Of a stretch of 64,000 nt of DNA, positions 1-64,000 are shown piece by piece. This DNA comes from Alphaproteobacteria bacterium. GTDB lineage: Bacteria; Pseudomonadota; Alphaproteobacteria; UBA828. The position numbers and the translations under genes are program-made. The notes beneath the pieces were generated by a model. The model was not told the DNA's origin. It saw only the letters and a program-made list of their open reading frames with translations, and did not search any database. Positions within the stretch are counted from its first letter, which is position 1, and every line of letters starts with the position of its first letter. The stretch covers positions 192,001 through 256,000 of the forward strand of contig CBDEFM010000001.1 in NCBI GenBank assembly GCA_965237415.1, read 5' to 3'.

Positions 1-421
1 CCGTGCCGCTCTCCACCGGGTGGCCTTCCGCCCGCCAGCGCGGCAGACCGCCGGCGAGGATCGAAACGCGCTCGTGCCCGAATACGCGGAACATCCACCA
101 GACCCGTGCAGCGCTATAGAGGCCCACCGTGTCGTAGGCCACGACGTGCGAGTCGTTGCCGACGCCGAGCGCCGAGACGTCGCGTGCGAAGTGCTCGGGG
201 GACGGCAGCATGTGGGGCAGCGACGAGTGGGGATCGCAGATGCTGTCGATGTCGAAGAAGGCCGCGCCCGGGATGTGGGCCTCCAGGAACTCGGTGGCCG
301 GGTCGCGCGCCAACGTCGGAAGATGCCACGAGCCGTCCAGTACCCGCACCCCGCTGCCGGCGCCGACTTCTGCGGCGAGCCAGGCCAGGGTCACGACCAG
401 CGGTGTCTCGCCGTCGCTCAC
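1..421 (-). CDS. sseA: 3-mercaptopyruvate sulfurtransferase (rhodanese), N-terminal part; runs off the window edge
   Basis: Not in the ORF track. Manual translation from GTG at 421 gives MSDGETPLVVTLAWL...VLDGSWHLP...HIPGAAFFDIDSICDPHSSLPHMLPS...SAARVWWMFRVFGH, the typical SseA motifs. Start overlaps the alaX stop. Confidence 0.9.
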   Translation of the reverse strand, partial: MSDGETPLVVTLAWLAAEVGAGSGVRVLDGSWHLPTLARDPATEFLEAHIPGAAFFDIDSICDPHSSLPHMLPSPEHFARDVSALGVGNDSHVVAYDTVGLYSAARVWWMFRVFGHERVSILAGGLPRWRAEGHPVESGT

Positions 422-1137
422 GACGGGTCTCCGAAGGCGAGCGTGACGCGCCGGTTGTGCCTGCCCTTGTTCTCGATCTTGCGGACGATGATCGGCCCGA
501 TCTCGCCTGTCCGCGCCACATGGGTGCCGCCGCAGGGCTGCAGGTCGATCCCGTCCACATCGATCACCCTGACCCGGCCGTGGCCTGACGGCGGCTTGAC
601 CCGCATCGTCTTCACCAGCTCCGGCTGCGCCGCGAGCGCCTCGTCGCTGATCCAGCGCGCCGCGACCGGCAAATCTCGCGCGATGAGCGCATTGAGCTCT
701 TCCTGAACGGCCGCCTTCTCCAACTTGGTATCGACATCGAAGTCGAGGCGCCCCTTCTCTGCCGAGAGCTGCCCGCCCGTCACCGGCGCATCGACGACGG
801 CGCTCAGCAGATGGAGGCACGTGTGCATGCGCATGTGGCGATAACGGCGCTCCCAGTCGAGCTCGGCAACGACGCGGCTTCCGGGCGCCGGCGGCGCGGA
901 GCCGGGGTCGATCATATGGAGGATGTCGTCGGGGCCTTCGCCCTTGCGCGTGTCCTGCACTGCGAACACCGTGCCGTCGTCTGCTCGGAGGACCCCGGTA
1001 TCGCCGGGCTGGCCGCCGCCTTCGGGATAAAAGATCGTGCGGTCGAGCCGCACCGACCCGGGCTCTACCGCGCCGATGCGCGCCTCGCAGGTACGGGCGT
1101 AGGGCTCGGCGCGGAAGAGCAGCTCAGTCGGCGGCAT
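418..1137 (-). CDS. alaX: Alanyl-tRNA editing protein (AlaX family)
   Basis: FYPEGGGQPGD, HMRMHTCLHLL (HxxxH) and QPCGGTHV (CxxxH) motifs; ATG at 1137 chosen as start. Confidence 0.9.
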   Translation of the reverse strand: MPPTELLFRAEPYARTCEARIGAVEPGSVRLDRTIFYPEGGGQPGDTGVLRADDGTVFAVQDTRKGEGPDDILHMIDPGSAPPAPGSRVVAELDWERRYRHMRMHTCLHLLSAVVDAPVTGGQLSAEKGRLDFDVDTKLEKAAVQEELNALIARDLPVAARWISDEALAAQPELVKTMRVKPPSGHGRVRVIDVDGIDLQPCGGTHVARTGEIGPIIVRKIENKGRHNRRVTLAFGDPS

Positions 1138-2146
1138 CGGGTGCGTCGTCGAGCCAGGGCGGCACCGGCAGGTCGCGCTCGCGCAGGAACGCCGCGTTGA
1201 AGAGCTTGCTGAAGTAGCGGGTTCCGTAGTCGCAGAGCACCGTGACGATGGTATGTCCGGGACCCATTTCCCTGGCCAGCCTGATCGCGCCGGCCACATT
1301 GATCCCGGTCGAGCCGCCCATGACGTGGCCTTCGTTCTGCGCCAGATCGAAGATCACGGGCAGCGCCTCTGCGTCCGGGATCTGGAACGGCACATCGATC
1401 CGCGCGTCTTCGAGGTTGGCCGTGATTCTGCCCTGGCCGATCCCTTCCGTGATCGAGCTGCCCTCCGCCTTGAGCTCGCCATGGGCGTAGTGGTTGTAGA
1501 GCGCCGCGCCCATCGGGTCGGCGAGGCCGATCACCACCGAGGGCTTCCGCTCCTTGAGCGCCATGCCGACCCCGGCGAGCGTGCCGCCGGTGCCGACCGC
1601 GCAGATGAAGCCGTCGATCTTGCCCCCGGTCTGCTCCCAGATCTCGGGCCCCGTCGTCTCGACATGGGCCTGGCGGTTGGCCACGTTGTCGAACTGGTTG
1701 GCCCAGACCGCGCCGTTCGGCTCCTTCTCGGCGAGCTCGTCGGCGAGCCGTCCCGAATACTTCACGTAGTTGTTGGGATCGCGATAGGGGACCGCCGGCA
1801 CCTCGATCAGCTCAGCACCGCAGAGCCGCAGCATGTCCTTCTTTTCCTGGCTCTGGGTTTCGGGAATTACGATCACCGAGCGGTAACCGAGGGCGTTGCC
1901 GACCAGCGCCAGCCCGATGCCGGTGTTGCCGGCGGTGCCCTCGACGATGGTCCCGCCGGGTTTCAGCACGCCCCGCCGCTCGGCATCGCGCACGATGAAG
2001 AGCGCGGCGCGGTCCTTGACCGAGCCGCCGGGGTTCAGGAACTCGCACTTGCCGAGGATCTCGCACCCGGTCGCCTCGGACGGGCCGTGGAGACGGATCA
2101 GCGGCGTGTTTCCGATCAGTTCGACAAAACCCGGTACGGCTGCCAT
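1124..2146 (-). CDS. cysK: Cysteine synthase A
   Basis: IGNTPL, KCEFLNPGGSVKDR (PLP lysine), EGTAGNTG, VGTGGT. Confidence 0.92.
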   Translation of the reverse strand: MAAVPGFVELIGNTPLIRLHGPSEATGCEILGKCEFLNPGGSVKDRAALFIVRDAERRGVLKPGGTIVEGTAGNTGIGLALVGNALGYRSVIVIPETQSQEKKDMLRLCGAELIEVPAVPYRDPNNYVKYSGRLADELAEKEPNGAVWANQFDNVANRQAHVETTGPEIWEQTGGKIDGFICAVGTGGTLAGVGMALKERKPSVVIGLADPMGAALYNHYAHGELKAEGSSITEGIGQGRITANLEDARIDVPFQIPDAEALPVIFDLAQNEGHVMGGSTGINVAGAIRLAREMGPGHTIVTVLCDYGTRYFSKLFNAAFLRERDLPVPPWLDDAPDAAD

Positions 2147-2249
2147 GACGCCTCACGCCCCCGACGAAAGCGCCGCACCCTATCCCGGAATTCTCACCAA
2201 TGTCACGATCTCCATTGAGTGGGACGCAGGCATAACTTAATTTTGGTCC

Positions 2250-2313
2250 GGGATTCGCCGGGATTAAGTGGGATTAAGTGGGATAAGTGGGATTAAGTGG
2301 GATAAGTGGGATT
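2250..2313 (+). repeat. Tandem 9-10 bp repeat GGGAT(T)AAGT; seven GGG tracts at about 10-bp periodicity
   Basis: Read directly: GGG tracts start at 2250, 2260, 2270, 2280, 2289, 2299 and 2308. Confidence 0.9.
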
Positions 2314-2328
2314 CCTCGGGACAGGGTA

Positions 2329-2915
2329 GCGCACGCCCGGGTCGCGCGAGCCTGAAAGGTCTCGCGCGCGGAATACGGTCGTGCGCGCGGCACATAGAAT
2401 CTCGCGCGACTCGCATGACGCCGAGCGCGCGGGATGGGGTCGTGCACGCCCGAAGGCGCGCACGCTCTTGCGTTGCATCGCGCGTTTATGCGCGCGTCTC
2501 GGCGCGCCGTGCATCGCACCATGGTCCGGGGTCGCGCGGGCCTGAAAGGTCCCGCGCGCGGACGCCCGGGTCGCGCGGGCCTCCCCGCCAGCGATCCCGC
2601 GCGCGGAGCCCCTAGTCGTGTGCGTTGAGCGGGCGCGCTGTCGCTAGCAAGTGTATTTGTCCGGTTTTCGTAGCACATCATATGTCCGCTTCTGTTGTTG
2701 CGGTTTGCCCTGTGGACAAGTGGTCAGGCGCGGCGCGGCTGTCCACTTGTCCACAGGGCGCCGGCCGGTCGCGTCGAAGCGTCTCACGCGGCCTGCCGGG
2801 TTGGGGTTTCGATGGGCTCGCCGTTGGCGGTGTAGCGGGCGCACGCCCGGGTCGCGCGGGCCTGAAAGGTCCCGCGCGCACGCCCCTAGGGTCGTGTGCG
2901 TTGAGCGGGCGCGCT
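2329..2915. repeat. Cluster of REP-like GC-rich hairpin repeats (CGCGCGRG-CCTGAAAGGT-CYCGCGCG) plus a 25-bp direct repeat
   Basis: Copies at about 2329-2369, 2528-2560 and 2839-2880, plus a variant at 2562-2605; GTCGTGTGCGTTGAGCGGGCGCGCT at 2615-2639 and 2891-2915. Confidence 0.85.
2639..2840 (-). mobile_element. Right-end remnant of an IS1202/IS481-like (ISNCY) element
   Basis: Terminal TGT at 2639 with repeated subterminal TGTCCG boxes; 17-bp perfect IR at 2707-2723/2743-2759; minus-strand C-terminal peptide ARYTANGEPIETPTRQAA* (stop 2784-2786) resembling the end of such transposases. Family assigned by recognition only. Confidence 0.6.
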
Positions 2916-2987
2916 TGTCCGCTGTGGGGTGCCCGGCTAGAGTGACGGCGTTCGATCCGGCCCTTCAGACTGTCGAGGCAGCCCACC

Positions 2988-3227
2988 ATGAGCGAACCCG
3001 TCGTCGCCCAGGCGGAACCCTACGAAACCGAGCTCGTTGCCGGGAAGAAGTACTTCTGGTGCGCCTGCGGGCTCAGCGCCACCCAGCCCTTCTGCGACGG
3101 CTCGCACAAGGTCACCGACATCCGCCCCATCATCTTCACCGCTGAGGAGAGCGAGACCGCTTGGCTCTGCGGCTGCAAGCGGACCGGGAGCAAGCCGCAC
3201 TGCGACGGCACGCACAACACGCTTTGA
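2988..3227 (+). CDS. CDGSH iron-sulfur protein with two CDGSH domains (CISD3/MiNT-like)
   Basis: WCACGLSATQPFCDGSH and LCGCKRTGSKPHCDGTH. Confidence 0.93.
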   Translation: MSEPVVAQAEPYETELVAGKKYFWCACGLSATQPFCDGSHKVTDIRPIIFTAEESETAWLCGCKRTGSKPHCDGTHNTL

Positions 3228-3238
3228 GCGTGCGCGAT

Positions 3239-3817
3239 ATGCGGCCTGCCGGCACTGGGCCTGCGCTTCGGGGCCGCGGTCTGGTGCGCTCGGGCGGGGC
3301 GCTCATCGTCGCGGCCTTGCTGGTCTCGCTTGCCGGCTGCAACCCGTTCGACGATCCGCCGCCCTGCCCCAGGGTCAGCATCCTGAAACAGACCCGCTTC
3401 CTCACCCTCTACGGCGAAGGGCCGGGGCGCGATGACGTGGACGTGGCGTTCGAGCTCGAGCTTCGCGACGTGGCATCGGATTGCGACCTCGATATGGACG
3501 ATGAGGCAGGAGGCGGCGTCGAGGTGACGTTCGCCCTCCCCATCTACGCGACCCGCGGGCCGGCGGCCGAGACCGATCGGCTGAGCGTGCCGTTCTTCGT
3601 GGCCCTCGCCGACCCGGGCCGGCAAATCGTCGCCAAGGAAATCTTCACGGCGGAGATCGCCTTCGACGCTGACGGCGCGAGCGCGCGGACGGTGGAGGAG
3701 ATCGAGCAGTGGATCCCCCTCGGGCCGGGAGAGATCGGGGCGGGATACGAGGCTCTCGTCGGCTTTCAGCTCACCCCCACCCAGCTCGAGGACACCCAGC
3801 GCAGCGAGACGCAGTAA
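3239..3817 (+). CDS. Hypothetical lipoprotein
   Basis: Basic N-terminus, hydrophobic stretch and lipobox LAGC, then PPPCPRV; ATG at 3239 chosen. Confidence 0.75.
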   Translation: MRPAGTGPALRGRGLVRSGGALIVAALLVSLAGCNPFDDPPPCPRVSILKQTRFLTLYGEGPGRDDVDVAFELELRDVASDCDLDMDDEAGGGVEVTFALPIYATRGPAAETDRLSVPFFVALADPGRQIVAKEIFTAEIAFDADGASARTVEEIEQWIPLGPGEIGAGYEALVGFQLTPTQLEDTQRSETQ

Positions 3818-3877
3818 GCGCCCCGCCACGCAGTCGCCCTCCAGGGGCACGCAAATCGCCGAACAACGTGTTTGATC

Positions 3878-5329
3878 ATGACGGTACTCGTGGAAACCCG
3901 TGCCGATCTCACGCTCGAAGCCGCCCGGCGGGTGGCCTGGGAAGGCGAAGGGATCGAACTCGGCGCTCAGGCGCTCGCAGCTATGGCGCGGGGCCGGGAG
4001 CGCCTGGAGCGCATCCTCGAGCATGACCCCGAGGTCACGATCTATGGCGTGACGACGGGTCCGGGCCAGCTCGCGGGGAAGAAACTGACGCCCGAACAGC
4101 GCGAGCGCTGGGCCGGCATGTCACCGGCACGGATCGCGACATCGTGGGGCGATCCGCTGCCCGACCGGGTCGTCCGCGCCATCGTGCTGGCACGGCTCGC
4201 CAACTTCGTGGAAGGGCACGCCGCGGTATCGCCGGAGATCGCCCGGCGTGTCGCTGCCATGCTGGGCGAGGAAAAGATGCCCGTGGTCCCGACGAAGGGT
4301 CAGGGCGGCGCCGGCGAGATTCTGTCGTTGAGTCATTTGTTCACGGGCCTGGCGGAAGAGGCCAAGCCCGCGCTCAAGGACGTCATGTGCCTGGTCAACG
4401 GGTCGCCGTCGGCCACGGGCCTCGTCACCGATGCCGCGCTCGTCGCCGCCAATCGGCTCGACGTGGCGGCGCGGGTCTTCGCGCTCTCCTTCGAGGCCTT
4501 CAACGCGCCGCTTGACCACCTCGACCCAGCGCTTGGCGACTACTGGAACAACCCCCACGATCGTTGGGCGCTCGGGCGCCTTCGCGAACTGGTGGGAGAC
4601 GGCCACGGGGGCGAACGGCGCCCCTATCAGGCGCCCGTCAGCTATCGCATCCTTCCCCGGATGCTCGGCCAGGCCCGCCGCGCGGCGTCGCTCGCCGCCG
4701 AGGTCGCGGAGGAATCGCTCCAGGCCGTGACCGACAACCCGGTGTTGGTTGACGGCGTCGACGACGACCAACCCTTCGGCCGCTTCGTGACCAACGGCGG
4801 CTATCACAACCCTCACGCGGTGCTCGCCATGGACGCCGTGGCCGCCGCGTGGGCCAATCTCTGCGTCCTCGCCGAACGCCACGGTGCGAAGCTTCTGGAT
4901 GGCGCCGTCTCGTTGCTTCCCCATCAGCTGAACGCCCTGGACGCCGACGACGACGCCCCCCGCGCCTATCTGGGATGCTTGCCGATGGCCCAGACCGGCT
5001 ACGAGGAAGAAGCCCGCCTCTACGCCCAGACCACGGTCCTTCCCGGCAGCGAATCCGGCGGATTCGGCCAGAACGACGTGGCGAGCCCGGTCTTCCTGGC
5101 ATGGTCCAAGCAGGACCGCGCCGGCCGGTGCCTCGATATGGCGCTTGCCAGTCTCGTGCCGATTGCGCTGCGCGCCTTGGATGTGACTGACCGTCCCGTC
5201 CCGCCGGAATTGGCCGACCTCGAAGCCGTGGCCCAAGAATTTGTGCCCGATTCGGCGGAGGGCCGGGCTTTCGGCCCTCTGGTGGCCGCGATTGCGGGCG
5301 CCCTGCAGGGCGACATTTATCCATCCTGA
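3878..5329 (+). CDS. Aromatic amino acid lyase (HAL/PAL fold) homolog lacking the Ala-Ser-Gly MIO motif
   Basis: IYGVTTG, LVNGS, YQAPVSYR, TDNP, NGGYH and QNDVAS motifs; VPTKGQGGAGEILSLSH stands where HutH has GSVGASGDLAPLAH. Confidence 0.85.
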   Translation: MTVLVETRADLTLEAARRVAWEGEGIELGAQALAAMARGRERLERILEHDPEVTIYGVTTGPGQLAGKKLTPEQRERWAGMSPARIATSWGDPLPDRVVRAIVLARLANFVEGHAAVSPEIARRVAAMLGEEKMPVVPTKGQGGAGEILSLSHLFTGLAEEAKPALKDVMCLVNGSPSATGLVTDAALVAANRLDVAARVFALSFEAFNAPLDHLDPALGDYWNNPHDRWALGRLRELVGDGHGGERRPYQAPVSYRILPRMLGQARRAASLAAEVAEESLQAVTDNPVLVDGVDDDQPFGRFVTNGGYHNPHAVLAMDAVAAAWANLCVLAERHGAKLLDGAVSLLPHQLNALDADDDAPRAYLGCLPMAQTGYEEEARLYAQTTVLPGSESGGFGQNDVASPVFLAWSKQDRAGRCLDMALASLVPIALRALDVTDRPVPPELADLEAVAQEFVPDSAEGRAFGPLVAAIAGALQGDIYPS

Positions 5330-5419
5330 CGCGCTGCGATCGGTAGCGATCCGCTTGTCACGCTGGCCGGCGCTTCCTACCATGCGGGTGCAACCGCCCG
5401 GCGGAGAGGAGCGAGCGCT

Positions 5420-5860
5420 ATGACCAAGGCCCAATCGGCAGCTGCGGCGCGCCCGGACGAGCGGCAGCCGCCATTCACCCTTGTCAGGAAAGACGACCCG
5501 ACCTTCATGCCGGGGCGGCGCGACTTCCTGACCTACCGCGACCTCGGCATCACGGCGGCGAGCGGCGGGCGCATCCGCGCCCAGATCACCTCGGCCAAGG
5601 CCGGTCTCACGCAGCCGACGGGCTGGCACACGCACATTTGCGAGGGGCAGATCGTCTACATGCTGAGCGGCTGGATCGACCTCGTCTTCGAGGACCAGAC
5701 CATCCGCATCGAGGAAGGGGATTCGCTCTACATCCCTGGCGGGACGCCGCACAACGAGATCGCGACCTCGGACACGTTCGACCTGATCGAGATCTCCGTC
5801 CCCGCCGACATGGGCACGGAGCCCTGCGATCCGCCGCCAGGGCGGCGCGGCGAGGCTTAG
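5420..5860 (+). CDS. Cupin domain protein
   Basis: GWHTH...Q...G and GDSLYIPGGTPHNE cupin motifs. Confidence 0.85.
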   Translation: MTKAQSAAAARPDERQPPFTLVRKDDPTFMPGRRDFLTYRDLGITAASGGRIRAQITSAKAGLTQPTGWHTHICEGQIVYMLSGWIDLVFEDQTIRIEEGDSLYIPGGTPHNEIATSDTFDLIEISVPADMGTEPCDPPPGRRGEA

Positions 5861-5879
5861 CGCTCCGCACCAGCGCCGC

Positions 5880-7526
5880 TTAAGTGGCGGTCAGCGAGAA
5901 CCCCTCGTAGCCGTTGGCGACGACCGCGTCGCACTTCTCGATATAGGTAGGGAAGCCCCCGGTGTAGGGCGTCACCTTGCGCGGCTTGCCGGGAACGTTG
6001 GCGCCGACATACCACGAGTTGCAGGAGGGGAAGAGCGTCTCGGCCGCGACCTCCTCATGGTGGGCCATCCAGCCGTCCTCCGCCTCGCGCGTGGCTTCGA
6101 TGCGCGGGCGCCCGCAGGCGCGGGCGTTGGCGATGCAGTCGGCGATCCACTCGACGTGTTGCTCGATGGCGGGAACCATGTTGGTGAGCACCGAAGGGCT
6201 GGACGGCCCTGTAATGGTGAACAGGTTGGGGAAGCCCTCGACCAAGAGGCCGAGATAGGTGCGCGGGCCATCGGCCCACTTCGCCTTCAGCGTCCGCCCG
6301 CCGGCGCCACGAATGTCGACCCTGAGCAAGGGCCCGGTCATCGCGTCGTAGCCGATGGCGAAGACGATCGTATCCAGCTCGTATTCCCTGCCGTCGGTGC
6401 GAAGGCCCGCGCAAGTGATCTCCTCGACCGGCGCGTCGCTGATGTCGACCAATGTCACATTGGGCCGGTTGAAGGTCGCGAAGTAGTCGGTATCGAGGCA
6501 GATTCGCTTGCAGCCGACGAAGGAGTGAGGGGAGAGCAGCGCCGCCACCTGCGGGTCGTGCACCAGCCCGCGGATTTTTTCGCGGATGAAGGCCGCTGCG
6601 ATATCGTTGGCCTCGTCATTCATCAGTACGTCCTTGAAGACGCTGTACATGCAAAGCCCCCCCGTCTCCCACCGGGCTTCCAGCTCGCGCCGACGCGCCG
6701 ACGGGCTCATCTCGTCGGCGGTCGCCGGGTTCACATGCCACCAGCAGCCTGTCGGCGTCTGCTTGGCCTGCTGCCTGAGCTCCCCGTACTGCGCCCTGAT
6801 GTCGGCGTATATCGCCGCGTCCAGCGGGGCGTTGCGGGCGGGGACGGTGTAGTTCGCCTGGCGCTGGAAGACAGTGAGGTGACCCGCCTCTGCCGCAATC
6901 AGCGGGATCGACTGGATGGCGGACGATCCCGTGCCGACGATGCCGACCCGTTTGCCGGCGAAGGAGACCCCCTCATGGGGCCAGGCGCCGGTGTGGTACC
7001 ACTCGCCGGCGAAACGGTCCAAGCCGTCGAATTCCGGCCGGTTGACGGCAGAGAGGCACCCGGTGGCCATGATGCAATAGGTGGCGGAGAGCCTGGCGCC
7101 GTCATCGGTCGCGATCCGCCAGCATCCCGCCGCCTCGTCGAAGGCCGCTTCGGTGACGGTCGTCCCGAACCGGATATCGCGGCGGAGGTCGAAGCGGTCC
7201 GCCACATGCTCCAGGTAGCGCAGGATCTCCGGCTGCGTGGCGAAGCGCTCGGTCCAGCGCCACTCCTGCTGGAGCGCGTCGGAGAACTGATACGAGTACT
7301 CGACGCTGTCGGTATCGCAGCGGGCGCCGGGGTAGCGGTTCCAGTACCAGGTGCCGCCGACCCCGCTTCCCCTCTCGAAGACGCGGACGGAGAGGCCCAT
7401 ATCGCGCAGCCGATGGAGCATGTAGAGGCCGGCGAATCCCGAACCGACGACGACCGCGTCGACATCCGGCGCATCCCCGGAATGCCGACGGTGCTCGGCG
7501 TTCTCTCGTGTCGACGGTGTGGCCAT
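5880..7526 (-). CDS. Baeyer-Villiger monooxygenase (cyclohexanone monooxygenase family)
   Basis: GSGFAG, GGTWYWNRYPGARCD, BVMO fingerprint FAGEWYHTGAWP, GTGSS. Confidence 0.92.
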   Translation of the reverse strand: MATPSTRENAEHRRHSGDAPDVDAVVVGSGFAGLYMLHRLRDMGLSVRVFERGSGVGGTWYWNRYPGARCDTDSVEYSYQFSDALQQEWRWTERFATQPEILRYLEHVADRFDLRRDIRFGTTVTEAAFDEAAGCWRIATDDGARLSATYCIMATGCLSAVNRPEFDGLDRFAGEWYHTGAWPHEGVSFAGKRVGIVGTGSSAIQSIPLIAAEAGHLTVFQRQANYTVPARNAPLDAAIYADIRAQYGELRQQAKQTPTGCWWHVNPATADEMSPSARRRELEARWETGGLCMYSVFKDVLMNDEANDIAAAFIREKIRGLVHDPQVAALLSPHSFVGCKRICLDTDYFATFNRPNVTLVDISDAPVEEITCAGLRTDGREYELDTIVFAIGYDAMTGPLLRVDIRGAGGRTLKAKWADGPRTYLGLLVEGFPNLFTITGPSSPSVLTNMVPAIEQHVEWIADCIANARACGRPRIEATREAEDGWMAHHEEVAAETLFPSCNSWYVGANVPGKPRKVTPYTGGFPTYIEKCDAVVANGYEGFSLTAT

Positions 7527-7581
7527 GGTCGCTCGCGCGTTGCCTGCGGCGATGGAGTCTAGCCCGAACGTCTCACCGCGG

Positions 7582-8493
7582 TCACGCGGCGTCTAGCATG
7601 AGCGCCGCGGCGCCCACCACGCCCGCGTCGTTGCCGAGCGCCGCCTTGACCACGCGGATCGCGCCGGTCGGCGCGAGCACGGCACGCGCGATGGCGCGCT
7701 CGGCGGCCTCGCGATAGAGCGCGAAGTGCCGCTCGCCGATGCCGCCACCGATCAGGAGAACCTCGGGCAGGAACGTGTGGATGAGGCTCCAGACCGCCGT
7801 CTCCATCGCATCCGCGCTGCGGGCGACGATCGCCTGGGCCGGCTCCGCGCCGGCCTCGGCCGCGGCGAAGACGGCCTCGGCATCCGCATAGCCGAACTCT
7901 GCACCCGCCCGCGCGAGCGCCGGCCCTGCGGCGAACGCCTCGAGGCAGCCCCGGCTTCCGCAGTAACAGGCCGGGCCGGCCGGATCGACGATCAGATGGC
8001 CGATCTCGGGATGTTCGCCCGCGGCGCCCCGCAGGATCGCGCCATCGATCAGCGCCGCGCCGCCGATGCCGGTGCCGATGGTCAGCATGACGGCGATGCG
8101 CACGCCGCGGGCAGCGCCGGACAGCGCCTCGCCGAGGAGCGCCGCATCGGCGTCGTTGACGAGGCGCACCGGCGTGCCGAAGCGGGCAACGAGGGGACTC
8201 ACGATATCGTTCCCCTCCCAACCGGGGAGCGTGTAGAAGTTCTCGATGCGCCCGCTCGCTTCGTCGAAGGGGCCGGGGCAGCCGAGCCCGATGCCCGCGA
8301 GCGCCGTTGGGTCTACGCCGGCCTCGGCCATCGTCTCGTCGATGGCGCGGGCCAGCCGCGTGAGCCCCGCATCGAAGCCCGCCTCGACGTCCGTTGCTAT
8401 GGTCCGCCGCGCCTGAACCGCGCCTGCCGCATCGATCGCGCCGACCGCGATCTTGGTGCCGCCGATATCGACTCCGAGAGCGAAGCGGCTCAT
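7582..8493 (-). CDS. ROK family sugar kinase
   Basis: GVDIGGTK, NDADAA, TIGTGIGG, EIGH, CYCGSRGCLE. Confidence 0.9.
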   Translation of the reverse strand: MSRFALGVDIGGTKIAVGAIDAAGAVQARRTIATDVEAGFDAGLTRLARAIDETMAEAGVDPTALAGIGLGCPGPFDEASGRIENFYTLPGWEGNDIVSPLVARFGTPVRLVNDADAALLGEALSGAARGVRIAVMLTIGTGIGGAALIDGAILRGAAGEHPEIGHLIVDPAGPACYCGSRGCLEAFAAGPALARAGAEFGYADAEAVFAAAEAGAEPAQAIVARSADAMETAVWSLIHTFLPEVLLIGGGIGERHFALYREAAERAIARAVLAPTGAIRVVKAALGNDAGVVGAAALMLDAA

Positions 8494-9218
8494 GGCTCGG
8501 CGTCACCGAGTCCGCTGCCCGCCGCCGCATCCTCATCGCAGAGGCAGACGGCGTCTCCGTACAACCATAGAAAGGACGCCGGCAGCACCGGCGTGACGCG
8601 CCGGTCCGCGAGCCGCGCCATCGGCTCCTGCTTGGCCGCGCCCGAGACCATGAGCAGGATCCGGCGCGAACGGAGAATATCGCCGAGGCCGAGCGTCAGC
8701 CCCTGGCGGACCGAGGCCGTCGTTTCCGCCAGCATGGGGTGGCCGCGCGATTGCTCGGCGAGTGTCGCGACATGACAGGAGGGTTCGAAGCTCTCGGCCG
8801 GCTCGTTGAGCCCGAGATGCCCGTTCCGTCCTAGTCCGAGGATGCAGAGGTCGATCGGCCCGGCCGCCGCCAGCGCCGTCTCCACCCGCCGGCACTCGGC
8901 GGCCGCATCCGGCGCATCGCCGCGAAAGCCGATCCAGCGCTCCGGCGGCACCGCGAGGGGGCTCCGCACCGTGCGCTCCAGGTAGGCGGCGCAGCTCGCG
9001 GGGGCGTCGGCGCCGAGGCCCGCCCACTCGTCGAGCTGAATGAAGCGCGCGCTCGCGAGCCGCTCCGGCGCCGCGGCAAGCAGCCCGTAGGTGCCGGTCG
9101 GCGTATCCCCGCTTGCGAGGCAGATCAGGAGATCGGGCTTCGCGCCAGCCGCCGCCCAGATAAGCGCTGCCGCCTCTCGATCCAGCGCCTCCCGATCGGG
9201 CAAAATCGCAAAGTGCAC
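8490..9218 (-). CDS. Glucosamine/galactosamine-6-phosphate deaminase/isomerase (NagB/AgaI family)
   Basis: LASGDTP, QLDEW, LGLGRNGHLGLNEP, PASFL; GTG at 9218 chosen because it follows the upstream stop. Confidence 0.85.
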   Translation of the reverse strand: MHFAILPDREALDREAAALIWAAAGAKPDLLICLASGDTPTGTYGLLAAAPERLASARFIQLDEWAGLGADAPASCAAYLERTVRSPLAVPPERWIGFRGDAPDAAAECRRVETALAAAGPIDLCILGLGRNGHLGLNEPAESFEPSCHVATLAEQSRGHPMLAETTASVRQGLTLGLGDILRSRRILLMVSGAAKQEPMARLADRRVTPVLPASFLWLYGDAVCLCDEDAAAGSGLGDAEP

Positions 9219-9222
9219 TTGC

Positions 9223-10311
9223 TCAGCCCGCGTCGCCTTGCCAGAGGTCCCAGGGCTTGGCCGCGTCGCTGGCAAATGGCAGCGCGACCTTGGCGCCGGT
9301 GCGGGCGGATTCGTAGGCCGCGAACAGCACCTCCTGCACGGCGCGCGCGTCTTCGCCTGTCACCAGCGGTGCCGTGCCGTTCTGCACGCAATCCACGAAG
9401 TGGTCGAACTCGGCCCAGAAGCCGTAGTTCCATTCCTCCTCGTAGATGGTGAAGCTCCAGCCCTGGGTGCCGCCGGCCTTCTCGACCGCGTAGTCGTAGC
9501 CGCCGCGGCTGTAGGTCTCGATCGAGTTGCCGTGGAGCAGGTCGGCGTAAGCCACGCCTTCGGAGCCGTGCACCTCGGACCTGTCGTCCATGCCGCCGGG
9601 CTTGGTCCAGCTGGTCTCGTTGAGGAAGAGACAGCCGCCCTCGAACTCCAGGATCAAGAGCGCGTTGTCCTCGCCCCTGGTCTTGTCGCCGTGCACCTGG
9701 ATCGAGAGCTGGGCGTAGACCGAGACGATCGGCGTCCGATCCATCATCCAGCGGGCGAAAGCGATGCCGTGGCAACCCATGTCCGCGAGCACGCCGCCGC
9801 CGGCGCGATCGACATCCCAGAAGTGGGGCGCGTGGGGGCCGTCATGCTTTTCCGACTGCTTGATCAGGGTCGGGCGGCCGAGCGCGCCGGCGTCGAGCAG
9901 CGACTTCATCCGCACATACTTCGGCGCGAAGCACACCTCCTCGGCATACATGAAGAGCACGCCGGCATCCTTGCAGGCGGCAACCATGCTGTCCGCCTCG
10001 GCCATGCTCAGGCACATGGGCTTCTCCAGCACGACGTGCTTGCCGGCAGCCGCGCAGTCCAGCACCAGCGGGCAATGGGTGTCGTTGGGCGTGCCGATCG
10101 CCACCATGTCGATATCGTCGCGCTCCAGCAGCGGGCGGTGATCGGTGCCGTGGTGGGAGAGGCCGTAGGTCTCTGCGAAGGCCTCGGCATGCCCCGGCGT
10201 CGGCGACGCCACTCCGATCAGTTTCGCATGGGGGTTGCGCACGAGCGCGCGGGCGTGAATCCCGCTCACGAATTGCGAACCCAGGAACCCGACACCAACC
10301 GGTTTCGTCAT
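9223..10311 (-). CDS. Gfo/Idh/MocA family oxidoreductase
   Basis: Rossmann N-terminus, GKHVVLEKP, GGGVLADMGCH. Confidence 0.9.
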   Translation of the reverse strand: MTKPVGVGFLGSQFVSGIHARALVRNPHAKLIGVASPTPGHAEAFAETYGLSHHGTDHRPLLERDDIDMVAIGTPNDTHCPLVLDCAAAGKHVVLEKPMCLSMAEADSMVAACKDAGVLFMYAEEVCFAPKYVRMKSLLDAGALGRPTLIKQSEKHDGPHAPHFWDVDRAGGGVLADMGCHGIAFARWMMDRTPIVSVYAQLSIQVHGDKTRGEDNALLILEFEGGCLFLNETSWTKPGGMDDRSEVHGSEGVAYADLLHGNSIETYSRGGYDYAVEKAGGTQGWSFTIYEEEWNYGFWAEFDHFVDCVQNGTAPLVTGEDARAVQEVLFAAYESARTGAKVALPFASDAAKPWDLWQGDAG

Positions 10312-10412
10312 CGACTGCCTCGCTCTTGCAGGGTTTGAACGGCAGTCTCCTTACTACAGGCGGGGGGCGCAAATCCGCAACTGGAGGTAACGGCGTGTGG
10401 GTCATGAGAGGG

Positions 10413-10508
10413 GCCGGGCCGACGGCTCGGACGGCGCGACCGCGTCGCGCGTCCACGCGCGCGGAGCGCACGATCGAGCGGAGCGAGCGCCCGGCGCCTG
10501 AGGGATAT
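10413..10508 (+). repeat. Dispersed ~95-bp structured intergenic repeat, copy 1
   Basis: Shares GCCGGGCCG..CGGACGGCGCGACCGCG...CGAGCGGAGCGAGCGCCCGGCGCyTGAGGGATAT with 22385-22478. Confidence 0.85.
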
Positions 10509-10515
10509 CAAAAAA

Positions 10516-10818
10516 TCAAAAGCCGTGCTTCGCGGCCTCCTCGGCGTACTTGCGCTTCTTCTCGGGCGTCGCCTCGGTCTGGAAGTGCTCCTTCCATTCC
10601 GCGTAGGTCATGCCGTAGACCTGCTGGCGCGCCTGCTCCAGGTCCATGTCGAGCCCCTTCTCCTCGGCGGCGGCGCGATACCACTTCGAGAGGCAGTTGC
10701 GGCAGAAGCCGGCGAGGTTCATCAGGTCGATATTCTGCACGTCGGTGCGCTTGCGCAGATGCGCGACCAGGGTGCGGAAGGCGGCGGCCTCCAGCTCAAC
10801 TTGAGTCTTATCGTCCAT
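10516..10818 (-). CDS. DUF1244 family protein
   Basis: DVQNIDLMNLAGFCRNCLSKWY and VYGMTYAEWK signature. Confidence 0.88.
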   Translation of the reverse strand: MDDKTQVELEAAAFRTLVAHLRKRTDVQNIDLMNLAGFCRNCLSKWYRAAAEEKGLDMDLEQARQQVYGMTYAEWKEHFQTEATPEKKRKYAEEAAKHGF

Positions 10819-11110
10819 TGCCTGCCTCCCCTGCGCCGGCGCTTGCCTCGGGACTGGCGCCCTCCGCTGCAAGCCTCGCCTCGAGCTTGGCCACGCGCTC
10901 GGCAAGCGCCTCGCTCTCACTCCGTGCCTTCGCCGCCATTTCCTTGACCGCGTCGAACTCGTCCCGCGGGACCAGGTCCATCTTCGCCAGGATCCCTTCG
11001 AGCCGGCGCTTGACCAGCGCGTCGAGCTCGCCCTTGAGGCCGCTCGCGGCCCCCATGGCCCCGGTGGCGACCCGCGCCACGTCGTCGAGTATGTGGCTGT
11101 CTGTCTGCAT
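10808..11110 (-). CDS. ubiK: Accessory factor UbiK / BMFP family coiled-coil protein
   Basis: ILDDVARVATGAMG and MDLVPRDEFDAVKEMAAKAR. Confidence 0.8.
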   Translation of the reverse strand: MQTDSHILDDVARVATGAMGAASGLKGELDALVKRRLEGILAKMDLVPRDEFDAVKEMAAKARSESEALAERVAKLEARLAAEGASPEASAGAGEAGNGR

Positions 11111-11276
11111 CGGCAGTCTCCTCAGGCCGGGCGCCAGTATGCCACGGTGTCCCACGCTGGCAATGAGCCGCCAGTCGGACAAACTGGATTGCTTCGGTCA
11201 TATCAAGTACCAGTGCATGGGAGGGATCGACGGTTGAGCCCGCAGTCCGGCTGCCACGCGCGGTTGCAGGTGAAGA

Positions 11277-12527
11277 ATGAACCGCGACGGGGTGCAGGGG
11301 GGCGGAATGAGCCGAGCGGCGAGCGGGCGTGCGCTCGGTCGCGTCGAATTCGTGGCCCTCGTCGGCCTCCTGATGTCGCTCGTCGCGCTTGCGATCGACG
11401 CGATGCTGCCGGCGCTGCCCGCGATCGGCCGCAACTTCGAAACGCCACGCCCCAATGACGTCCAGCTCGTCATCATGTCGCTGTTTCTGGGGCTTGGCTT
11501 CGGCCAGTTGCTGTTCGGCCCTCTCTCCGACCGCATCGGGCGCAAACCCGCCATCCATGCCGGCCTCGTCCTGTTCATGATCGGGTGCCTGGTGAGCATT
11601 TTCGCACCCACGTTCGAGGTCATGATCGCGGGCCGTGTCCTGCAGGGCGTGGGCGTCGCGGCCCCCCGCATCGTGATCATCGCCCTGGTGCGCGATCAGT
11701 ACGAGGGCCGCTCGATGGCCCGGCTCATGTCGTTCGCCATGGCCGTGTTCATTCTGGTTCCCACCGTCGCCCCGGCGCTAGGCCAGGGACTCCTCATCCT
11801 CGGAGGCTGGCACGCGATATTCATCACCTTCCTCGTCATCGCCGCGATGGTTTTCGCGTGGTTTGCGCTGCGCCAGCCGGAAACCCTGCCCGTTGCCCGG
11901 CGGCGGCCCTTCTCGCCGCGTGCCATCGGCCAGGCCGTGGGCGAGATACTGAGAATTCGGCCTGCGCTCGGCTACACGCTCGCCACGGGGTTCGTCTTCG
12001 CGCCTTTCGTCGCCTATCTCGGCTCGGCCCAGCAAATCTTCCAGGATGCCTATGGCACCGGCAGGCTCTTCCCACTCTATTTCGGGCTGCTCGCACTCTC
12101 CTTCGGCGGCGGTTCACTGGTGAACAGCCGCCTCGTGATGAAGTACGGGATGCGCCGGCTCTCGAAGGTCTCGGCCGCATTCATCGCGCTGATTTCGCTG
12201 ATCGCGTCGGCGGCCGTCTTCGCCTTCGACGGGCTTCCACCGTTCTGGCTCTTCATGTGTTATCTCCTCACCGTGTTTCTGGGCGTCAGCCTGTTGTTCG
12301 GGAATCTCAACGCTCTCGCCATGCAGCCTCTCGGCCACATCGCAGGCGTGGGAGCGGCAGTGATCGCTTCGCTTTCCACCTTCATCTCGGTGCCGTTGGG
12401 AGCCCTGGTGGGCCAGAGTTTCGACAGCACCGTCTACGCCCTGGTCGGCGCCTTCGCCGTCTCAGGGCTGGGCACCCTTGTTGCCATGCGGTGGGCCGAA
12501 GGCGGTGAAAGCGCCCAAGAAAGTTGA
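11277..12527 (+). CDS. Bcr/CflA family MFS efflux transporter
   Basis: ALAIDAMLPALP, GPLSDRIGRK, about 12 hydrophobic segments; start may be 11307. Confidence 0.9.
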   Translation: MNRDGVQGGGMSRAASGRALGRVEFVALVGLLMSLVALAIDAMLPALPAIGRNFETPRPNDVQLVIMSLFLGLGFGQLLFGPLSDRIGRKPAIHAGLVLFMIGCLVSIFAPTFEVMIAGRVLQGVGVAAPRIVIIALVRDQYEGRSMARLMSFAMAVFILVPTVAPALGQGLLILGGWHAIFITFLVIAAMVFAWFALRQPETLPVARRRPFSPRAIGQAVGEILRIRPALGYTLATGFVFAPFVAYLGSAQQIFQDAYGTGRLFPLYFGLLALSFGGGSLVNSRLVMKYGMRRLSKVSAAFIALISLIASAAVFAFDGLPPFWLFMCYLLTVFLGVSLLFGNLNALAMQPLGHIAGVGAAVIASLSTFISVPLGALVGQSFDSTVYALVGAFAVSGLGTLVAMRWAEGGESAQES

Positions 12528-12684
12528 GCTCCCTTCGCCCGATGCAAGGTTGCTGCCGGTCGGATATACGTGCACTGCCGAGTCCGAGGGCCCTCGTTTG
12601 TCGGGAGACGCATCGGACGGGCGCGCGGGCCTGCGCCGGCACCATTGACGGGATTCACCTGCGGAGCATGCACAAGGTGGCACC

Positions 12685-13308
12685 ATGACCGAGAGCGTGG
12701 GCGTGTTGCTCGCCGGCGGCCTCGCGCGCCGCATGGGGGGCGGCGACAAGTGCCTGCGGCCGCTCGCCGGCGAGACCCTGCTCGCGCGGGTGATTGAGCG
12801 CGCGGCACCCCAGGTCGGCCCGCTGATCCTAAATGCCAACGGCGATCCTGCGCGTTTCGCGTCCTACGGCCTGCCGGTGGTGGCCGATGTGGTGGAAGGC
12901 CACGCCGGGCCGCTCGCCGGCATTCTGACTGCGCTCGACTGGGCGGCGGAGAAGGCGCCCCACTGCCCGCTGGTGGCGAGCTTCGCCACCGATGCACCGT
13001 TCCTGCCGCGCGATCTGGTTGAGACGATGGCTGAGGCCCGCGACTTTGCCACCGCCGATCTTGCCTGCGCCGCTTCGGGCGGCCGGGCACATCCGGTGTT
13101 CGGCCTCTGGCCGGTGGCCCTCCGCTCCGACCTGCGCCAGGCCCTGGTCGAGCAGGGGGAGCGGAAGATCGACCGCTGGACAGCAAGCCACAGGCTGGTG
13201 GAGGTCGTCTTCCCCTGCGATCCCGTGGACCCGTTCTTCAATGCCAACCGCGCGGACGACCTGACTGAGGCCGAGCGCCTGATCGCGGAGCACGGCCAAG
13301 CCCTCTGA
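12685..13308 (+). CDS. mobA: Molybdenum cofactor guanylyltransferase
   Basis: [27 protein letters not shown]. Confidence 0.93.
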
Positions 13309-13332
13309 GCCTGCTTCGGTAGGAGCGCGCCC

Positions 13333-14595
13333 TTACTCGTCCGCGTGGGCGTAGGTCAGGTCGTGCGGCGGCCGGTTGCCGAGGGCGGGATCGGTGCCCG
13401 CCGGCTGATAGGGCGCGCCGAGGGTGCCGATATCGAGCGGCACCGACTGCCCGAGCAGGCTGCGCGCGATGACCAGCCGCTGGATCGAGGGGGTGCCTTC
13501 CTCCAGCATGTTGATGCGGCATTCCCGGTAGAGCCGCTCCAGCGGATAGGGGTAGTCGGTGAAGTAGGCGCGCCCGCCGACCACGTCCATCGCCTTGTCC
13601 GTCACCCGCATCACGGTCTCCAACCCGAATAGCTTGGCGATCGAGGCCTCCACCGCGCAAGGCTCCTCGCGGTCGATCTTGGCGGCCACGTCATCCAGGA
13701 TGAGGCGCAGCGCGTAGACGTCGCGGGCCATGTCGGCGAGCTCGGACTGGACCGAGGGGCGGGCGGCGATGGGCCGGCCAAAGGTGATGCGCTTATCCGC
13801 GAAATGGAGGGCGATCTCCAGCGCGCGCTCGGCGGTGCCGAGCGAGCTCGCGGCGACGAAGACGCGGCTCGGCTCCAGCTCGCCGAGGAAGACCTCGAGG
13901 CCGTCGCCCTCGGCCCCCACCATGCTGTCCGCCGGCACCGGCGTGTCCTTGAAGCGCAGAATGCCGTGGGGCGGGCCGTTGTTGCCCATCATGTCGGGCA
14001 TCGGCTCGATGGTGAAGCCGGGCGCGCCGGTGGGCACCACCAGCGCGGTGAGCCCGCGCCGGTCGCCGCGTGCCGCGGTGCGGCAGCAGATGAGGTGGCC
14101 GGTGGCGAAGTCCGCATTGGTGATGTAGTGCTTCGCGCCGTTGACGATCCAGCGGTCGCCCTCGCGCCTCGCGTGCGTGCCCACATCCATGCCGCTCCCG
14201 GAATTGGGCTCGGTGATGGCGAAGGTGAGCGATTGCTCGCCCGTCGCCAGCGCCGGCAGCAGCGCTTTCTTCTGCGCCTCGGTGCCGTAGGCGACGACCG
14301 CACGCGCGCTCGTGTTGTGGACATGCAGCAGCACCCGGACGACACCGGAGACCTTCGAGAACTCGGCGAGAAGCGGCAGGTATTGGGTGCAGCTCAACGC
14401 GTTGCCGCCATATTCCTCGGGGATCACGGCGCCGAATAAGCCGTGCTCGCGGAACTGCGGGAAGAGTTCCTCCTGCGGGAACTTGCCCGTGCGCTCCATC
14501 TCGCTCGCCCTGGGCTCGACCTCGCGCCAGAGAAAATTGAAGATCCGCTTGCGGTAGGCCTCGTAGTCGCTCTCCGTCTCAAATCTGTTCACCAT
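13333..14595 (-). CDS. Acyl-CoA dehydrogenase family protein
   Basis: [35 protein letters not shown]. Confidence 0.9.
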
Positions 14596-14678
14596 GCCGT
14601 GACTCCTGCCGATCCGGTTTGCCGCATCTCTGCGAGGTGCTATCTATCACACAAGGAAAAGACAGGTGTGAGGGCGAG

Positions 14679-15152
14679 ATGACTGAGACGGCGATTTTCG
14701 GAGCGGGCTGTTTCTGGGGCGTCGAGGCCGCGTTTCGCCGGGTCGATGGCGTCGCCGAAACCGCGGTGGGCTACTGCGGCGGCAGCACGGCCGAGCCCAT
14801 CTATCACGACGTGTGCAGCGGCATGACGGGCCACGCGGAGGTGGTGCGGGTCGTCTTAGACCCCGCGCGGGTGAGCTACGAGACGCTGCTCGAGCTCTTC
14901 TGGCAGGTGCACGACGCGACCCAGGTGAACCGCCAGGGACCCGACATCGGCACCCAGTATCGCTCGGTCATCTTCTTCGGCTCGGAGGCCCAGAAGGAGG
15001 CGGCGGAAGCCAGCAAGGCAGCGCTGGTGGCGGCGGGGCATCCGATCGCGACCCTGATCGAGCCGTCAGCGGACTTCTGGATGGCCGAGGACTACCACCA
15101 GCAGTATTTCGAGAAGAACCGGCGCATCCACGCCGGCCTCTTCCGCATCTGA
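14679..15152 (+). CDS. msrA: Peptide methionine (S)-sulfoxide reductase
   Basis: [25 protein letters not shown]. Confidence 0.95.
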
Positions 15153-15203
15153 CCGGCCGGGCTTTCCCCCGCCGCCAGAACCGCCGGCTGCGCCACACCG
15201 ATC

Positions 15204-16553
15204 ATGGGAACCGCCCAGGCGGGCAATTCCGCCGACCTGTTGGATGGGCTGATTGCGCGTGCGCGGCGGCTCGGCGCCGATGCCGCCGACGCCTTGTACG
15301 TGCACGGCAGCGCGCTCGAAGCAGGCTGCCGCCTCGGCGAGCCGGAAGACGTCGTCCGGGCGGAAGGCCGCAATCTGGGTTTGCGCGTCTTCGTCGGCGA
15401 CCGGCAGGCCATCGTCTCGACCACGGACCTCGCCGAAGACACGCTCGGGCCGCTTGCCGAGCGGGCGATCGCCATGGCGCGCTCGGTGCCGGAGGACCCC
15501 TATGCGGGCCTCGCCGATCCTGCCCGCCTCGCCCGGGACTGGCCCGCGCTCGACCTCGCCGATTCTGCTGAGCCCGATGCCGAGAGCTTGATGGCCCGCG
15601 CGGCGGAGGCGGAGGACGCCGCCCGCGCCGTTGCCGGCGTCACCAACTCTGAAGGCGCGGGCGCCAGCTGGGGGCGGTCGGAAGCGACGCTCGTGACCAG
15701 CGGCGGCTTTGCCGGCGGCTACGCGACCAGCCGGTTCTCGGTGAGCGCGGCAGTGCTGGCCGGCGACGGGACGGCGATGGAGCGCGACTACGACTGGTCG
15801 ACGTCGTTGTTTGAAGCCGATCTGGATGATGCCGCAGCGGTCGGCCGCCGCGCTGGTGAGCGCGCGGTGCGCCGGCTGGACGCGCGCAAGGCGCAATCGG
15901 GCCAGATGCCGGTGCTCTACGACCCCCGCATCGCCGGCGGGCTGGTCTCCCACCTCGCGGGTGCGATTTCCGGCCCGTCGATCGCGCGCGGAACGAGCTT
16001 CCTGAAGGACGCGCTTGAGACCCAGCTATTCGCGCCCGGCACCACCATCGTGGATGACCCGCACCGGGCGCGGGGGCTGCGCTCGCGCCCCTTCGACGGC
16101 GAAGGAGTCGCGACGGAACGGCGTGCGATCGTCGCCGACGGCGTGTTGCAAACCTGGCTGCTCGACAGCCGCTCGGCCCGCCAGCTCGGCCTTGCCAGCA
16201 CCGGCCATGCCGCGCGCGGCACCAGCGCGCCGCCCTCGCCCTCATGCTCCAACCTTTGGCTGGAACCGGGCGCCGAGAGCGCCGAGGCGCTCATCGGCGA
16301 GGTGGTGAGCGGCCTCTACGTCACCGAGTTGATGGGCATGGGTGTGAACCAGGTGACCGGCGACTACAGCCGGGGCGCGGCGGGCTTCTGGATCGAACGG
16401 GGCGAGATCGCCTATCCGGTGAGCGAGGTCACCGTCGCCGGCAACCTCAGAGACATGTTCCGCCACCTCACCCCGGCCAGCGACCTCTCGTTCCGCTACG
16501 GCGTCGACAGCCCGACCGTGCGGATCGATGGCATGACGGTCGCGGGCCGCTGA
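15204..16553 (+). CDS. pmbA: TldD/PmbA family protein (PmbA/TldE)
   Basis: MERDY, FDGEG, TGHA, TGDYSRGAAGFWIERG. Confidence 0.9.
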   Translation: MGTAQAGNSADLLDGLIARARRLGADAADALYVHGSALEAGCRLGEPEDVVRAEGRNLGLRVFVGDRQAIVSTTDLAEDTLGPLAERAIAMARSVPEDPYAGLADPARLARDWPALDLADSAEPDAESLMARAAEAEDAARAVAGVTNSEGAGASWGRSEATLVTSGGFAGGYATSRFSVSAAVLAGDGTAMERDYDWSTSLFEADLDDAAAVGRRAGERAVRRLDARKAQSGQMPVLYDPRIAGGLVSHLAGAISGPSIARGTSFLKDALETQLFAPGTTIVDDPHRARGLRSRPFDGEGVATERRAIVADGVLQTWLLDSRSARQLGLASTGHAARGTSAPPSPSCSNLWLEPGAESAEALIGEVVSGLYVTELMGMGVNQVTGDYSRGAAGFWIERGEIAYPVSEVTVAGNLRDMFRHLTPASDLSFRYGVDSPTVRIDGMTVAGR

Positions 16554-16647
16554 GGGCCGATAGCGCGTCCTCACCCTTCATACCCTAGCTAGAGCCTTCG
16601 CCCCTGCCGTGCTATTGGGCTAAATTCAAGCGTTTAGGCGTTGGCGC

Positions 16648-18444
16648 TTGAATCGGGCGAAAGCCGTGGAACGACCTGACCCACCCCAGCCACCAGGCTC
16701 GACGAGGCACCTCCTGGTTCGCCTCGTCCGCGAGCACGTGCGCCCCCACCTGGGCCGGCTGCTGCTCGCCGGGCTCTGCATGGTCCTTGCCGCCGGCTCC
16801 ATCGCATCGCTCGCCTATCTCATGGAGCCGGTGCTGGACGAGATCTTCCTGGAGAAGGACCGCTCGCTACTCATCGTGGTCCCCATCGCGGTCATCGGGA
16901 TAACGCTGATCCGGGGCGCCGCCACCTACGGGCAGGCGGTGCTGATGGCCTTCGTTGGCCAGCGCGTCATCGCCGACCTGCAGAGCCGGGTCTTCGCCCA
17001 CATCCTCCGCTTCGACCTCGCCTTCTTCCAGGACACGGCGTCGGGCCGGCTCGTCTCGCGGCTCACCAACGACGTCAACATGATGCGCAACGCCGTCTCG
17101 AACGCGCTCACCGGCATGGTCAAAGATTCGCTGACCCTGCTGTTCCTGGTCGGCGTCATGTTCGAGAAGGACTGGAAGCTCGCGCTGATCGCCTGCGTCG
17201 TCTTCCCCATCGCGATCTATCCGATCGCGAAGATCGGCAAGCGCATGCGCAAGATCTCGACGTCCGCGCTCAACGAGCTGGGCCTTTTCACCGCGCGCCT
17301 CAACGAGACGTTCCAAGGCGCGCGCCACGTCAAGGCCTACAACCGGGAGCGCTTCGAAGCAGAGCGCACCGACCGCCTGATCGAGAACGTCTTCCGGCTG
17401 ATCTTCAAGCAGCATCGCGTGCGTGCCGCCGCCACACCGATCATGGAGACCTTGGGCGGCATCTTTATCGCGCTTCTGATCCTCTATGGCGGATGGCAGG
17501 TGATCCAGGGCATGCTCACGCCGGGCGCCTTCTTCGCCTTCGTCACCGCCATGCTGCTCGCCTATCGGCCGCTCAAGGCGCTCGCTAATCTCAACGCCAG
17601 CTTGCAGGAGGGGCTCGCCGCGAGTCAGCGCGTGTTCGAACTGCTCGATACCGAGCCCCTCATCGTGGAGGCCCCGGATGCGCGTCCTCTCAAGATCGCG
17701 GGCGGCGCCGTCGCGCTGGAGGGTGTGCGCTTCACTTACCCCAACGGCGCGCCGGCGCTCCACGACCTCAGCCTGGAAATCCCGGCGGGAGAGACGGTCG
17801 CCATCGTCGGCCCCTCAGGCGCCGGCAAGTCCACGGTGCTCAACCTGATCCCCCGGTTCTATGACGTTGACGAGGGCGCGGTCAGGATCGACGGGCTCGA
17901 CGTCCGTGAGGCAACGATCGAGAGCGTGCGCGACGCGATGGCGCTGGTGAGTCAGGAGGCAGTGCTCTTCGACGACAGCGTCCGCGCCAACATCGCCTAC
18001 GGGCGGATCGATGCGAGCCACCAAGACATTGTGGCTGCCGCTCGCGCCGCCGGCGCCGAGCGCTTCATCCGGGAGCTCCCCGATGGTTATGACACGATGA
18101 TCGGCGAGCATGGGGTCAAGCTCTCCGGCGGCCAGCGGCAGCGGCTCTCCATCGCCCGCGCCATGCTCAAGGACGCCCCCATCCTGCTGCTCGACGAGGC
18201 GACGAGCGCGCTCGATGCCGAATCGGAGCGCCAGGTGCAGGAGGCATTGCGCAGCCTGATGCAGGGCCGGACGACCCTCGTCATCGCCCACCGCCTGTCA
18301 ACGGTCCAGGACGCCAACCGGATCTATGTTCTGGAGGGCGGCCTACTCGCAGAATCGGGCACGCACCGGTCGCTGCTGGCGGCGGGCGGCGTCTATGCGC
18401 GGCTTCATGCCACGCAGTTCGCCGCGGACATGGCTGCCGAATAG
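16648..18444 (+). CDS. msbA: Lipid A/LPS ABC exporter, MsbA-like
   Basis: TMD plus NBD (GPSGAGKS, LSGGQRQR, LDEATS); upstream of waaA-lpxK; exact start uncertain. Confidence 0.85.
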   Translation: MNRAKAVERPDPPQPPGSTRHLLVRLVREHVRPHLGRLLLAGLCMVLAAGSIASLAYLMEPVLDEIFLEKDRSLLIVVPIAVIGITLIRGAATYGQAVLMAFVGQRVIADLQSRVFAHILRFDLAFFQDTASGRLVSRLTNDVNMMRNAVSNALTGMVKDSLTLLFLVGVMFEKDWKLALIACVVFPIAIYPIAKIGKRMRKISTSALNELGLFTARLNETFQGARHVKAYNRERFEAERTDRLIENVFRLIFKQHRVRAAATPIMETLGGIFIALLILYGGWQVIQGMLTPGAFFAFVTAMLLAYRPLKALANLNASLQEGLAASQRVFELLDTEPLIVEAPDARPLKIAGGAVALEGVRFTYPNGAPALHDLSLEIPAGETVAIVGPSGAGKSTVLNLIPRFYDVDEGAVRIDGLDVREATIESVRDAMALVSQEAVLFDDSVRANIAYGRIDASHQDIVAAARAAGAERFIRELPDGYDTMIGEHGVKLSGGQRQRLSIARAMLKDAPILLLDEATSALDAESERQVQEALRSLMQGRTTLVIAHRLSTVQDANRIYVLEGGLLAESGTHRSLLAAGGVYARLHATQFAADMAAE

Positions 18445-18446
18445 GC

Positions 18447-19199
18447 ATGGGTCTCGGCAAGCGTGTCGCGCGGAGCCGGCTTGGGAGCGCCGTGCTCATC
18501 TGGCTTTACGCTCGCTTCGCGAGTCTGGTCTTCGTGACGACCCGCTGGCGGACGATCGGGCGCGAGGACGCCGATGCGCTGCTGCGCGCGGGCCGGCCCT
18601 TCATCTCCGCCTTCTGGCATGGCCGGCTAATGTTGGCGGCGCACGGCTGGCAGGCAGAGCCGCCGATCCACGTCATGATCTCCCGACACCGCGACGGCGA
18701 GAACATCGCCCGCGCAACGCGGCACTTGGGCGCGGTGCCGGTCCGCGGCTCGCGCACAAGGGGTGGCGCCGCGGCGCTCCGCGCTTCGCTGCGTGTGTTG
18801 AAGGAAGGCGGCTATCTCGCCATCTCTCCAGATGGGCCGCGCGGTCCCCGGATGCGCGTGCAACCCGGGATCATCGCGTTGGCGCGCCTCTCCGGGGCAC
18901 CTATTCTGCCGGTTACCTATGCAGTTTCGCGGCGCAAGGTCGCGAGAAGCTGGGATCGCTTCGTGATCGCGCTGCCGTTCGGCCGCGGTGTTTATTTGTG
19001 GGGATCGCCGCTTTATGTCGCCGCGGACGCCGACGACGCTGCAATGGAGGACGCGCGCCTGACCCTGGAGGAGCGGCTCAACGCGCTGACCGCGGAAGCC
19101 GACCGCATGGTAGGCGCGGAACCGATCGAACCGGCCCGGGACACCACGCGGGCAGACGACCGGCGTGCCGCCGCGGCGCCGGCCGGTGTACGCCCATGA
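18447..19199 (+). CDS. Lysophospholipid acyltransferase family protein (DUF374)
   Basis: FWHGRL, SRHRDGE, VRGS, PDGPRGP, SWDRF. Confidence 0.85.
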   Translation: MGLGKRVARSRLGSAVLIWLYARFASLVFVTTRWRTIGREDADALLRAGRPFISAFWHGRLMLAAHGWQAEPPIHVMISRHRDGENIARATRHLGAVPVRGSRTRGGAAALRASLRVLKEGGYLAISPDGPRGPRMRVQPGIIALARLSGAPILPVTYAVSRRKVARSWDRFVIALPFGRGVYLWGSPLYVAADADDAAMEDARLTLEERLNALTAEADRMVGAEPIEPARDTTRADDRRAAAAPAGVRP

Positions 19200-20509
19200 T
19201 CGAGGCCCTGATCACGCCGCGCAGCTACCGCTACGCCAGCTTGCTGGCCACGCCGGTCATCGATGCCTGGCTTGCCCATCGGCGGCGCCGCGGCAAGGAG
19301 GACGAGGCACGCTTCGGCGAGCGGCTGGGGCGGCCGAGTCTGCCGCGGCCCGAGGGCCGGCTGGTCTGGATGCACGGCGCGAGTGTCGGCGAGAGCCTGT
19401 CCCTGCTGCCGCTGGTCGCTCGATTGCGCGAAGCATTCCCTGACGTTCCAATTCTGATCACGTCCGGCACTGTCACCTCGGCCCAGCTTCTGAGCGAGCG
19501 CCTCCCAGCCAGCGTGCAGCATCAATTCGTGCCGGTCGACCGGCCGGGCGCGGTCAGACGATTTCTCCAGCATTGGCGGCCGGACCTGTCGGTCTGGGTG
19601 GAATCGGAGCTTTGGCCCAATCTCATTCTCGAAACCGCCGCAGGCGGCACCCCCATGCTCCTGCTCAACGGGCGCTTGTCCAGGCGCTCCGCCGCGCGCT
19701 GGCGGCGGGCGCCGAATTTGAGCCGGCCCCTGCTCGCGGTATTCGACTGCGTTCTGGCACAGACCGACGCGGACGCCGAGCGTTTCCGCGCGCTCGGCGC
19801 GCACAACGTCACTGTGCAGGGCAACCTCAAGAACGATGCGCCACCGCTGCCGGCGGACGAGAATGGCGTCGCGGCGCTGAGCCAGACCATCGGTGCCCGG
19901 CCTTGCTGGGCAGCGGCGAGCACCCATGAGGGCGAGGAGGCAACGGTCGCCGAGGCGATCTCTGCCCTGCGCCGGACCTTTCCCGACCTGCTCACGATCC
20001 TTGCGCCGCGCCACCCGAAGCGGGGCGATTCCATCGCCGATCTCCTGGGGCGACATGATCTCGCCGTCGCCCGCCGCTCGGCAAACGAAGCGATCGCGCC
20101 GACTACCGCCGTCTATCTCGTCGATACGCTGGGCGACCTTGGCCTTGTCTACCGCCTCGCCGACATCGCCTTCGTCGGCGGTTCGCTGGCGCCCCATGGC
20201 GGGCACAATCCGCTGGAACCGGCGCGGCTCGACTGCGCGCTCGTAACCGGCCCGCACACGGAGAATTTCGCGGAAGCCTACGCCGCGCTGGAGGATGCCG
20301 ACGCAGTCAACCGCGTGGCAGACGCCAATTCGCTCGTCACCGCCGTTCGCGCCCTGCTCGAAGACGAGGCTGCGCGGGCCAAGCGCTCGGCCGCCGCCCA
20401 TGAGGCCGCCCGAGCGCTGGGCGGCGCGGTGGAGGCGGCGCTCGGCCTTATCCGCGACCATCTCGAACCCTGCGGCCGCGATGCGCGCGCCGGCATTCTG
20501 GGCGGTTGA
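19196..20509 (+). CDS. waaA: Kdo transferase
   Basis: WMHGASVGE, ESELWPN, ASTHEGEE, APRHP, GGHNPLEPA. Confidence 0.93.
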   Translation: MIEALITPRSYRYASLLATPVIDAWLAHRRRRGKEDEARFGERLGRPSLPRPEGRLVWMHGASVGESLSLLPLVARLREAFPDVPILITSGTVTSAQLLSERLPASVQHQFVPVDRPGAVRRFLQHWRPDLSVWVESELWPNLILETAAGGTPMLLLNGRLSRRSAARWRRAPNLSRPLLAVFDCVLAQTDADAERFRALGAHNVTVQGNLKNDAPPLPADENGVAALSQTIGARPCWAAASTHEGEEATVAEAISALRRTFPDLLTILAPRHPKRGDSIADLLGRHDLAVARRSANEAIAPTTAVYLVDTLGDLGLVYRLADIAFVGGSLAPHGGHNPLEPARLDCALVTGPHTENFAEAYAALEDADAVNRVADANSLVTAVRALLEDEAARAKRSAAAHEAARALGGAVEAALGLIRDHLEPCGRDARAGILGG

Positions 20510-21470
20510 GCGCGGCGGGATTGCCGCCGCGGCTCTGACGCCTCTTTCCTGCCTCTACCGCCTCGGCGCACGGGGACAGGCTGCCTTGGCTCGCCCGGCA
20601 AAGGCGGACCTGCCAGTGATCTGCGTCGGCAACTTTACGGTCGGCGGCGCAGGCAAGACGCCGACCGTACTCGCCCTCGCCGCACTGCTCGCGGAGGAGG
20701 GCATCGATCCCCACATCCTGACGCGCGGCTATGGCGGCAGCGAGCGGGGACCGCTCAGGGTCGATCCCGCCCGCCACGACGCACGCGCGGTGGGCGACGA
20801 GGCGCTGCTGCTTGCACGAGTGGCGCCAACCTGGCTCTCCCGCGACCGGGCGGCCGGGGCAGCGGCTGCGCACTCTGCAGGGGCGCCCCTGCTACTCATG
20901 GACGATGGCATGCAGACTCCGGGCTTGCTGAAGGACCTCTGCATCGCGGTGGTGGATGGAGGCGCAGGCTTCGGCAATGGTCGTCTTCTGCCGGCGGGGC
21001 CGTTGCGTGAGCCGCTCGCTTCGGGCCTGCGCCGGGCGCATGCGCTGATTCTCGTCGGAACCGACCGGCACAGTGCGCTTGCGGCGCTCGGACAGCATGA
21101 TCTTCCCGTGATCGAGGCCGATCTGGTGCCCGGCGACGAGGCACGGGCGCTGAAAGAACGGCCGGTCGTCGCCTTCGCCGGGATCGGACGGCCGGAGAAG
21201 TTCTTCGAGACGCTGGAGGATGCCGGCTGCACCGTGATCGCGCGCTATGCCTTCGCCGACCACCACCGCTATAAGCCGGGCGAGATCGCGGCCATCGTTG
21301 CGTATGCGAAGGAGCGGGACGCCCTGCCCGTGACCACCGAAAAAGACCACGTGCGGCTGCCCGAGGACGCACGAGCATTGGTTCGTACGCTGCCTGTGAC
21401 TCTCGCCTGGCGCGACCCGGCAGAGCCGCGGGACCTGCTGGCACCGCTTCTGGCGCGCTGCCGTGGCTAG
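20481..21470 (+). CDS. lpxK: Tetraacyldisaccharide 4'-kinase
   Basis: VGNFTVGGAGKTP, RGYGG, GDEA, DDG, PAGPLRE, TTEKD. Confidence 0.93.
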   Translation: MRAPAFWAVERGGIAAAALTPLSCLYRLGARGQAALARPAKADLPVICVGNFTVGGAGKTPTVLALAALLAEEGIDPHILTRGYGGSERGPLRVDPARHDARAVGDEALLLARVAPTWLSRDRAAGAAAAHSAGAPLLLMDDGMQTPGLLKDLCIAVVDGGAGFGNGRLLPAGPLREPLASGLRRAHALILVGTDRHSALAALGQHDLPVIEADLVPGDEARALKERPVVAFAGIGRPEKFFETLEDAGCTVIARYAFADHHRYKPGEIAAIVAYAKERDALPVTTEKDHVRLPEDARALVRTLPVTLAWRDPAEPRDLLAPLLARCRG

Positions 21471-22353
21471 GGTTGGATGGATCCGCAGGGCGCGGCACGT
21501 CAGCGAGGCCGCCGCCGCCCACGCCCTCTTCGCGCTGCTGGGCGCGCTGCCGGTGGGATGGGCCTCGGCCGTCGGTGCCGCTCTCGGCGGCCTGATCGGC
21601 CCCTTGCTCCCGGTGCACCGGCAGGGCCTCGACAACCTCGCCCGGGCGCTACCGGAGCTTTCGCCGACCGAAATCCGGCGCTGCGCGCGCCGCATGTGGT
21701 GCCATCTCGGCCGTATCGCCGCGGAATACCCGCATCTCCACCGTTTTTCGGTCGACGAACTGGACGGGCGGATCGAGCTCGTCGGACGTGCCCATCTGGA
21801 CGAGGCCAAGCGCTCGGCAGCCGGAGGCATCTTCTTCTCCGGCCATATCGGCAACTGGGAGGTCGCCGCGCGCGCGCCGGAGCAGACCGGAGTGCCGTTA
21901 ACCGCCATCTACCGGGCGGCGAACAACCCGATCGTCGACCGCATGATCGAGCGGTACAGGGGAGCAGTTGCGCAGCACCGTGTGCCGAAAGGGACGGACG
22001 GCGCCCGCGAGATCGTGCGGGCTCTCGGCGCAGGCAACCACGCGGCCCTTCTGGTGGATCAGAAGTTCAACACCGGCATTCCGGTCCCCTTCTTCGGCCG
22101 CGATGCCATGACCGCGCCCGCCGTGGCATCGCTGGCGCTGAAATACGGGTGCCCCGTGTGGCCGGTGCGGGTCGAACGGCTCGCCGGCACCTCCTTTCGG
22201 GTCACCGTGTATCCCAAGCTCGCTCTGCCTCAGGAGGGCACGCGGGAAGAACGAGTTCGTGCGATCATGGTGGCCATCAATCGCATCCTCGAAGACTGGA
22301 TCCGCGAGCGGCCGGAACAATGGCTCTGGCTCCACCGGCGCTGGCCGGATTGA
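21463..22353 (+). CDS. lpxL: Lipid A late acyltransferase (LpxL/HtrB family)
   Basis: GHIGNWE, LVDQ, PFFG, PEQWLWLHRRW. Confidence 0.85.
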   Translation: MARVGWIRRARHVSEAAAAHALFALLGALPVGWASAVGAALGGLIGPLLPVHRQGLDNLARALPELSPTEIRRCARRMWCHLGRIAAEYPHLHRFSVDELDGRIELVGRAHLDEAKRSAAGGIFFSGHIGNWEVAARAPEQTGVPLTAIYRAANNPIVDRMIERYRGAVAQHRVPKGTDGAREIVRALGAGNHAALLVDQKFNTGIPVPFFGRDAMTAPAVASLALKYGCPVWPVRVERLAGTSFRVTVYPKLALPQEGTREERVRAIMVAINRILEDWIRERPEQWLWLHRRWPD

Positions 22354-22384
22354 GCGACGCGATAGCCTCCGGGATTCGACGGGA

Positions 22385-22478
22385 GCCGGGCCGTCAGGCC
22401 CGGACGGCGCGACCGCGCCGCGCGCCGAATGGCGCGTAGCCAAGCGAGCGGAGCGAGCGCCCGGCGCTTGAGGGATAT
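22385..22478 (+). repeat. Dispersed ~95-bp structured intergenic repeat, copy 2
   Basis: Homologous to 10413-10508. Confidence 0.85.
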
Positions 22479-22494
22479 GAATAGACCCCGACAA

Positions 22495-22522
22495 TTGACA
22501 GGAAGAATGCTGCGCCTATAGT
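22495..22522 (+). promoter_or_regulatory. Putative sigma70 promoter of rplU-rpmA
   Basis: TTGACA (22495-22500), 16-nt spacer, TATAGT (22517-22522), about 50 nt upstream of rplU. Confidence 0.65.
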
Positions 22523-22570
22523 GCGCCCGCTGCGGAGAGCACCCCGCGCCTCCCAACACGGATGGTTGCC

Positions 22571-23269
22571 ATGTTCGCTGTGGTTCGCTCTGGCGGGAAG
22601 CAATACCGCGTCGCGCCGGAGGACGTCATTCAGGTAGAACGGCTGCGGGCTGCGGCCGGCGAGACGATCGAACTCGGCGAGGTGCTGGCGATGAGCGACG
22701 GCGAGACCGTCTCTCTCGGGCAGCCGCTCCTCGAGGGCGCGCGGGTTGCGGCCACGGTCGTCGAGCACAAGCGCGGCGAGAAGATCATCATCTTCCGCAA
22801 GAAGCGGCGGAAGAACCATCGCCGCAAGCGCGGCCACCGGCAGGAGCTCACCGTGCTCCGCATCGACGAGATTCTGGTGGCCGGCGAGAAGCGGCGCGTG
22901 CGCCGGAAGAAGAAGACAGAAGCGGACGGCGCGGAGGAGACAGCCGGCGCCAAGCCCAAGAGGACGACCAAAGCCAAGACCGCAGCCAAGCCACGGACCC
23001 GGAAGACCGCCGCCGCCAAGGTAGAGAAAGCCGAAGACGCCCAGCCCGCGCCCGCCGAAGAGACGGCGGCCGAAGCGACTGAGGTTGAGGCGACGGCGAC
23101 CGCTTCGCCTGCAGCCGAAGCGGCTGCGCCGGCCGCGCCGAGCGAAGCGACGGCAGCCGAGACGGCTGAGCCCCCGGCAGAAGAGACGACCGACGCGCCG
23201 GCCGAGGAGGCCACCGAGTCACCTGCGGACGAGTCACCTGCGGACGAGCCGGCGGAGGAGAAGAGCTGA
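22571..23269 (+). CDS. rplU: 50S ribosomal protein L21 with a long low-complexity C-terminal tail
   Basis: [14 protein letters not shown]...[13 protein letters not shown]. Confidence 0.95.
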
Positions 23270-23526
23270 TGGCGCACAAGAAGGCGGGCGGCAGTTCGCG
23301 CAACGGCCGGGATACGGCGGGTCGCCGCCTCGGCCTCAAGAAATTCGGTGGCGAGGCGGTAATCCCGGGCAACATCATCGCGCGCCAACGGGGCACCAAG
23401 TGGCATCCCGGCGAGAATGTCGGGATCGGGCGCGATCACACGCTGTTCGCGTTGACCGACGGCCACGTGCAGTTCGCACGGCGCAGCGGCGGAAAGACGG
23501 TCGTCTCAGTCGAGCCGAGCGCGTAA
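23269..23526 (+). CDS. rpmA: 50S ribosomal protein L27
   Basis: [15 protein letters not shown]. Confidence 0.98.
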
Positions 23527-24590
<1,064 letters not shown>

Positions 24591-24591
<1 letters not shown>

Positions 24592-25721
24592 TGCAGCCGT
24601 CGCTCGCCAGCGCGTCGCGCACCGTGGTCAAGATCGGCTCGTCGCTCCTCACCGAGCCCGCGACCGGAGCGCTCAACGAAGCCTGGCTGGATGGCCTCGC
24701 CCGCGACGTCGCCGGGCTCCGCGAGCGCGGCAAGGACGTGCTGATCGTCTCCTCCGGCGCGATCGCGATCGGGCGCCGTCACCTCGGGCTCGCGGCGGAG
24801 ACCCTCAGGCTCGAAGAGATGCAGGCGGCGGCGGCCTGCGGGCAGATAAGGCTCGCGCACGCCTACCAGTCGGCGCTCGCCCGCCACGGGATCGGGGTGG
24901 CGCAGATATTGCTGACCCATGAGGACACCGAGGCGCGGCGGCGCTACCTCAACGCGCGCAGCACCATCAACACCCTGCTCTCCCTCGGCACCGTTCCCGT
25001 GATCAACGAGAACGACACCGTCGCCACCAACGAGATTCGCTTCGGCGACAATGACCGGCTCGCGGCCCGTGTCGCCGTGATGATGAGCGCGGACCTGCTG
25101 GTTCTGCTCTCCGATGTCGATGGCCTCTACGAGTCCGACCCGCGGCACGACGCGCACGCCCGCTGGGTTCCCGCGGTCGAGCGCATCACGCCGGAGATCG
25201 AGGCGATGGCTGGCACCATCGGCACGCCGTCCGCCGCCGGCGGCATGGTGACGAAGATCGCCGCCGCCAAACACGCAATGGCGGCAGGCTGCCACATGGT
25301 GATCGCGAAGGGCGCGGTCGAATGCCCGCTTACTGCGCTGGAGGGAGGCGCCCGCTCGACCTGGTTCGTCTCCACCGCGACGCCGCGCGCGGCCCGCAAG
25401 AGCTGGATCGCGAGCGCGCTCGAGCCGCGCGGCACGCTCGTCATCGACGAAGGAGCCCGCAGGGCGTTGGCTCAGGGCCGAAGCCTGCTGCCGGCCGGCG
25501 TGAAGGCGGTGGAAGGCACGTTCGAGCGCGGCGATGCGGTGGCCATCAGGGTCGAGCAGGGGGGCGAGGCCGGCCGCGGCCTGGTCGCCTATTCCGCCGC
25601 CGACGCGCGCCGCATCGTCGGCCACAAATCCCGTGAAATAGAGCGTATCCTCGGCTACCGTGGCCGCGCCGAGATGATCCACCGCGACGATCTCGTGCTC
25701 GACGAGGAGCAACGACCGTGA
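24591..25721 (+). CDS. proB: Glutamate 5-kinase
   Basis: VVKIGSS, VSSGA, NENDTV, FGDND, C-terminal PUA domain. Confidence 0.95.
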
Positions 25722-27010
25722 GCATGGCCGAGGCGGCGCGGAGCCGCGAGACCGAACACGACATCGCAGCCGAGATGGCCGCGCTCGGCGCGGACGCCCG
25801 CACCGCGGCGCAGGCGCTCGCCGCTTCATCTGCGGAAACGAGGCGGCGCGCGCTCCGAGCGGCTACGGCAGCCATCCGCGACGACGAGGCGGCAATTCTG
25901 GAGGCCAACGCGGCCGATATGGCGGCGGCGCGGGAATCAGGGCTGAGCGGCGCTCTGCTCGATCGCCTCGCCCTCGATCCCGGCCGCGTCGAAGCGATGG
26001 CGGCAGGTGTCGAGCAAGTGGCAGCCCTGGACGACCCGCTCGGTCGCCTGCTGGGCGAATGGGAGCGGCCCAACGGGCTTCGAATCCGCCGGGTTTCGGT
26101 GCCGATCGGCGTCATCGGGATCATTTACGAATCGCGGCCCAACGTCACCGCCGACGCCGGCGCTCTCTGCCTCATGTCGGGGAACGCGGTGATCCTGCGC
26201 GGCGGCTCGGAGAGTTACCACTCCTCGCGCGCGATCGCCGCGGCGCTGCGTGCGGCGCTGGTCGAGACCGGGCTGCCGGCGGGGTGCATCCAGCTCGTGC
26301 CGACAACGGACCGCGCAGCGGTCGGCATCCTGCTCACCATGGACGACGTGCTGGACCTGATCGTGCCCCGCGGCGGCCGCTCGCTGATCGAGCGGGTGCT
26401 TGCAGAGAGCCGGGTGCCGGTGCTGGCCCACCTGGACGGCAACTGCCATGTGTACGTACACGCCGCCGCCGACGCCGAGAAGGCGCGCGATGTCACTTTC
26501 AACGCCAAGATGCGGCGGACCGGAATCTGCGGCGCGGCGGAGACGCTGCTCGTCGACGCCGTCATGGAGGACGCGCTGCCTGCGATCCTCGAGCCGCTGT
26601 TCGAGGCAGGCTGCGAGATACGCGGCGATGCGCGCGTGCAGGCGCTCGATTCGCGCGTCGTGCCTGCCGACGCCACCGACTGGGGAACCGAGTATCTCGA
26701 CGCAATCATCTCGGTCGCGCTGGTGGACGGGCTCGATGCGGCGATCGCCCATGTGAACGAGCACGGTTCCCACCACACCGACGCCATCATCACGGAAGAC
26801 TCCGCTGCCGCCGAGCGCTTCATGGAGAGGGTGGACAGCGGGATCGTGCTGCACAACGCCTCGACCCAGTTCGCCGACGGCGGCGAGTTCGGCATGGGAG
26901 CCGAGATCGGCATCTCCACGGGCAAGCTCCACGCCCGCGGGCCGGTGGGCGTGGAGCAGCTCACCACCTACAAGTACAAGGTGTACGGCACCGGACAGGT
27001 TCGCCCCTGA
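25718..27010 (+). CDS. proA: Glutamate-5-semialdehyde dehydrogenase
   Basis: [34 protein letters not shown]. Confidence 0.96.
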
Positions 27011-27024
27011 CCACGCTCGTCCCC

Positions 27025-27660
27025 ATGCGCCGCCGGCGATCGCGGCCAATGCCCGTCGACACGTCGCCAGCGCGGCCGCCGGGCCGCAGGATCGGCCTGC
27101 TCGGCGGCTCTTTCAATCCAGCCCACGAGGGGCACCGGCACATAAGCCTGCTGGCGCTCAAGCGCCTCGGCCTGCACGAGGTCTGGTGGCTGGTCTCGCC
27201 GCAGAACCCGCTCAAGCCCCGCGCCGGGATGGCAGCGTTCGACGAACGACTCGCCGCGGCGAAGTCCGCAACCGGGGACCGCAGGCTCCGCGTAAGCGAT
27301 ATCGAACGCCGCCTCGGCAGCTGCTATTCGGTGGATACGGTGGCGCGGCTCAGGCAGTGCTTCCCGCGGCACCGGCTGGTCTGGATCATCGGCGCCGACA
27401 ATCTGCCGACGCTCGCGGAATGGCGGCGCTGGCCCGCGCTCTTCCAAGCACTACCCGTTGCGGTCGTCGACCGCTGGCCTTACTCTCGCTATGCCAGTGT
27501 GGTTAAGCCTGCGAAACGATTCGCACGCCGAAGAATGGCGGAACGCCGCGCGCGAGGGCTCGTGCGGTGCAAACCGCCCGCCTGGATTGTGATTCATGGT
27601 CCGCTGCATCCCGCTTCCGCGACAGCGTTGCGCGCCGCCAACGGCGCGGCGAGCCGATAA
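27025..27660 (+). CDS. nadD: Nicotinate-nucleotide adenylyltransferase
   Basis: GGSFNPAHEGH, SPQNPLK, IIGADNL; start 27025 or 27049. Confidence 0.92.
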   Translation: MRRRRSRPMPVDTSPARPPGRRIGLLGGSFNPAHEGHRHISLLALKRLGLHEVWWLVSPQNPLKPRAGMAAFDERLAAAKSATGDRRLRVSDIERRLGSCYSVDTVARLRQCFPRHRLVWIIGADNLPTLAEWRRWPALFQALPVAVVDRWPYSRYASVVKPAKRFARRRMAERRARGLVRCKPPAWIVIHGPLHPASATALRAANGAASR

Positions 27661-27680
27661 GGGGAGGCTGGAGGAACACC

Positions 27681-28097
27681 ATAACGGTACCGAACCAACC
27701 TGTTAGGTCCAGTCGCCGGGAGTCGGGCAGGGCCGGCACCGAGACGCTTCACCGGACCGTCGCCGGCGCGCTCGCCGACGCCAAGGCGGAAGACATCGTC
27801 ACCATCGACCTCGAGGGCAAGACCTCGATCGCCGACCTCATGGTCATCGCCAGCGGACGATCGAAACGCCATGTCGATGCGGTCGCGGAGCGGCTCCTGA
27901 AACAGCTCAAGGACGACGGCACACCGGCGCTCGCGACGGAAGGCCGCGAGAACGCGGACTGGGTGCTGATCGATGCCGGCGACATCATCGTGCACGTCTT
28001 CCGCCCCGAGATCCGCTCTCTCTACAATCTCGAGAAGATGTGGTCCGTCGAGGCCATCGGCGCGGCCGATGCGCTGGCGCTTGCCGACGACGACTAA
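27681..28097 (+). CDS. rsfS: Ribosome silencing factor (probable ATA start)
   Basis: KAEDIVTIDL, IASGRS, WVLIDAGDIIVHVF, YNLEKMW; located between nadD and rlmH. Confidence 0.9.
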   Translation: MTVPNQPVRSSRRESGRAGTETLHRTVAGALADAKAEDIVTIDLEGKTSIADLMVIASGRSKRHVDAVAERLLKQLKDDGTPALATEGRENADWVLIDAGDIIVHVFRPEIRSLYNLEKMWSVEAIGAADALALADDD

Positions 28098-28148
28098 CGG
28101 CGCGGCCTCGCAGGCCCTTTAGCCGGAGCAGAGGAGCGCCACCCGCCG

Positions 28149-28601
28149 ATGCGCCTTGTCGTGACGGCAGTCGGGCGCGGCCGGGACGATCCGGCTCAGA
28201 AACTCTTCGAGAGTTACCGCCGGCGCCTGCCATGGCCGGTCGAGCTGCGTGAGGTCCGGGCCGGCGGCGGTGGCGAAGCGGGGCGCGAACGCGAGGCGGC
28301 GGCGCTGCTGAAGGGGCTTCCAGAAGGCGCCTATATCGTGGCGCTGGACGGCACCGGCAAGGCGCTCACCAGCGAGGCGTTCGCCGCGCGTCTCGCGCGC
28401 ATCCGCGACGATGGCGTGGCCGTCGTGGCGTTTCTGATCGGGGGCGCCGACGGGCATGGGGCCCCTGCCCTCGTGCGTGCCGACTTGGTTCTTTCGCTTG
28501 GGCCGATGACGTGGCCGCATCTGCTCGTTCGCGCGATGCTGGCGGAGCAGCTCTGGCGTGCGGCCAGCATCCTCTCCGGCCACCCCTACCACCGCGGGTG
28601 A
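28149..28601 (+). CDS. rlmH: 23S rRNA m3Psi1915 methyltransferase
   Basis: FLIGGADG, MTWPH, EQLWRA, GHPYHR. Confidence 0.95.
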   Translation: MRLVVTAVGRGRDDPAQKLFESYRRRLPWPVELREVRAGGGGEAGREREAAALLKGLPEGAYIVALDGTGKALTSEAFAARLARIRDDGVAVVAFLIGGADGHGAPALVRADLVLSLGPMTWPHLLVRAMLAEQLWRAASILSGHPYHRG

Positions 28602-28617
28602 GCGCCCAGGAGGACAG

Positions 28618-29490
28618 TCAGCGCGTCGGGACCGGCGTGCCCGTGGAGTAGTCGTAAAAACCCTTGCCGGTCTTGAGGCCGAGCCAGCCGGCCTCGACGT
28701 ATTTCGCGAGCAGCGGGCAGGGCCGGTACTTGCTGTCGGCCAGACCCTCGTAGAGCACCTGCATGATGCTGTGGCAGGTGTCGAGGCCGATGAAATCGGC
28801 GAGCTCCAATGGCCCCATGCGGTGATGGGCGCCGAGCTTCATCGCTGTATCGATGGCCTTCACGGTGCCGACGCCTTCGTAAAGCGCATAAATCGCTTCG
28901 TTGACCATCGGCATGAGGATGCGGTTCACGATGAAGGCAGGGAAGTCCTCGGCCATGGCAGGGATCTTGCCCATGCGCTCGGTGACCTTGCGCGCGATCT
29001 CGTAAGTCTCCTCCTCGGTCGCGATGCCGCGCACCAGCTCCACCAGCTCCATCATCGGCACCGGGTTCATGAAGTGCATGCCCATGAACTTGCCGGGCCG
29101 GTCGGTGCTCGCCGCGAGGCGGGTGACGGACAACGACGAGCTGTTGGTGCAAATGATGGTGTGTTCGGGCAGCGCGCCACGCAACGCGACGAAGATTTCC
29201 TTCTTGACGGCCTCGTCCTCGACGACGGCCTCGATCACGAGGTCGACATCCTTGATGCCATCGAGGCCGACCGCCGGCGCGATTCGGCCCAGCGCCGCCG
29301 CCTGCTGCTCGTCGGTGATCGCGCCTCGGCGCGCCTGGCGACCGAGATTGGTGCGGATGGTCTCCAGCGCCGCGTCGAGCTCTGTCTGGCCGATATCGCT
29401 CAGCATCACCTGGTAGCCGGCCAGCGCGGCGACATGGGCGATGCCGCTCCCCATGCGGCCCGCTCCGATGATCCCTATCGATTGCACCAT
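28618..29490 (-). CDS. hbd: 3-hydroxybutyryl-CoA dehydrogenase
   Basis: [35 protein letters not shown]. Confidence 0.9.
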
Positions 29491-29499
29491 GGCAGCAGG

Positions 29500-30453
29500 T
29501 CAGACCTTGGAGATGCCCTGGCGATCCAGCTCTTCGGCAAGTGCCGGCAGAGCCTTGAACAGATCGGCCACGAGGCCAAAATCGGCGATCTGGAAGATCG
29601 GCGCCTCTTCGTCCTTGTTGATGGCGCAGATCACCCGGCTGTCCTTCATCCCGGCGAGGTGCTGGATCGCGCCGGAAATTCCCACCGCGATGTAGAGATC
29701 CGGTGCGACCACCTTGCCGGTCTGCCCGACCTGGAAGTCGTTGGGCACGTAGCCCGCATCGACCGCCGCACGCGAGGCGCCGACGGCGGCGCCCAATCGG
29801 TCCGCCACGGCCTCGATCAGCGGGAAGTTCTCGCCGCTCTGCATGCCGCGTCCGCCCGAGATCACGATGCCCGCGCTGGTGAGCTCCGGGCGGTCCGACT
29901 TGCTCAGCTCGTGGCGGACGAAGCGGACCAGCCCCTGGTCGCCGGCGCCCGCGACCGCCTCGATAGGCGCGCTACCGCCCTCGGCCGGGGCCGCATCGAA
30001 CGCAGTTGTGCGCACGGTCACCACCTTCCGTGCGTCGGTGCTCTCCACGGTCGCGAGCGCGTTGCCCGCATAAGTCGGGCGCACGAAGACGCTCTCGGAA
30101 ACGATTTCGATGATCTCGGAGACCTGGGCCACGTCGAGCAGAGCGGCGACGCGCGGCATGACGTTCTTGCCGAAGGTCGTGGCCGATGCGATCAGATGGC
30201 TGTAGCTCTCGGCGAGGCCGACGACCAAGGGCGCCAGGTTCTCGGCAATGCCGTGCTCATAGGCCGCATCGTCGGCGTGCAGCACCTTGGCGACCCCGGG
30301 AACCTGCGCCGCGGCCTCGGCCACCGGCCCGGCGCCGGAGCCCGCAACCAGCACGTGGACCTCGCCACCCAGAGCCTGCGCCGCTGTGACCGCGTTGAGG
30401 CTCGGCCGCTTCAGTTCGGCATTGTCGTGCTCGGCGAGAACGAGGACGCTCAT
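29500..30453 (-). CDS. etfA: Electron transfer flavoprotein alpha subunit
   Basis: [25 protein letters not shown]. Confidence 0.96.
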
Positions 30454-30463
30454 CCGACTACCC

Positions 30464-31216
30464 TCACCCGATCACCTTGGCGTCGTCGCGCAGCTTCGCG
30501 ACGAGTTCTCCGACGTCTGCCACCTTGATCCCCGCCTCGCGTTTGGGCGGCTCCTCCACCTTGTGGACCGCGAGCCGCGGGCTGATGTCCACGCCGAGCG
30601 CATCCGCCTCCCGCCGGTCGATCGGCTTCTTCTTGGCCTTCATGATGTTGGGAAGCGAGGCGTAGCGCGGCTCGTTGAGCCTGAGGTCGGTGGTGACCAC
30701 CGCCGGAAGATTGACGTTGAGGGTCTCGAGCCCGCCGTCGATCTCGCGGGTCACGTCCGCGGTCCCGTCCTTGAACACGATCTCGGACGCGAAGGTGGCC
30801 TGCGGCCAGCCGAGCAGCGCCGCCAGCATCTGGCCGGTCTGGTTACTGTCGTCGTCGATGGCTTGCTTGCCCAGGATGACGAGGCCCGGCCGCTCCTCGT
30901 CCGCGATCACCTTGAGCAGGCGCGCCACGGCGAGCGGCTGCAGCTCCGCCTCGGTAACGATATGGACCGCGCGATCCGCGCCCATGGCGAGCGCCGTGCG
31001 CAGAGTCTCCTGCGCCTTGTCGGCGCCGGCCGACACCACGATCACTTCGTCCGCGGGGCCGTTCTCCTTCATGCGCACGGCTTCCTCCACCGCGATCTCG
31101 CAGAACGGGTTCATCGCCATCTTCACGTTCGCGGTCTCGACCCCCGTCTGGTCGGATTTCACCCGCACCTTCACGTTGGGGTCGATCGTGCGCTTGACCG
31201 CGACCAGGACCTTCAT
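30464..31216 (-). CDS. etfB: Electron transfer flavoprotein beta subunit
   Basis: [33 protein letters not shown]. Confidence 0.96.
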
Positions 31217-31442
31217 GGGCATTCCCGCTGGGCGGCTAGGCAAGGCCGCCGGCGCGCTGCCGGGAACTCCCCGCCGCGCGCGGCCGCACACTATGACTGG
31301 GCTGAATTCCTGTCAACGCCGGCCCCTCGGTATGCGGCCCCGGTATGCTGCCTCGCTGGACGCTGCCGCCGCTCGCGCGTAGAAATGGCCTCGTTCCGCC
31401 GGGGGCGGCGGAGCGTGCACGCTTCGACGAGGGGAGGCAACG

Positions 31443-32384
31443 CTGTCCATCGCCGTCGGCCTCGGGCTTCATACGTTCCCGTTCTCGGGCGCACGTGCCT
31501 TCTGGCACTGGGTCGATCTCTGCGAAGAGGGCGGGGTCGATTCGCTCTGGCAGACCGACCGCCTCGTCTCGGAGGAGCCCTTCCTCGAGGTGATGAGCGT
31601 GATGGCGGCGCTCGCCGGCAGAACCGAGCGCATCAAATTCGGCATGAACGTCGCCTCGGTCGGGCTGCGCGACCCCCTGCTTCTCGCCAAGCAGTGCGCC
31701 ACCATCGATGTGCTGAGCGACGGGCGCCTGCTGCCGGCCTTCGGCATCGGCGCGATCCGCGCGCCGGACTGGGCGGCGACCGGCACGGACACGGCGGGCC
31801 GCGGCAGGCGCACCGACGAGGGGCTGGAGCTCATTGCCCGGCTCTGGGTGGAGGACTCGGTAGATTTCGACGGCGAGTTCTACCGCTACTCGGGGGCGAG
31901 GATCGCGCCCAAGCCGGTGCAGAAGGTGCTGCCGCTCTGGCTCGGCGGCTCGAGCAAGCCGGCGATCCGGCGCACGGCCCGCATCGGGACCGGCTGGCTG
32001 GCCGGGCTGGAGACGCCCGCTCAGGTGGCGCCTGCGATCGCCGGGATCAAGGAAGCGCTCACCGAGACCGGGCGGCGCATCGATGCCGACCATTACGGCG
32101 CGAGCTTCGACTTCCGCTTCGGCAGCTGGGACGAACCGCTCATGCAGCGGGTCGCCGAGGCCTACGCGGCGCGCTTCCAACGCGATCCGAGGGGCGGCAT
32201 CGTCGCCGGCGACAGCGCGGCCATCATGCAGCGGATCGAGGAGTTCGTCGCGGCCGGCGCGTCGAAGTTCGTGCTCAGGCCGATCGGCGGCGATGACGAC
32301 GACATTCTCGACCAGACACGCCGCCTGATCGGGGAGGTGCAGCCCGCGGTGGAGGCGTTGAACCGCCGGGTAGACGCCGCATGA
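31443..32384 (+). CDS. Luciferase-like (LLM class) flavin-dependent oxidoreductase (probable CTG start)
   Basis: The frame extends upstream of the track ORF: LSIAVGLG...GVDSLWQTDRL; also LAKQCATIDVLSDGR and PLWLGG. Confidence 0.85.
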   Translation: MSIAVGLGLHTFPFSGARAFWHWVDLCEEGGVDSLWQTDRLVSEEPFLEVMSVMAALAGRTERIKFGMNVASVGLRDPLLLAKQCATIDVLSDGRLLPAFGIGAIRAPDWAATGTDTAGRGRRTDEGLELIARLWVEDSVDFDGEFYRYSGARIAPKPVQKVLPLWLGGSSKPAIRRTARIGTGWLAGLETPAQVAPAIAGIKEALTETGRRIDADHYGASFDFRFGSWDEPLMQRVAEAYAARFQRDPRGGIVAGDSAAIMQRIEEFVAAGASKFVLRPIGGDDDDILDQTRRLIGEVQPAVEALNRRVDAA

Positions 32385-32391
32385 CGCCGAC

Positions 32392-33186
32392 ATGACCCCG
32401 CTCGCCGTCGACCAGGCGGTCGCGCTCTACGTTGCCGCGCGCCACCGTCGGCAACGGATCGCCGTGCTGCCCGGAGATTGCCGTCCGGCCACCCTCGACG
32501 AGGCCTATTCGGTCCAGGCCGTGCTCAACCAGCGCCTTGGTGCGACGCACGGCGCGGTTTGCGGCCGCAAGATCGGCTGCACCACGCCGGTGATGCAGCG
32601 CTATCTGGAGATCGCCCATCCCTGCGCCGGCGCGCTCTACGAGCAGCGGACGCACGCAGCGCCCGCGACGGTGGCTTATGCCGACCACTGGCGGCCCGGC
32701 GTCGAGTGCGAGATCGCGGTAAGGCTGGGCCAACCGCTGCCGGCAGACGCCGCGCCCTTCGACCGCGAGACTGTCGCCGCCGCCGTCGAGGCCTGCATGG
32801 CGGCCATCGAGATTGTGGACGACCGCTATGAGGACTTCCGTGCCCTCGACACGCCGACGCTCATCGCCGACGACTTTTTCAGCGCCGGCGCCGTGACCGG
32901 CCCGGCCGTCACCGCGTGGCGCGACGTCGACCTCGCGGCGGCGGGCGGTGTCATGACGATAAACGGCGCGCAGGTGGGCGCCGGCACCGGCGCCGACGTG
33001 ATGGGCCACCCCTTCGAGGCGCTGACCTGGCTCGCGAACCACGCCGCGGCGAGCGGGCGGCCGCTCGCGGCGGGCGATGTGGTGCTGACCGGCAGCGTCG
33101 TCGAGACCAAGTGGGTCGAGCCCGGCGATACGGTCCACGTTGCGATTGAGGGTTTGGGCGAGGCCAGCGTCACATTTGCGCGATGA
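32392..33186 (+). CDS. 2-keto-4-pentenoate hydratase / FAA hydrolase family protein
   Basis: GRKIGCT, VECEIA, AIEIVD, LIAD, GHP, VLTGS. Confidence 0.85.
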   Translation: MTPLAVDQAVALYVAARHRRQRIAVLPGDCRPATLDEAYSVQAVLNQRLGATHGAVCGRKIGCTTPVMQRYLEIAHPCAGALYEQRTHAAPATVAYADHWRPGVECEIAVRLGQPLPADAAPFDRETVAAAVEACMAAIEIVDDRYEDFRALDTPTLIADDFFSAGAVTGPAVTAWRDVDLAAAGGVMTINGAQVGAGTGADVMGHPFEALTWLANHAAASGRPLAAGDVVLTGSVVETKWVEPGDTVHVAIEGLGEASVTFAR

Positions 33187-33294
33187 GGCCCCGCGCCGGA
33201 CCCGGCGCGTTGACAGGGGCGCCGCGAAGGGCCTGAATCGAGCGACCGCCACCACGGCCTGCTAAGCGAGGCCGGGCAAGAGAGGACGAACATC

Positions 33295-34392
33295 ATGACC
33301 AAGCTGCCGCTGACCGCCGGCGCCGCCGCTGCGGCGCTCCTGGCCGCGACCACGGCCTTCGCCGAGGAAGAGGCCGTCGTCAACGTCTACAACTGGTCGG
33401 ACTACATCGACGAGGAGATCCTCACCGAATTCGAGGCCGAGACCGGAATCAAGGTCGTCTACGACGTCTTCGATTCCAACAACATCCTGGAGACCAAGCT
33501 GCTCACCGGCAGCACGGGCTACGACGTCGTGGTGCCGAGCGGCACCTTCCTCGCGCGCCAGATCCAGGCGGGCATCTTCCGGCAGCTCGACAAGAGCAAG
33601 CTCGCCAACATTGGCAACCTGGACGAGACGATCATGACGGTCGTGAGCCAGTGGGATCCGGGGAACAGCTACGCCATCAATTACATGTGGGGCACCACAG
33701 GCTTCGGCTACAACTCCGAGAAGATCGCCGAGCGCGCGCCCGACGCGCCCACCGGCTCCTGGGGCATGCTCTTCGACCCCGACGTGGTCTCGAAGTTCGC
33801 CGATTGCGGAGTCTACATGATGGACGAGCCGGACGAGGTGGTTCCGGCCGTGCTCAACTATATCGGCGAGGACCCCAACAGCCACGACACCGACGTGATC
33901 GCCAAGGTCGAGCCGGTGCTGCTGGCAATCCGGCCGCACATCCGCCGCTTCCACAACTCGGCCCAGATCAACGATCTTGCGAACGGCGACATCTGCCTCA
34001 CCATGGGCTGGTCGGGCGACATGCTGCAGGCCCGCGACCGCGCCTGGGAGGCCGAGAACAATGTTGAGATCGCCTATGTCATCCCGGACGAGGGCGCGCT
34101 GTCATGGTTCGACATGATGGCGATCCCGGCGGACGCGCCGCATCCGGGGAACGCGCACAAGTTCATCGACTACATCATGCGGCCCGACGTGATCGCCAAG
34201 GCGTCCAACTACGTCTACTACGCCAACGGGAACGCCGCCTCGACGCCGCTGCTGGATGCGGAGATCACCGAGGACCCCGGCATCTACCCGACGGATGAGG
34301 CACGGAAAGGGCTCTATGTGACCAACCCCTATCCGCCCAAGGTGCAGCGCTTCATCACCCGGATGTGGACCAGCATCAAGGGCGCGCAGTAG
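33295..34392 (+). CDS. potF: Putrescine ABC transporter substrate-binding protein
   Basis: YNWSDYI, GYDVVVPS, YMWGTTG, WSGD. Confidence 0.9.
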   Translation: MTKLPLTAGAAAAALLAATTAFAEEEAVVNVYNWSDYIDEEILTEFEAETGIKVVYDVFDSNNILETKLLTGSTGYDVVVPSGTFLARQIQAGIFRQLDKSKLANIGNLDETIMTVVSQWDPGNSYAINYMWGTTGFGYNSEKIAERAPDAPTGSWGMLFDPDVVSKFADCGVYMMDEPDEVVPAVLNYIGEDPNSHDTDVIAKVEPVLLAIRPHIRRFHNSAQINDLANGDICLTMGWSGDMLQARDRAWEAENNVEIAYVIPDEGALSWFDMMAIPADAPHPGNAHKFIDYIMRPDVIAKASNYVYYANGNAASTPLLDAEITEDPGIYPTDEARKGLYVTNPYPPKVQRFITRMWTSIKGAQ

Positions 34393-34425
34393 GCACGACG
34401 ACGGCACCGCACGGGCGCGGCGCCC

Positions 34426-35574
34426 GTGAACCGGCGGCCTGAGCACGCCGGGGGAGAGGCTTCGCCTGCCCCCGGCGGCGAGGGCGTGTTTCTTCGCATC
34501 GAGGGCGTCAGCAAGCGCTTCGGTAGCGTTGTCGCGGTCGACGATGTCTCTCTCGACATCGCGCAGGGCGAGTTCTTCGCCCTGCTCGGCCCGTCGGGCT
34601 GCGGCAAGACCACGCTGCTTCGCATTCTCGCGGGCTTCGAGACGCCGAGCGCCGGCGCCCTCCTGCTCGATGGCATCGACCTCGCCGTGCTGCCGCCCTA
34701 CCGGCGGCCGGTCAACATGATGTTCCAGTCGTACGCGCTCTTTCCCCATATGACCGTTACCGGCAACGTCGCCTTCGGGCTGCGCCAGGACCGGGTGCCC
34801 AGGGCCGAGATCGCGGCGCGGGTGGAGGAGGTGCTGGCGCTGGTGGAGCTCTCCGCGCTCACCCGGCGCAAGCCGCATCAGCTCTCCGGCGGCCAGCGCC
34901 AGCGCGTGGCGCTCGCCCGCAGCCTGGTCAAGCGGCCCAAGCTCTTGCTGCTCGACGAGCCGCTCGCTGCGCTGGATAAGAAGCTCCGCGAGCAGACCCA
35001 GTTCGAGCTCATGGAGATCCAGCAACGCGTTGGCATCACCTTCGTGATCGTGACCCACGATCAGGACGAGGCGATGACCGTCGCCGACCGGATCGCGGTG
35101 ATGGATAGAGGCCGCATCGCCCAGGTAGACACGCCTTCCGCGATCTATGAGGCGCCCCGCTCGCGCTACGTGGCCGAGTTCATCGGCGACGTGAACATCT
35201 TCGAGGGGCACGCCAAGGCCTTGAATGGCGGCGATATCGTGGTCGATCAGGCTGACGCGCCGGCAGGGCTCGCGGCACCCGCGCGCGCCGACGGCCCCGC
35301 ATCAGGCGAGTCCGTGCTGCTTGCGGTGCGGCCGGAGAAGATCGAGATCGCCCCCAGCCCGCCGCCACCCGGCACCGCCAACGCCATGGCAGGCGAAGTG
35401 ACCGAGATCGCCTATCTGGGGAGCGTCTCGACGTACCGGGTGCGCCTCGATAGCGGCAAGATGGTCGTCTCCACCCAGACCAACCGGCTCCGCCACGGCG
35501 GCACGGCCATCGGCCGGGGCGCGCGCGTTCATCTCTCCTGGTCGGTCGAGGCGAGCATCCTGCTCCGGTCATGA
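34426..35574 (+). CDS. potG: Putrescine ABC transporter ATPase
   Basis: GPSGCGKT, RPVNMMFQSYALFPH, TOBE domain. Confidence 0.88.
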   Translation: MNRRPEHAGGEASPAPGGEGVFLRIEGVSKRFGSVVAVDDVSLDIAQGEFFALLGPSGCGKTTLLRILAGFETPSAGALLLDGIDLAVLPPYRRPVNMMFQSYALFPHMTVTGNVAFGLRQDRVPRAEIAARVEEVLALVELSALTRRKPHQLSGGQRQRVALARSLVKRPKLLLLDEPLAALDKKLREQTQFELMEIQQRVGITFVIVTHDQDEAMTVADRIAVMDRGRIAQVDTPSAIYEAPRSRYVAEFIGDVNIFEGHAKALNGGDIVVDQADAPAGLAAPARADGPASGESVLLAVRPEKIEIAPSPPPPGTANAMAGEVTEIAYLGSVSTYRVRLDSGKMVVSTQTNRLRHGGTAIGRGARVHLSWSVEASILLRS

Positions 35575-36497
35575 CCGTTGAGCGCGAACGCCGCACGCCG
35601 GCGCGCGCATGGGGGCTGCTCGGGCGCGGCTCGGTGATCGCGAGCCCCTATGTGTGGCTGCTCTTCTTCTTCCTCGTTCCCTTCGCGATCGTGCTCAAGA
35701 TCAGCGTGGCCGAGATCCAACTCGCCATCCCGCCCTATACGCCGCTCTTCGCCTGGCCCGAGGGCGGCTCCTTCGAGCTCTTCGCGGTCGGCGACAACTA
35801 CCGGCTCCTGATCGAGGACAGCCTCTATATCCGCGCCTACGCGAACAGCCTCAAGATCGCGGCGCTCTCGACAGCGTTCGCGCTGCTGGTGGGCTTCCCC
35901 ATCGCCTACGCCATGGCCCGCGCGCCCCGCGCCTGGCAGGCGACCCTGGTGATGCTGATGATCCTGCCCTTCTGGACCTCCTTCCTGATCCGGGTCTACG
36001 CCTGGATCGGGATCCTGAAGAACGAGGGGATGCTGAACGGGGTGCTGCGCTGGATCGGGGTGATCGACGAGCCGCTGATCATCCTCAACACCGACATCGC
36101 GGTCTATATCGGCATCGTTTACTCGTACCTGCCGTTCATGGTCCTGCCGCTCTACGCCAACCTGGTGCGGATGGACCGCTCGCTGCTGGAGGCCGCGGCC
36201 GACCTCGGCTGCCGCCCGGCCGGCGCCTTCTGGAAAATCACCGTGCCGCTGGCGAGACCCGGCATCGTCGCCGGGTGCTTCCTGGTGTTCATCCCGGCCG
36301 TCGGCGAATTCGTGATCCCCGACCTGCTCGGCGGCTCCGGCACGCTGATGATCGGGCGGATGCTCTGGACCGAGTTCTTCAGAAACCGCGACTGGCCCGT
36401 GGCCTCTGCGGTCGCCGTGATCCTGCTTCTGGTGCTGATCGTGCCCATCGTGCTGTTCCAGCGCCACCAGCAGTCCCAGCGGGAGCGGGAGGCCTGA
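35571..36497 (+). CDS. potH: Putrescine ABC transporter permease
   Basis: LPFWTSFLIRVYAW, EAAADLG, NRDWP. Confidence 0.88.
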   Translation: MTVERERRTPARAWGLLGRGSVIASPYVWLLFFFLVPFAIVLKISVAEIQLAIPPYTPLFAWPEGGSFELFAVGDNYRLLIEDSLYIRAYANSLKIAALSTAFALLVGFPIAYAMARAPRAWQATLVMLMILPFWTSFLIRVYAWIGILKNEGMLNGVLRWIGVIDEPLIILNTDIAVYIGIVYSYLPFMVLPLYANLVRMDRSLLEAAADLGCRPAGAFWKITVPLARPGIVAGCFLVFIPAVGEFVIPDLLGGSGTLMIGRMLWTEFFRNRDWPVASAVAVILLLVLIVPIVLFQRHQQSQREREA

Positions 36498-37309
36498 TGC
36501 GGCGGGGCTTGAGCGGGATCAATCTGGCGGCGCTCACACTTGGCTTCGCCTTCCTCTACATCCCGATCCTCCTGCTTATCATCTATTCCTTCAACGAATC
36601 GAAGCTCGTGACCGTGTGGGCGGGGTTCTCCACCAAGTGGTACGTCGCGATGGTGGAGAACACGCGGTTGCTCGACGCCGCCTGGATGACGCTGAAGGTC
36701 GCCGTGGTCTCGTCCACCGTGGCGCTGGTGCTGGGCACTCTCGCGGGGCTCGCGCTCGCCCGGCTCGGGCGCTTCCCCGGCCGCACGCTCTTCTCGGGCA
36801 TGGTGTACGCGCCGCTGGTCATGCCCGAGGTCATCACCGGCCTTTCGATGCTGCTGCTCTTCGTCGCGCTCTCCTGGTCGCGCGGCTACTGGACCGTGAC
36901 GGTGGCCCACATCACCTTCTCGATGGCCTATGTCGCGGTGGTCGTGCAGTCGCGGCTGCTCACCATGGACCGCTCGCTGGAAGAAGCCGCGATGGACCTG
37001 GGCGCGCCGCCGGTCAAGACCTTCTTCGCCGTCACGCTGCCGATCATCAGCCCGGCGTTGGTTGCCGGCTGGCTCCTGGCGTTCACGCTTTCGCTCGACG
37101 ATCTGGTGATCGCGTCGTTCACCAGCGGCCCCGGCTCGACGACGCTGCCGATGAAGATTTACTCGCAGGTGCGCTTGGGCGTGACACCGGAGATCAACGC
37201 GGTCTCCACGGTGCTGGTGGGCGTCGTCTCCATCGGCGTGATCGCCGCGAGCCTCATCAACAAGCGCGCCATGGTCATCCGCGAGCGGGAGGCACAGACC
37301 GCCGCATAG
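36497..37309 (+). CDS. potI: Putrescine ABC transporter permease
   Basis: YSFNESKLVTVWAGFSTKWY, EEAAMDLGA, SLDD. Confidence 0.88.
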   Translation: MRRGLSGINLAALTLGFAFLYIPILLLIIYSFNESKLVTVWAGFSTKWYVAMVENTRLLDAAWMTLKVAVVSSTVALVLGTLAGLALARLGRFPGRTLFSGMVYAPLVMPEVITGLSMLLLFVALSWSRGYWTVTVAHITFSMAYVAVVVQSRLLTMDRSLEEAAMDLGAPPVKTFFAVTLPIISPALVAGWLLAFTLSLDDLVIASFTSGPGSTTLPMKIYSQVRLGVTPEINAVSTVLVGVVSIGVIAASLINKRAMVIREREAQTAA

Positions 37310-37509
37310 GGCCAAATTTTTAGGAATGCAGCTTCTATAGTGGAGTTTCGGGGCGGGTCAGTTGTGCCAGTGCTCAAGGCCAATAACACGGTTGGAGCGC
37401 TGACGAACTCGGCTACGTCCACACTACCTTCAATAATTTCTACTATGGCGACTCCGAGTTCGATGCGGTAAGCTCCCCAAGCTCCTTAACTGTTCTACGA
37501 GAACTAACC

Positions 37510-38472
37510 GTGTCCAAATTGGTGTTCCCAGATGTTAAATTTGACGAATGCGCACTGTGTGGTGAATCATCCGATCTTCAACTCAGCCACATCGTGCCTG
37601 GATTTGTCTTCCGATGGTTCCGGGAAAGCTCTGCCACTGGACACATGCGGTTTGGAGAGGCCCCCAATGTCCGCACCCAAGACGGCCTAAAACTTCGGAT
37701 GCTATGCCATAAATGTGAACAGTTGTTTTCTCCTTGGGAGAAGAATTTCTGCGAAAATTGTTTTGGGCCTATCAATGATGGATGTGTTGAACACCTCCCT
37801 TACGGGGCGTGGATGCTCAAATGTGCGACGTCAATTTCTTGGCGCGTTCTACGTGTCTTCGCTGCCAGCAACGAACTTTCCGATTTTCCCCCAAGAATTC
37901 ATCGTGCGACCAGTAAGGCGCTTCACGGCTGGGCCAGTTTTCTCAAGGGCAACAAAGCCTATCTGGGTCGTCATGAGCAACACATGTTTTCGATTGACGC
38001 GATCAGGGAGATTGCGAATCGAAATGGACCGCCAAATATTAATAGATATTTGAATCGTGCAATCGAGATTCACGTAGCCCATGACAACACATCTTCTTTT
38101 TCTTATACTAAGATGGGGAAGTTGATACTATTTGGCTTCATTGACATGCGATATTCGCACAACTGGAGAGGGACGAAATTGAACACCGAGCAGGGAAGGG
38201 TCCGCACTAGCGACATAGACGTACCGGCAGATATATTGGAGTACATATACGAACGTGCCAGACGGTTCGCAGCCAGGTACACTCAGATTTCGGAATCACA
38301 ACAGACGAAGATTCGGCAATCATATGAGAAAGATATGGCCCGCGCGACCAATAGCGATACTTTGCGTGCAATGCATCAAGATGTACTGTTGTTTGGCAAG
38401 AGCGCCTTTGAGTTCACGCAGGCAAGTGCAAAAGCCACTACGAAAGAGAGCGGTGGTGAGAACAGCGATTGA
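37510..38472 (+). CDS. Low-GC hypothetical protein with an N-terminal CxxC...H...CxxC (HNH-like) module
   Basis: CALC...SHIVP...LCHKCE; base composition visibly more AT-rich than the flanks. Confidence 0.7.
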   Translation: MSKLVFPDVKFDECALCGESSDLQLSHIVPGFVFRWFRESSATGHMRFGEAPNVRTQDGLKLRMLCHKCEQLFSPWEKNFCENCFGPINDGCVEHLPYGAWMLKCATSISWRVLRVFAASNELSDFPPRIHRATSKALHGWASFLKGNKAYLGRHEQHMFSIDAIREIANRNGPPNINRYLNRAIEIHVAHDNTSSFSYTKMGKLILFGFIDMRYSHNWRGTKLNTEQGRVRTSDIDVPADILEYIYERARRFAARYTQISESQQTKIRQSYEKDMARATNSDTLRAMHQDVLLFGKSAFEFTQASAKATTKESGGENSD

Positions 38473-38508
38473 TCCAATTGGCTATTCGCGGCGCAGCGCA
38501 GTGCGCCC

Positions 38509-39810
38509 TCACAATCTGTCGCGCAGCGCGCCGTAGGCGAGCGCGAGCGCAAGCGTCGGCCAGCGGAGGGACTTCCCGCCGGGGAAGGGTCTCTGCGGCA
38601 GCCGGGCAAAGACATCGAAACGCTCCAGCGTGCCGGCGATGGCCTCGGCGACCAACGCGCCGCCGAGCGTGGCTAGCGCCACGCCGTGGCCGGAATAGCC
38701 TTGCGCGTAGTAGAGCCCGCCCTCGAGCCGGCCGATGCTGGGCATCCGGCTCCTGGTGATGGCGAGGGTGCCGCCCCAGGCATGGTCGATGCGCACATCG
38801 GCAAGCTGAGGAAAGATTCGCAGCATCTGGCGTCGCACGAGGGAGCGCGGGTCATCGGAGAGGCGCCGGCCTGCGCTCTCGCCACCGCCGAAGAGAAGCC
38901 TCCCGTCGGCCGAGAGCCGAAAATAGTTCACCACGAAGCGCGTATCGACGACGGCGATATCGCGGGGAATCAATTCCCGCGCGCGCGCTTCGCCCAAGGG
39001 TTCGGTGGCCAGGATGAAGTTGTCGATCGGCATCATGCGCCCGCCCATGCCGGGGTCCAACGCATCCAGATAGCCGTTGCAGGCGAGCACGACCGCATCC
39101 GCCGCGATCGTGTGCGCGCCGGCTTCGACCGTGCAGGGCGAGCCGGAGGCGAGGCCGGTGACAGGCGAACCCTCGCGGATATCCACGCCTGCCTCTACCG
39201 CCGCCTGGGCGAGGCCGCGCGCGTAGTCGAGCGGATGAAGGTGGCCCGCGCCTCGATCCAGAAGGCCGCCGTGAAACCCCTCCGCCGCCACCTCTGCACG
39301 GATAGCCGCGCGGTCGAGCACGTCGATCTCGTCGTAACCGTAGCGGGCGCTGAGGTGCGCAGCCTCCTGCGCCAGCGCGCGCGCGTGGCGCGGGCGGTGT
39401 GCGGCGATGGCGATGCCGGGCTTCAGGTCGCACTCGATCCCATGCCGGGCGATGCGGGCGCGGACGAGGGCCTTCGCTTCCTCGGCAAGCGACCAGAGGA
39501 GCTGCGCCCGGTCTTGGCCGAGCTCCCGCTCCAGAGTGGACTGATCGCGCCGATGCCCGCTGCCGAGCTGCCCGCCGTTGCGGCCGGAGGCGCCGTTGCC
39601 GATGCGCCGCGCCTCAAGCAGAACGGTGTTGAAGCCGCGTTCGGCGAGGTGGAGCGCGCAGGAGAGCCCCGTGTAGCCGCCGCCGATGACGCAGACATCC
39701 GCGCGCTTATCGCCGTCGAGCGCTGGCCAGGCCGGGTTCGTCCGCGCGCTTGCCTCGTACCAGGTGGGCGCCGCGCCGTCGTGCTGTGCGTAGCGGCCGG
39801 CTCGGCTCAT
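38509..39810 (-). CDS. puuB: FAD-dependent oxidoreductase, gamma-glutamylputrescine oxidase-like
   Basis: GGGYTG, GASGRNGGQ, GYSGHGV, PFPGG; adjacent to a GS-like gene and the pot operon. Confidence 0.8.
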   Translation of the reverse strand: MSRAGRYAQHDGAAPTWYEASARTNPAWPALDGDKRADVCVIGGGYTGLSCALHLAERGFNTVLLEARRIGNGASGRNGGQLGSGHRRDQSTLERELGQDRAQLLWSLAEEAKALVRARIARHGIECDLKPGIAIAAHRPRHARALAQEAAHLSARYGYDEIDVLDRAAIRAEVAAEGFHGGLLDRGAGHLHPLDYARGLAQAAVEAGVDIREGSPVTGLASGSPCTVEAGAHTIAADAVVLACNGYLDALDPGMGGRMMPIDNFILATEPLGEARARELIPRDIAVVDTRFVVNYFRLSADGRLLFGGGESAGRRLSDDPRSLVRRQMLRIFPQLADVRIDHAWGGTLAITRSRMPSIGRLEGGLYYAQGYSGHGVALATLGGALVAEAIAGTLERFDVFARLPQRPFPGGKSLRWPTLALALAYGALRDRL

Positions 39811-41168
39811 CAGACGGCGAGGAGGAGGAACTTGCGCTCCCAGGAACTCACGACGCGCAGGTAGGCGTCGTACTCGGCGCGGACGATTTCGTTGAAGCCC
39901 CTGACGAAGAGATCACCGAACATGGCGCGCGCCTCGTCCGATGACTCGAACTGCTCGAGCGCCGTCCTGAGGTCGAGCGGCAGTGTCTCGAACGCACCGG
40001 TCTCTTCGCCTTCGACCGGGGGCGAGGGCTCGAGCGCCTGCGTCATGCCGAGATAGCCCGCAGCGAGCGTGGCGGCGATGGTGAGGTAGGGGTTCGTGTC
40101 GGAACCGGGCAGGCGGTTCTCGACCCGGCGGTTCCGGGGCGGTGCGTCCGGCACGCGCAGTCCCGCGATGCGGTTGTCGTAGCCCCAGCCGACGTTGAAC
40201 GGCTTGCTCGCGCCGAAGCGAAGCCTGCGGAACGAGTTGACGTTGGGCGCCATGAGCGGCGTGAACGCCGGCAGAAAGCGCTGCAGGCCGCCGAGGTAGT
40301 GGCGGAACGCCGCCGACTCGGCCCCGTCTTCGTCGGAAAAGAGCGGCCGACGCTCCGCGCCCTCGTAGACCGACTGGTGCACGTGCATGGCGCTGCCCGG
40401 CTCGCCCTGCATCGGCTTCGCCATGAAGGTGGCGTAGAAGCCGTGGCGCAGGGCGGTCTGGCGCACCGTGCGCTTGAAGACAAACACCTGGTCGGCGAGA
40501 CGGAGCGCCTCGCCGTGGCGGAAGTTGATCTCCACCTGCCCGGCCCCGCTCTCATGGTTGAGCGTATCGATATCGAGCTCCTGGGCCTCGCAATAGTCGT
40601 AGAGATCTTCGAAGAAGGGGTCGAACTCGTTGACCGCGTCGATGCCGAACTCCTGGCGCCCCGCCTCGCGCCGGCCAGAGGCGCCGATGGGCGGCTTGAG
40701 CGGCTGGTCCGGGTCGGTGTTCTTCTCGACCAGGTAGAACTCGATCTCCGGTGCGATGACCGGATGCCAGCCGCGCTCGACGTAACTTTCAAGCAGGCTC
40801 GCGAGCACGCGGCGTGAGTAGAACGGCGAATGCCCGCCGTCCCGCAGCACGCAATCGGCGATCACCTGGGCGGTGGGCTCGTTGTACCAGGGCACGAGGG
40901 TGAGCGTCGCCGGATCCGGCTCCAGCACGAAATCGCTGTCGCTCACGTCGATGGAGACGGCGCCCGGCGGCGGGAAGTCGCCGGTGAGCGTATGGACCAG
41001 GACGTTCTTCGGCAGGCGGTGTTCGCCGCCGGCGAGGCCCTCGATGAACTTGTCCGTGGGCAGAATCTTGCCGCGCGGCACGCCCGCGAGGTCCGGGACG
41101 ATGCACTCGACCTCGACGATGCTCCGCTCTCTGAGCCAGGCCTCGATTGCCCGGTGGCCGTCGCTCAT
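39810..41168 (-). CDS. puuA: Glutamine synthetase family protein, gamma-glutamylputrescine synthetase-like
   Basis: PRGK, PEIEFY, HESGAGQVE, FMAKP, GSAMHVHQS, RVENR. Confidence 0.78.
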   Translation of the reverse strand: MSDGHRAIEAWLRERSIVEVECIVPDLAGVPRGKILPTDKFIEGLAGGEHRLPKNVLVHTLTGDFPPPGAVSIDVSDSDFVLEPDPATLTLVPWYNEPTAQVIADCVLRDGGHSPFYSRRVLASLLESYVERGWHPVIAPEIEFYLVEKNTDPDQPLKPPIGASGRREAGRQEFGIDAVNEFDPFFEDLYDYCEAQELDIDTLNHESGAGQVEINFRHGEALRLADQVFVFKRTVRQTALRHGFYATFMAKPMQGEPGSAMHVHQSVYEGAERRPLFSDEDGAESAAFRHYLGGLQRFLPAFTPLMAPNVNSFRRLRFGASKPFNVGWGYDNRIAGLRVPDAPPRNRRVENRLPGSDTNPYLTIAATLAAGYLGMTQALEPSPPVEGEETGAFETLPLDLRTALEQFESSDEARAMFGDLFVRGFNEIVRAEYDAYLRVVSSWERKFLLLAV

Positions 41169-41214
41169 GCGCGCTTCTCCACGCTCCCTATGTGGGTGCA
41201 CTCACGACCCAATT

Positions 41215-43134
41215 CTAGCGCTCGCTGCGGTCGCCGAAGAGCATCGTGACGTTGACGCGCCGGTTCTCGTAGCCGGGGCGGAAATCCAGATCGTCGGTGT
41301 GGTGGAAGAGGTCTGAATCGAAGATCACCACGCGGTTCCGCCGATAGGGCACCGTCACCGGCTCGTCGCCCGCGTCTGCGAGAAACTTCGCCATGCGGGC
41401 GCTGTCGGCATTGTAGGTGCGGAACGCCCAGTCCGAGGGGGCATGCGTCTTATGAATCACGAGCCCGCCCGAGTCTGGATTCCGGTTCGCCTCATCGGGA
41501 GTCACCCAGAAGTTCACGTTGACCGCGGCGAAGTCGGCATGGGTGGCGATCCCCTGCAGTCTCGAATCGTACTTGTAGGCCCAGAGCTGCTCCAACCGAT
41601 GGGATCGGAAGATGCCGGGTAAGCACGAACGAAGCTCGTCCGCGATCTGCAGCGCGAGCGAAGTGGCGAAGCCATCCACCAGATAGGCACCGAGATAGCC
41701 GCGCTTCACCTGGTACCAGACCGTGGCGTCGAGGCAGAAGCGCCACAGCCGGTCCAGCGCGTCCTGGGTCAGAAAGTCGTCGACGACCACCAGATTGGGC
41801 GCGCTCTCCTGGTAGGCGGCCTCAATGGCCGAGGCGTCGAGGTCGGGATTGACGGCGGCGTCGGCCACAGCCGGGGCCTCGGGGAGGTGGAGCGGGCGGT
41901 TGTAGGCCGCCGCGATGCGCCGCCAGTCCGGGGCTTCCAGGGCGACCGGCTCCTCCGGCGGAGCGTCGGCGGGCAGTGCTGCGAGAATCTTCTCGTAAGC
42001 CTCGGCGACCCTTTCGAAAGAAGCGTCGATCCGGCCCTCACCGCAGAGCCAGCGGATCTGCTCGGCGTCGTGCTGCAGCTTGAACGGCGCAACGGGAACC
42101 GCCGGCCGCTCCTCCCGCCGCTGCGTCAGCACGTCGGGCGCGAGCGGCGAGCCGTGGCTCAGCGTTGCCGCGTCGCCGAAGCAGGCGAGCGCTGCGGGCG
42201 CGTCGCCGCGCGCCGCATGGACCATACCGAGATTGGCGCGGTAGGTCGCGCGATCCGGTTTCAGCGCCAGCGCGCGCTCCAGGCTTGCGATCGCTTCGTC
42301 CTCGCGTCCCAAGCGCTTGAGGGCGTTGCCGAGATTGGCGTGCGCCGCCGCGTGTTCGGGATCGAGGGCGATCGCCTGGCGATAGGCGGCCTCCGCCTCC
42401 TCCACACGGTAGAGGTCCTGCAGCACATTGCCGAGATTGGCGTGTGCCACTGCGTGCTGCGGGTCGAGTTCGATGGCGCGGCGGAGGCTCGCTTCCGCCT
42501 CCTCCAGCGCGCCGGATTCGCGGAGCGCGTTGCCGAGGTCGGATTGGGCGCTTGCGGAGCCCTCGTCCGCCGCAACCGCCTGCTTGAGGACTTCTACCGC
42601 CTCCTCGGCCCGGCCGAGGTCCAGCAGCGCGCGGCCAAGCTCAAAGAGCGCCGGCCCGTGATCGGGCCGGATCGAGAGCGCCTTGCGGAGCCACGCCACT
42701 GCGTCCGCCGGGCGGCCAGCGCCGCGCAGCGCGTGGCCGAGATTGTAGCGGACGTTGGCATTGCCGGAGTCGAGCGCAGCCGCGCGGCGATAGTGCGCCA
42801 CCGCCTCGTCGTGGCGGCCCAAGCCGTTCAGAGCATTGCCCAGATCGTTGAGGAAGCCCGCGTTGCGCGGCGCCCGTCGCGCGGCCTTGGTCAGCAGCGG
42901 GATCGCCGTCTCCAACCGGCCCGTCTGGGCATGGAGCACGCCGAAGAGGTGCAGCGCATCCGCGTGGCCGGGCCGCTGTTGCAGGACCCGCTCGTAGAGT
43001 GCCGCCGCCGCCGCCGCCCGGCCCGCCCGATGATGGCCGAGCGCAGCCCGAAGGGCATGGTCGACCGGGTCGATACTAACCGGCGCCGCGCCAGAAGCCC
43101 GTCCCTTCGCCCTGCGCCGCTCGCGTCGCGTCAT
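41215..43134 (-). CDS. TPR-repeat protein with a C-terminal 2OG-Fe(II) oxygenase-like domain
   Basis: About nine TPR units (A..NLGN.L...G...EA); C-terminal HAD...H...R motif (IATHADFAAVN, LFHHTD, RRVN). Confidence 0.8.
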   Translation of the reverse strand: MTRRERRRAKGRASGAAPVSIDPVDHALRAALGHHRAGRAAAAAALYERVLQQRPGHADALHLFGVLHAQTGRLETAIPLLTKAARRAPRNAGFLNDLGNALNGLGRHDEAVAHYRRAAALDSGNANVRYNLGHALRGAGRPADAVAWLRKALSIRPDHGPALFELGRALLDLGRAEEAVEVLKQAVAADEGSASAQSDLGNALRESGALEEAEASLRRAIELDPQHAVAHANLGNVLQDLYRVEEAEAAYRQAIALDPEHAAAHANLGNALKRLGREDEAIASLERALALKPDRATYRANLGMVHAARGDAPAALACFGDAATLSHGSPLAPDVLTQRREERPAVPVAPFKLQHDAEQIRWLCGEGRIDASFERVAEAYEKILAALPADAPPEEPVALEAPDWRRIAAAYNRPLHLPEAPAVADAAVNPDLDASAIEAAYQESAPNLVVVDDFLTQDALDRLWRFCLDATVWYQVKRGYLGAYLVDGFATSLALQIADELRSCLPGIFRSHRLEQLWAYKYDSRLQGIATHADFAAVNVNFWVTPDEANRNPDSGGLVIHKTHAPSDWAFRTYNADSARMAKFLADAGDEPVTVPYRRNRVVIFDSDLFHHTDDLDFRPGYENRRVNVTMLFGDRSER

Positions 43135-43188
43135 CGCGTCCTCAAGGTGCCCTCACAGGGCTGGGTGTACCTGCGGCCGGGCGGCCAC

Positions 43189-44274
43189 TCACCCGCTCTG
43201 TGCAAGCAAGAGCCCGGAGGCGGCGTCGAAGAGCGCGATGCGGGTCGCGCGGAACGCGAGACCGACTCGGGCGCCGACGGTGACCGGCTCATGCACGTCG
43301 ATGCTCACCGCCACGTACTCGCGATTGACCAAGAGCTCGTCGGCGCCATCGAGCGCGACGAAGGCAATGATGACGCCGCCGTAGGATTCGGTGAACTCGA
43401 TCGTGCCGTCGATGATGCCCTCGCCGGGCGGTTGCAGCTTCACGTCCTCGGGCCGGATGCCGAGGACGACCGACGCGGAGCCCTCGGCATTGACGCCCTC
43501 GAGCACGCGGCCGGCGACGGCGACCGTGCCCTCGTTCAGGGTGCCGCTCAGGAAGTTGATGCCGGGGCTGCCGATGAAGTCGGCGACGAACATGTTCGCC
43601 GGGCGCTCATAGATCGCGACCGGATCGGCCACCTGCTGGACTTCGCCCTTATTGAGCACGGCCACGCGGTCGGAGAGGATCAGCGCCTCGGCCTGGTCGT
43701 GGGTTACGTAGATCGTCGTGACCTTGTACGCCTGATGCAGGCGCTTGAGCTCGGTCCGCATGTGCTCGCGCAGCTTGAGGTCGAGATTGGAGAGCGGCTC
43801 GTCCATCAGGTAGCAGGCGGGACTCCGCACCATGGCGCGGCCGAGAGCGACGCGCTGGCGCTCGCCGCCCGAGAGCTTCGCCGGCTTGCGCTCGAGCAGC
43901 GGCTCGATGTTGAGGAGCCTCGCCGTCTCCCGCGCCTTCTCGTTAGCCTCGGCCTTGGACATGCCCGCGACCGTCAGGCCGAGCGTCATGTTCTGCAGCG
44001 CGGTCATGTGGGGGTAGAGCGCGTAAGTCTGAAAGACCATCGCCACGTCCCGGTCGCCGGGATCGACGTGGGTGACGTCGCGCTCGCCGATGGCGATGGA
44101 GCCCTCGGTCGGCTCCTCCAGCCCGGCGATCAGGCGGAGCGTCGTGGTCTTGCCGCATCCAGACGGCCCGAGCAGGGTCAGGAACTCGCCCTTGGCGATG
44201 TCGAGGTCGATCCCCCTGACGGCCTCGGTGCCGTCGCGAAAGCGCTTAACCAGTCCCCTGAGCGTGACGTTCAT
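43189..44274 (-). CDS. Carbohydrate ABC transporter ATP-binding protein
   Basis: GPSGCGKT, VFQTYALYPH, LSGGERQR, DEPLSNLD. Confidence 0.9.
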   Translation of the reverse strand: MNVTLRGLVKRFRDGTEAVRGIDLDIAKGEFLTLLGPSGCGKTTTLRLIAGLEEPTEGSIAIGERDVTHVDPGDRDVAMVFQTYALYPHMTALQNMTLGLTVAGMSKAEANEKARETARLLNIEPLLERKPAKLSGGERQRVALGRAMVRSPACYLMDEPLSNLDLKLREHMRTELKRLHQAYKVTTIYVTHDQAEALILSDRVAVLNKGEVQQVADPVAIYERPANMFVADFIGSPGINFLSGTLNEGTVAVAGRVLEGVNAEGSASVVLGIRPEDVKLQPPGEGIIDGTIEFTESYGGVIIAFVALDGADELLVNREYVAVSIDVHEPVTVGARVGLAFRATRIALFDAASGLLLAQSG

Positions 44275-44281
44275 GGCGGCC

Positions 44282-45103
44282 CTATTTCACCGCGCCGAGC
44301 GCGAGGCCGCGCGCGATGTGTCGCTGGAGCAGGAACACGACGGCGATCATCGGCAGCAGCTGTATCACCGCGCCGGCGCTGAGCGAACCCCACAGCACGT
44401 TGTAGAGGTCGATGGTCTTTTGCAGCGCGACCGGCATCGTCGTCGCCTTGTCGTAGGTGAGGAACAGCGCATAGAGATATTCGTTCCAGCTGAAGACGAA
44501 GGTGAAGATGGCCGTGACCGCGATGCCGGGCGCGGCCATCGGCAGGATGAGCCGGAAGATGATCTGCAGCCAGCTCAGCCCGTCGAGCCGGGCTGCCTCC
44601 TCCACCTCCTTCGGCAAATCCAGCAGGAATCCGCGCAGAATCCAGACCGCGAACGGCAGACCGAAGGCGACATAGACGACGATCAGCACGATCTGCGTGT
44701 CGATCAGGCTAAACCAGTTGGCCATCTTGAAATAGGGCAGCACGACGACCACGCCCGGCATGAATCGCAATGACAATATGACAAGGGCCCAGGTATCGCC
44801 CCCCATGAGCCCCATTCGCGCAACGGCGTAGGCCGCAGGCAGCGCGAGAATCATCACAATCAGCGTCGAGACACCGACCGTGATCAGGCTGTTCGCGATC
44901 GCACGGTCGAAGCGGAAGCGGTCGAAGATCTCGACATAGTGCTCGCCGGTGGGCTCGAATGTATAGAAGGTGGGCGTCTCGGCATTGATCACATTTGTGG
45001 GCTTGACCGAGGTGAGCGCCACCCACACCACCGGGATCAGCCACACGATGACGACGACGACTGCGAGCACATTGATCGCGCGCATGTAGATCGTCGACGT
45101 CAT
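44282..45103 (-). CDS. Carbohydrate ABC transporter permease
   Basis: EAA loop EEAARLDG, FSWNEY. Confidence 0.9.
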   Translation of the reverse strand: MTSTIYMRAINVLAVVVVIVWLIPVVWVALTSVKPTNVINAETPTFYTFEPTGEHYVEIFDRFRFDRAIANSLITVGVSTLIVMILALPAAYAVARMGLMGGDTWALVILSLRFMPGVVVVLPYFKMANWFSLIDTQIVLIVVYVAFGLPFAVWILRGFLLDLPKEVEEAARLDGLSWLQIIFRLILPMAAPGIAVTAIFTFVFSWNEYLYALFLTYDKATTMPVALQKTIDLYNVLWGSLSAGAVIQLLPMIAVVFLLQRHIARGLALGAVK

Positions 45104-46065
45104 GGCTGGTCGGCGGCGCGCGCCGCCTTCTCCGTTCGGTAGAGCGTATTGAGGAACAAGACGACGACTAGGTTGATCAGAATCAGGATGACGAACCCGT
45201 AGGCCGCCATCAGGCCGAGATGGCCCTGCTCGAAGATGGTGTAGTCATAGACGCTGGCGAGCAGCGTCGACGATCCCGGCCCGCCCCTTGTCATGATGAA
45301 GTTGAGATCGAAGATACGGATCGCATCCACCAGCCGGATCAGGATCACCACCATGATGACCGGGCGGATCAGCGGGATCACGATGCGCGTGTAGAAGGTG
45401 ACGCCGCGCACCCGGTCGAGCTTAGCCGCCTCCGTGATCTCCGGCGAGATGCTCTGCATCCCTGCGAGCAGGATCAGCGCGATGAAGGGCGTCCACTGCC
45501 AGCAGTCGACGAGCATCAGCGTGGCGAGCGCGGTGTCCTTGTGCGAGATCCAGGTCCATTTCTCGAGGCCGAAGCCGGTGTTGAGGATCCAATTGGCAAG
45601 GCCCGAGACCGGCTCGAAGATAAAGCGCCAAGTGAGCCCCATGGCGATCGGCGAGATGAACACCGGAATGATGATGAGCGTGCGCAGCAGACCGGCACCC
45701 TGCATCTTGCGATCGAGCAGCACGGCGAGGAAGAAGCCGAGCACCATCTGGATGGAGACGACGATAACGGCCCACATCACGGTGAGCCGGATGCTGTTCC
45801 AGAAGCGATGGTCCTCGAACAGGTCGTCGTAGTTGCGCCAGCCGACGAAGCGCGCCACGTCCGGGTTGTAGAGCGGGTCGACCTTGAACGAGAGCGTACC
45901 CGAGAAGGCCAGCGGGAAGATTGCGAGCGCCAGCAGGACCAGCACGCAGGGCGCGAGCAACATGTAAGCGGTGCGCCGCTGCTGGCGCGCCACCGCACCC
46001 GGCCGCAGCGGCCGGGACGGCCCGGCCGCACGCGGCGGCCGGGCCTCAAGGCTGGCTACAGTCAC
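45100..46065 (-). CDS. Carbohydrate ABC transporter permease
   Basis: FVGWRNY, WQWTPF, EAAKLD, TRGGPG. Confidence 0.9.
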   Translation of the reverse strand: MTVASLEARPPRAAGPSRPLRPGAVARQQRRTAYMLLAPCVLVLLALAIFPLAFSGTLSFKVDPLYNPDVARFVGWRNYDDLFEDHRFWNSIRLTVMWAVIVVSIQMVLGFFLAVLLDRKMQGAGLLRTLIIIPVFISPIAMGLTWRFIFEPVSGLANWILNTGFGLEKWTWISHKDTALATLMLVDCWQWTPFIALILLAGMQSISPEITEAAKLDRVRGVTFYTRIVIPLIRPVIMVVILIRLVDAIRIFDLNFIMTRGGPGSSTLLASVYDYTIFEQGHLGLMAAYGFVILILINLVVVLFLNTLYRTEKAARAADQP

Positions 46066-46100
46066 GCCCGAGGTTCCGGGAAGACCCCGGCCTCACGCAC

Positions 46101-47528
46101 TCAGGCGTAGTAGCCGCTGTCCTCCATGATGCGATGGACCCGCTTGCTATTGGCCTTCATCGCATCCTCGATGCTTTGCTCCTCGTTGACCGCGTCGGCC
46201 ACCTCCTCGCCCATGGCACCCATGATGGCGTAGGCCTCCGGCACCGTCGGCGTGTTGACCACCGAAACCGGATAGGCCTTCATCAGGCCGACGAAGAAGG
46301 GCTTGCGGTCCGACCAGCGCTTGAGCGTCGAGACCCGCGAGAGCTGGCCGCCGGCACCCACGATCGCATCCGCGATGAGGGGGCTGCCGTCCAGATCCTC
46401 CCGATCGCCTGAGTTGAGGAACTTGATCCAGGCGAAGGCGGTCTCCCGATTGCCGCCGAAGGTCGGCATGAACTGGCCGAAGCCGCCGGCGAGCGCGCGG
46501 TGAGCGCCGTTGGGTCCGGTGCCTCGCGGCGAGAGATCCATGTGCCAATGCTCGTGCAGGTCGGTGTAAGACGCGTCGTTGAGCACCGCCGTGCCCCAGG
46601 TGAGCGGGCTGTAGAGCGCGGTGCCGGCGGCGAACACCTGGTTGACCTCGTCCTCGCCGGCGTTGGCGGCGACCGGGTGCGCGTATTTCTGGAGCTCGAC
46701 CAGCACCTTCAGGGCTTGATAGGCCTCCTCGCTCTCCAGCGTCACCGTATAGTCCTTGTTCTCCTCGTCGGCGAAGACGGCACCGCCCATGCCGCGCAGT
46801 GCGCCAAAGTACTGGTAGCCAGCCCAGAAGCTGCGCTGCATCGCCGCGCAATAGGCGTAGCGCTCGTTGTCCGGGTCGTGGATCTCCTTGCAGGCGTCGA
46901 TCACCTGGTCCCAGGTCTCGGGCACAGGCACGCCGTACTTCTCGAAGACGTCCTTGCGGTAGAAAGTCATCATCGCGTTGCCGTCGGGCGCGAGGGCCGC
47001 GACGTAGCCTGGCGGGGCCGGCCCCTTGGGCAGGTTCCACATGTGTCGGTAGTTCTCCGGCACATCCTGCTCATAGTCCGCGTACCAGTCCGGGAAGGGC
47101 TCGATATAGGGCCCGAGGTCGGTGAGCGCGCCCATCGCGTCCAGCGCCGCAAACTGGGCGTGGTCCTGGGTGATGATGTCGAAGGCGTCGCTCTTGGACC
47201 GCATGTAGGTGTTGATCTGGGTCAGCGCCTCGCTCATCGGCTTCGAGACGACCTCGAGCGTCACGTTCGGAAACACCTTGTCGAAGAGCGGCTTGACCGC
47301 CCGCAAGGAATTCGCGAGCCGTTTGCCGGACGAGGCGAAGTGGACGATGGTCCCGCCCACGTCGGCATGCACCTCGCGCGGCACGAACTGCGACGCAAGT
47401 GTCGCGCCGAGCGCCGTCGCGGCCGAGGCCTTCAGCACCTGACGGCGGGTGAGCTCCCGCCCCCGGAAGTGCCTGATGCGTTTTATCGCATTGTCGTAGG
47501 CTCGGATGTCACTGTCTGATTTTCGCAT
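46101..47528 (-). CDS. Tat-exported ABC transporter substrate-binding protein
   Basis: Twin-arginine signal TRRQVLK, YRKDVF, PETWD; ATG at 47528 chosen. Confidence 0.85.
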   Translation of the reverse strand: MRKSDSDIRAYDNAIKRIRHFRGRELTRRQVLKASAATALGATLASQFVPREVHADVGGTIVHFASSGKRLANSLRAVKPLFDKVFPNVTLEVVSKPMSEALTQINTYMRSKSDAFDIITQDHAQFAALDAMGALTDLGPYIEPFPDWYADYEQDVPENYRHMWNLPKGPAPPGYVAALAPDGNAMMTFYRKDVFEKYGVPVPETWDQVIDACKEIHDPDNERYAYCAAMQRSFWAGYQYFGALRGMGGAVFADEENKDYTVTLESEEAYQALKVLVELQKYAHPVAANAGEDEVNQVFAAGTALYSPLTWGTAVLNDASYTDLHEHWHMDLSPRGTGPNGAHRALAGGFGQFMPTFGGNRETAFAWIKFLNSGDREDLDGSPLIADAIVGAGGQLSRVSTLKRWSDRKPFFVGLMKAYPVSVVNTPTVPEAYAIMGAMGEEVADAVNEEQSIEDAMKANSKRVHRIMEDSGYYA

Positions 47529-47717
47529 ATGTGCCTCCCTTGAGTTTGGCTGCGCCGGACAGATCGGAAAGTTCCAACCTGAAAAAACGCTACGGTTGCC
47601 GGCGGAACCTGTCAAGAAAGCAGCTGGCCGGATTCGGCCGGGGCTGCCTGTCCTTTGAGCACGCCCCGCGTGTAGACTGCGCCGCAGCGCGCACCTTCAC
47701 GATCCGGGAGCGGAGCC

Positions 47718-48341
47718 TTGTTCAACCTGTCCAAAATCATAACGCGATGGTTCCCCGCCGTTTTGGCGCTCGCCGTCGCGGCGGGGACCATGATGACCGA
47801 TCAGACCGAAAGCCACGCCGACGAAGGCGGAAGCCCGCTCGTCACGTTCGAGACCACGCACGGCTCGTTCGCAGTCGCGCTCGAGCTCGAGACCGCGCCC
47901 GAGACGGTTGCGAACTTCGTCCAGTATGTCCGGGACGGCTATTACGACGGGACGATTTTCCACCGGGTGATCGCAGGCTTCATGATCCAGGGCGGCGGCT
48001 ACACGCAGCGCTACGAGCAGATGCCGACGCGCGCGCCGATCCAGAACGAGGCCCCGAATGCCCCCGGCAACGATCGGGGAACGATCGCCATGGCGCGCAC
48101 GGCCGACCCCCACTCCGCCACCGCGCAGTTCTTCATCAACGTCGTCGACAACGACTTCCTCAACCATCGCGGCAAGAACCCGCAAGGATGGGGCTATGCC
48201 GCGTTCGGCCGGGTGGTCGACGGCATGGAGACGGTGGACCGCATCGCTGCTCTGCAAACCGGCCCCGGCGGCCCCTTCCCGAGCGACGTGCCGCAAGAGG
48301 CCGTGGTCATCGAAAAGGCGACGGTCAGCGGCGGATCCTAG
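47718..48341 (+). CDS. Cyclophilin-type peptidyl-prolyl isomerase
   Basis: FHRVI, IQGGG, AMART, SATAQFFIN, FGRV. Confidence 0.93.
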   Translation: MFNLSKIITRWFPAVLALAVAAGTMMTDQTESHADEGGSPLVTFETTHGSFAVALELETAPETVANFVQYVRDGYYDGTIFHRVIAGFMIQGGGYTQRYEQMPTRAPIQNEAPNAPGNDRGTIAMARTADPHSATAQFFINVVDNDFLNHRGKNPQGWGYAAFGRVVDGMETVDRIAALQTGPGGPFPSDVPQEAVVIEKATVSGGS

Positions 48342-48365
48342 CCCCCACGCTCTGAACCTTCGCTA

Positions 48366-49982
48366 ATGGTCCGGGCGATGCGGTCGGACCATCAGGCGGA
48401 CTATATCGTCGTCGGCGCGGGCTCCAGCGGCAGCGTGGTCGCCGCACGGCTCTCGGAGGACGGGCGCAACCGGGTGCTGCTGCTGGAGGCCGGCGGCTCG
48501 GACCGCCGCATGGTCATCCTGATGCCGGCGGGCACCATGCTCTACGGCATCACCAATCCGCGCTACGACTGGCGCTTCATGGCCCAGCCGGATCCCACCC
48601 GCGGCGGGCGCGAGGATTACATGCCGCGCGGCAAGGTGCTGGGCGGCACCAGCTCGATCAACGCCACCTCCTACGTGCGGGGTGCGCCCGAGGACTACAA
48701 CGGCTGGGCGGCGCTCGGCTGCCGCGGCTGGGACTTCGAGAACGTCCTCCCCTATTTCCGCCGCCTGGAAGACTTCGAGGGCGGCGCTGACCAATACCGG
48801 GGCGCGGGAGGGCCGCTCTCCGTCTCCCACATCCGCTCGCTGCATCCGCTTTCCCGCGTCCTGGTCGAGACCTGCGTCAAGGCGGGCATGACCTTCCGCG
48901 AGGACATCAACGCACCGCCGCAGATGGGCGTGGGCTACGTCCAGGCCACCCAGCGCCGGGGCTGGCGGCACAGCGCGTCACGGGCGTATCTCTGGCCGGC
49001 CAAGGGCCGCGACAACCTGCGTATCGTGACCCACGCCCAGGCTCTGGGCTTGGTGTTCGAGGGCACGCGCGCCGTCGGCGTGGACTACCTCCGGCGTGGC
49101 AAACGCAGGCAGGCAACCGCCGCCAAGGCAGTCGTCCTCTGCGCCGGCACCTTCGGCTCGCCGCAGCTCCTGATGCTGTCTGGCGTCGGGCCTGAAGCCC
49201 ACCTCCGCGAGCACGGCATCGAGGTCCGCCATGACCTGCCCGGCGTGGGCGAGAACATGCAGGATCATGCCGGGATCAGCCAGACCATGTGGGTCAACCG
49301 CAAGACCTACAATGTCCAGACCGGGCTGCTGAGCGCGCTCTTTTACGGTGCCCAGTGGCTGCTGGCCGGCACCGGCCCGGCCTCCACGCCGATCGCCCAG
49401 GTCTGCGGCTTCCGGCGCTGCGATCCGAGCAAGTCGCGCAGCCACGTGCAGTACCTGTTCTCGCCGGCGGGCTACGACCTCACCGCCGACGGGCCGGAGG
49501 TCTTCGACAGGCCTGCGATCACCGGCCTCACCAACCTGCACCGGCCCTACTCGGCCGGCACCGTGCGCCTTGCGTCGGCCGACCCCCTCGCCCAGCCCGC
49601 GATCCAGCCGAACCTGTTTGCCGATGAGCGCGATATCGAGACCCTGGCGCTCGGCGCACGCTTCTTCCGCACCGTCCTGGCCAGCGAGCCCATCTCGCGC
49701 TACATCGTCGGCGAGTACCTGCCCGGCGCGGGCGTGCAGAGCGACGACGAGTGGCGCGAGTACATCCGCGCCAACGCCATCGGCGTCTATCACCCCGCCG
49801 GCACCTGCAAGATGGGGAACGACCCCATGGCGGTGGTCGACGACGGCCTCAAGGTGCACGGGCTTGACGGCCTCTATGTGGCCGACGCCTCGATCATGCC
49901 GACCGTCGTCAGCGCCAACCTCAACGCCACCTGCATCATGATCGGCGAGCGCGCGGCGGAGATGATCCGCGCCGCCGCCTGA
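48366..49982 (+). CDS. GMC oxidoreductase (choline dehydrogenase-like family)
   Basis: GAGSSG, RGKVLGGTSSIN, LMLSGVG, YHPAGTCKMG, DASIMP. Confidence 0.9.
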   Translation: MVRAMRSDHQADYIVVGAGSSGSVVAARLSEDGRNRVLLLEAGGSDRRMVILMPAGTMLYGITNPRYDWRFMAQPDPTRGGREDYMPRGKVLGGTSSINATSYVRGAPEDYNGWAALGCRGWDFENVLPYFRRLEDFEGGADQYRGAGGPLSVSHIRSLHPLSRVLVETCVKAGMTFREDINAPPQMGVGYVQATQRRGWRHSASRAYLWPAKGRDNLRIVTHAQALGLVFEGTRAVGVDYLRRGKRRQATAAKAVVLCAGTFGSPQLLMLSGVGPEAHLREHGIEVRHDLPGVGENMQDHAGISQTMWVNRKTYNVQTGLLSALFYGAQWLLAGTGPASTPIAQVCGFRRCDPSKSRSHVQYLFSPAGYDLTADGPEVFDRPAITGLTNLHRPYSAGTVRLASADPLAQPAIQPNLFADERDIETLALGARFFRTVLASEPISRYIVGEYLPGAGVQSDDEWREYIRANAIGVYHPAGTCKMGNDPMAVVDDGLKVHGLDGLYVADASIMPTVVSANLNATCIMIGERAAEMIRAAA

Positions 49983-50021
49983 ACGGTGTCGCAGACACCA
50001 TCCACCACGGGAGACCCCGCA

Positions 50022-50330
50022 ATGCCCTACACCGTCGCCGCAGCCCTCAGGATCAAGACGAAGCACGTCGCCGAGTTCACCCGGCTGGTGAAGCGCCACG
50101 CCGCCAACTCGATCTCCAGGGAACCGGGCTGCATCGCCTTCGAGGTGAGCGTCGACCGCGACGATCCGCAGCGCTTCATCTTCTACGAGATCTATCTCAC
50201 CGAAGCCGACTTCGACGCCCACACCCAGACCCCCTGGTTCAAGCGCCAGACGGAGCGGACGGCCCACATGGTCGACGGCGAGTTCGAGATGTTCGCCCTC
50301 GGCCACCGCATCGCCGCGCCCAACAAGTAG
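50022..50330 (+). CDS. ABM / putative quinol monooxygenase family protein
   Basis: EPGC..F, FIFYEIY, FDAHTQTPWF. Confidence 0.8.
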   Translation: MPYTVAAALRIKTKHVAEFTRLVKRHAANSISREPGCIAFEVSVDRDDPQRFIFYEIYLTEADFDAHTQTPWFKRQTERTAHMVDGEFEMFALGHRIAAPNK

Positions 50331-50368
50331 CGCTTCAGGGCCGCAGCCGCTTTATCCCACCTCTCCCT

Positions 50369-50400
50369 GTCCCTCTCCCCCTGAAGGGCGGAGAGGGGAC
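50369..50400. repeat. Alphaproteobacterial CCCTCTCC...GGAGAGGG palindromic intergenic repeat
   Basis: GTCCCTCTCCCCCTGAAGGGCGGAGAGGGGAC hairpin after the ABM gene. Confidence 0.65.
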
Positions 50401-50847
50401 GAAGACGGAGTAGCGACCAAAAAATTAGGTGAAATGGACCGAGAAATAACCTGAAACGCCAGGACTCGAGGTCAAATCAGCCGGGAAATGGGCGGCTGCG
50501 CCGGGCTGGAAAGGGCGATGCACGGGCCGGCAGGGGCAGTGCAGCGGACATGCTCCGGGTAGGCCAAGGTGCTACCGAGGGCCGCTGCCAGTCATGCCTT
50601 GATGATGTAGCACGCGGTGCGCTAGGGCGGCATATTGCGCGGGGCACTCCTCCAACCGCGGTTCGCGCCCCTTGGGTGCTTCCGATCGCCACCGAGGAAT
50701 CGACGCCGCCCACGCCGGTGAGATTGTTCCGAGCAGCATCCGTTTCTGTTGTTGCGTTTGCCGCTGAGGATATAGCCATACGGACGCATCTCGGCGATTG
50801 TCAACGCGTGCGTCGCAGCGCCGCCGCTGGCGGTGATCCTTTAGCAG

Positions 50848-50970
50848 GTAACGAAGCGAACAACGCTGCGGGTCGGCGACCGGGTGGAGGTGCGCGTCGA
50901 CGAGGCCAACGTTCAGGTGATGGACATGGAGACTGGCAGAAACGTTGCCGCATCGCTCGACGGTGAATAG
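50848..50970 (+). pseudogene. Possible C-terminal (TOBE-like) remnant of an ABC ATPase
   Basis: Manual translation VTKRTTLRVGDRVEVRVDEANVQVMDMETGRNVAASLDGE*, preceded by an in-frame stop. Confidence 0.35.
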
Positions 50971-51082
50971 GGCGAGAGACGCGGCTTTATGAGCTTGAGT
51001 GGGGCATCCGCTGTGCGTTGGCAGACAGTCCTCCAGGCGCTCTCGCTGAATGTTGGACTCTGACACAGGGGAGGTTGAATTC

Positions 51083-53251
51083 ATGCCACGTGATCCGAAA
51101 CACGACATCTTGTTCGAACCTATCGCAGTGGGCCCGAAAATCGCTAGGAATCGGTTCTGGCAGACACCGCATTGCGCTGGGCCGGGCTCCGAGAGACCGG
51201 GCGCGCAGGCAGCGTTCCGGGGCATGAAGGCCGAAGGCGGGTGGGGCACCGTGTTCACGGAATTCTGCTCGATCGATCCCGAATCCGACGACTATCCTTA
51301 CGTGTCCGCGCGCCTTTGGGATGAAGGCGACATCGTCAATCTGCGCCACCTCTGCGACACCCTTCACGGTCACGGTGCCCTGGCCGGCGTTCAGCTCTGG
51401 TATGGCGGTATCCAGTCGGCCTGCCTCGAATCCCGCGAGGTGCCGCGCAGTTCGGGCGACCTTCCATCCGACGGCTACCGCTCGCGAGCCCTTTACGGCT
51501 ACGAGGCCGACGCGAACGACATCAAGGCGCTCATCGAAATGTACGTGGAAGCGGCGAAGCGCGGCCAGCAGGCGGGCTTCGACATCCTCGAAGTGATCTG
51601 CAGCGACAGCAACATCACCATGCAGTTCTTCGAGCGGCGCTATAATCACCGAAACGACGGCTACGGCGGCTCGCTGGAGAACCGTGCGCGCTTCACTATC
51701 GAGGTCTTGAGCGCGCTCAAGAGCGCGTGCGGCGACGACAGCGCCATCTGTGCCCGGTTCAGTCTGGACACCACCCGCGGAGAAAGGGGCATCCAGCATT
51801 TCGACGAGGGCCTCGGCTTCTGTGAAATCCTGGCGCGCGAGGGCGTGGTGGACGTGCTGTCGACCAAGATCGGCGATCTCGAGGAGTGGGCGGGCGAGGA
51901 TGCCGGCGGCTCGCGCTTCCGCAAGACCAACTGGACCAGGCCGTTCGTCGATCAGGTCAAGTCCGTGATGGGCGATATACCGGTGGTCAACAACGGGCGC
52001 TTCACCAGTCCCGACGACATGGTCGGCGTCATCAACGCGGGCCAGTGCGATATCATCGGCGCGGCGCGGCCATCGATCGCCGACCCCTTCCTGCCGAAGA
52101 AGATCGAGGAAGGGCGCAGCGAGGACATTCGCGAGTGCATCGGCTGCAACATGTGCGTCTCGAAGTTTCAGCAGAACGGCCAGATTTACTGTACCCAGAA
52201 CGCGACCACGATGGAGGAATATCGCCGCGGCTGGCATCCCGAGAAGTTCGCGAAGACGACGGACCCCTGCGCGGTTCTGGTGGTGGGCGGCGGGCCGGCC
52301 GGCATGGAGTGCGCGCGGGTCTTGGGGGAACGCGGCTACGACGTGCACCTGCGCGAGGCCGAGGCCGAGCTCGGTGGTCTCTGGAAGGATGTCGCGCGTT
52401 ATCCGCGCTGCGCCGAGTGGGGCCGGGTCATCAGCTACCGGGAAATCCAGCTCGCCAAGCTCCGGAATGTTGAGGTTCATCTCGGCGTGGGCAGGATGAC
52501 GACGGACGACGTGCTCGACTATGGCGCCGATCGGGTGGTGATCGCGACAGGCTCGCGCTGGTCGGACAACGGGCTGGCGGCCGAGACGCACGCCCCGATC
52601 CCCGGCGCCGACGCGGCGCTGGCGCACTGTCTCACGCCCGAACAGGTCATGGCCGGGAAGCCCGTCGGCGAGCGGGTCGTGATCGTCGACGGTGACAACC
52701 ACTTTACCGGGGCTGCGATGGCCGAGCTTCTGGCCGATCAGGGCAAGCAGGTGACGATCGTGACCGATGCGGCCAACGTCGCGGAATACACCTACTTCAC
52801 GATGGAGATGGGCAACCTCAAACGCATGATGCACGAGAAGAGGATCGGGAAGTTCACCTGCCATTGGCTGGAACGGATCGCGCCCGGCGCAGTTACTCTG
52901 TACGACCTCTACCGCGACAGTCCCGATTTGACCGATCTCGGCAATGGGCGGTTCGGGCGCCGCGAGGGCACCGAGACCATCGAGGCGGCGTGCGACTCTG
53001 TTGTGCTGGTCACCGCGCGCGTCCCGAACGCCGCACTCTATCGAGAGCTCAAGGCGCGCGCCGGCGAGTGGCAGGCGAAGGAGATTCTCAACATCTACCG
53101 GGTCGGCGACTGCCGCGCGCCGCAACAATTGATGAACGCGATCTTCGACGCGCACCGGCTGGCACGCGAATTCGATTCACCGCACCCCGAGCGCCCCCTG
53201 CCGTGGATCCGGGAACGCCAGATCTGGGGCGCCGAGATACCGTCCGGCTGA
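51083..53251 (+). CDS. Trimethylamine/dimethylamine/histamine dehydrogenase family flavo-iron-sulfur protein
   Basis: N-terminus MPRDPKHDILFEPI..GPK..RNRF.Q.PHC (FMN-binding Cys), GGSLENRARF, ARPSIADP, CIGCNMC...C 4Fe-4S motif, EEYRRGWHPE. Confidence 0.9.
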   Translation: MPRDPKHDILFEPIAVGPKIARNRFWQTPHCAGPGSERPGAQAAFRGMKAEGGWGTVFTEFCSIDPESDDYPYVSARLWDEGDIVNLRHLCDTLHGHGALAGVQLWYGGIQSACLESREVPRSSGDLPSDGYRSRALYGYEADANDIKALIEMYVEAAKRGQQAGFDILEVICSDSNITMQFFERRYNHRNDGYGGSLENRARFTIEVLSALKSACGDDSAICARFSLDTTRGERGIQHFDEGLGFCEILAREGVVDVLSTKIGDLEEWAGEDAGGSRFRKTNWTRPFVDQVKSVMGDIPVVNNGRFTSPDDMVGVINAGQCDIIGAARPSIADPFLPKKIEEGRSEDIRECIGCNMCVSKFQQNGQIYCTQNATTMEEYRRGWHPEKFAKTTDPCAVLVVGGGPAGMECARVLGERGYDVHLREAEAELGGLWKDVARYPRCAEWGRVISYREIQLAKLRNVEVHLGVGRMTTDDVLDYGADRVVIATGSRWSDNGLAAETHAPIPGADAALAHCLTPEQVMAGKPVGERVVIVDGDNHFTGAAMAELLADQGKQVTIVTDAANVAEYTYFTMEMGNLKRMMHEKRIGKFTCHWLERIAPGAVTLYDLYRDSPDLTDLGNGRFGRREGTETIEAACDSVVLVTARVPNAALYRELKARAGEWQAKEILNIYRVGDCRAPQQLMNAIFDAHRLAREFDSPHPERPLPWIRERQIWGAEIPSG

Positions 53252-53764
53252 CCGGAGGCCATCCCTCAGTCGGTGTCGAGCCTCTCAGCGGGCGGGACCA
53301 CGTCGGTTGCCAGGTCGCGGATCACCCGCGTGTTGCAGAGCGGCTCCAGCGTCATGGTATTGCGCTCAAGGCGGGTCGCGCAGGTCTCCGTCCACTAAGC
53401 TGGGCGCGTAAACCATACCGCGACGTTAGCGTCCAATGCGGCGGGTGTAGGCGCCGTAGGTCTCGATCGGGTACGCATTTCGGTCGCTCCTGACGGATCG
53501 AACGCCTGGGCGCAACGCCATCCGTAATCGTGAAGCAAAATCCGGACTAAGAACTGGGTCACGGAGCTTGGTGTCAGCGGCAGAGAGACTATGCGCCGGC
53601 GCTGGAGCGCGCCCCGGAGACCGGACGGATCGTGGGTCGTGATCCGATTGCTTGCACTCGGACCGTGCACTTGTATCGCCTTTGGCACTATCCTATCCTG
53701 ACGGTCTCGTTGCACCGCTTTCCCTTCGAATATTCAATAATCGACCGTAGAGGTGAGTATTGCG

Positions 53765-54535
53765 ATGATGAACTTCAGTGGAAAAGTCGCGTTGATCACG
53801 GGATCCACTACTGGCATCGGTGAGGCCTGCGCCAATGCTTTCGCTGAGGCAAGGGCGTCGGTAATGGTCACCGGCCGCAACGAAGAGCGCGGCTCATCCG
53901 TTGTCGCGGCGCTAAAAGCGCAGGGAGCCGATGCCGATTTTTTGGCGTGCGATGTGCGCGCCGAAGGGGTCGGGGACAGGCTCGTCTCGGCGACTGTCGA
54001 GCGCTTTGGTGCTCTCGACGTATTGGTGAACAATGCGGGAGTTCTCAGCGCCGGCGACGTCGTAGAAACAACCGAGGAGCAATGGCGCGAGATCGTCGAT
54101 GTCAACATAACCTCGCTCTTTGTGATTAGTAAGTCGGCGGTTGTGCAGATGCGTAAGCAGGGAGGCGGCTGCATTATCAATCTTGCTTCGGAATGGGGCC
54201 TCAATGGCGAGGCCGGCTACCTCGCCTATTGCACGAGCAAGGGTGCCGTGGTGCAGATGACTCGGTGTATGAGCCTCGATCACGCGCAAGAGAATATACG
54301 GGTCAACTCGGTCTGTCCCGGCGAGGTACATACCCAGATGGTCGACGAGATGTTGAAGGAGGCCGGCAGCACGCCGGAGGAGCTGGCGTCGGGCGTGCCC
54401 ATGCGTCGCCTGGCGAAGCCCAGCGAGGTGGCGAATTGCGTGTTGTTTCTAGCCAGCGATCTTTCCAGTTACGTCACCGGAACGAACTTCTCAGTCGATG
54501 GCGGAAACGACGCCACCGGAGGGGGCTATCCCTGA
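53765..54535 (+). CDS. SDR family oxidoreductase
   Basis: TGSTTGIG, NNAG, YCTSK, VDGG; start could be the GTG at 53753. Confidence 0.9.
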   Translation: MMNFSGKVALITGSTTGIGEACANAFAEARASVMVTGRNEERGSSVVAALKAQGADADFLACDVRAEGVGDRLVSATVERFGALDVLVNNAGVLSAGDVVETTEEQWREIVDVNITSLFVISKSAVVQMRKQGGGCIINLASEWGLNGEAGYLAYCTSKGAVVQMTRCMSLDHAQENIRVNSVCPGEVHTQMVDEMLKEAGSTPEELASGVPMRRLAKPSEVANCVLFLASDLSSYVTGTNFSVDGGNDATGGGYP

Positions 54536-54689
54536 CGCTCGTGCCCGCCCAAGGTGACTGCGAGCCCTAAGCGGCGACCCGCATTCCGCTGGTTAGAGGA
54601 CGATTGCTTCATCGGCGTCGCACCCGCGCGGCTCCTCGATGAGCAGGGGTGGCAGGCAGCAGGAGCGCGGCCGCGAGACGGCACGCTCC

Positions 54690-55063
54690 TCAGCCCTTCA
54701 CTGCGCCGAAGGTGAGGCCGCGAACCAGGTAGCGTTTCACAAAGAAAATCAGGACAAGCACCGGCACGCTCTGGAAGATGCAGGCGGCCGCGACCTGCGG
54801 CCACAGACCCTTGGGGTGCCCCACCAGAGACGGGATCATCGCCGTGAACGTGCGGTCCTCGCCTCCCGTGAGGACCAACGCGAACAAAAGCTCGTTCCAG
54901 GAGAATATCAGGACGAAAATGATAACCGCCACCAGTCCCGTGTATGTCATCGGCAACGCGATTTGAAAGAACACGCGAAACGGACCCGCACCGTCGAGAA
55001 AGGCTGCCTCCTCCACCTCCCGAGGGACGTCGTCGAAGAATGATTTCATCATCCAGACCAATA
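54690..55063 (-). pseudogene. 5'-truncated carbohydrate ABC permease
   Basis: WMMKSFFDDVPREVEEAAFLDG...FSWNEL...GLTFGAVKG; homology stops at the IS21 end at 55064. Confidence 0.88.
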
Positions 55064-55200
55064 TGTCAACGGCGGCGAGATTATGTACCGGCGCGGCGGC
55101 GCAAAGTTGTGCCACGGGCTGGGTGGCAGCTTGTCCCTGTAGATCCTATGAGGCGACTCGGCGAGCGGCGCTACGGTGCCGCCGGCCAGGAATCCTCAAC

Positions 55201-56394
55201 ATGAGACACGAGATGCCCCCAAGTAGCGACATCGTCGCGTCGGTCGGCGCGGAGCACAACACGCTGTACGTCGCGATCGAGATAAGCCGGAAGAGTTGGG
55301 TGGTTGGGATCAAGAGCCCGGCGAGTGAGCGGATCGGCCTGCACTCGCTTGCGGCAGCGGACGTCGTAGGTCTTCTGATCGAGCATCAGCAGACCAGGGC
55401 CGAACGCGCGCTCGGCCGTGAAGTGCGTGTTCTGTGCTGTTACGAAGCGGGCTATGAGGGGTTCTGGCTGGCGCGCTGGCTGGACCGAACGATGTCTGTC
55501 GAGACGGTCGTGCTCGATCCTGCGAGCCTTTTGGTGAACCGAAAGGCGAAGCAGCGCAAGACGGATCGGATCGACGCCAGGAAGATGGTGCGCGCGCTGC
55601 TGGCGCACGACCGGGGCGACGCGGCGGTGCTCAGCCGGGTGCGGATACCGAGCGTTGAGGAGGAAGACCGCAAGCGATTGCTCCGGGAGCGCCGGCGCCT
55701 GGTGAAGGAGCGGACATCGCTGACCAACGCGGTCAAAGGGCTCCTGAAGCTGCCCGGCATCTTCGACCTGCAGCCCCGCGCCAAGGGCTTCGAGGCCCGG
55801 TTCGCCGAAGTGAGGACCGCATACGGATCGACGTTCCCGCCGTGGGCCCGGCAGGAGATCCTGCGCCTTGCGGAGCGGTTGTCCCTCGTGGAGCGCCAGA
55901 TCGCGCAGGTCGAGGCCGAGCGCGACGCGATCGTCCGCCAGGGCGAGGCTCTCGCGGTGCCGGTGGCGCCCGAGGGAAGCGATGCGCAGGCGGCGGCGAG
56001 AATGGCGACGCTGACCCGGTTGAAGGGGATCGGCGAGAACGACGCGACCCTGCTGACGCACGAGATCTTCTATCGCGGGTTCCGCAACCGCCGGGAGCTC
56101 GCGAGCTGGGTTGGTATAACGCCAACCCCTTGGGCGAGCGGGGACACGCAACGCGACCAGGGGATCAGCCGTGACGGTCCAGCCTGGATCCGGGCTCAGC
56201 TCGTTCAAATGGCGTGGCGCTGGTTGCGCCATCAGCCAGACAGCGCGCTTAGCAAATGGTTCGAAGACCGAACCGCGGGAGGCCGGGGACGAATCCGTCG
56301 TGTGATGGTCGTAGCGCTCGCCCGCAAGCTGCTCATCGCTCTCTGGCGGTTCTGTGAGACCGGTCTCGTGCCGACAGGCGCCAGGCTCGCCTGA
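55201..56394 (+). CDS. IS110 family (DEDD/RuvC-like) recombinase
   Basis: VAIEIS, CYEAG, KTDRIDA, GITPTPWASG, ALARKL; start 55201 or 55213. Confidence 0.92.
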   Translation: MRHEMPPSSDIVASVGAEHNTLYVAIEISRKSWVVGIKSPASERIGLHSLAAADVVGLLIEHQQTRAERALGREVRVLCCYEAGYEGFWLARWLDRTMSVETVVLDPASLLVNRKAKQRKTDRIDARKMVRALLAHDRGDAAVLSRVRIPSVEEEDRKRLLRERRRLVKERTSLTNAVKGLLKLPGIFDLQPRAKGFEARFAEVRTAYGSTFPPWARQEILRLAERLSLVERQIAQVEAERDAIVRQGEALAVPVAPEGSDAQAAARMATLTRLKGIGENDATLLTHEIFYRGFRNRRELASWVGITPTPWASGDTQRDQGISRDGPAWIRAQLVQMAWRWLRHQPDSALSKWFEDRTAGGRGRIRRVMVVALARKLLIALWRFCETGLVPTGARLA

Positions 56395-56587
56395 TCCTGA
56401 GACCGCACTGTTCCAGTCCGGCCGGACGCGGCCGGCGCTGGGCCGGGTGGTGAGTGGCCGACCGTGGACAGGGCAGAAAGACGCCGCCCCGTAGAAGGGT
56501 CCCGCCTCCGGAACGCTGTGCCCGCAGCAAGCGGGATTGGGGGACGGATCCGGCGCATCGGCGCCGGAAACCGCCCGAATAAAAGTT

Positions 56588-57613
56588 GGCTCAATTCGCG
56601 AATCATATGCGCTACCTCGTCACGGCGGCGGCGAGGCAGGCGCGATCATTGGCGCCGGGGGCGAGGCCGACGAGGTGGAACCAGCTCAGATAGTTGTCCA
56701 GATAGCGGGTGGCGACCCCGCGGCGAGGTCGCAGGAAGTCCTTCCTCCGGCTGTGGCGGCTGTTCACCGTCTGCACATGCAGATCGCCCCGAACCCGTTC
56801 CCCAATCGACCGGTTGAGTGCTTCGTGGCTCACCCCGAGCGCGGCGGCGCACGGCGGGTAGCTCGCGCCGCCGTCGGAGACCAGCAGGGCGTCCCTGGCG
56901 AGCACCGGATCGAGGGCGGCCGTGAGGGCCGTCGCGTCAACCCTGGGCAGCACCGCGCTGAACGTCGTCCCGCTCCGGTCCGCTGCCATGAGAACCGGCA
57001 CCTGCTCGCGCGAGAGGCCACGCTTCTTCGCCTTGCCGCCCCGCCGCCGTGCCTTGCGCCCCAGCTTGCGCGCCCCCTTCCGGCTCTCCAGCACATAGGT
57101 CTCGTCCGCTTCCACGATCCCCTTGAGCACCCCCGAACGATGACGGGCCGCCGCCAGAAACCGATGACGCCAGCGGAACGCCGTGCTCACCGCCACATCG
57201 CAGCGCTCTGCCGACGCCTTCACCGTCTCCCCCTCCGCAAGCGAGGCCCCGAACGACAGCCAGCGCTCCTTGTGGTGCAAGCCCGACAGCGGGGTGCCGG
57301 TTAGCGCGTTGAAGGTCCTGCCGCAGCCTTTGCATTGGTAGCGCCGAAGACCACGTGCCTTGCCCCGTGAAACCGCCCCCTCCCGCGCGCAATGCGGACA
57401 GCGCCGGGCCTCGTCCACAGCGAGTTCGATCGCCGCCTTCGACGCCTCGCCCGTACTCCGGCCAGACAGAACCGCCCAGTGCCTCGCGCCGCTGTGCCCG
57501 CGTCAGCCCGCTCGCCGCCGAAAGCCAGCCCTGAAAATCCTGACTATCCATGACCAAACCTCCTGAGATTCGGGCCATTCTACCAACGATGCGTACGATT
57601 TGCGAATTGAGCC
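56588..57613 (-). mobile_element. IS1595-family element with an 8-bp TSD
   Basis: IRs GGCTCAATTCGCGAATCATATGC and GGCTCAATTCGCAAATCGTACGC; TSD TAAAAGTT at 56580-56587 and 57614-57621. Confidence 0.93.
56612..57551 (-). pseudogene. IS1595 transposase with a +1 frameshift near 57477
   Basis: MDSQDFQGWL...REAL, then frame change to AVLSGRSTGEASKAAIELAVDEARRCPHC; Zn ribbon, VEADETY, SDG, HVQTVNS. Confidence 0.85.
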
Positions 57614-57865
57614 TAAAAGTTGGGCATCCGCACGGTCGTGCGACCCATGCGAGAAGCGTTCCGACCCGGCAAGACGCGCCGCCGATCTGGCCAACCAAAG
57701 GAGACAAGACATGCTCGAGACATAGCGTGCATCGCACCTTGACTTCTGTTGCCTCATAAAAGTCCACGGGAGGGACCCGCGCGCGCGGGTCGACGCGCCC
57801 TGTGCGCGGCTGGCGGCGGCCCGCGCGTGGGTGGGGCCTATGGGCCCACGGGGACAAGCGGGGGG

Positions 57866-58300
57866 TTATTCGGACGGGCGCTGGCGTCGCGATCGGCTCT
57901 GCCTGAGCCGGTAGCTGTCTGCGTTCATCTCCAGGATATGGACATGGTGGGTGATGCGGTCGAGCAGCGCGCCGGTGAGGCGCTCGCTGGCGAAGACCGT
58001 TGTCCATTCCTGGAAGGGCAGGTTTGAGGTCACGATTGTGGCGCCGTTTTCGTAGCGCCGGCTGAAGACGTCGAACAGCAGTTCGCTTCCGGTCTGCGAG
58101 AGGGGCACGTAGCCGAGCTCGTCGACGATCAGGAGATTGACCCTGGCGAGCTGGTCCTGGAGGCGGAGGAGCCTCTTCTCGTCGCGCGCCTCGATCATCT
58201 CGTGGACCAGGTGAGAGGCGGTGGTGAAGCGCACGGAGAGGCCCTTCTGGCAGGCGGCAAGCCCGAGGGCGAGCGCGACATGCGTCTTGCCGACGCCTGA
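57866..58300 (-). pseudogene. istB: istB 3' fragment
   Basis: SGVGKTH, LLIVDELGY, TSNLPF, ALLDRITH. Confidence 0.92.
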
Positions 58301-58302
58301 CG

Positions 58303-58773
58303 GAACAGCCACACACTGCCCGATACCAGGGCGGTCCGACGAAGATCCACTACCCCTTCCACCCCCGCACGGGCCAGCGCGTGGAAGTGGTTCGGCGCCA
58401 CCGCTTCAAGGGGACCATGATCTACGTCGTCCGCCAGCCGGATGGCACGCTGGCGCAGATACCGACCTGGATGTGCTTTCCAGACGCGGCGGCGATGACG
58501 GTGACGGATCAGCCGCGGATCGCGCTGGACGCCCTGCGCGACCTCCGTTCGGACATCGACGCTGTTCTACCATCGCCCTCCCGCATGGATTTGGGAGGGC
58601 GACATGGGAAGACAGGGAGAGCTGTTGGAACTACTGGAGCCGGGTCCGGCACTCACGCCGGCGATGCGAGGGGCGGTAATCCCGATACTGGCGGCGCTGC
58701 TGCTCGAAGCGGCAGCGAACCCGACGGAGGACATGGCGGACGGGACGGCCACGGAGAAGGAGGCGGGCGATGA
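58303..58773 (+). CDS. Small accessory protein of the LSR element (Y4bD/Y4pK/DUF5372-like), open right up to the element end
   Basis: Frame reads EQPHTARYQGGPTKIHYPFHPRTGQRVEVVRRH...PDGTLAQIPTWM; first in-frame start in the integrated state is the GTG at 58381, downstream of the HYPFHP motif. Confidence 0.7.
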   Translation, partial: EQPHTARYQGGPTKIHYPFHPRTGQRVEVVRRHRFKGTMIYVVRQPDGTLAQIPTWMCFPDAAAMTVTDQPRIALDALRDLRSDIDAVLPSPSRMDLGGRHGKTGRAVGTTGAGSGTHAGDARGGNPDTGGAAARSGSEPDGGHGGRDGHGEGGGR

Positions 58774-58789
58774 ACAAGATCGCGCCTGA
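58604..58789 (+). CDS. Second small accessory ORF overlapping the recombinase start
   Basis: GGAGGG RBS; amphipathic ILAALLLEAA with an acidic tail, typical of ORFs preceding these recombinases. Confidence 0.6.
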   Translation: MGRQGELLELLEPGPALTPAMRGAVIPILAALLLEAAANPTEDMADGTATEKEAGDEQDRA

Positions 58790-60829
58790 CCATCTGGCGC
58801 GCGAGGCGGTCGTCTACATTCGGCAGTCGACGCCGGACCAGCTGCGGCACAACCACGAGAGCCGCCGTCGTCAGTACGGCCTTGCGGATCGGGCTCGCGG
58901 TCTGGGCTGGGACGAGCCCGTGATTATCGACGAGGATCTCGGCCGCTCTGGAGGCGGAACGTCGCGGCCGGGCTTCGATCGGCTGCTGCTGGCGATCTGC
59001 GAAGGGCGCGTCGGCATCGTGCTGTCGCTGGAGGCTTCGAGGCTCGCTCGAAACGGCCGCGACTGGCACACGCTGCTGGAGTTCTGCGCGCTTGTGGGCT
59101 GCCTGCTGGGCGACGAGGACGGCTTGTATGATCCTCGCCTGCCGAACGACCGTCTATTGCTGGGTATGAAGGGGACGCTGTCGGAGATGGAGCTCTCGAC
59201 GCTGCGCCAGCGCTCGCTCGAGGCGCTGCGCCTGAAGGCGTCCCGTGGCGAGCTATTCCTCAGCGTCGCGGTGGGCTACGTGAAGGTCCGATGCGACCGG
59301 ATCGCCAAGGATCCCGACCGGCGCGTGCGTGAGGCAATCGATCTCGTGTTCCGCAAGTTCGCGGAGTTCCGGAGCATCCGCCAGGTCCACCTCTGGCTGC
59401 GGCAGGAGGAAGTGCTGCTGCCGGCCGTCAGGATCGTTGGCAAGGAGCGCCATATTGTCTGGAAGCCGCCGGTCTACGGCACCGTCCACAAGCTGATGAC
59501 CAACCCCGTCTACGCCGGCGCGTACGCGTTTGGCCGGACGGAGAGCCGCGTGACCGTCGAGAACGGACGCAAGCGCGTCACGCGCGGCTTTCGCCGCGAT
59601 CGCGCGGACTGGGACGTGTTGATCCGCGATCACCACGAAGGCTACGTTTCCTGGGACGAGTACGAGAGGAACCAGCGTCTGATCGCCGACAACGCCAACT
59701 GCGGGGCTTGATGGCAAGGGGCGCCGTGCGCCGCGGCGATGCGCTGCTCGCGGGCCTGCTGCGCTGCGGACACTGCGGCCGGCGTGTGCACGTCCACTAC
59801 AGCGGCACCAAGGGGTACTGCGTCCGTTACGGCTGCCAAGGCGCGCATGTCAACCACGGCACCAGGCCGTGCATCGCCTTCGGCGGCTTGCGCGTGGATA
59901 CTGCGGTCGGCGATGCAGTGCTGCGACTGCTATCTCCGCTCGGCGTCGAAGCGGCGCTGGCCGCCATCGAGACCCGTGAGAGCGACAACGCCGAGATCCG
60001 ACGGCAGGCGGAGCTGGCGCTGACGCAGGCGCGCTACGAGGCCGATCTGGCACAGCGCCAATACGATGCCGTCGATCCAGCTAACCGCCTTGTCGCGGCC
60101 GAGCTGGAGCGACGGTGGAACGACCGGCTGGCGGATGTGCGCCGGCAGGAGGAGCGGCTCGCCGCCACTGCGGCCGCCCGTCCGGAGGCACCGTCATGCG
60201 CGGAGAAACAGCGCTTGATGGCGCTGGGCGATGATCTCTCGACGGCGTGGTCGCGCCCCGATGCCACCGCCGAGACGCGCAAGGCCATCCTGCGCGCGGT
60301 TCTGGAGGAGATCGTCGTCACGCTGGCCGATGGCTGCGTTGACCTTCTTCTCCACTGGCGTGGCGGCGACCACACGCGTCTGAGCGTGCCGCGCAACCGT
60401 AGGGGACAGCATCGCTGGGCGGCGAGCGCCGAGGTGGTCGACCTGGTTCGCGGACTGGCGAGGCAGCTGCCGGACGGCGCGATCGCGGCCACGCTCAACC
60501 GCCTCGGCAAGAAGACCGGGCGAGGCAACTCGTGGACGGAAGCGCGGGTGCGCACCTTCCGCAATAGCCGTGGCGTTGCCGTCTTCCGATCAGGCGAGAT
60601 GGCGGAGCGGGGCGAGCTGACGCTGACCGATGCCGCCGCACGGCTCGGCATCAGCAAGATGACGGTGCTGCGGTTGATTGCGGGCGGCACAATCGACGCC
60701 ACGCAGGTGTGCAAGGGAGGGCCATGGGCCATCCCGGAGGCGCTGATAGACGCCCTGTACGGCACTGACCTGCGCCAATCGCGCCCGCTAACAGCCGATC
60801 CGAACCAGGAACAGCTGGATTTTCAATAA
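58770..60829 (+). pseudogene. Large serine recombinase split by a 1-nt frameshift at about 59705
   Basis: YIRQS catalytic motif, DLGRSG, RPGF, SRLARN, recombinase domain; second frame carries the CGHC Zn ribbon, coiled coil and C-terminal HTH. Confidence 0.88.
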
Positions 60830-60861
60830 CGTAGCGAGGTGTGCATTATGCACTCGGACTC

Positions 60862-61193
60862 GAGGGCCCGAGCAGGATCGCGTTCTCGCGCCGCTCGATC
60901 CACTCGCAGCGCGCCAACTCCAGCACCTGCGCCTTGTTCAGCGCGGGGATGGCCTTGAAGTCGAAGCTCTCGAGCTGTTTGACGACGGGGAACCTGGCCT
61001 GCCTGATGCGCCGCTCGACCAGGCGGCGCTCGCGGTCGATCATCTCCAGCTCCACCAGCCGGGCCAGGAACCGCACATGATCCAGCCCCTCGGCCGTGCA
61101 CTGGCGCGCCAGTTTCTCGTACTCGCGCAGAAAGGTCGGCAGCTTCAATCTCTTCAGGTGATGCTCGAGCAGGATGCGGGGGGCCTCAGCCAT
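60862..61193 (-). pseudogene. istB: istB 5' fragment
   Basis: LKRLKLP, ARFP, FDF, ending at LLGPS. Confidence 0.92.
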
Positions 61194-62682
61194 GGCCGGC
61201 GGCCAGCAGGGTGGCGTAATCGGCGCTACGGGTGGCGGCGACGAAGGGCTGGGGGAGGTGCGGATAGCGTGTCAGGTCGAGACGGGCCGGCCGCTTCTCG
61301 ATGCGCGCCAGCAGCAGGTGCTTGACCGCATCGAAGCCGATCACGCGCCGCTTCACCGCGTCCTGCACCGCGGCCGTCACCTGGCGCTCCGGAAAGTCCT
61401 CCAGCAGGCGCAGCACCTGGATGTATTCGCGCTTGCCGCGCGGCCCGAAGCGGGCTTCGAGGAGGCGGCGCAGCGTGTCGAAGGCCGGATCGAGCTTCCA
61501 CCCCCGCAGCGGCGCCGCCTGGTCCAGGGCGCCCGGCTTCCTCTCCAGCAACGACAGATAGTGCAGCGGGTCGTAGACGACGTCGCCGCGGACATAGGAG
61601 CGCCTATGGCGGGCGACGATCTCGGCGCCGAGCGCGATCTCGACCCGGTCGACATAGCCCTTGACCGTCACCTTCTTGTGGGCGTGCACCGCCGGCGCCG
61701 AGTAGTCCACCAGCCGGTAGCGCACCAGGGCCGTCGACGAGACCTGGCCCGGCACATGCTCGCAGGCCTCGAAGGGGACGGCGGGCAGATCGCGCAGGGC
61801 GTCGAGATCGGCGAGCAACGCCGCCGCCTGGTCGCCTGCCTCCAGCGCGTCGAGCCGCTCCAGGCAGCGCGCCATCAGCCGCTCGTTCAGGACCGACAGG
61901 TCGTGCACCTTCGGGATCGGCACCATGAACCGGCGCCGTGCCGTCTTCACCAGGGCCTCCACCTTCCCCTTGTCGTTGCCTTTGCCGGGCCGGCCGAAGC
62001 GGTCGCGGAACAGGTAGTGCGACTGAAGATGTGAGAACGCCTGCGTCCTGCGGCGCGTGCCGTCCCCCAGGATCCGCGCCACCGCAAGGGTGGTGTTGTC
62101 GTAGAGGATCGAGCGCGGAACCCCGCCGAGGAAGGCGAAGGCGCTGACATGGCCGTCGAGGAAGGCCTCGGTCGTCTCCCTCGGATAGGCCTTGACGAAC
62201 CAGACATTGGAATGGGGCAGGATCAGGCAGAAGAAGGCGACCTTCTCCCGCTGCCCCCGCAGCTCCACCACCGCCTCGCCGAAGTCGACCTGGGCATGGC
62301 CCGGCGGGTGATGCAGTGGAACGAAGGCCTCGCGCGTCGATTGCCGCCGGGAACGCACATAGTCCTTCACGATGGTATAGCCGCCGGTGAACCCGTACTC
62401 GTCCCGCAGCCGCTCGAAGATCCGGTGCGCCGTGTGGCGCTGCTTGCGCGGCACATCCGGATCCGTGTCCGCCTCCAGGATCGCGTCGACGATGCCGGTG
62501 AACCCGTCCAGCTTGGGCCGCCTGACCGGCTTCGTCCGGCGGTAGCCCGGCGGCGCCGAGTAGCTCAGCATCTTCTTCACCGTGCGACGGTCGATGCCGA
62601 ACCGACGGCCCGCCTCGTGATGGCTCAAACCCTCGTCGACAACCGCCAGTCGAACCGCCGCATAGAGCTCCACGCCGTACAT
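61186..62682 (-). CDS. istA: IS21 transposase IstA
   Basis: HTH, AQVDFG, YDNT, KGKVE DDE motifs, KPGAL; ATG at 62682. Confidence 0.93.
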   Translation of the reverse strand: MYGVELYAAVRLAVVDEGLSHHEAGRRFGIDRRTVKKMLSYSAPPGYRRTKPVRRPKLDGFTGIVDAILEADTDPDVPRKQRHTAHRIFERLRDEYGFTGGYTIVKDYVRSRRQSTREAFVPLHHPPGHAQVDFGEAVVELRGQREKVAFFCLILPHSNVWFVKAYPRETTEAFLDGHVSAFAFLGGVPRSILYDNTTLAVARILGDGTRRRTQAFSHLQSHYLFRDRFGRPGKGNDKGKVEALVKTARRRFMVPIPKVHDLSVLNERLMARCLERLDALEAGDQAAALLADLDALRDLPAVPFEACEHVPGQVSSTALVRYRLVDYSAPAVHAHKKVTVKGYVDRVEIALGAEIVARHRRSYVRGDVVYDPLHYLSLLERKPGALDQAAPLRGWKLDPAFDTLRRLLEARFGPRGKREYIQVLRLLEDFPERQVTAAVQDAVKRRVIGFDAVKHLLLARIEKRPARLDLTRYPHLPQPFVAATRSADYATLLAAGHG

Positions 62683-62793
62683 CCCCCGCCCCTCGTCGCA
62701 ACCGACAAAGGACCATGGTTGGCGCATTTTTGCGCCGCCGCGACCGGACCGTCCGGTCGCTCCGCGTGGAGCATTATTCCTCCGCCGTTAACA

Positions 62794-63929
62794 CGGGGGG
62801 TTGCAGACTTCGTCGGCTGCGCCCGCCCGTCGATCGCCGATCCCTTCATTCCCCGCAAGATCGAGGAGGGCCGTCTCGACGACATCCGCGAATGCATCGG
62901 CTGCAATATCTGCGTGACCGGGGAGCATCTGAAGACGCCCATGCGATGCACGCAGAACCCGACTGTGGGCGAGGAGTGGCGCCGCGGCTGGCATCCCGAA
63001 AGGATCGAGCCCAAGGGCTCCGATTCCTCGGTGCTCGTGGTCGGAGCCGGACCGGCTGGCCTGGAATGTGCGCTCGCGCTCGGACAGCGCGGCTACCGGG
63101 TCGGGCTGGCCGAAGCCTCGCGTGAGCTTGGGGGGCGGATGACTCACGAATCCGCGCTGCCGGGCCTCTCCGAGTGGGCGCGCGTGCGCGACTACCGCAC
63201 GTACCAGATCGAGAAGCTGCATGAGCGGGTCGAGGTCTTCCGCGAGAGCGAGATGACGGCCGAGACGGCGCTCGAAGCCGGGGGTATCAGCACGTGGCCG
63301 TCGCCACCGGCTCCCGCTGGCGCCGGGACGGCATCGGCCGCGCGCATACCGCGGCAGCGATCCCAGGCAGCGATGCCGCGCATGTGCTCACGCCCAACGA
63401 CGTCTTCGCCGGCGCCACACCGGCTTCCCCGGTCGTGGTGTTCGATGACGATCACTACTACATGGGTGGAGTGATCGCGGAGAAGCTCGTCAATGACGGC
63501 CTCGCCGTCATTCTCGTGACGCCCGGTCCGGTGGTCTCGGCCTGGGCCGAAGGGGCTCTCGAGCAAGAGGGCATCCAGTCGAACCTCGTCAAGATCGGCG
63601 TTGAGATCGTCACCGGCCACAACCTGGCGCGGATCGATGCAGGCGGGGTGCAGGTGGGGGGCGTCTACGGCGAGGGCGAGCGATCTCTCGAGTGCGCCTC
63701 CGTTGTGATGGTCACCTCGCGGCTGCCCAACGATGCGCTCTACTACGCACTCAAGGAGTCGCTGGAACGCCTGGCGGAAGCCGGCATCCGATCGGTCAAG
63801 CGGGTCGGCGATGCCCTCGGCCCCGGGCTGATTGCCGCCGCTGTGTGGAGCGGCCACCGCTTCGCCCGCGAGCTGGATGGGCCGCCGCCCGGCGATGTCC
63901 CGTTCAAGCGCGAACTGGTGGTCGTGTGA
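62794..63929 (+). pseudogene. 5'-truncated, frameshifted TMADH/histamine dehydrogenase family gene
   Basis: Begins at RGVADFVGCARPSIADP directly after the IS21 end; CIGCNIC; frame change in the G run at 63280-63284; ends VPFKRELVVV. Confidence 0.88.
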
Positions 63930-64000
63930 TGTCGCCGAGCCTTGCCGACCGGCTCGCCCGGGTGAGGTCGCGGCGAGACGATCCTAAGAGTCATGCATCC

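Follow-up and report, generated by a model that had tools for sequence, protein, structure and literature searches.

A probable IS1111-type insertion sequence whose predicted guide RNA is directed at the end of an IS21-family element

The window analysed here, a 64-kb stretch of alphaproteobacterial DNA, carries what comparative sequence analysis indicates, with a probability of about 0.9, to be an IS1111-type insertion sequence whose recombinase would be guided by an RNA of ~200 nt, encoded after the gene, to a site in the end of an IS21-family element. The sequence-only reading of this DNA had proposed such a recombinase, with a guide specifying a subterminal IS21 sequence, and all the strings and coordinates it quoted are present in the sequence. 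Comparison with relatives bears the proposal out, demonstrating the boundaries of the element, covariation of the putative guides with the flanks and with the element's own ends, a covarying predicted RNA fold, and recurrent occupation of the IS21 site with the element in a single orientation. The features are collected in Table 1.

Table 1. Features of the insertion sequence, its predicted RNA and its host element in the window.
Feature	Position	Strand	Details
IS110-family, IS1111-type element	55143..57760	+	Ends kept in ~25 relatives with differing flanks; empty sites
Left target flank TTGTCCCTGT and left AG core copy (core 55141-2)	55131..55142	+	78-79 bp inside IS21 end
Left subterminal inverted repeat TATGAGGCGAC	55147..55157	+	Pairs with 57748-57758 at 10/11 positions
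Recombinase gene, 397 aa	55201..56394	+	Pfam DEDD_Tnp_IS110 and Transposase_20
Predicted bridge/seek RNA gene, 5' part	56437..56587	+	Covariance model R1, 141 bits
Putative right-target guide slot	56461..56470	+	56462-69 (CCGTGGAC) complementary to core G and TCCACGG at 57762-69
Putative left-target guide slot CCCCGT and core AG (CCCCGTAG)	56487..56494	+	Same sense as left flank and core
Putative right-donor guide GGAT (with core-slot bases TG)	56534..56539	+	GGAT 56534-37 complementary to left end ATCC
Predicted distal hairpin of donor-binding loop	56550..56567 (stems 56550-56 / 56561-67)	+	Sequence varies among relatives
Putative left-donor guide ATAAAAG	56579..56585	+	Equals last 5 bases of right end and core AG
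Nested IS1595-type insertion, 1026 bp	56588..57613	-	Pfam DDE_Tnp_IS1595; 23-nt inverted repeats; 8-bp target duplication
Predicted bridge/seek RNA gene, 3' part	57622..57673	+	3' hairpin and 3' strands of both closing helices (57655-63, 57664-70)
TTGACT, candidate -35 box of circle-junction promoter	57739..57744	+	CTTGAC invariant in 20/20 elements, its spacing to the end constant
Right AG core copy and right target flank TCCACGG	57761..57769	+
Host IS21-family element with all nested insertions	55064..62793	-	Terminus TGTCAACGGCGGCG at 55064, repeated imperfectly and inverted at 62780-93
istB C-part	58312-57866	-	Pfam IstB_IS21
istB N-part	61193-60846	-	Pfam IstB_IS21
istA	62727-61186	-	Pfam rve and Mu-transpos_C_2

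Both junctions of the element can be read directly in the sequence, the left one as TTGTCCCTGT-AG-ATCC (55131-55146) and the right one as CATAAA-AG-TCCACGG (57755-57769). Uninterrupted IS21 ends in the same genome, which read ...GTCCGCGT-AG-TCCA..., confirm these boundaries independently. In the public-run contigs X14 and X1, position 55140 is joined to 57761, with only 25 letters on the shorter side; this joint may derive from any IS21 end that is empty. Without the nested insertion, the element measures 1584 bp and has the organisation of the IS1111 type: a short left end of 58 bp, inverted repeats in subterminal position, and a long non-coding right end of 332 bp. The 11-nt repeat pair was absent among the 25 longest pairs of the inverted-repeat finder and is therefore based on reading the sequence directly and on comparison with the relatives, two of which (L027 and L032) show both sides varying together. 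A candidate -10 box, GATCCT, would span the joined ends at a 17-nt spacer from the candidate -35 box, and such a promoter would exist only in the circle; circle-junction promoters are reported for the family in the sections of PMC11187229 drawn on here. Scanning the linear intact element for sigma-70-like promoters and intrinsic terminators gave no sites, and a blastn search of a plasmid collection gave no close DNA relative (seven records, 60-80% identity, at most 21% of the query).

The recombinase is an IS110-family (DEDD) transposase, in which both the N-terminal RuvC-like DEDD domain and the C-terminal PF02371 domain with its G-x-x-P-x-x-x-x-S-G motif (here GITPTPWASG) were found. The PF01548 match scores 31 bits against a cut-off of 29 and covers profile positions 42-151 only, and PF02371 scores 54 bits. 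The motif and the acidic residues are kept in an alignment of nine sequences, in all of which the first acidic residue is apparently Glu (AIEIS), judged by alignment position alone. The start Met of the relatives aligns with position 55213 in the window gene. At E ≤ 0.001 there are 7387 relatives, with a length of ~395 aa among the 120 matches listed; at 395-397 aa, the enzyme exceeds the 330-350 aa range stated for the IS1111 family in the part of PMC11187229 used here. Similarity to IS621 (E 7e-4) and ISCro4 (E 1.2e-5) is confined to the C-terminal domain.

Directly downstream of the recombinase gene, a non-coding RNA of ~200 nt is predicted. Its 5' part would hold the outer helix, the target-binding loop, the right-donor guide, the inner hairpin and the left-donor guide. 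The outer closing helix pairs GCCGGGT (56442-48) with ACCCGGC (57664-70) and the second pairs CGGAACGCT (56509-17) with AGCGTTCCG (57655-63); both had been put forward from the sequence, and the covarying fold upholds both. The consensus fold comprises 45 pairs with 96.8% of cells paired, and 12 pairs are changed on both sides, compared with a mean of 5.6 in shuffled controls (0/500 reach 12) and 1-5 in slid controls. With a covariance model derived from 16 relatives, 76 of 80 related loci show a match immediately 3' of the gene, at protein identities as low as 51%. In single-sequence minimum-energy folds, which differ from the consensus, the right-target guide is paired with the 3' hairpin; the covariation-supported consensus was preferred. 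An Rfam search found no match in the window and two chance-level matches only in the intact relative L008. Contigs X14 and X16, from RNA libraries, cover the region and may stem from DNA in the library.

The predicted RNA gene of the window copy is interrupted by an IS1595-type insertion directly after the left-donor guide, which separates the 5' part from the 3' strands of the closing helices. Its target duplication, TAAAAGTT, lies at 56580-87 and 57614-21. Contigs without this insertion occur in X1, X14 and X16, and the relatives L008 and L010 are intact; stretches of the nested insertion without contig cover in the public runs are uninformative. With the RNA gene split and no intact copy in the genome, where the covariance model recovers only the two window pieces (141 and 26.8 bits), the window copy is probably a dead relic and very probably inactive. 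It is unlikely that this copy is still mobile, through RNA supplied in trans or through two RNA halves that still function. The open reading frame of the recombinase speaks for mobility, as do intact-RNA copies ~98-99% identical in environmental samples and also in another genome (L008, L010). Against it, the model finds no second RNA copy in the genome, the other copies of the element there are truncated, and the 1026-bp insertion parts the guides from both of the closing helices. In the alignment, moreover, the window recombinase alone shows a 2-aa deletion, and at two positions conserved in the other sequences it has substitutions of its own.

The host belongs to the IS21 family, with istA followed by istB between terminal inverted repeats; the two istB pieces meet at about position 100 of the IstB_IS21 profile, and a serine-recombinase element splits them. 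The IS1111-type element has a fixed target, 78-79 bp inside the istB-proximal IS21 end. The genome has seven IS21 ends of the relevant type, three occupied by the element and three empty, and the same site is occupied in other genomes at L008, L009, L010, L029 and L047. The site is used repeatedly and in one orientation. Such occupancy could in principle reflect IS21 moving with a passenger inside and no targeted insertion, since IS21 is mobile and multi-copy here (seven termini) and a passenger 78 bp inside would travel along. We consider this quite improbable, because the closest guests are identical at 602/615 positions (98%) and their host IS21 ends at 71/79 (90%), and guests more alike than their hosts argue for separate insertions. 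The guide slots also match the site, and a diverged lineage (75-79% identity; C2:3592394 and L029) sits at the same site with the same right-target guide. Targeted insertion and co-transposition may both contribute.

Of 37 candidate left ends, 20 were counted, namely those at loci that matched the scaffold and whose right end was followed by 12 flank bases; the others were left out owing to a contig end, an internal insertion or a more strongly diverged scaffold (L009, L013, L014, L020, L021, L023, L029, L039, L043, L046, L047, L051, L053, L061 and L075). Nine distinct-target representatives were chosen greedily, differing at three or more of six left-flank positions. Across these ~20 relatives, the slots follow the flanks within a conserved scaffold, in agreement with the sequence-only reading. 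The putative right-target guide matches 7/7 positions in the window and at least 6/7 in 15 of the 20 loci at fixed register, where 43/63 positions match compared with 20.9 after permutation (1/20000); at the best register, the values are 60/63 and 39.6 (0/20000). This guide is 1-2 nt out of register in four of the 20 loci (L012, L016, L018 and L032) and no better than chance in L019. The putative left-target guide matches at 45/54 positions, where permutation gives 16.8 on average and 38 at most (0/20000). It agrees fully with the flanks of the second copy, C2:1588046, and of L009, and has one mismatch to its own flank in the window copy and two in L008 and L010. IS21 copies vary at exactly two left-flank positions (CCCTGT, CCCCGT and CCGCGT), and a mutation that arose in the flank or the guide once the element was in place would mimic the tolerated guide mismatch that the sequence-only reading proposed for the window copy.

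The donor side was only partly as first proposed. The assignment of ATAAAAG (56579-85) stands: it is exact to the right end and core in 18 of 20 loci, and each of the right-end variants AAA, AAG, ATA and ACA, with a fifth in ISRel9, is tracked by it exactly. The other proposed donor guide, GGATC at 56546-50 for the left donor arm, fails, being part of a variable hairpin stem and no better than chance; in 16 aligned relatives sharing one left end, the position reads ATCC, CTCC, AACC, GTCA, AGCC and others. The right-donor guide is instead probably GGAT at 56534-37, which is invariant in alignment A1 and tracks the left end in distant relatives and ISRel9 (left end/guide partners ATCC/GGAT, ATTC/GAAT and ATGCC/GGCAT), with L028 and L054 as exceptions. 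In all aligned relatives, the guide order in the target loop is a top-strand match 5' (56462-69) and a bottom-strand match 3' (56487-94).

By count, the three 7-8-mers occur four, one and three times on both strands of the window, with shuffle means of 3.6, 1.1 and 0.6, so that each is expected ~0.002-0.01 times in the 332-nt non-coding region. Covariation across relatives is a stronger test than such chance counts, and the putative guides pass it: they covary with the flanks of the target and the ends of the element itself, and lie in internal loops of a conserved predicted fold, as in a bridge or seek RNA. That the protein alone selects the site, with the RNA-like matches a by-product or the region acting as DNA, is highly improbable even granting that RNA in the window element is deduced from DNA comparison, as four slots covary with four DNA partners, the intervening scaffold keeps a covarying fold, and family relatives need RNA in the experiments described in the sections of PMC11187229 and PMC11208160 drawn on here.

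Collectively, we propose an RNA-guided insertion in which an RNA with two internal loops, one for the target and one for the donor, would guide the recombinase. In the donor loop, GGAT would pair with the left end, and ATAAAAG would correspond in sense to the right end and core. After excision, the circle, in which the two ends meet around AG, would be brought to a ..CCCCGT-AG-TCCACGG.. site, where the element would enter in a single orientation by recombination at the AG core. By analogy with IS621, ISEc11, ISKpn4 and ISPa11, we infer that the RNA is made, is bound by the recombinase and is required.

The type of system is already known, and the finding leaves the picture of how bridge-RNA systems work unchanged; what is new is this member, at an IS21 end. 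If the proposal is true, the IS21 end would join the mobile-element sites that serve as safe, multi-copy and horizontally travelling landing pads. The relatives would also form a natural, internally controlled data set for the IS1111-type guide code, with one scaffold, four slots, at least nine distinct targets and five donor-end variants; the exceptions, namely a right-target guide that shifts in register and a 21-site element whose left-target matches are weak, bear on how strictly the guides are read. The IS21-end lineage has two branches (75-79% and 97% identical) that keep the same site. A tentative further suggestion, which we hold to be somewhat doubtful, is that the element belongs to a distinct, uncatalogued ISRel9-like clade (~395 aa, first-position Glu, a 200-nt RNA absent from Rfam, and a very clean four-slot code rewritten for at least a dozen targets) in which one lineage is a long-term IS21-end specialist. 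Such a specialist would have another insertion sequence as its habitat, with which it would spread and which it would possibly disable. Such a clade may already figure in the supplementary trees or tables of PMC11208160 or PMC11187229.

The closest named relative, ISRel9 (a RefSeq annotation name; Rhizobium phaseoli plasmid, locus L090), has 39% protein identity over the full length, and its RNA was found by the covariance model at 38.7 bits. It shares the RNA family, AG core, slot layout and end type, and differs in its target (..GGCTTT-AG-CTTTCTC..) and right-end variant (CATGTG). Literature searches gave no mention of ISRel9 and nothing specific on IS110-family elements targeting IS21; a printed report of either is still possible. 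The IS1111-family elements IS4321 and IS5075, which Partridge and Hall are said to have described in 2003, reportedly target the 38-bp terminal inverted repeats of the Tn21 family. They too are site-specific family members that land in another transposon, in terminal repeats of the Tn21 family there and in an IS21-family end here, and targeting another transposon's end thus has a precedent in the family.

IS1111-family elements with a seekRNA include ISEc11, ISKpn4, ISPst6 and ISPa11 (Siddiquee et al. 2024, PMC11187229). As far as the sections of that report drawn on here extend, they resemble the present element in an RNA downstream of the gene, subterminal repeats, insertion at a specific site in one orientation, an expected circle-junction promoter and the guide order, a top-strand match followed by a bottom-strand match. 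IS1111-group subterminal repeats measure 7-17 bp according to the corresponding part of PMC11208160 and usually 11-13 bp according to PMC11187229. Outside the repeats, the element here extends by 4-6 bp at its left terminus and 2-4 bp at its right one, depending on how the core is counted, compared with 7 and 3 there; the RNA modelled here is ~200 nt including the donor loop, whereas the abundant seekRNA is 70-100 nt; and the IS21 end as a target is unlike those of the seekRNA elements in these sections (PMC11187229). With the bridge RNA of IS621 (IS110 group; Durrant et al. 2024, PMC11208160; 8wt6 and others), as presented in the parts of that report used here, the predicted RNA shares two internal loops, one guide per DNA strand in each, and separate specification of donor and target. 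It differs from IS621 in lying in the right end and not the left, in the reversed guide order within each loop, and in its AG core (PMC11208160).

The IS110-family, IS1111-type element in the window encodes a readable guide RNA. A sequence-only reading had proposed a bridge or seek RNA with target and donor guides, and this proved real and correct save for one guide assignment. The element is part of a stack of four mobile elements and lies 78-79 bp from the tip of the istB-proximal end of an IS21. Its proposed boundaries are borne out by three further copies of this IS21 end elsewhere in the genome, in which the site is uninterrupted and holds a single AG, and all the strings listed in that reading were found in place. 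Contigs from public runs also join 55140 to 57761, with only 25 letters on one side and hence weak boundary support.

Features of the nested locus, with the guide slots of the element under study
Feature	Position	Strand	Details
IS21-family element (outermost)	55064-62793	minus	IstA with rve and Mu-transpos_C_2; IstB_IS21 in two pieces (Pfam)
IS21 termini	55064 and 62780-93		
Large serine recombinase element within istB	recombinase 58770-60829		splits istB
Element under study	55143-57760		AG at 55141-2 and 57761-2; interrupts istB-proximal IS21 end
Recombinase ORF	55201-56394	plus	both IS110-family transposase Pfam domains
IS1595-type element in element under study	56588-57613		8-bp duplication TAAAAGTT; 23-nt inverted repeats
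Right-target guide	slot equivalent to 56461-70		reverse complement of right flank
Left-target guide	slot equivalent to 56487-94		repeats left flank plus AG
Left-donor guide	56579-85		repeats right end's last five bases plus AG

The IstB_IS21 halves abut near profile position ~100 (Pfam), and the element splitting istB is ~2.5 kb long (58313-60845), with its breakpoint at about IstB profile position 100. Its recombinase carries Resolvase, Recombinase, Zn_ribbon_recom and HTH_17 domains and is probably frameshifted, because the gene lies in two overlapping plus-strand frames (ORFs 58770-59711 and 59708-60829). The IS1595-type transposase (56612-57553, minus strand) has an in-frame stop between the likely start at 57553 and a 268-aa ORF, and copies akin to this element occur elsewhere in the same genome at 70-98% identity. 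No matching target duplication was found beside the IS21 at 55063/55064 and 62793/62794 (left ..CCAATA, right CGGGGG..), and on its left lies an ABC-transporter permease gene that is truncated (54690-55115, minus strand), which together suggest a rearrangement here.

A scan with one genome per species gave 80 loci of related elements. The consensus fold, computed with RNAalifold from 16 distinct sequences, contains both long-range helices named in the sequence-only reading, the outer one pairing GCCGGGT with ACCCGGC and the second CGGAACGCT with AGCGTTCCG. It further comprises a target-loop closing stem, a donor-loop inner stem, a 3' hairpin and, separating the target guides, a small hairpin that does not vary. 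In this fold 96.8% of cells are paired, and 12 of the 45 pairs changed on both sides (shuffle mean 5.6, reached in 0/500; slid controls 1-5). A covariance model made from the 16-sequence alignment locates the RNA immediately downstream of the gene at 76 of the 80 loci, down to 51% protein identity, with no match in L014, L026, L041 and L051; the fold and model check proposed earlier thus gave a covarying structure that recurs beside the gene. In L011, which is partly duplicated in tandem, the RNA is present twice. The window has a private A at 56475 in the loop of the invariant small hairpin, where environmental contigs and all relatives have T (GGGCTGAAAG).

When the last 400 nt were aligned, the scaffold proved conserved and the slots within it variable. 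At ~25 of the 80 loci the left end (AG then ATCCTATGAGG) is kept despite differing flanks, as is the right end (CTTGAC, ~10 nt, CCTCATAAA, then AG). The expected covariation of guides with insertion sites was found by permutation (20000 permutations) among nine representatives with clearly different targets. The left-target guide gave 45/54 matches, a value reached in 0/20000 permutations (mean 16.8, maximum 38). The right-target guide gave 43/63 in a fixed register (mean 20.9, maximum 44; reached in 1/20000) and 60/63 in the best register (mean 39.6, maximum 57; reached in 0/20000). Contrary to a perfect code, the right-target guide is offset by 1-2 nt in four loci, its match at L019 is not above chance, and within the 8-nt left-target slot the initial base is mostly mismatched. 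A 51%-identity relative occupies 21 distinct sites in one genome; its right-flank consensus agrees with the right-target guide, and its left-target guide agrees with the left flank in the last 2-4 bases only. With their A at 56464, environmental contigs carry the guide variant CCATGGAC, also present in L009 and L047.

On the donor side, 18 of 20 loci have a left-donor guide identical to their right end plus core, and the other two deviate solely at the right-hand core copy. Four right-end variants are followed exactly by this guide, and a fifth occurs in ISRel9. The exception among the proposed assignments is GGATC (56546-50), read earlier as a donor-arm guide: it belongs to the base of a hairpin of variable sequence and differs among 16 relatives with an identical left end. 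The invariant GGGAT (56533-37) is, from sequence comparison, the better candidate for the right-donor guide. In more distant relatives this slot tracks the left end (ATCC/GGAT, ATTC/GAAT, ATT/AAT, ATGCC/GGCAT), with L028 and L054 as exceptions, and in ISRel9 the left end ATCCC is paired with GGGAT.

Seven IS21 termini of the target type occur in the genome (three occupied, three empty, one divergent). The three guests, one of them a 75%-identity relative, share one position and one orientation, and this site is occupied in other genomes too (L008, L009, L010, L029, L047). The two closest guests are identical at 602/615 positions and their host ends at 71/79, which argues that the guests came separately and were not merely carried along with the IS21. 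Two positions of the left flank vary between the IS21 copies (CCCTGT, CCCCGT, CCGCGT). The guide of the window copy, CCCCGT, is perfect for two occupied copies and has one mismatch to its own flank, which may reflect tolerance or later mutation. L029 and L047, from one genome, are IS21-end copies that each carry a ~1.3 kb insertion inside the recombinase gene. In a sub-clade (L021, L032-L037; Alphaproteobacteria and one Vicinamibacteraceae genome) insertions fall in a short palindromic repeat (..GCTACTC-AG-GGTGAGG.., followed ~30 nt on by its reverse complement) that resembles a REP- or MITE-like element.

The window copy itself is very probably an inactive relic. Immediately after the left-donor guide comes the IS1595-type insertion, which cuts the guides off from the 3' strands of the two closing helices. 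No other RNA copy in the genome was picked up by the covariance model, and the remaining copies of the element there are truncated. Contigs from one DNA run and two RNA-library runs omit exactly the 1034 bp at this insertion, which means that a form of this element whose RNA gene is intact exists in nature at this IS21 site; the RNA-library contigs are no proof of transcription. Elsewhere, four copies in one genome (L034-L037) form a 1438-bp deletion derivative whose recombinase lacks ~36 aligned residues, the S-G motif among them, and whose RNA is intact with a perfect right-target guide match; this derivative is possibly non-autonomous and mobilised in trans.

The recombinase has 7387 relatives at E <= 0.001, mostly ~395 aa among the 120 matches listed. 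It carries a C-terminal G-x-x-P-x-x-x-x-S-G motif, and the acidic residues of AIEIS, YEAGYEG and KTDRIDA are unchanged across a nine-sequence alignment. Two substitutions and a 2-aa deletion, all private, set the window protein apart from its relatives. Among solved structures, the likeness of this protein to ISCro4 and IS621 is confined to the C-terminal domain. ISRel9 is the nearest named relative, at 39% identity.

Insertion into the end of another transposon has a reported parallel: IS4321 and IS5075 are said to insert in Tn21-family repeats. The IS621 bridge RNA has two loops; in the IS1111 group the subterminal repeats are longer and the right ends long, and 93% of the catalogued IS1111s are predicted to carry a bridge RNA in the right end (PMC11208160). 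In the IS1111 family the seekRNA is encoded 3' of the transposase gene and has the top-strand match first, and a promoter arises at the circle junction (PMC11187229). Over the joined ends of our element, a conserved TTGAC(T/A) spaced 17 nt from GATCCT would fit such a junction promoter. The element shows the DNA-level characters of the IS1111 group; its recombinase exceeds the 330-350 aa given for the family (PMC11187229). In conclusion, this kind of system is already known, and what this case adds is a new example of a target and a natural series in which the covariation is clean.

Follow-up and report, generated by a model that had tools for sequence, protein, structure and literature searches.

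Our analysis of a 64,000-nucleotide stretch of an alphaproteobacterial contig (the window) identified an IS21 element that was very probably invaded twice by elements specialised for IS21, one of which was later entered by an ordinary third element. Both direct invaders occupy sites that are also filled in other IS21 copies or their relatives, and the istB gene interrupted by one of them can be rebuilt exactly.

Architecture of the nest

The original prediction described a four-element nest with base-exact junctions, and the assembled sequence contains each of the four layers and every junction (Table 1). NCBIfam and Pfam profiles agree with its assignment to four families and three chemistries: IS21 IstA/IstB, an RNA-guided IS110-family element, an IS1595 element of the DDE type and a large serine recombinase. 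Subtracting the two direct inserts leaves 7,730 − 2,620 − 2,563 = 2,547 bp of IS21 DNA, the figure given earlier; an IS21 rebuilt with both AG copies retained measures 2,549 bp. Its istA matches NF033546 at 265 bits (cut-off 160). The istB gene lies in two pieces, the 3′ one covering PF01695 profile positions 100–236 and NF038214 positions 98–232, and once the inserts are removed it reads in frame through GPSGVGKT.

Each layer is confirmed by empty sites and by uninterrupted copies, both in this genome and in sister genomes. Full-length, uninterrupted copies of the IS1111-type element (L082 and L093, sister genome) are 98% identical to it, and two other IS21 copies of the genome carry its empty site, GTAG followed directly by TCCACGG. 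An intact IS1595 paralogue lies at C1:649728–650752, and in a sister genome the intact istB of L114 matches exactly the attB predicted from the joined halves.

Table 1. Features of the nest and its flanks (window coordinates)
Feature	Position	Strand	Remarks
Left flank: ABC-transporter permease gene, 3′ fragment	54690–55063	−	PF00528; cut by the IS21 end; 5′ half not found in the genome
IS21	55064–62793		7,730 bp; ends TGTCAACGGCGG... and ...CCGCCGTTAACA, imperfect inverted repeats
IS21 end downstream of istB, outer 79 bp	55064–55142	−	Terminal inverted repeat and target AG (55141–55142)
IS110-family element, IS1111-type architecture	55143–57762	+	2,620 bp with IS1595, 1,586 bp without; one AG counted (57761–57762)
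Left sub-terminal inverted repeat TATGAGGCGAC	55147–55157	+	Partner 57748–57758; 10/11 bases match
DEDD transposase gene	55201–56394	+	397 aa, open; PF01548, PF02371
Candidate guide block T CCGTGGAC	56462–56469	+	Reverse complement of target G+TCCACGG
Candidate guide block B CCGTAG	56489–56494	+	Resembles left target flank plus AG core
Candidate donor-type guide ATAAAAG	56579–56585	+	Same as right end of the element plus core
8-bp target duplication TAAAAGTT	56580–56587		Second copy 57614–57621
IS1595-family element	56588–57613	−	1,026 bp; terminal inverted repeats; PF12762, NF033547
IS21 segment with 3′ istB part	57763–58300	−	istB 57866–58300; first codon is Ser of GPSGVGKT
Large-serine-recombinase mini-element	58301–60863	+	2,563 bp; one GA counted (60862–60863)
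DUF5372 gene body	58301–58773	+	No start codon at left end; stop overlaps recombinase ATG
Recombinase ORF part 1	58770–59711	+	Catalytic and recombinase domains (PF00239, PF07508); ends at frameshift
Recombinase ORF part 2	59708–60829	+	Zinc ribbon, coiled coil, C-terminal excisionase-type HTH (PF13408, PF12728, TIGR01764)
Right-end palindrome GCATTATGC, conserved	60843–60851		Plus-strand ATG 60848–60850; minus-strand TAA terminates IstB N-fragment
IS21 segment	60864–62793	−	5′ istB part 60864–61193; istA 61186–62727; other terminal repeat
Right flank: flavin/FAD oxidoreductase gene fragment	62794–63474	+	5′ part missing

An IS1111-type element with candidate guide blocks

The DEDD transposase of the first invader scores 185 bits against NF033542 (cut-off 140), and the AG core to its left is repeated at its right end. 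Five further IS21 copies of this genome have ends that match the outer 79-bp IS21 end, and the insertion site is also filled in diverged IS21 ends at C2:1587977 and at three further loci (L082, L093 and L108). Because the outer 79 bp are intact, this insertion need not cripple IS21.

The long non-coding region 3′ of the transposase gene may act as a seekRNA or bridge RNA. It is predicted to fold into a stem, an internal loop and a hairpin, with blocks T and B on opposite strands of one internal loop in the consensus fold; an Rfam search of the region returned no matching family. Across the aligned non-coding regions, blocks T and B differ between lineages along with the target, and the donor-type block tracks the element's own end, such that relatives ending in ATAAGAG likewise carry ATAAGAG in that block. 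When reverse-complemented, block T agrees with the right flank over 10 contiguous bases in L109, 9 in L106 and L084, 8 in the window, L082 and L107, 7 in L086 and L085, and 6 in L091, and at 8 of 10 bases in L094; the poor matches in L083/L104 (4–5 of 6) and L108 (5/8) count against a guide function. Block B agrees with the left flank plus AG at 8/8 positions in L083, L094 and L086/L095, at 7/8 in L085, L106 and L107, at 6/8 in L082, L093 and L103, and at 5/8 in L109. Because the loop blocks spell both flanks, in the manner of a seekRNA or bridge RNA, the insertion at the AG 79 bp inside the IS21 end would have been directed by base pairing, and from this covariation we infer RNA-guided site choice in the IS21 end.

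As described in PMC11187229, the IS1111 family shares with this element a DEDD transposase, sub-terminal inverted repeats, a long downstream non-coding region, a pair of short guide segments with T preceding B (as reported for IS1111 seekRNAs), a specific site inside a mobile element, and no target duplication beyond the shared core. We use "IS1111-type" for this layout and claim no subfamily membership, given a transposase of 397 aa against 330–350 aa for the IS1111 relatives and terminal extensions of 6 and 2 bp (one AG counted) against 7 and 3 or 6 and 3. Among family members, IS4321/IS5075 target the terminal repeats of Tn21-family transposons and ISKpn4/ISPst6 target integron attC sites (PMC11187229). 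The target here, unlike in those examples, is an IS21 end, which was not found as an IS1111-family target in the literature searched.

The guide-RNA region is itself interrupted by the IS1595 element, which transposed there by ordinary DDE chemistry, with its 8-bp duplication, directly after the donor-type guide. Its transposase frame spans 56612–57418; judged against the intact paralogue, an extra base near codon 27 puts the upstream ATG (57548–57550) out of frame. An internal GTG start just 5′ of the zinc finger might still yield a functional enzyme.

A serine-recombinase element in istB

The second invader codes only for a DUF5372 protein and a large serine recombinase, and we found no published description of this recombinase family. 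GA dinucleotides at 58299–58300 and 60862–60863 bracket the element within the Walker-A codons of istB. Integration appears to have been conservative, through a 2-bp crossover, here GA, in codon three of the motif G-[P/G]-x-G-x-G-K-[S/T]. The helper ATPase is thereby split while host sequence is neither lost nor added, so that excision would restore istB.

From the window alone, a crossover at a GG three bases further in is equally possible; a register table of 52 loci favours GA, with attL and attR identical at the codon's second base in 49/52 loci and at its first base in 40/52. The remaining 12 of the 52 are mismatched at the first core base. Crossover dinucleotides also vary among near-identical elements (TC, CC and AC here; CC in L076 versus AC in L078). 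Canonical serine integrases do not tolerate such differences. Recombination between copies could be their source, and L077 looks chimeric.

The family of the recombinase element is widespread, and in the informative loci its members mostly occupy one gene position. From 561 relatives found, the best 80 were kept as loci; these are the closest and are mutually related, and do not represent independent samples. A Walker A motif lies 463–503 nt upstream on the opposite strand in 60 of the 80 (flank missing in 8, no motif there in 12). Among these 60 informative loci of the best 80 of 561, the host gene is a PF01695 IstB in 56, every one from profile position 102, and the remaining four comprise two Lon genes, one gene without a family and one too short. 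A sister clade of the recombinase family is located in IS66 transposase genes.

Within the genome, the element at C2:3768526 is identical to that of the window at 2,563/2,563 positions, with identities of 98.2% and 96.1% in the IS21 DNA around it; at C2:3640799 the element is 99.92% identical and the IS21 DNA 97.2% and 93.6%. A fragment of the element, 98.9% identical, lies within the istB of a far more distant IS21 with the motif GPPGAGKS. Taken together, these identities suggest that the integrations into the IS21 copies of this genome were recent and independent.

A 1-nt deletion near 59701–59706, absent from 67/80 relatives and common to all three full copies in the genome, disrupts the recombinase ORF. 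This is awkward, because an inactive element should not reach three IS21 copies unaided; the shared frameshift needs help in trans, gene conversion, a tolerated frameshift or a systematic sequencing error at ...TGC(C)GGGG....

A candidate reading frame assembled across the element ends

The DUF5372 gene (PF17342, 27.5 bits, cut-off 25; also matched in 30/34 aligned relatives) has its candidate start at the other end of the element: the ATG in the right-end palindrome, 16 nt from the crossover, is in frame with DUF5372 only across the joined ends. The rebuilt junctions place this ATG in the frame of the conserved DUF5372 motif at 49/55 loci, 40 by script and nine read from translations as YAFHP/YAYHP variants; four loci have ATA instead and two are unreadable. 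The DUF5372 stop lies no more than 4 nt from the recombinase ATG in 42 of the 55. Since the start codon would exist only in the circle and the stop and start overlap, we infer circle-specific translation of both DUF5372 and the recombinase, functionally like the junction promoter of Tn4451.

Insertion history and alternative explanations

The copy at C2:3767909 carries the recombinase element and lacks the IS1111-type element, and a copy in G048 carries the IS1111-type element with istB intact. Single-invader copies therefore exist and the two invasions were independent; for the present copy, no order of arrival is implied. The earlier proposal that IS21 came first as a safe haven stands in that IS21 hosts both direct inserts, but the host does not appear passive, as both invader lineages home to IS21 sequence. 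Likewise, of the claim that all four elements are crippled in cis, the split istB, the split guide-RNA region and the frameshifted recombinase ORF bear out three, whereas the state of IS1595 is uncertain. Three of the four elements thus look disabled in cis, and the nest is probably immobile unless aided in trans.

It is highly improbable that IS21 served as a neutral landing pad in which three unrelated elements gathered by chance at no cost to the host. Piles of nested IS elements occur commonly in this genome, insertions in IS21 are harmless to the host, and for the IS1595 insertion an AT-rich octamer is the sole sign of specificity. For the two other inserts, however, such chance gathering is already contradicted by the occupation of the same sites, exact to the base, in diverged IS21 copies of this genome and of others, by guide blocks that spell the target, and by the concentration of recombinase relatives at one IstB profile position. 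An IS21 already carrying the recombinase element might instead have spread as a unit, with IstB supplied in trans and the identity of the insert maintained or gene-converted. All site-keeping copies of this IS21 in the genome are occupied (5/5), and the frameshift shared by all full copies sits awkwardly with autonomous spread; yet one copy pair shows 0 differences in the 2,563-bp element against 86 across roughly 2,555 bp of the IS21 DNA beside it, the 98.9% fragment sits in a far more distant istB, and hosts across genomes are IstB proteins of very different subfamilies, which together make unit spread unlikely. The contrast between 100% and 96% identity also speaks against inheritance of the istB sites from one ancestral insertion. 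We regard as unlikely that the element is a reversible switch more than a parasite, splitting and exactly restoring istB and so turning IS21 transposition off and on, in the way that skin, SPbeta and the fdxN element act on genes of their hosts: integration is conservative and in frame, excision would rebuild istB, and the XisF model of NCBIfam gives a weak hit (55 bits, cut-off 375), but no regulatory link was seen, the multi-copy family also occupies Lon and IS66 transposase genes, and many short-read contigs of 2,557–2,631 bp, the length of the element, point to repeat-like behaviour.

The flanks raise the question of a false join of repeats, either within the nest or at its link to the right flank. 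IS21 sits between two unrelated gene fragments and borders a deletion; the left and right flanks share no target duplication. Moreover, positions 57761–62797 form a 5-kb repeat 97–98.5% identical to two other loci, and a 21-kb inverted, near-identical duplication begins 1,018 bp right of the nest, its twin lying at the very start of contig C1 beside another truncated copy of this IS21 that contains the recombinase element. A chimera is nevertheless very unlikely: all junctions are base-exact and of the type that the respective family should produce, the IS1111-type/IS1595 part occurs only once in the genome, neither flank can be paired with the flank of another IS21 end in the genome to restore a duplication, and the window copy is set apart from the other copies by numerous substitutions to the left and right of the recombinase element, as fits a distinct locus. 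Two targeted invasions of IS21, followed by an ordinary IS1595 insertion, remain our preferred explanation.

Comparison with known serine-recombinase systems

The skin element (SpoIVCA), SPbeta (SprA) and the fdxN element (XisF) are gene-interrupting elements excised by large serine recombinases. The element described here similarly interrupts a gene precisely and in frame, in a way that excision would undo; it differs in its transposon-gene target, its multiple copies and the low score against the XisF model. Junction promoters are formed in circles or tandems of IS911, IS30, IS21 and ISEc11 (Pjunc). Dependence of mobility-gene expression on joined ends is predicted from sequence here as well, but it is coding sequence, and not only a promoter, that would be assembled across the joint.

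The comparison with Tn4451 and Tn4453 draws on PMC5704250 and on the title of Lyras and Rood (2000). These TnpX-encoding, large-serine-recombinase transposons of clostridia share with our element a large serine recombinase as sole mobility enzyme and a 2-bp GA crossover. In their excised circle a junction promoter turns on the recombinase, and we liken to it a circle stage predicted from sequence, in which the junction would rebuild a reading frame (start codon plus five codons) in place of a promoter. Unlike Tn4451, the present element is cargo-free, proteobacterial and 2.56 kb versus about 6 kb long, and it is specific for the istB Walker-A site, whereas numerous sites are listed for Tn4451 (PMC5704250). 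The same source describes streptococcal integrative mobilizable elements whose serine recombinases use internal traG or maff2 sites of Tn5252-type conjugative elements (PMC5704250). Like ours, these have their attachment site within a conserved gene of another mobile element; their host, however, is an ICE and they carry genes for mobilisation and replication, whereas the element described here lacks such genes and resides in an IS.

Nested architecture of the IS21 copy

On balance, we consider it probable that at least two hyperparasites with unrelated mechanisms prey on IS21, and the copy described here holds both. One would be an RNA-guided insertion sequence (IS) programmed for the IS21 end; the other, a widespread minimal family of serine recombinase/DUF5372 elements that enters a transposition gene at its most conserved codon string (the P-loop of istB, FAGSD/GG of IS66 transposases in a sister clade), occasionally also Lon, and whose first gene, and by coupling the recombinase, would stay silent until excision through a start codon lying at the opposite end. 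This minimal-element family is apparently new to print. The nest is a graveyard, yet it shows insertion sequences with specialised parasites of their own.

The original prediction had described four nested elements with junctions resolved to the base, and this architecture was borne out by flanking repeats, empty sites, the rejoined istB and an empty istB site (attB) in a sister genome. An IS1111-type element of the IS110 family and a recombinase element both lie within IS21, the former interrupted in turn by IS1595 (see the table). The accompanying interpretation, of an IS21 that served as a safe haven and of elements now crippled in cis, held in part: the nest is a dead-end pile, and beyond a safe haven the record holds two distinct ways of homing to IS21.

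Predicted genes of the nest, by window position
Gene	Position	Strand	Basis
IS110-family transposase	55201-56394	+	NF033542, PF01548, PF02371
IS1595 transposase	56612-57418	-	ORF list and Pfam/NCBIfam scans
istB, back part (ORF)	57866-58312	-	ORF list and Pfam/NCBIfam scans of 53.5-64 kb
Large serine recombinase, two frames	58770-59711 and 59708-60829	+	ORF list and Pfam/NCBIfam scans
istB, front part (ORF)	60846-61193	-	ORF list and Pfam/NCBIfam scans of 53.5-64 kb
istA	61186-62727	-	ORF list and Pfam/NCBIfam scans of 53.5-64 kb

The deconvoluted elements were compared with the window's own genome, which consists of two contigs (C1 and C2). Two other IS21 copies in that genome read uninterrupted across ...GTAG|TCCACGG, which identifies 55143-57762 as an insert with AG at both sides. 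The IS1595 copy at 56588-57613 is bounded by inverted repeats and an 8-bp duplication, TAAAAGTT; target duplications of 8 bp are usual in the IS1595 family. At the recombinase element, GA is common to both istB fragments (58299-300 and 60862-3), their joining restores an in-frame GPSGVGKT, and the uninterrupted istB of a sister genome (L114) is exactly the predicted attB. Subtraction of the inserts leaves an IS21 of 2,547 bp, the length that had been calculated before.

Uninterrupted copies of the layers, proposed earlier as a check, were recovered for the IS1111-type element, IS1595 and istB (L114). Within its own genome the IS1111-type element is full-length nowhere else, and fragments of it lie at C2:3047164, C2:3592323 and C2:1587977, the last likewise attached to an end of IS21; sister genomes hold it uninterrupted at 98% identity and full length (L082, L093) and at 82% (L083, L094). 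The IS1595 paralogue at C1:649728-650752 is intact, and the window copy differs from it by one additional base after about codon 27. Three full copies of the recombinase element are present in the genome, namely that of the window, C2:3768526-3771088 (100%) and C2:3640799-3638237 (99.92%), together with a 90.7% copy that lacks the 3′ end and three fragments.

Domain searches assigned the genes of the layers to their families. The istA product (HTH and DDE integrase core) scored 264.9 bits with NF033546 (cut-off 160); in Pfam, Mu-transpos_C_2 reached 68.4 bits and rve 32.3, marginally below its cut-off of 32.6. The AAA+ helper gene istB is present downstream of istA and split, matching NF038214 over positions 1-99 (92.8 bits) and 98-232 (181.3 bits). 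Terminal inverted repeats ending TG...CA are the mark of the IS21 family in ISfinder practice, and this copy shows imperfect inverted repeats of that type at its outer ends (55064 and 62793), with about 20 of the first 26 bases matching. The IS1595 transposase, a DDE domain with an N-terminal zinc finger, was recognised by PF12762 (55.4 vs 27), NF033547 (161.7 vs 75) and NF050000 (37.3 vs 28).

A probably RNA-guided element at the IS21 end

The transposase of the IS1111-type element combines the DEDD/RuvC-like and C-terminal domains of the IS110 family (NF033542, 185.2 bits vs cut-off 140; PF01548, 30.8; PF02371, 54.1). Its sub-terminal inverted repeats (55147-57 and 57748-58) span 11 bp with 10 of 11 positions matching, and 11-13 bp is the length given for the IS1111 sub-family (PMC11187229). 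Non-coding DNA amounts to 332 nt downstream of the transposase gene vs 58 nt upstream. Within it, a guide block for the right flank (block T, 56462-9) lies 5′ of one for the left flank plus AG (block B, 56489-94). IS1111 seekRNAs are described with this layout, the match to the top strand coming 5′ of that to the bottom strand (PMC11187229). The element agrees with the IS1111 sub-family in its sub-terminal repeats, in the non-coding DNA that follows the gene and in the order of the blocks. Two features do not fit: the transposase has 397 aa rather than 330-350, and the terminal extensions measure 6+2 (or 4+4) bp rather than 7+3 (or 6+3). The transposase motif GITPTPWASG is a loose fit to G-[L]-x-P-xxxx-S-G.

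Alignment of the 3′ non-coding regions of 16 relatives revealed a conserved scaffold in which T and B differ between lineages. Guide segments match the target flanks and vary with the target. The reverse complement of T corresponds to the right flank, starting from the core G or a neighbouring base, with contiguous matches of 10 bases in L109, 9 in L106 and L084, 8 in the window, L082 and L107, 7 in L086 and L085, and 6 in L091; L094 matches at 8/10, and the match is weak in L083/L104 and L108. Block B agrees with the left flank plus AG at 8/8 positions in L083, L094 and L086/L095, 7/8 in L085, L106 and L107, 6/8 in L082, L093 and L103, and 5/8 in L109. A third block, of donor type (ATAAAAG), repeats the right end of the element itself together with the core, and it reads ATAAGAG in exactly those relatives whose end is ATAAGAG. 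In the consensus fold, T and B occupy opposing strands of one internal loop with a long closing stem and a small hairpin between them. Rfam returned no relevant family for the window region or for the uninterrupted L082 non-coding region.

By sequence comparison, the IS1111-type element appears to be guided to IS21. Relatives occupy the same position in diverged IS21 ends (L082, L093, L108 and C2:1587977). IS1111 relatives that target other mobile elements are well established; the literature searched contained no description of an IS21 end as the target of one. In the plasmid collection, the search for close relatives yielded nothing beyond partial matches of 66-71%.

Collectively, the relatives form a natural series with near-identical transposases, differing guide blocks and differing targets, and offer direct comparative evidence of bridge/seek RNA reprogramming in nature. 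The retargeted copy L103 (G048:C1:1274401-1278594) encodes a transposase 95% identical to that of the window and carries different blocks, AGATCATGTT and AAGGTTAG; its target is not IS21, and its left flank ends GGTTAG. In the window, IS1595 inserted where its duplication TAAAAGTT and the donor-type block overlap, and the conserved RNA region of the element is thereby cut in two.

A minimal serine recombinase element in the istB P-loop

To place the recombinase element among its relatives, we scanned one genome per species with the N-terminal half of the recombinase, which gave 561 relatives, and the best 80 were kept. The closest among these 80 is 94% identical (L001), and many are short-read contigs of 2,557-2,631 bp, i.e. 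of element length. Flanking genes were identified by a Walker-A motif search combined with Pfam. In 60 of the best 80 the motif precedes the recombinase start by 463-503 nt and is encoded on the other strand; eight further loci lack a flank and 12 lack the motif at that place. Among the 60 flanking fragments, 56 are IstB (PF01695), every one from profile position 102, and the remainder comprise two Lon fragments (L009, L013), one without a family (L010) and one that is too short. The IstB hosts span very different subfamilies, and every copy of the window's IS21 in its genome that retains the site is occupied by the recombinase element (5/5). These placements mark it as a homing element.

Translation of the flanks placed five of the 12 motif-less loci (L071, L073, L074, L075, L079) in an IS66-type transposase gene, with both sides confirmed by Pfam in L074. 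In this IS66-splitting sister clade the recombinase N-terminal half is about 69-70% identical, and the split, at ...FAGSD | GGGE..., separates the DDE domain from the C-terminal element (e.g. L074:3331-3561, 6102-7925). The two Lon cases (L009:2230-3516, L013:2233-3516) put recombinase relatives in the Walker-A codons of a housekeeping gene that is not an IS. In L039, another of the 12 motif-less loci, and in L056 the element sits in istB in an orientation reversed relative to all others, and the apparent core of L039 is GC, a palindrome. At L018:2687-3538 an IS110-family transposase gene interrupts the istB back fragment beside the recombinase element after its first 32 codons, which makes this locus another nest of the same kind.

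The position of the crossover was read from a register table of the 52 loci with both element-host junctions (attL and attR). Within G-[P/G]-x-G-x-G-K-[S/T] it falls on bases 1 and 2 of codon x, attL and attR being equal at base 1 in 40/52 loci, at base 2 in 49/52 and at base 3 in 24/52. Three host variants in the window's genome had left room for GG, in the Pro codon, as the crossover; the 52-locus register favours GA, as first claimed, and GG was dropped. GA is present at both junctions and in the L114 attB, as for a conservative 2-bp core, with the first base discordant in 12/52 loci. Cores vary by locus (AC, CC, TC, GC, AG, TG), even between near-identical elements within one genome, a variation that reflects either mismatch tolerance or recombination between copies. 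Two distant IS21 copies, C2:52654-53073 (L131) and C2:2257160-2257588 (L133), have AGC as codon x and are unoccupied; sites in the same genome with TCA, ACC and CCC are occupied. There is a hint here that the element's second core base might have to be C.

Since the recognised codon string is kept constant by selection on the host protein, the recombinase family has an attachment site that is ready-made, present in many copies and spread horizontally. Integration each time silences the IS that is entered, and exact reversal is possible in principle. Like the IS1111-type element, the recombinase element is a small site-specific DNA insertion device, a kind under development for genome engineering.

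The literature searched contained no paper on serine-recombinase elements in istB or IS66 and none naming DUF5372; in 418 plasmid records the gene's sole annotation is "recombinase family protein". The nearest described systems are Tn4451-type transposons and the serine-recombinase elements that lie inside ICE genes (PMC5704250). Tn4451-like transposons are marked by a recombinase related to TnpX and by cargo and mobilisation genes; no cargo genes are present in the window's recombinase element.

Among 20 other genomes of the genus there is no close relative of the recombinase element, the best match reaching 55%. Four sister genomes (G039, G043, G045, G046) encode other large serine recombinases (L143-L169), 43-48% identical; each genome has 3-6 copies with identical scores, and their open frames run to 705-805 aa. 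These may be further multi-copy recombinase elements.

A start codon proposed to come from the opposite end

A conserved ORF upstream of the recombinase, read from the element's left end, matches DUF5372 (PF17342; 27.5 bits vs cut-off 25), as do 30 of 34 aligned relatives. At this left end the gene has no start codon. The right end carries a conserved palindrome, GCATTATGC, which contains an ATG 16 nt from the crossover, and on its opposite strand supplies the TAA that closes the IstB front fragment four codons past the crossover. Across the computationally rebuilt junction of joined ends, the ATG and the DUF5372 motif share one frame in 49/55 loci (40 counted by script and nine, with a variant motif, read from translations); four have ATA and two are unreadable. 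The DUF5372 stop lies at most 4 nt from the recombinase ATG in 42/55 loci.

From this arrangement we infer that translation of DUF5372 would be specific to the excised circle. Tn4451 is reported to form a promoter at its junction, which would be alike in effect. If it works in this way, the split-gene design amounts to a simple sensor of the integrated versus the free state. The structure model of DUF5372, a confident one (mean pLDDT 81.9), is a small beta-barrel with a helix; Foldseek against the PDB gave no match at E <= 0.001, the weak rows being SH3/Tudor-like and ribosomal eS4.

Recombinase frame and timing of the arrivals

The resolvase catalytic, recombinase and zinc ribbon domains are all present in the window and spread over two frames. 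Relatives read ...AACTGCCGGGGCCTGATGGCA... at the frame break, where the window has one C fewer, and this deletion is common to all three full copies in the genome. A natural two-piece recombinase or a programmed frameshift as a family trait was rejected, since the recombinase is one fused ORF in 67 of the best 80 of 561 relatives (645-706 aa in these) as well as in the 90.7% copy; in the window's own lineage either may hold. The shared deletion is awkward for autonomous spread. It could possibly be accommodated by a helper acting in trans, gene conversion, a tolerated TGATG stop/start split or a systematic consensus error.

The contrast between insert and host identities indicates how the recombinase element arrived. 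Compared with C2:3767909-3773018, the window copy shows 0 differences in 2,563 bp of insert, with the IS21 at 98.2% (622 bp) and 96.1% (1,933 bp); compared with C2:3636245-3641264, the insert is 99.92% identical and the IS21 DNA 97.2% and 93.6%. Together with a 98.9% fragment of the element inside the istB of a far more distant IS21, and with IS21 copies that carry a single invader, this contrast supports a recent arrival on more than one occasion, independent of the IS1111-type element.

At its C-terminus the recombinase carries a helix-turn-helix of excisionase type (TIGR01764, PF12728; second frame, 59711-60826, residues 303-348), an unusual C-terminal addition among large serine recombinases.

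Surroundings of the nest

Short target duplications of 4-8 bp are usual in the IS21 family, and another IS21 copy, C2:3145542-3148511, has one of 6 bp (CAAGGG). The window copy is flanked by GACCAATA and CGGGGGGT and shows none. In our reading the missing duplication points to a deletion or rearrangement at a later time and does not count against IS21 membership. Two unrelated truncated genes flank the copy: a permease gene reduced to its 3′ part on the left (55044-55063 side) and an oxidoreductase gene without its 5′ part on the right (62794-62813 side). Queried with the continuation of a sister genome's permease locus, the genome gave no match to the permease 5′ half anywhere, which makes a deletion adjoining IS21 likely. 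An exchange of flanks among IS21 copies that would regain the duplication was also considered and rejected, as no partner copy was found.

A 21-kb inverted duplication (99.96-100%) relates 63812-64000 onward (C1:255812-273345) to C1:1-21134. From the right edge of the nest to one copy is 1,018 bp; the other, at the very start of C1, adjoins a truncated copy of this IS21 with the recombinase element. The duplication and the flank state could reflect either an IS21-linked rearrangement or an assembly artefact at the contig end. Elsewhere in the genome, a left IS21 end at C2:1587977 and a right end at C2:3766884, 2.2 Mb apart, have a common 5-bp flank, GGCAG, and look as if they were one IS21 copy split by a large rearrangement.

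Follow-up and report, generated by a model that had tools for sequence, protein, structure and literature searches.

A 2.56-kb insertion-sequence-like element at positions 58299-60863 of the window, the 64,000-nucleotide stretch of DNA analysed here, carries a DUF5372 gene whose start region lies at the opposite end of the element. Our analysis confirms that this split-start gene is real and conserved. We infer that translation begins at the ATG of the right end, that it is restricted to the joined form of the element and that the product acts as a cofactor of the recombinase. Taken as a whole, DUF5372 is probably a cofactor of the recombinase that is supplied according to the recombination state, its start being completed only by the joined ends.

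The element carries a GA core dinucleotide at each end, and its insertion point lies exactly within the Walker A codons of an IS21 istB gene (Table 1). Left flank, GA and right flank together rebuild LLGPSGVGKTH, i.e., istB without the element, and their length is an exact match to two uninterrupted istB paralogues of the same genome. The left-flank piece covers positions 100-236 of the 238 positions of Pfam IstB_IS21 (E = 1.4e-50), and the right-flank piece covers positions 2-101 (E = 1.2e-20). Moreover, contigs from two public runs jump from 58298 to 60862, with 2563 nt gone and two letters shared. As judged from the junctions, the empty paralogues and the run contigs, there is no target-site duplication and recombination is conservative at a 2-bp core. 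Among 62 relatives, attL and attR share one core sequence in 49, and in 13 the two cores differ. Joining the flanks restored an exact G-x-x-G-x-G-K-[ST] motif in 52 of 58 relative loci, which fixes the boundaries independently. A crossover at the CG flanking the core was rejected, since it would leave an extra codon and a broken rebuilt Walker A motif, as reasoned from the sequence. Domain order and the 2-bp core place the element in the large serine recombinase (LSR) class. An Rfam search of 57800-61300 gave 0 matches, and a megablast search of the element against plasmids matched the istB flank alone (32 records, none covering 80%).

Table 1 Features of the element and of the interrupted IS21 copy, in coordinates of the window
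Feature	Positions	Strand	Basis or remark
istB C-terminal part, left flank	57866-58298	-	second half of Walker A (..GVGKTH) onward
GA core, left junction (attL)	58299-58300		GA recurs at 60862-60863
DUF5372 ORF without start codon	58300-58773	+	157 codons from boundary; ORF and Pfam calls
Left att arm	58301-58330		holds CACACTGC (58312-58319), inverted partner of the right-arm box; family profile
orf2, 61 aa	58604-58789	+	own GGGAGG ribosome-binding site and ATG
Large serine recombinase, N-terminal piece (Resolvase and Recombinase domains)	58770-59711	+	PF00239, E = 1.6e-22; PF07508, E = 3.4e-12
Large serine recombinase, C-terminal piece (zinc ribbon, coiled-coil region, excisionase-type HTH)	59708-60829	+	PF13408, E = 5.9e-09; PF12728, E = 1.6e-07
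SD-like GAGGT, 7-nt spacer and ATG, directed outward	60836-60850	+	read from sequence
First five codons (MHSDS) of the joined ORF; also inner part of right att arm	60848-60862	+	sequence and family join
GA core, right junction (attR)	60862-60863		identical GA as attL; public-run contig joints
istB N-terminal part, right flank	60864-61193	-	ends at first half of Walker A (..ILLGPS)
istA transposase of the host IS21 copy	61186-62727	-	Mu-transpos_C_2 and rve domains

At the left end, the DUF5372 frame is open from a stop at 58225-58227 in the istB flank through to the TGA at 58771-58773, and the first ATG, GTG or TTG within it is GTG 58381. The Pfam DUF5372 (PF17342) match (E = 7e-06, 26.4 bits against a cut-off of 25, profile positions 1-43 of 78) starts at 58345, corresponding to residue 16 past the boundary, and the conserved domain spans ~58336-58590. 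GTG 58381 therefore lies 12 codons within the domain, and starting there would lose the invariant or near-invariant residues Y18, F20, H21, P22 and G25. The relatives L078 and L084 score 24.9 bits (just below the cut-off) and 27.6 bits, respectively, both covering profile positions 1-75, and L031 scores 18.5 bits over positions 2-75. A word-index protein search returned 11 matches only. The Y4bD label that the initial annotation used for such ORFs is tentative. The tail of the DUF5372 ORF overlaps orf2 in a different frame and terminates in an ATGA where the recombinase begins. This stop-start overlap was also considered as a second independent configuration in the TGATGA class and rejected, the frame being the same with one more stop.

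At the right end, the recombinase stop codon TAA (60827-60829) is followed by GAGGT (60836-60840), 7 nt, the ATG, which starts 14 nt from the core, a further 11 nt and the GA. GAGG-N5-9-ATG occurs in the host genome at a frequency of 4.7e-4 per position, and the chance expectation for the right-end motif is ~0.003 (some 20 positions, right frame). When the ends are joined, five right-end codons and the 157 codons from the boundary form an ORF of 162 codons, in which the crossover core falls between codons 5 and 6. The box GCATTATG (60843-60850) and its left-arm partner CACACTGC are each separated from the core by 11 nt, and six of their eight positions are complementary. The initial annotation had described a left-end ORF that is open to the boundary without a start, an outward GAGGT-7 nt-ATG with its ATG at 60848-60850 behind the recombinase stop, an in-frame join at the shared GA encoding 162 amino acids and symmetric boxes 11 nt from the core. 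We found all of these as described, and the same symmetry recurs in the family profile.

The element belongs to a widespread family: one genome scan yielded 561 relatives, and protein clusters contribute 2465 representatives. From the scan, 80 relatives with recombinase identities of 68-94% were retained. The right-end motif occurs in 71 of these, 66 times with the ATG; the remaining five carry ATA (four) or AAG (one). Hexamers at -12 to -7 of the 71 right ends include GAGGTG (32), GAGATG (17), AAGGTG (8) and CAGGTG (7). The joined ends are open and in frame in all 64 relatives having both ends. Six of these joins differ by whole codons between start and motif, three being one codon shorter and three two codons longer, and such whole-codon changes upstream of the motif argue that the stretch is read. 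In the integrated copy, 43 of 68 relatives have no in-frame ATG, GTG or TTG upstream of the domain, and an in-frame ATG is found in only two of the 68. An in-frame GTG or TTG inside the element is present in 16 relatives (at the boundary codon in four, within 1-3 codons of the domain in 12), and in nine the only start lies in the flank. The terminal SD and ATG, whose conservation and frame the initial annotation had proposed to check, are conserved and in frame among these relatives. The two outcomes that it had set against its own proposal are contradicted: the junction frame is not random among homologs, and a functional start at GTG 58381 would cost the domain its most conserved part.

These counts bear on a reading in which the split is incidental, with the right-end GAGGTG..ATG being kept as a recombinase binding site and DUF5372 being made in the integrated state from another start, i.e., an internal GTG or TTG, a near-cognate codon immediately ahead of IHYPFHP or a flank-supplied start. 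The att arms indeed form an imperfect inverted repeat that holds the ATG (right GCA-N-T-ATG, left CAT-A-N-TGC), while the left arm doubles as codons 6-15 of the joined ORF. In the family profile, the arms are likewise symmetric at distances 12-19 from the core, and CA-Y-A-N-T-G-C-C is kept in the left arm at distances 12-20, complementary to the right arm. Conservation of the ATG may therefore partly reflect recombinase binding and not translation. The SD-like box, however, lies outside the symmetric part of the arms, with no counterpart on the left side, and all 71 right ends retain the A of the ATG, whereas its left-arm mirror position varies (T in 59, C in 16 of 78). The 16 relatives with an internal GTG or TTG and the nine with a flank start fit an incidental split, as do two ATA copies (L032 and L036) that occupy two different IstB genes within one genome; the 43 relatives and the window copy, which lack any canonical in-frame start, and the whole-codon indels do not. 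Among 160 catalogued proteins of the wider family, 21 (P0001 and P0002 being examples) have their annotated start 1-7 residues ahead of the motif, 11 of them with M, which would agree with a start in the integrated state, and about a dozen catalogued proteins begin at an ATG from the antisense of GK[ST] codons. The same reading gains from a disordered N-terminus outside the modelled interface and loses from junction ORFs that are intact in natural DNA (both below). On balance, we consider an incidental split unlikely.

Joined ends are represented in natural DNA of relatives. The metagenome contig L091 runs from a recombinase 3′ end through a junction into DUF5372, and a 113-aa ORF spans the junction. 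Residues 1-154 of L091 show 96.8% identity to the right end of L071, and residues 153-356 match the left end of L062. The protein P0015 has the junction-type N-terminus MKQARAKQRHNAGCPAFEVRIH, the first five residues of which match the right end of L082 at 5/5, and the junction-type N-terminus of P0097 matches L084 at 7/8. P0035, P0117, P0119 and P0115 show weaker junction-type matches. As judged from these sequences, joined ends with an intact junction ORF exist in nature, and contig size suggests that some may be circular.

The form of DNA on which the gene is completed can be considered with the same contigs. Completion might occur on stable joined forms, such as head-to-tail tandems or an unintegrated replicon copy, with the integrated copies being silent end states. 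In L091, an IS5-like insertion comes after the junction, which therefore represents DNA stable enough to have persisted until it was struck and not necessarily a transient circle, and P0117 lies on a contig of 13,570 nt. The contigs of P0015 and P0119, in contrast, are 2719 and 2729 nt long, about the size of the element, as expected of assembled circles. The junction pattern also gave 0 matches among 401 assembled genomes sampled from the class, and LSR transposons such as Tn4451 move via circles (PMC3158075). Altogether, confinement to stable forms seems improbable to us. The pattern was likewise absent from both contigs of the host genome and gave 0 matches in viral contigs. The scans used its 54-letter form, a shorter 47-letter form recovering 47 of 65 own joined sequences, and the pattern missed the P0015 contig, so that the scan counts are undercounts. 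No back-joining joint for the window copy was seen in contigs of the runs X1, X2, X18 and X19, which drop rare variants, so that a lacking joint there is no evidence of absence. RNA-library contigs (X18, 58236-58764; X19, in pieces) span attL and were not counted as transcription.

We also considered that the right end acts on transcription, like the junction or outward promoters of IS911, IS30 or Tn4451, with GCATTAT as a -10 box and the ATG not being a start. A weak 8/12 match (TTTTCA or TTTCCA at -28 together with CATTAT) is present in 18 of 63 joined sequences, the window included. This only recurrent match on joined sequences lies wholly within the right end, and no -35/-10 promoter is split between the two ends. 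Transcripts from it would start past the ATG, leaving the ORF without a start codon as before. Furthermore, the match is missing from 45 of the 63 relatives, whereas SD and ATG are nearly universal, and a standard scan of 58200-60960, covering the integrated element, returned neither sigma-70-like promoter sites (0) nor terminators. A transcriptional role in place of a translational one is thus highly improbable.

The recombinase of the window is frameshifted, its C-terminal piece being in the -1 frame relative to the N-terminal piece, and it is split into two frames in all three full copies of the element in the host genome. In relatives it is continuous in one frame, as in L011 with a single 684-aa ORF containing PF00239, PF07508 and PF13408 domains and a TIGR01764 match. 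The broken recombinase implied by the initial annotation is therefore seen here, and the window copy may be inert. An in-frame variant exists in public-run contigs, in which one extra base follows 59701. An SD-like box together with the motif RQxDLFE...LLxEA marks orf2 in the majority of 74 scored relatives, and plasmid records carry this small ORF as a hypothetical protein. It has no match in Pfam or NCBIfam, and NCBIfam holds no family for DUF5372 either.

The structure model of DUF5372 (pLDDT 81.5) consists of an SH3/Tudor-like barrel and a helix, with the first ~10 residues being disordered. A fold search with this model gave nothing at E <= 0.001 and returned generic SH3/Tudor/KOW-like barrels only. 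Modelled as a complex with the LSR, DUF5372 reached a score of 0.67 (runs 0.67, 0.67 and 0.63), compared with 0.00 for the best of three controls. In the calibration of the method, 58 of 80 solved complexes and 2 of 110 mismatched pairs came up to this mark; the calibration applies only roughly here, since custom alignments were used. The runs share at least 72% of contacts, with a partner pLDDT of at least 70. The modelled interface comprises residues 332-337, 386-399 and 472-536 of the LSR and residues 20-23, 46-54 and 66-90 of DUF5372. The model thereby supports a predicted binding of DUF5372 to the LSR around the zinc ribbon and the residues flanking the presumed coiled coil. The first ~10 post-boundary residues lie outside the predicted interface, so that the tail itself may not matter.

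We propose that the LSR moves an element encoding DUF5372, orf2 and the LSR, and that it integrates by GA crossover into the Walker A-loop DNA of istB. The recombination site of the element lies inside its own first gene, between codons 5 and 6, so that upon integration the ribosome-binding site, the ATG and five codons are left at the right end, directed outward. The remainder of DUF5372 then stands at the left end without a start codon. Joining of the ends, and only this, would place a normal translation start ahead of the DUF5372 ORF. The joined form would be an excised circle, the expected intermediate of LSR transposition, or a head-to-tail junction. The product would consist of a short basic tail, the SH3-like barrel and the helix, and its predicted binding to the recombinase is the reason why we read it as a recombinase cofactor. 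The initial annotation had regarded the split gene as a recombination-state switch, expressed in full only from the circle, and its product as a candidate directionality or target-capture factor. The split structure, its conservation and the natural joined ORFs stand; the switch function is putative, and the predicted binding to the recombinase would suit a cofactor.

A more specific, tentative idea, about which we are rather doubtful, is that DUF5372 serves as a cofactor for directionality and that its gene is put together by the very reaction under its control. Integrated copies could not make DUF5372, and the recombinase, alone or with orf2, would only excise. The circle would make DUF5372 and thereby switch the LSR to integration into Walker A coding DNA. 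If true, direction would be set by the DNA topology of the element itself, with no host input. The small RDFs phiC31 gp3, Bxb1 gp47 and SPbeta SprB bind the integrase near the base of the coiled coil, which the modelled position of DUF5372 on the zinc ribbon and the residues flanking the presumed coiled coil would resemble. Unlike them, DUF5372 would be supplied by the excised form alone, which turns the usual RDF logic around; the fold search (E <= 0.001) and sequence comparison found no relationship to RDFs, and RDF genes are not known to be split by attP.

Switches with an att site within a gene are known already, and a split of the start region would be a new variation on them. SSV-type integrases of archaeal viruses and plasmids carry the recombination site in their own ORF, and integration splits the gene (PMC7253208). 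Here, too, an ORF of the element itself is divided by integration through a crossover inside it. The SSV-type enzymes are tyrosine recombinases of archaea with an integrase gene cut mid-ORF, whereas the present element is a bacterial serine-recombinase element in which only the start region of a putative cofactor gene is split off and the recombinase gene stays whole. In the mycobacteriophage BPs and its relatives, attP lies in a regulatory gene, and the products of the integrated and free forms differ (PMC4557955). The resemblance would be that of a recombination-state switch by an att site within a gene, with the crossover again dividing an ORF. In BPs, the 3′ end of the repressor gene is exchanged, yielding a shorter, stable repressor of a phage with a tyrosine integrase; in the IS-like element, by contrast, the 5′ end and the initiation signals are removed.

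TnpX of Tn4451/Tn4453 is a large serine recombinase with a circular form, a 2-bp core and no target duplication (PMC3158075). The present element is similar in being a small LSR element with an expected circular form, a 2-bp core and no target duplication, TnpX and the window recombinase being compared by shared Pfam domains only. Lyras and Rood reportedly found in 2000 that closing of the Tn4451 circle creates a promoter for tnpX at the joint; if so, gene expression is tied to the joined state there too. The joined ends would contribute promoter hexamers in Tn4451, whereas here they give the SD, the ATG and five codons, and the completed gene encodes a small accessory protein and not the recombinase. 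The target also differs, being Walker A coding DNA of IS21 istB here and a loose GA site in Tn4451. Circle-junction promoters are known from IS911, IS2, IS30 and the IS110 family, in which expression rises only when the ends abut. State-dependent promoter switching of int is described for ICEKp1 (PMC13023037). In such junction promoters the two ends bring together -35 and -10 boxes, whereas here it is a coding sequence that is divided. The library of papers searched gave no start codon supplied across a junction among the papers listed, no relevant paper on DUF5372/PF17342 and no description of a serine-recombinase element inserted in IS21 IstB.

Insertion of large DNA into genomes relies mainly on large serine recombinases, and the chief unsolved problem in their use is how to control direction. 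In the widespread natural family described here, the start region of the gene for a putative recombinase-binding protein is split across att, which appears to couple this protein firmly to the recombination state. If true, this would offer a simple, portable design to express a factor only after excision or only before integration, as well as a new cofactor family to test. The split start also explains why DUF5372 genes are frequently missing from annotations or given arbitrary starts. Landing sites in the element family include, besides IS21 IstB, an IS66 transposase and a tyrosine integrase, so that the family targets conserved coding motifs of other mobile elements.

The serine-recombinase element carries its att core between codons 5 and 6 of its own first gene, which encodes a DUF5372 protein (PF17342), and integration parts the Shine-Dalgarno sequence (SD), the ATG and five codons from the rest of this gene. 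At the left end, the DUF5372 frame extends uninterrupted from a stop codon in the istB flank (58225-58227) to its TGA, and the first ATG, GTG or TTG within it is GTG 58381. The Pfam domain begins at residue 16 after the boundary, and Y18, F20, H21, P22 and G25, which are invariant or nearly so among 57 aligned family members, are all encoded upstream of GTG 58381; a product from this codon would thus lack the most conserved part of the protein. At the right end, a GAGGT box lies eight bases after the stop codon of the large serine recombinase (LSR; six bases between) and is followed by 7 nt and ATG 60848-60850, which is 11 nt from the core. The chance expectation of such a box and ATG in the right frame is ~0.003. 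Joining the ends fuses 5 right-end codons to 157 left-end codons. The initial annotation had described a left-end ORF open to the boundary without a start, a right-end GAGGT box and ATG behind the LSR stop and a joined ORF of 162 codons, all of which were confirmed.

Features of the element and of the IS21 copy that carries it
Feature	Coordinates	Strand	Remarks
IS21 copy	in window	-	istA and divided istB
istA	61186-62727	-	
istB, N-terminal part	60864-61193	-	
istB, C-terminal part	57866-58298	-	
Insert, 2563 bp	between istB halves		GA at 58299-58300 and at 60862-60863
DUF5372 ORF	ends at TGA 58771-58773	+	no start of its own before the domain
orf2, 61 aa	58604-58789	+	own GGGAGG box and ATG
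LSR, two frames	58770-59711 and 59708-60829	+	Resolvase, Recombinase, zinc-ribbon and C-terminal excisionase-type HTH domains

The element boundaries proposed at 58299 and 60863 proved exact, as judged from the GA at both ends, empty paralogues and sequencing-run contigs. Two istB paralogues in this genome are uninterrupted and match exactly in length the left flank, one GA and the right flank together. In two public runs, contigs pass directly from 58298 to 60862, leaving out 2563 nt, with two letters shared. On the minus strand, the flanks joined through GA translate into LLGPSGVGKTH (58285-58298 and 60864-60880 in the window), which places the insert within the Walker A codons. The motif G-x-x-G-x-G-K-[ST] is rebuilt exactly by the flanks in 52 of the 58 relative loci with both flanks, and the element runs antisense to the ATPase gene in 51 of these 52. 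The geometry of the element across its relatives is fixed independently by the flank-rebuilt Walker A motif, and the family inserts into DNA that codes for the Walker A loop. The target ATPases (loci L011-L090) are IstB-like with 30-90% identity to the IstB of the window, next to a few other P-loop proteins, e.g. at L019 and L020.

Other subgroups are located in other mobile-element genes. The element at L084 divides the gene of an IS66-family transposase (3331-3708, 6102-7925) between the DDE domain and the IS66 C-terminal element, the one at L093 lies downstream of a truncated tyrosine-integrase gene (2966-3535), and an S. meliloti copy adjoins an IS66 transposase. In the window, an IS1595-type transposase ORF (56612-57418, minus strand; PF12762, E 9e-15) is found ~450 nt past the annotated 3' end of istB (57866).

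Next, we turned to the relatives of the element. A scan of one genome per species yielded at least 590 matched stretches, at least 561 of which encode an LSR relative; the best 80 of these, with 68-94% identity and from several phyla according to their record titles, were kept. The DUF5372 ORF is present upstream in 77 of the 80, the other three being cut or 5'-truncated. The right-end motif was found in 71 relatives with ATG (66), ATA (4) or AAG (1) at the start position and GAGGTG (32), GAGATG (17), AAGGTG (8) or CAGGTG (7) at positions -12 to -7; another in-frame GTG (49) or ATG (20) lies nine bases upstream of the start. Conservation of the junction frame, which the initial annotation had proposed as a check, was borne out by all 64 relatives with both ends, in which the joined frame is open through the YxFHP motif (median joined ORF, 165 codons). 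The length from start to motif differs by whole codons in six loci, three being one codon shorter and three two codons longer; this stretch is therefore read as protein.

The right-end ATG could alternatively be conserved through binding of the recombinase to an att-arm repeat. It is indeed part of an imperfect inverted repeat: at 12-19 positions from the core, the right arm agrees with the complement of the left. Three points favour an additional role in translation. The symmetry does not extend to the GAGGTG box, which lacks a counterpart in the left arm. All 71 right ends retain the A of the ATG, whereas its mirror position varies (T in 59 and C in 16 of 78), a change that is silent in a His codon of the left arm. 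Finally, the ORF would otherwise be without a start. A strict rule is contradicted by two ATA copies in different IstB genes of one genome, by a GTG or TTG one to three codons ahead of the domain in twelve relatives, and by called proteins of the wider family, 21 of 160 of which start just ahead of the motif; about a dozen called proteins use an ATG supplied by the antisense of the GK[ST] codons. Among 68 integrated loci, the stretch from the upstream stop to the domain lacks any in-frame ATG, GTG or TTG in 43, has one only within the flank in nine and has a GTG or TTG inside the element in 16; an in-frame ATG occurs in only two. The split start is thus the common state of the family, not a universal one.

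The 2-bp core differs between attL and attR in 13 of 62 loci, affecting the first base in L044 and L053 and the second in the other 11 (L014, L015, L017, L031, L035, L050, L061, L068, L073, L079 and L087). Such differences are unexpected, because serine recombinases normally need matching cores. Between insertions of the same element cores also vary, with GA, GT and GG in the genome of the window.

Joined ends were found neither in this genome nor in contigs of four public runs. A search with a degenerate junction pattern retrieved one metagenome contig, L091, on whose minus strand the 3' end of an LSR (96.8% identity to the right end of L071) leads directly into a left end (83.8% to L062). 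Its geometry matches the prediction exactly, and a 113-aa ORF spans the junction. Downstream of the junction, an IS5-like transposase gene (32-781, plus strand) is inserted in the DUF5372 ORF, so that the L091 junction represents stable DNA. Among 1.84 billion cluster representatives, a profile search detected 2465 DUF5372 relatives, and N-termini were compared for 160 of them. The first five residues of protein P0015 equal the peptide encoded by the right end of L082, 7 of 8 residues of P0097 match that of L084, and weaker junction-type N-termini were seen in P0035, P0117, P0119 and P0115. The contigs that encode P0015 and P0119, one each, measure 2719 and 2729 nt, close to the element length plus an assembler overlap, and this size suggests that both contigs are circular; P0117 is on a 13,570-nt contig. 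The split arrangement is thus conserved and joined forms occur, which together support the split-gene structure put forward in the initial annotation. Contigs of 2557-2631 nt in short-read assemblies begin and end at or a few bases from the element ends (L016, L025, L027, L030, L064, L075, L076), the usual sign of a multi-copy repeat.

For this copy, the joined form would be the only state in which DUF5372 is translated, and it would most likely be the excised circle. Scans of the element and of the joined sequence identified no promoter. A scan behind the LSR found no terminator, so read-through around the circle would be possible. DUF5372 might then bind the LSR and tune its action after excision. 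We consider this regulatory and functional interpretation plausible. Expression tied to joined ends is known from IS junction promoters and reportedly also from Tn4451. Published reports describe an element gene split at its own att site in archaeal SSV-type integrases (PMC7253208), a repressor gene split at the att site of mycobacteriophage BPs (PMC4557955) and a circle with a 2-bp core for Tn4451 (PMC3158075). The SSV-type integrases and the BPs repressor resemble DUF5372 in having the att site inside an element gene. In the literature searched, neither DUF5372 nor the element family is described, nor is any case in which a circle junction provides a gene with its start codon.

A structure model of DUF5372 (mean pLDDT 81.5) has a basic N-terminus that is disordered, a small SH3/Tudor-like barrel at residues 13-55 and a helix at 76-89; a fold search returned no significant structural neighbour. 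Two-chain models with the intact LSR of L011 scored 0.67 in two runs and 0.63 in a third (best of three controls, 0.00), with a contact agreement of at least 72% and a partner pLDDT of at least 70. In the calibration, 58 of 80 solved complexes and 2 of 110 mismatched pairs scored this high, a benchmark that applies only roughly here because own alignments were supplied. The modelled contacts involve the zinc ribbon (332-337) and residues 386-399 and 472-536 of the LSR, and the FHP motif and C-terminal helix of DUF5372. The models support binding of DUF5372 to the LSR, in a region where serine integrases are bound by their known directionality factors.

The DUF5372 frame runs through orf2 in another frame (58604-58773 in the window), and in 67 of 77 loci its stop overlaps the LSR start as ATGA or TGATGA. 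Across orf2, 56 of 74 loci keep the DUF5372 frame free of stops, where codon shuffling predicts 23.5, a comparison that is indicative only, the loci being related. Judging from this layout, translation of DUF5372 may feed ribosomes to the LSR start (translational coupling); the LSR also has an AAGGAGG box of its own. A few relatives (P0003, P0009, L057) have DUF5372 and orf2 as a single fused frame; in some elements the two may work as a unit. Among the annotated plasmid records L092-L095, the LSR and orf2 are each called in three of four, and the DUF5372 region has no listed CDS. Matches were found in 117 plasmid records; of 40 listed, most have no feature under the match, the gene table being incomplete there.

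The LSR is continuous in relatives, whereas it occupies two frames in the window. A 1883-nt run contig with one other difference carries one extra base behind 59701 with which the frame stays open, and an extra base at 59701-59702 keeps it open in the contigs of run X2 (18/18 depth) and in part of run X1. The genome of the window (G000) contains three near-identical full copies with the same break (C1:249999-253163, C2:3637937-3641101 and C2:3768224-3771388), the third of which was left out of one copy comparison, as well as a truncated copy of 88.7% identity and fragments. Either the copies truly share this break or the same assembly error was made repeatedly. The C-terminus of the LSR is an excisionase-family HTH (TIGR01764/PF12728; 60614-60760 in the window, residues 616-661 in L011), which to our knowledge is not usual for serine integrases. 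Within the element, a single copy accounts for the only two differences among the full copies. Over 300 nt the left flanks are identical, while the right flanks diverge in clusters from 28 or 106 nt past the end; IS21 variants may form a mosaic here, or gene conversion or repeated insertion may be responsible.
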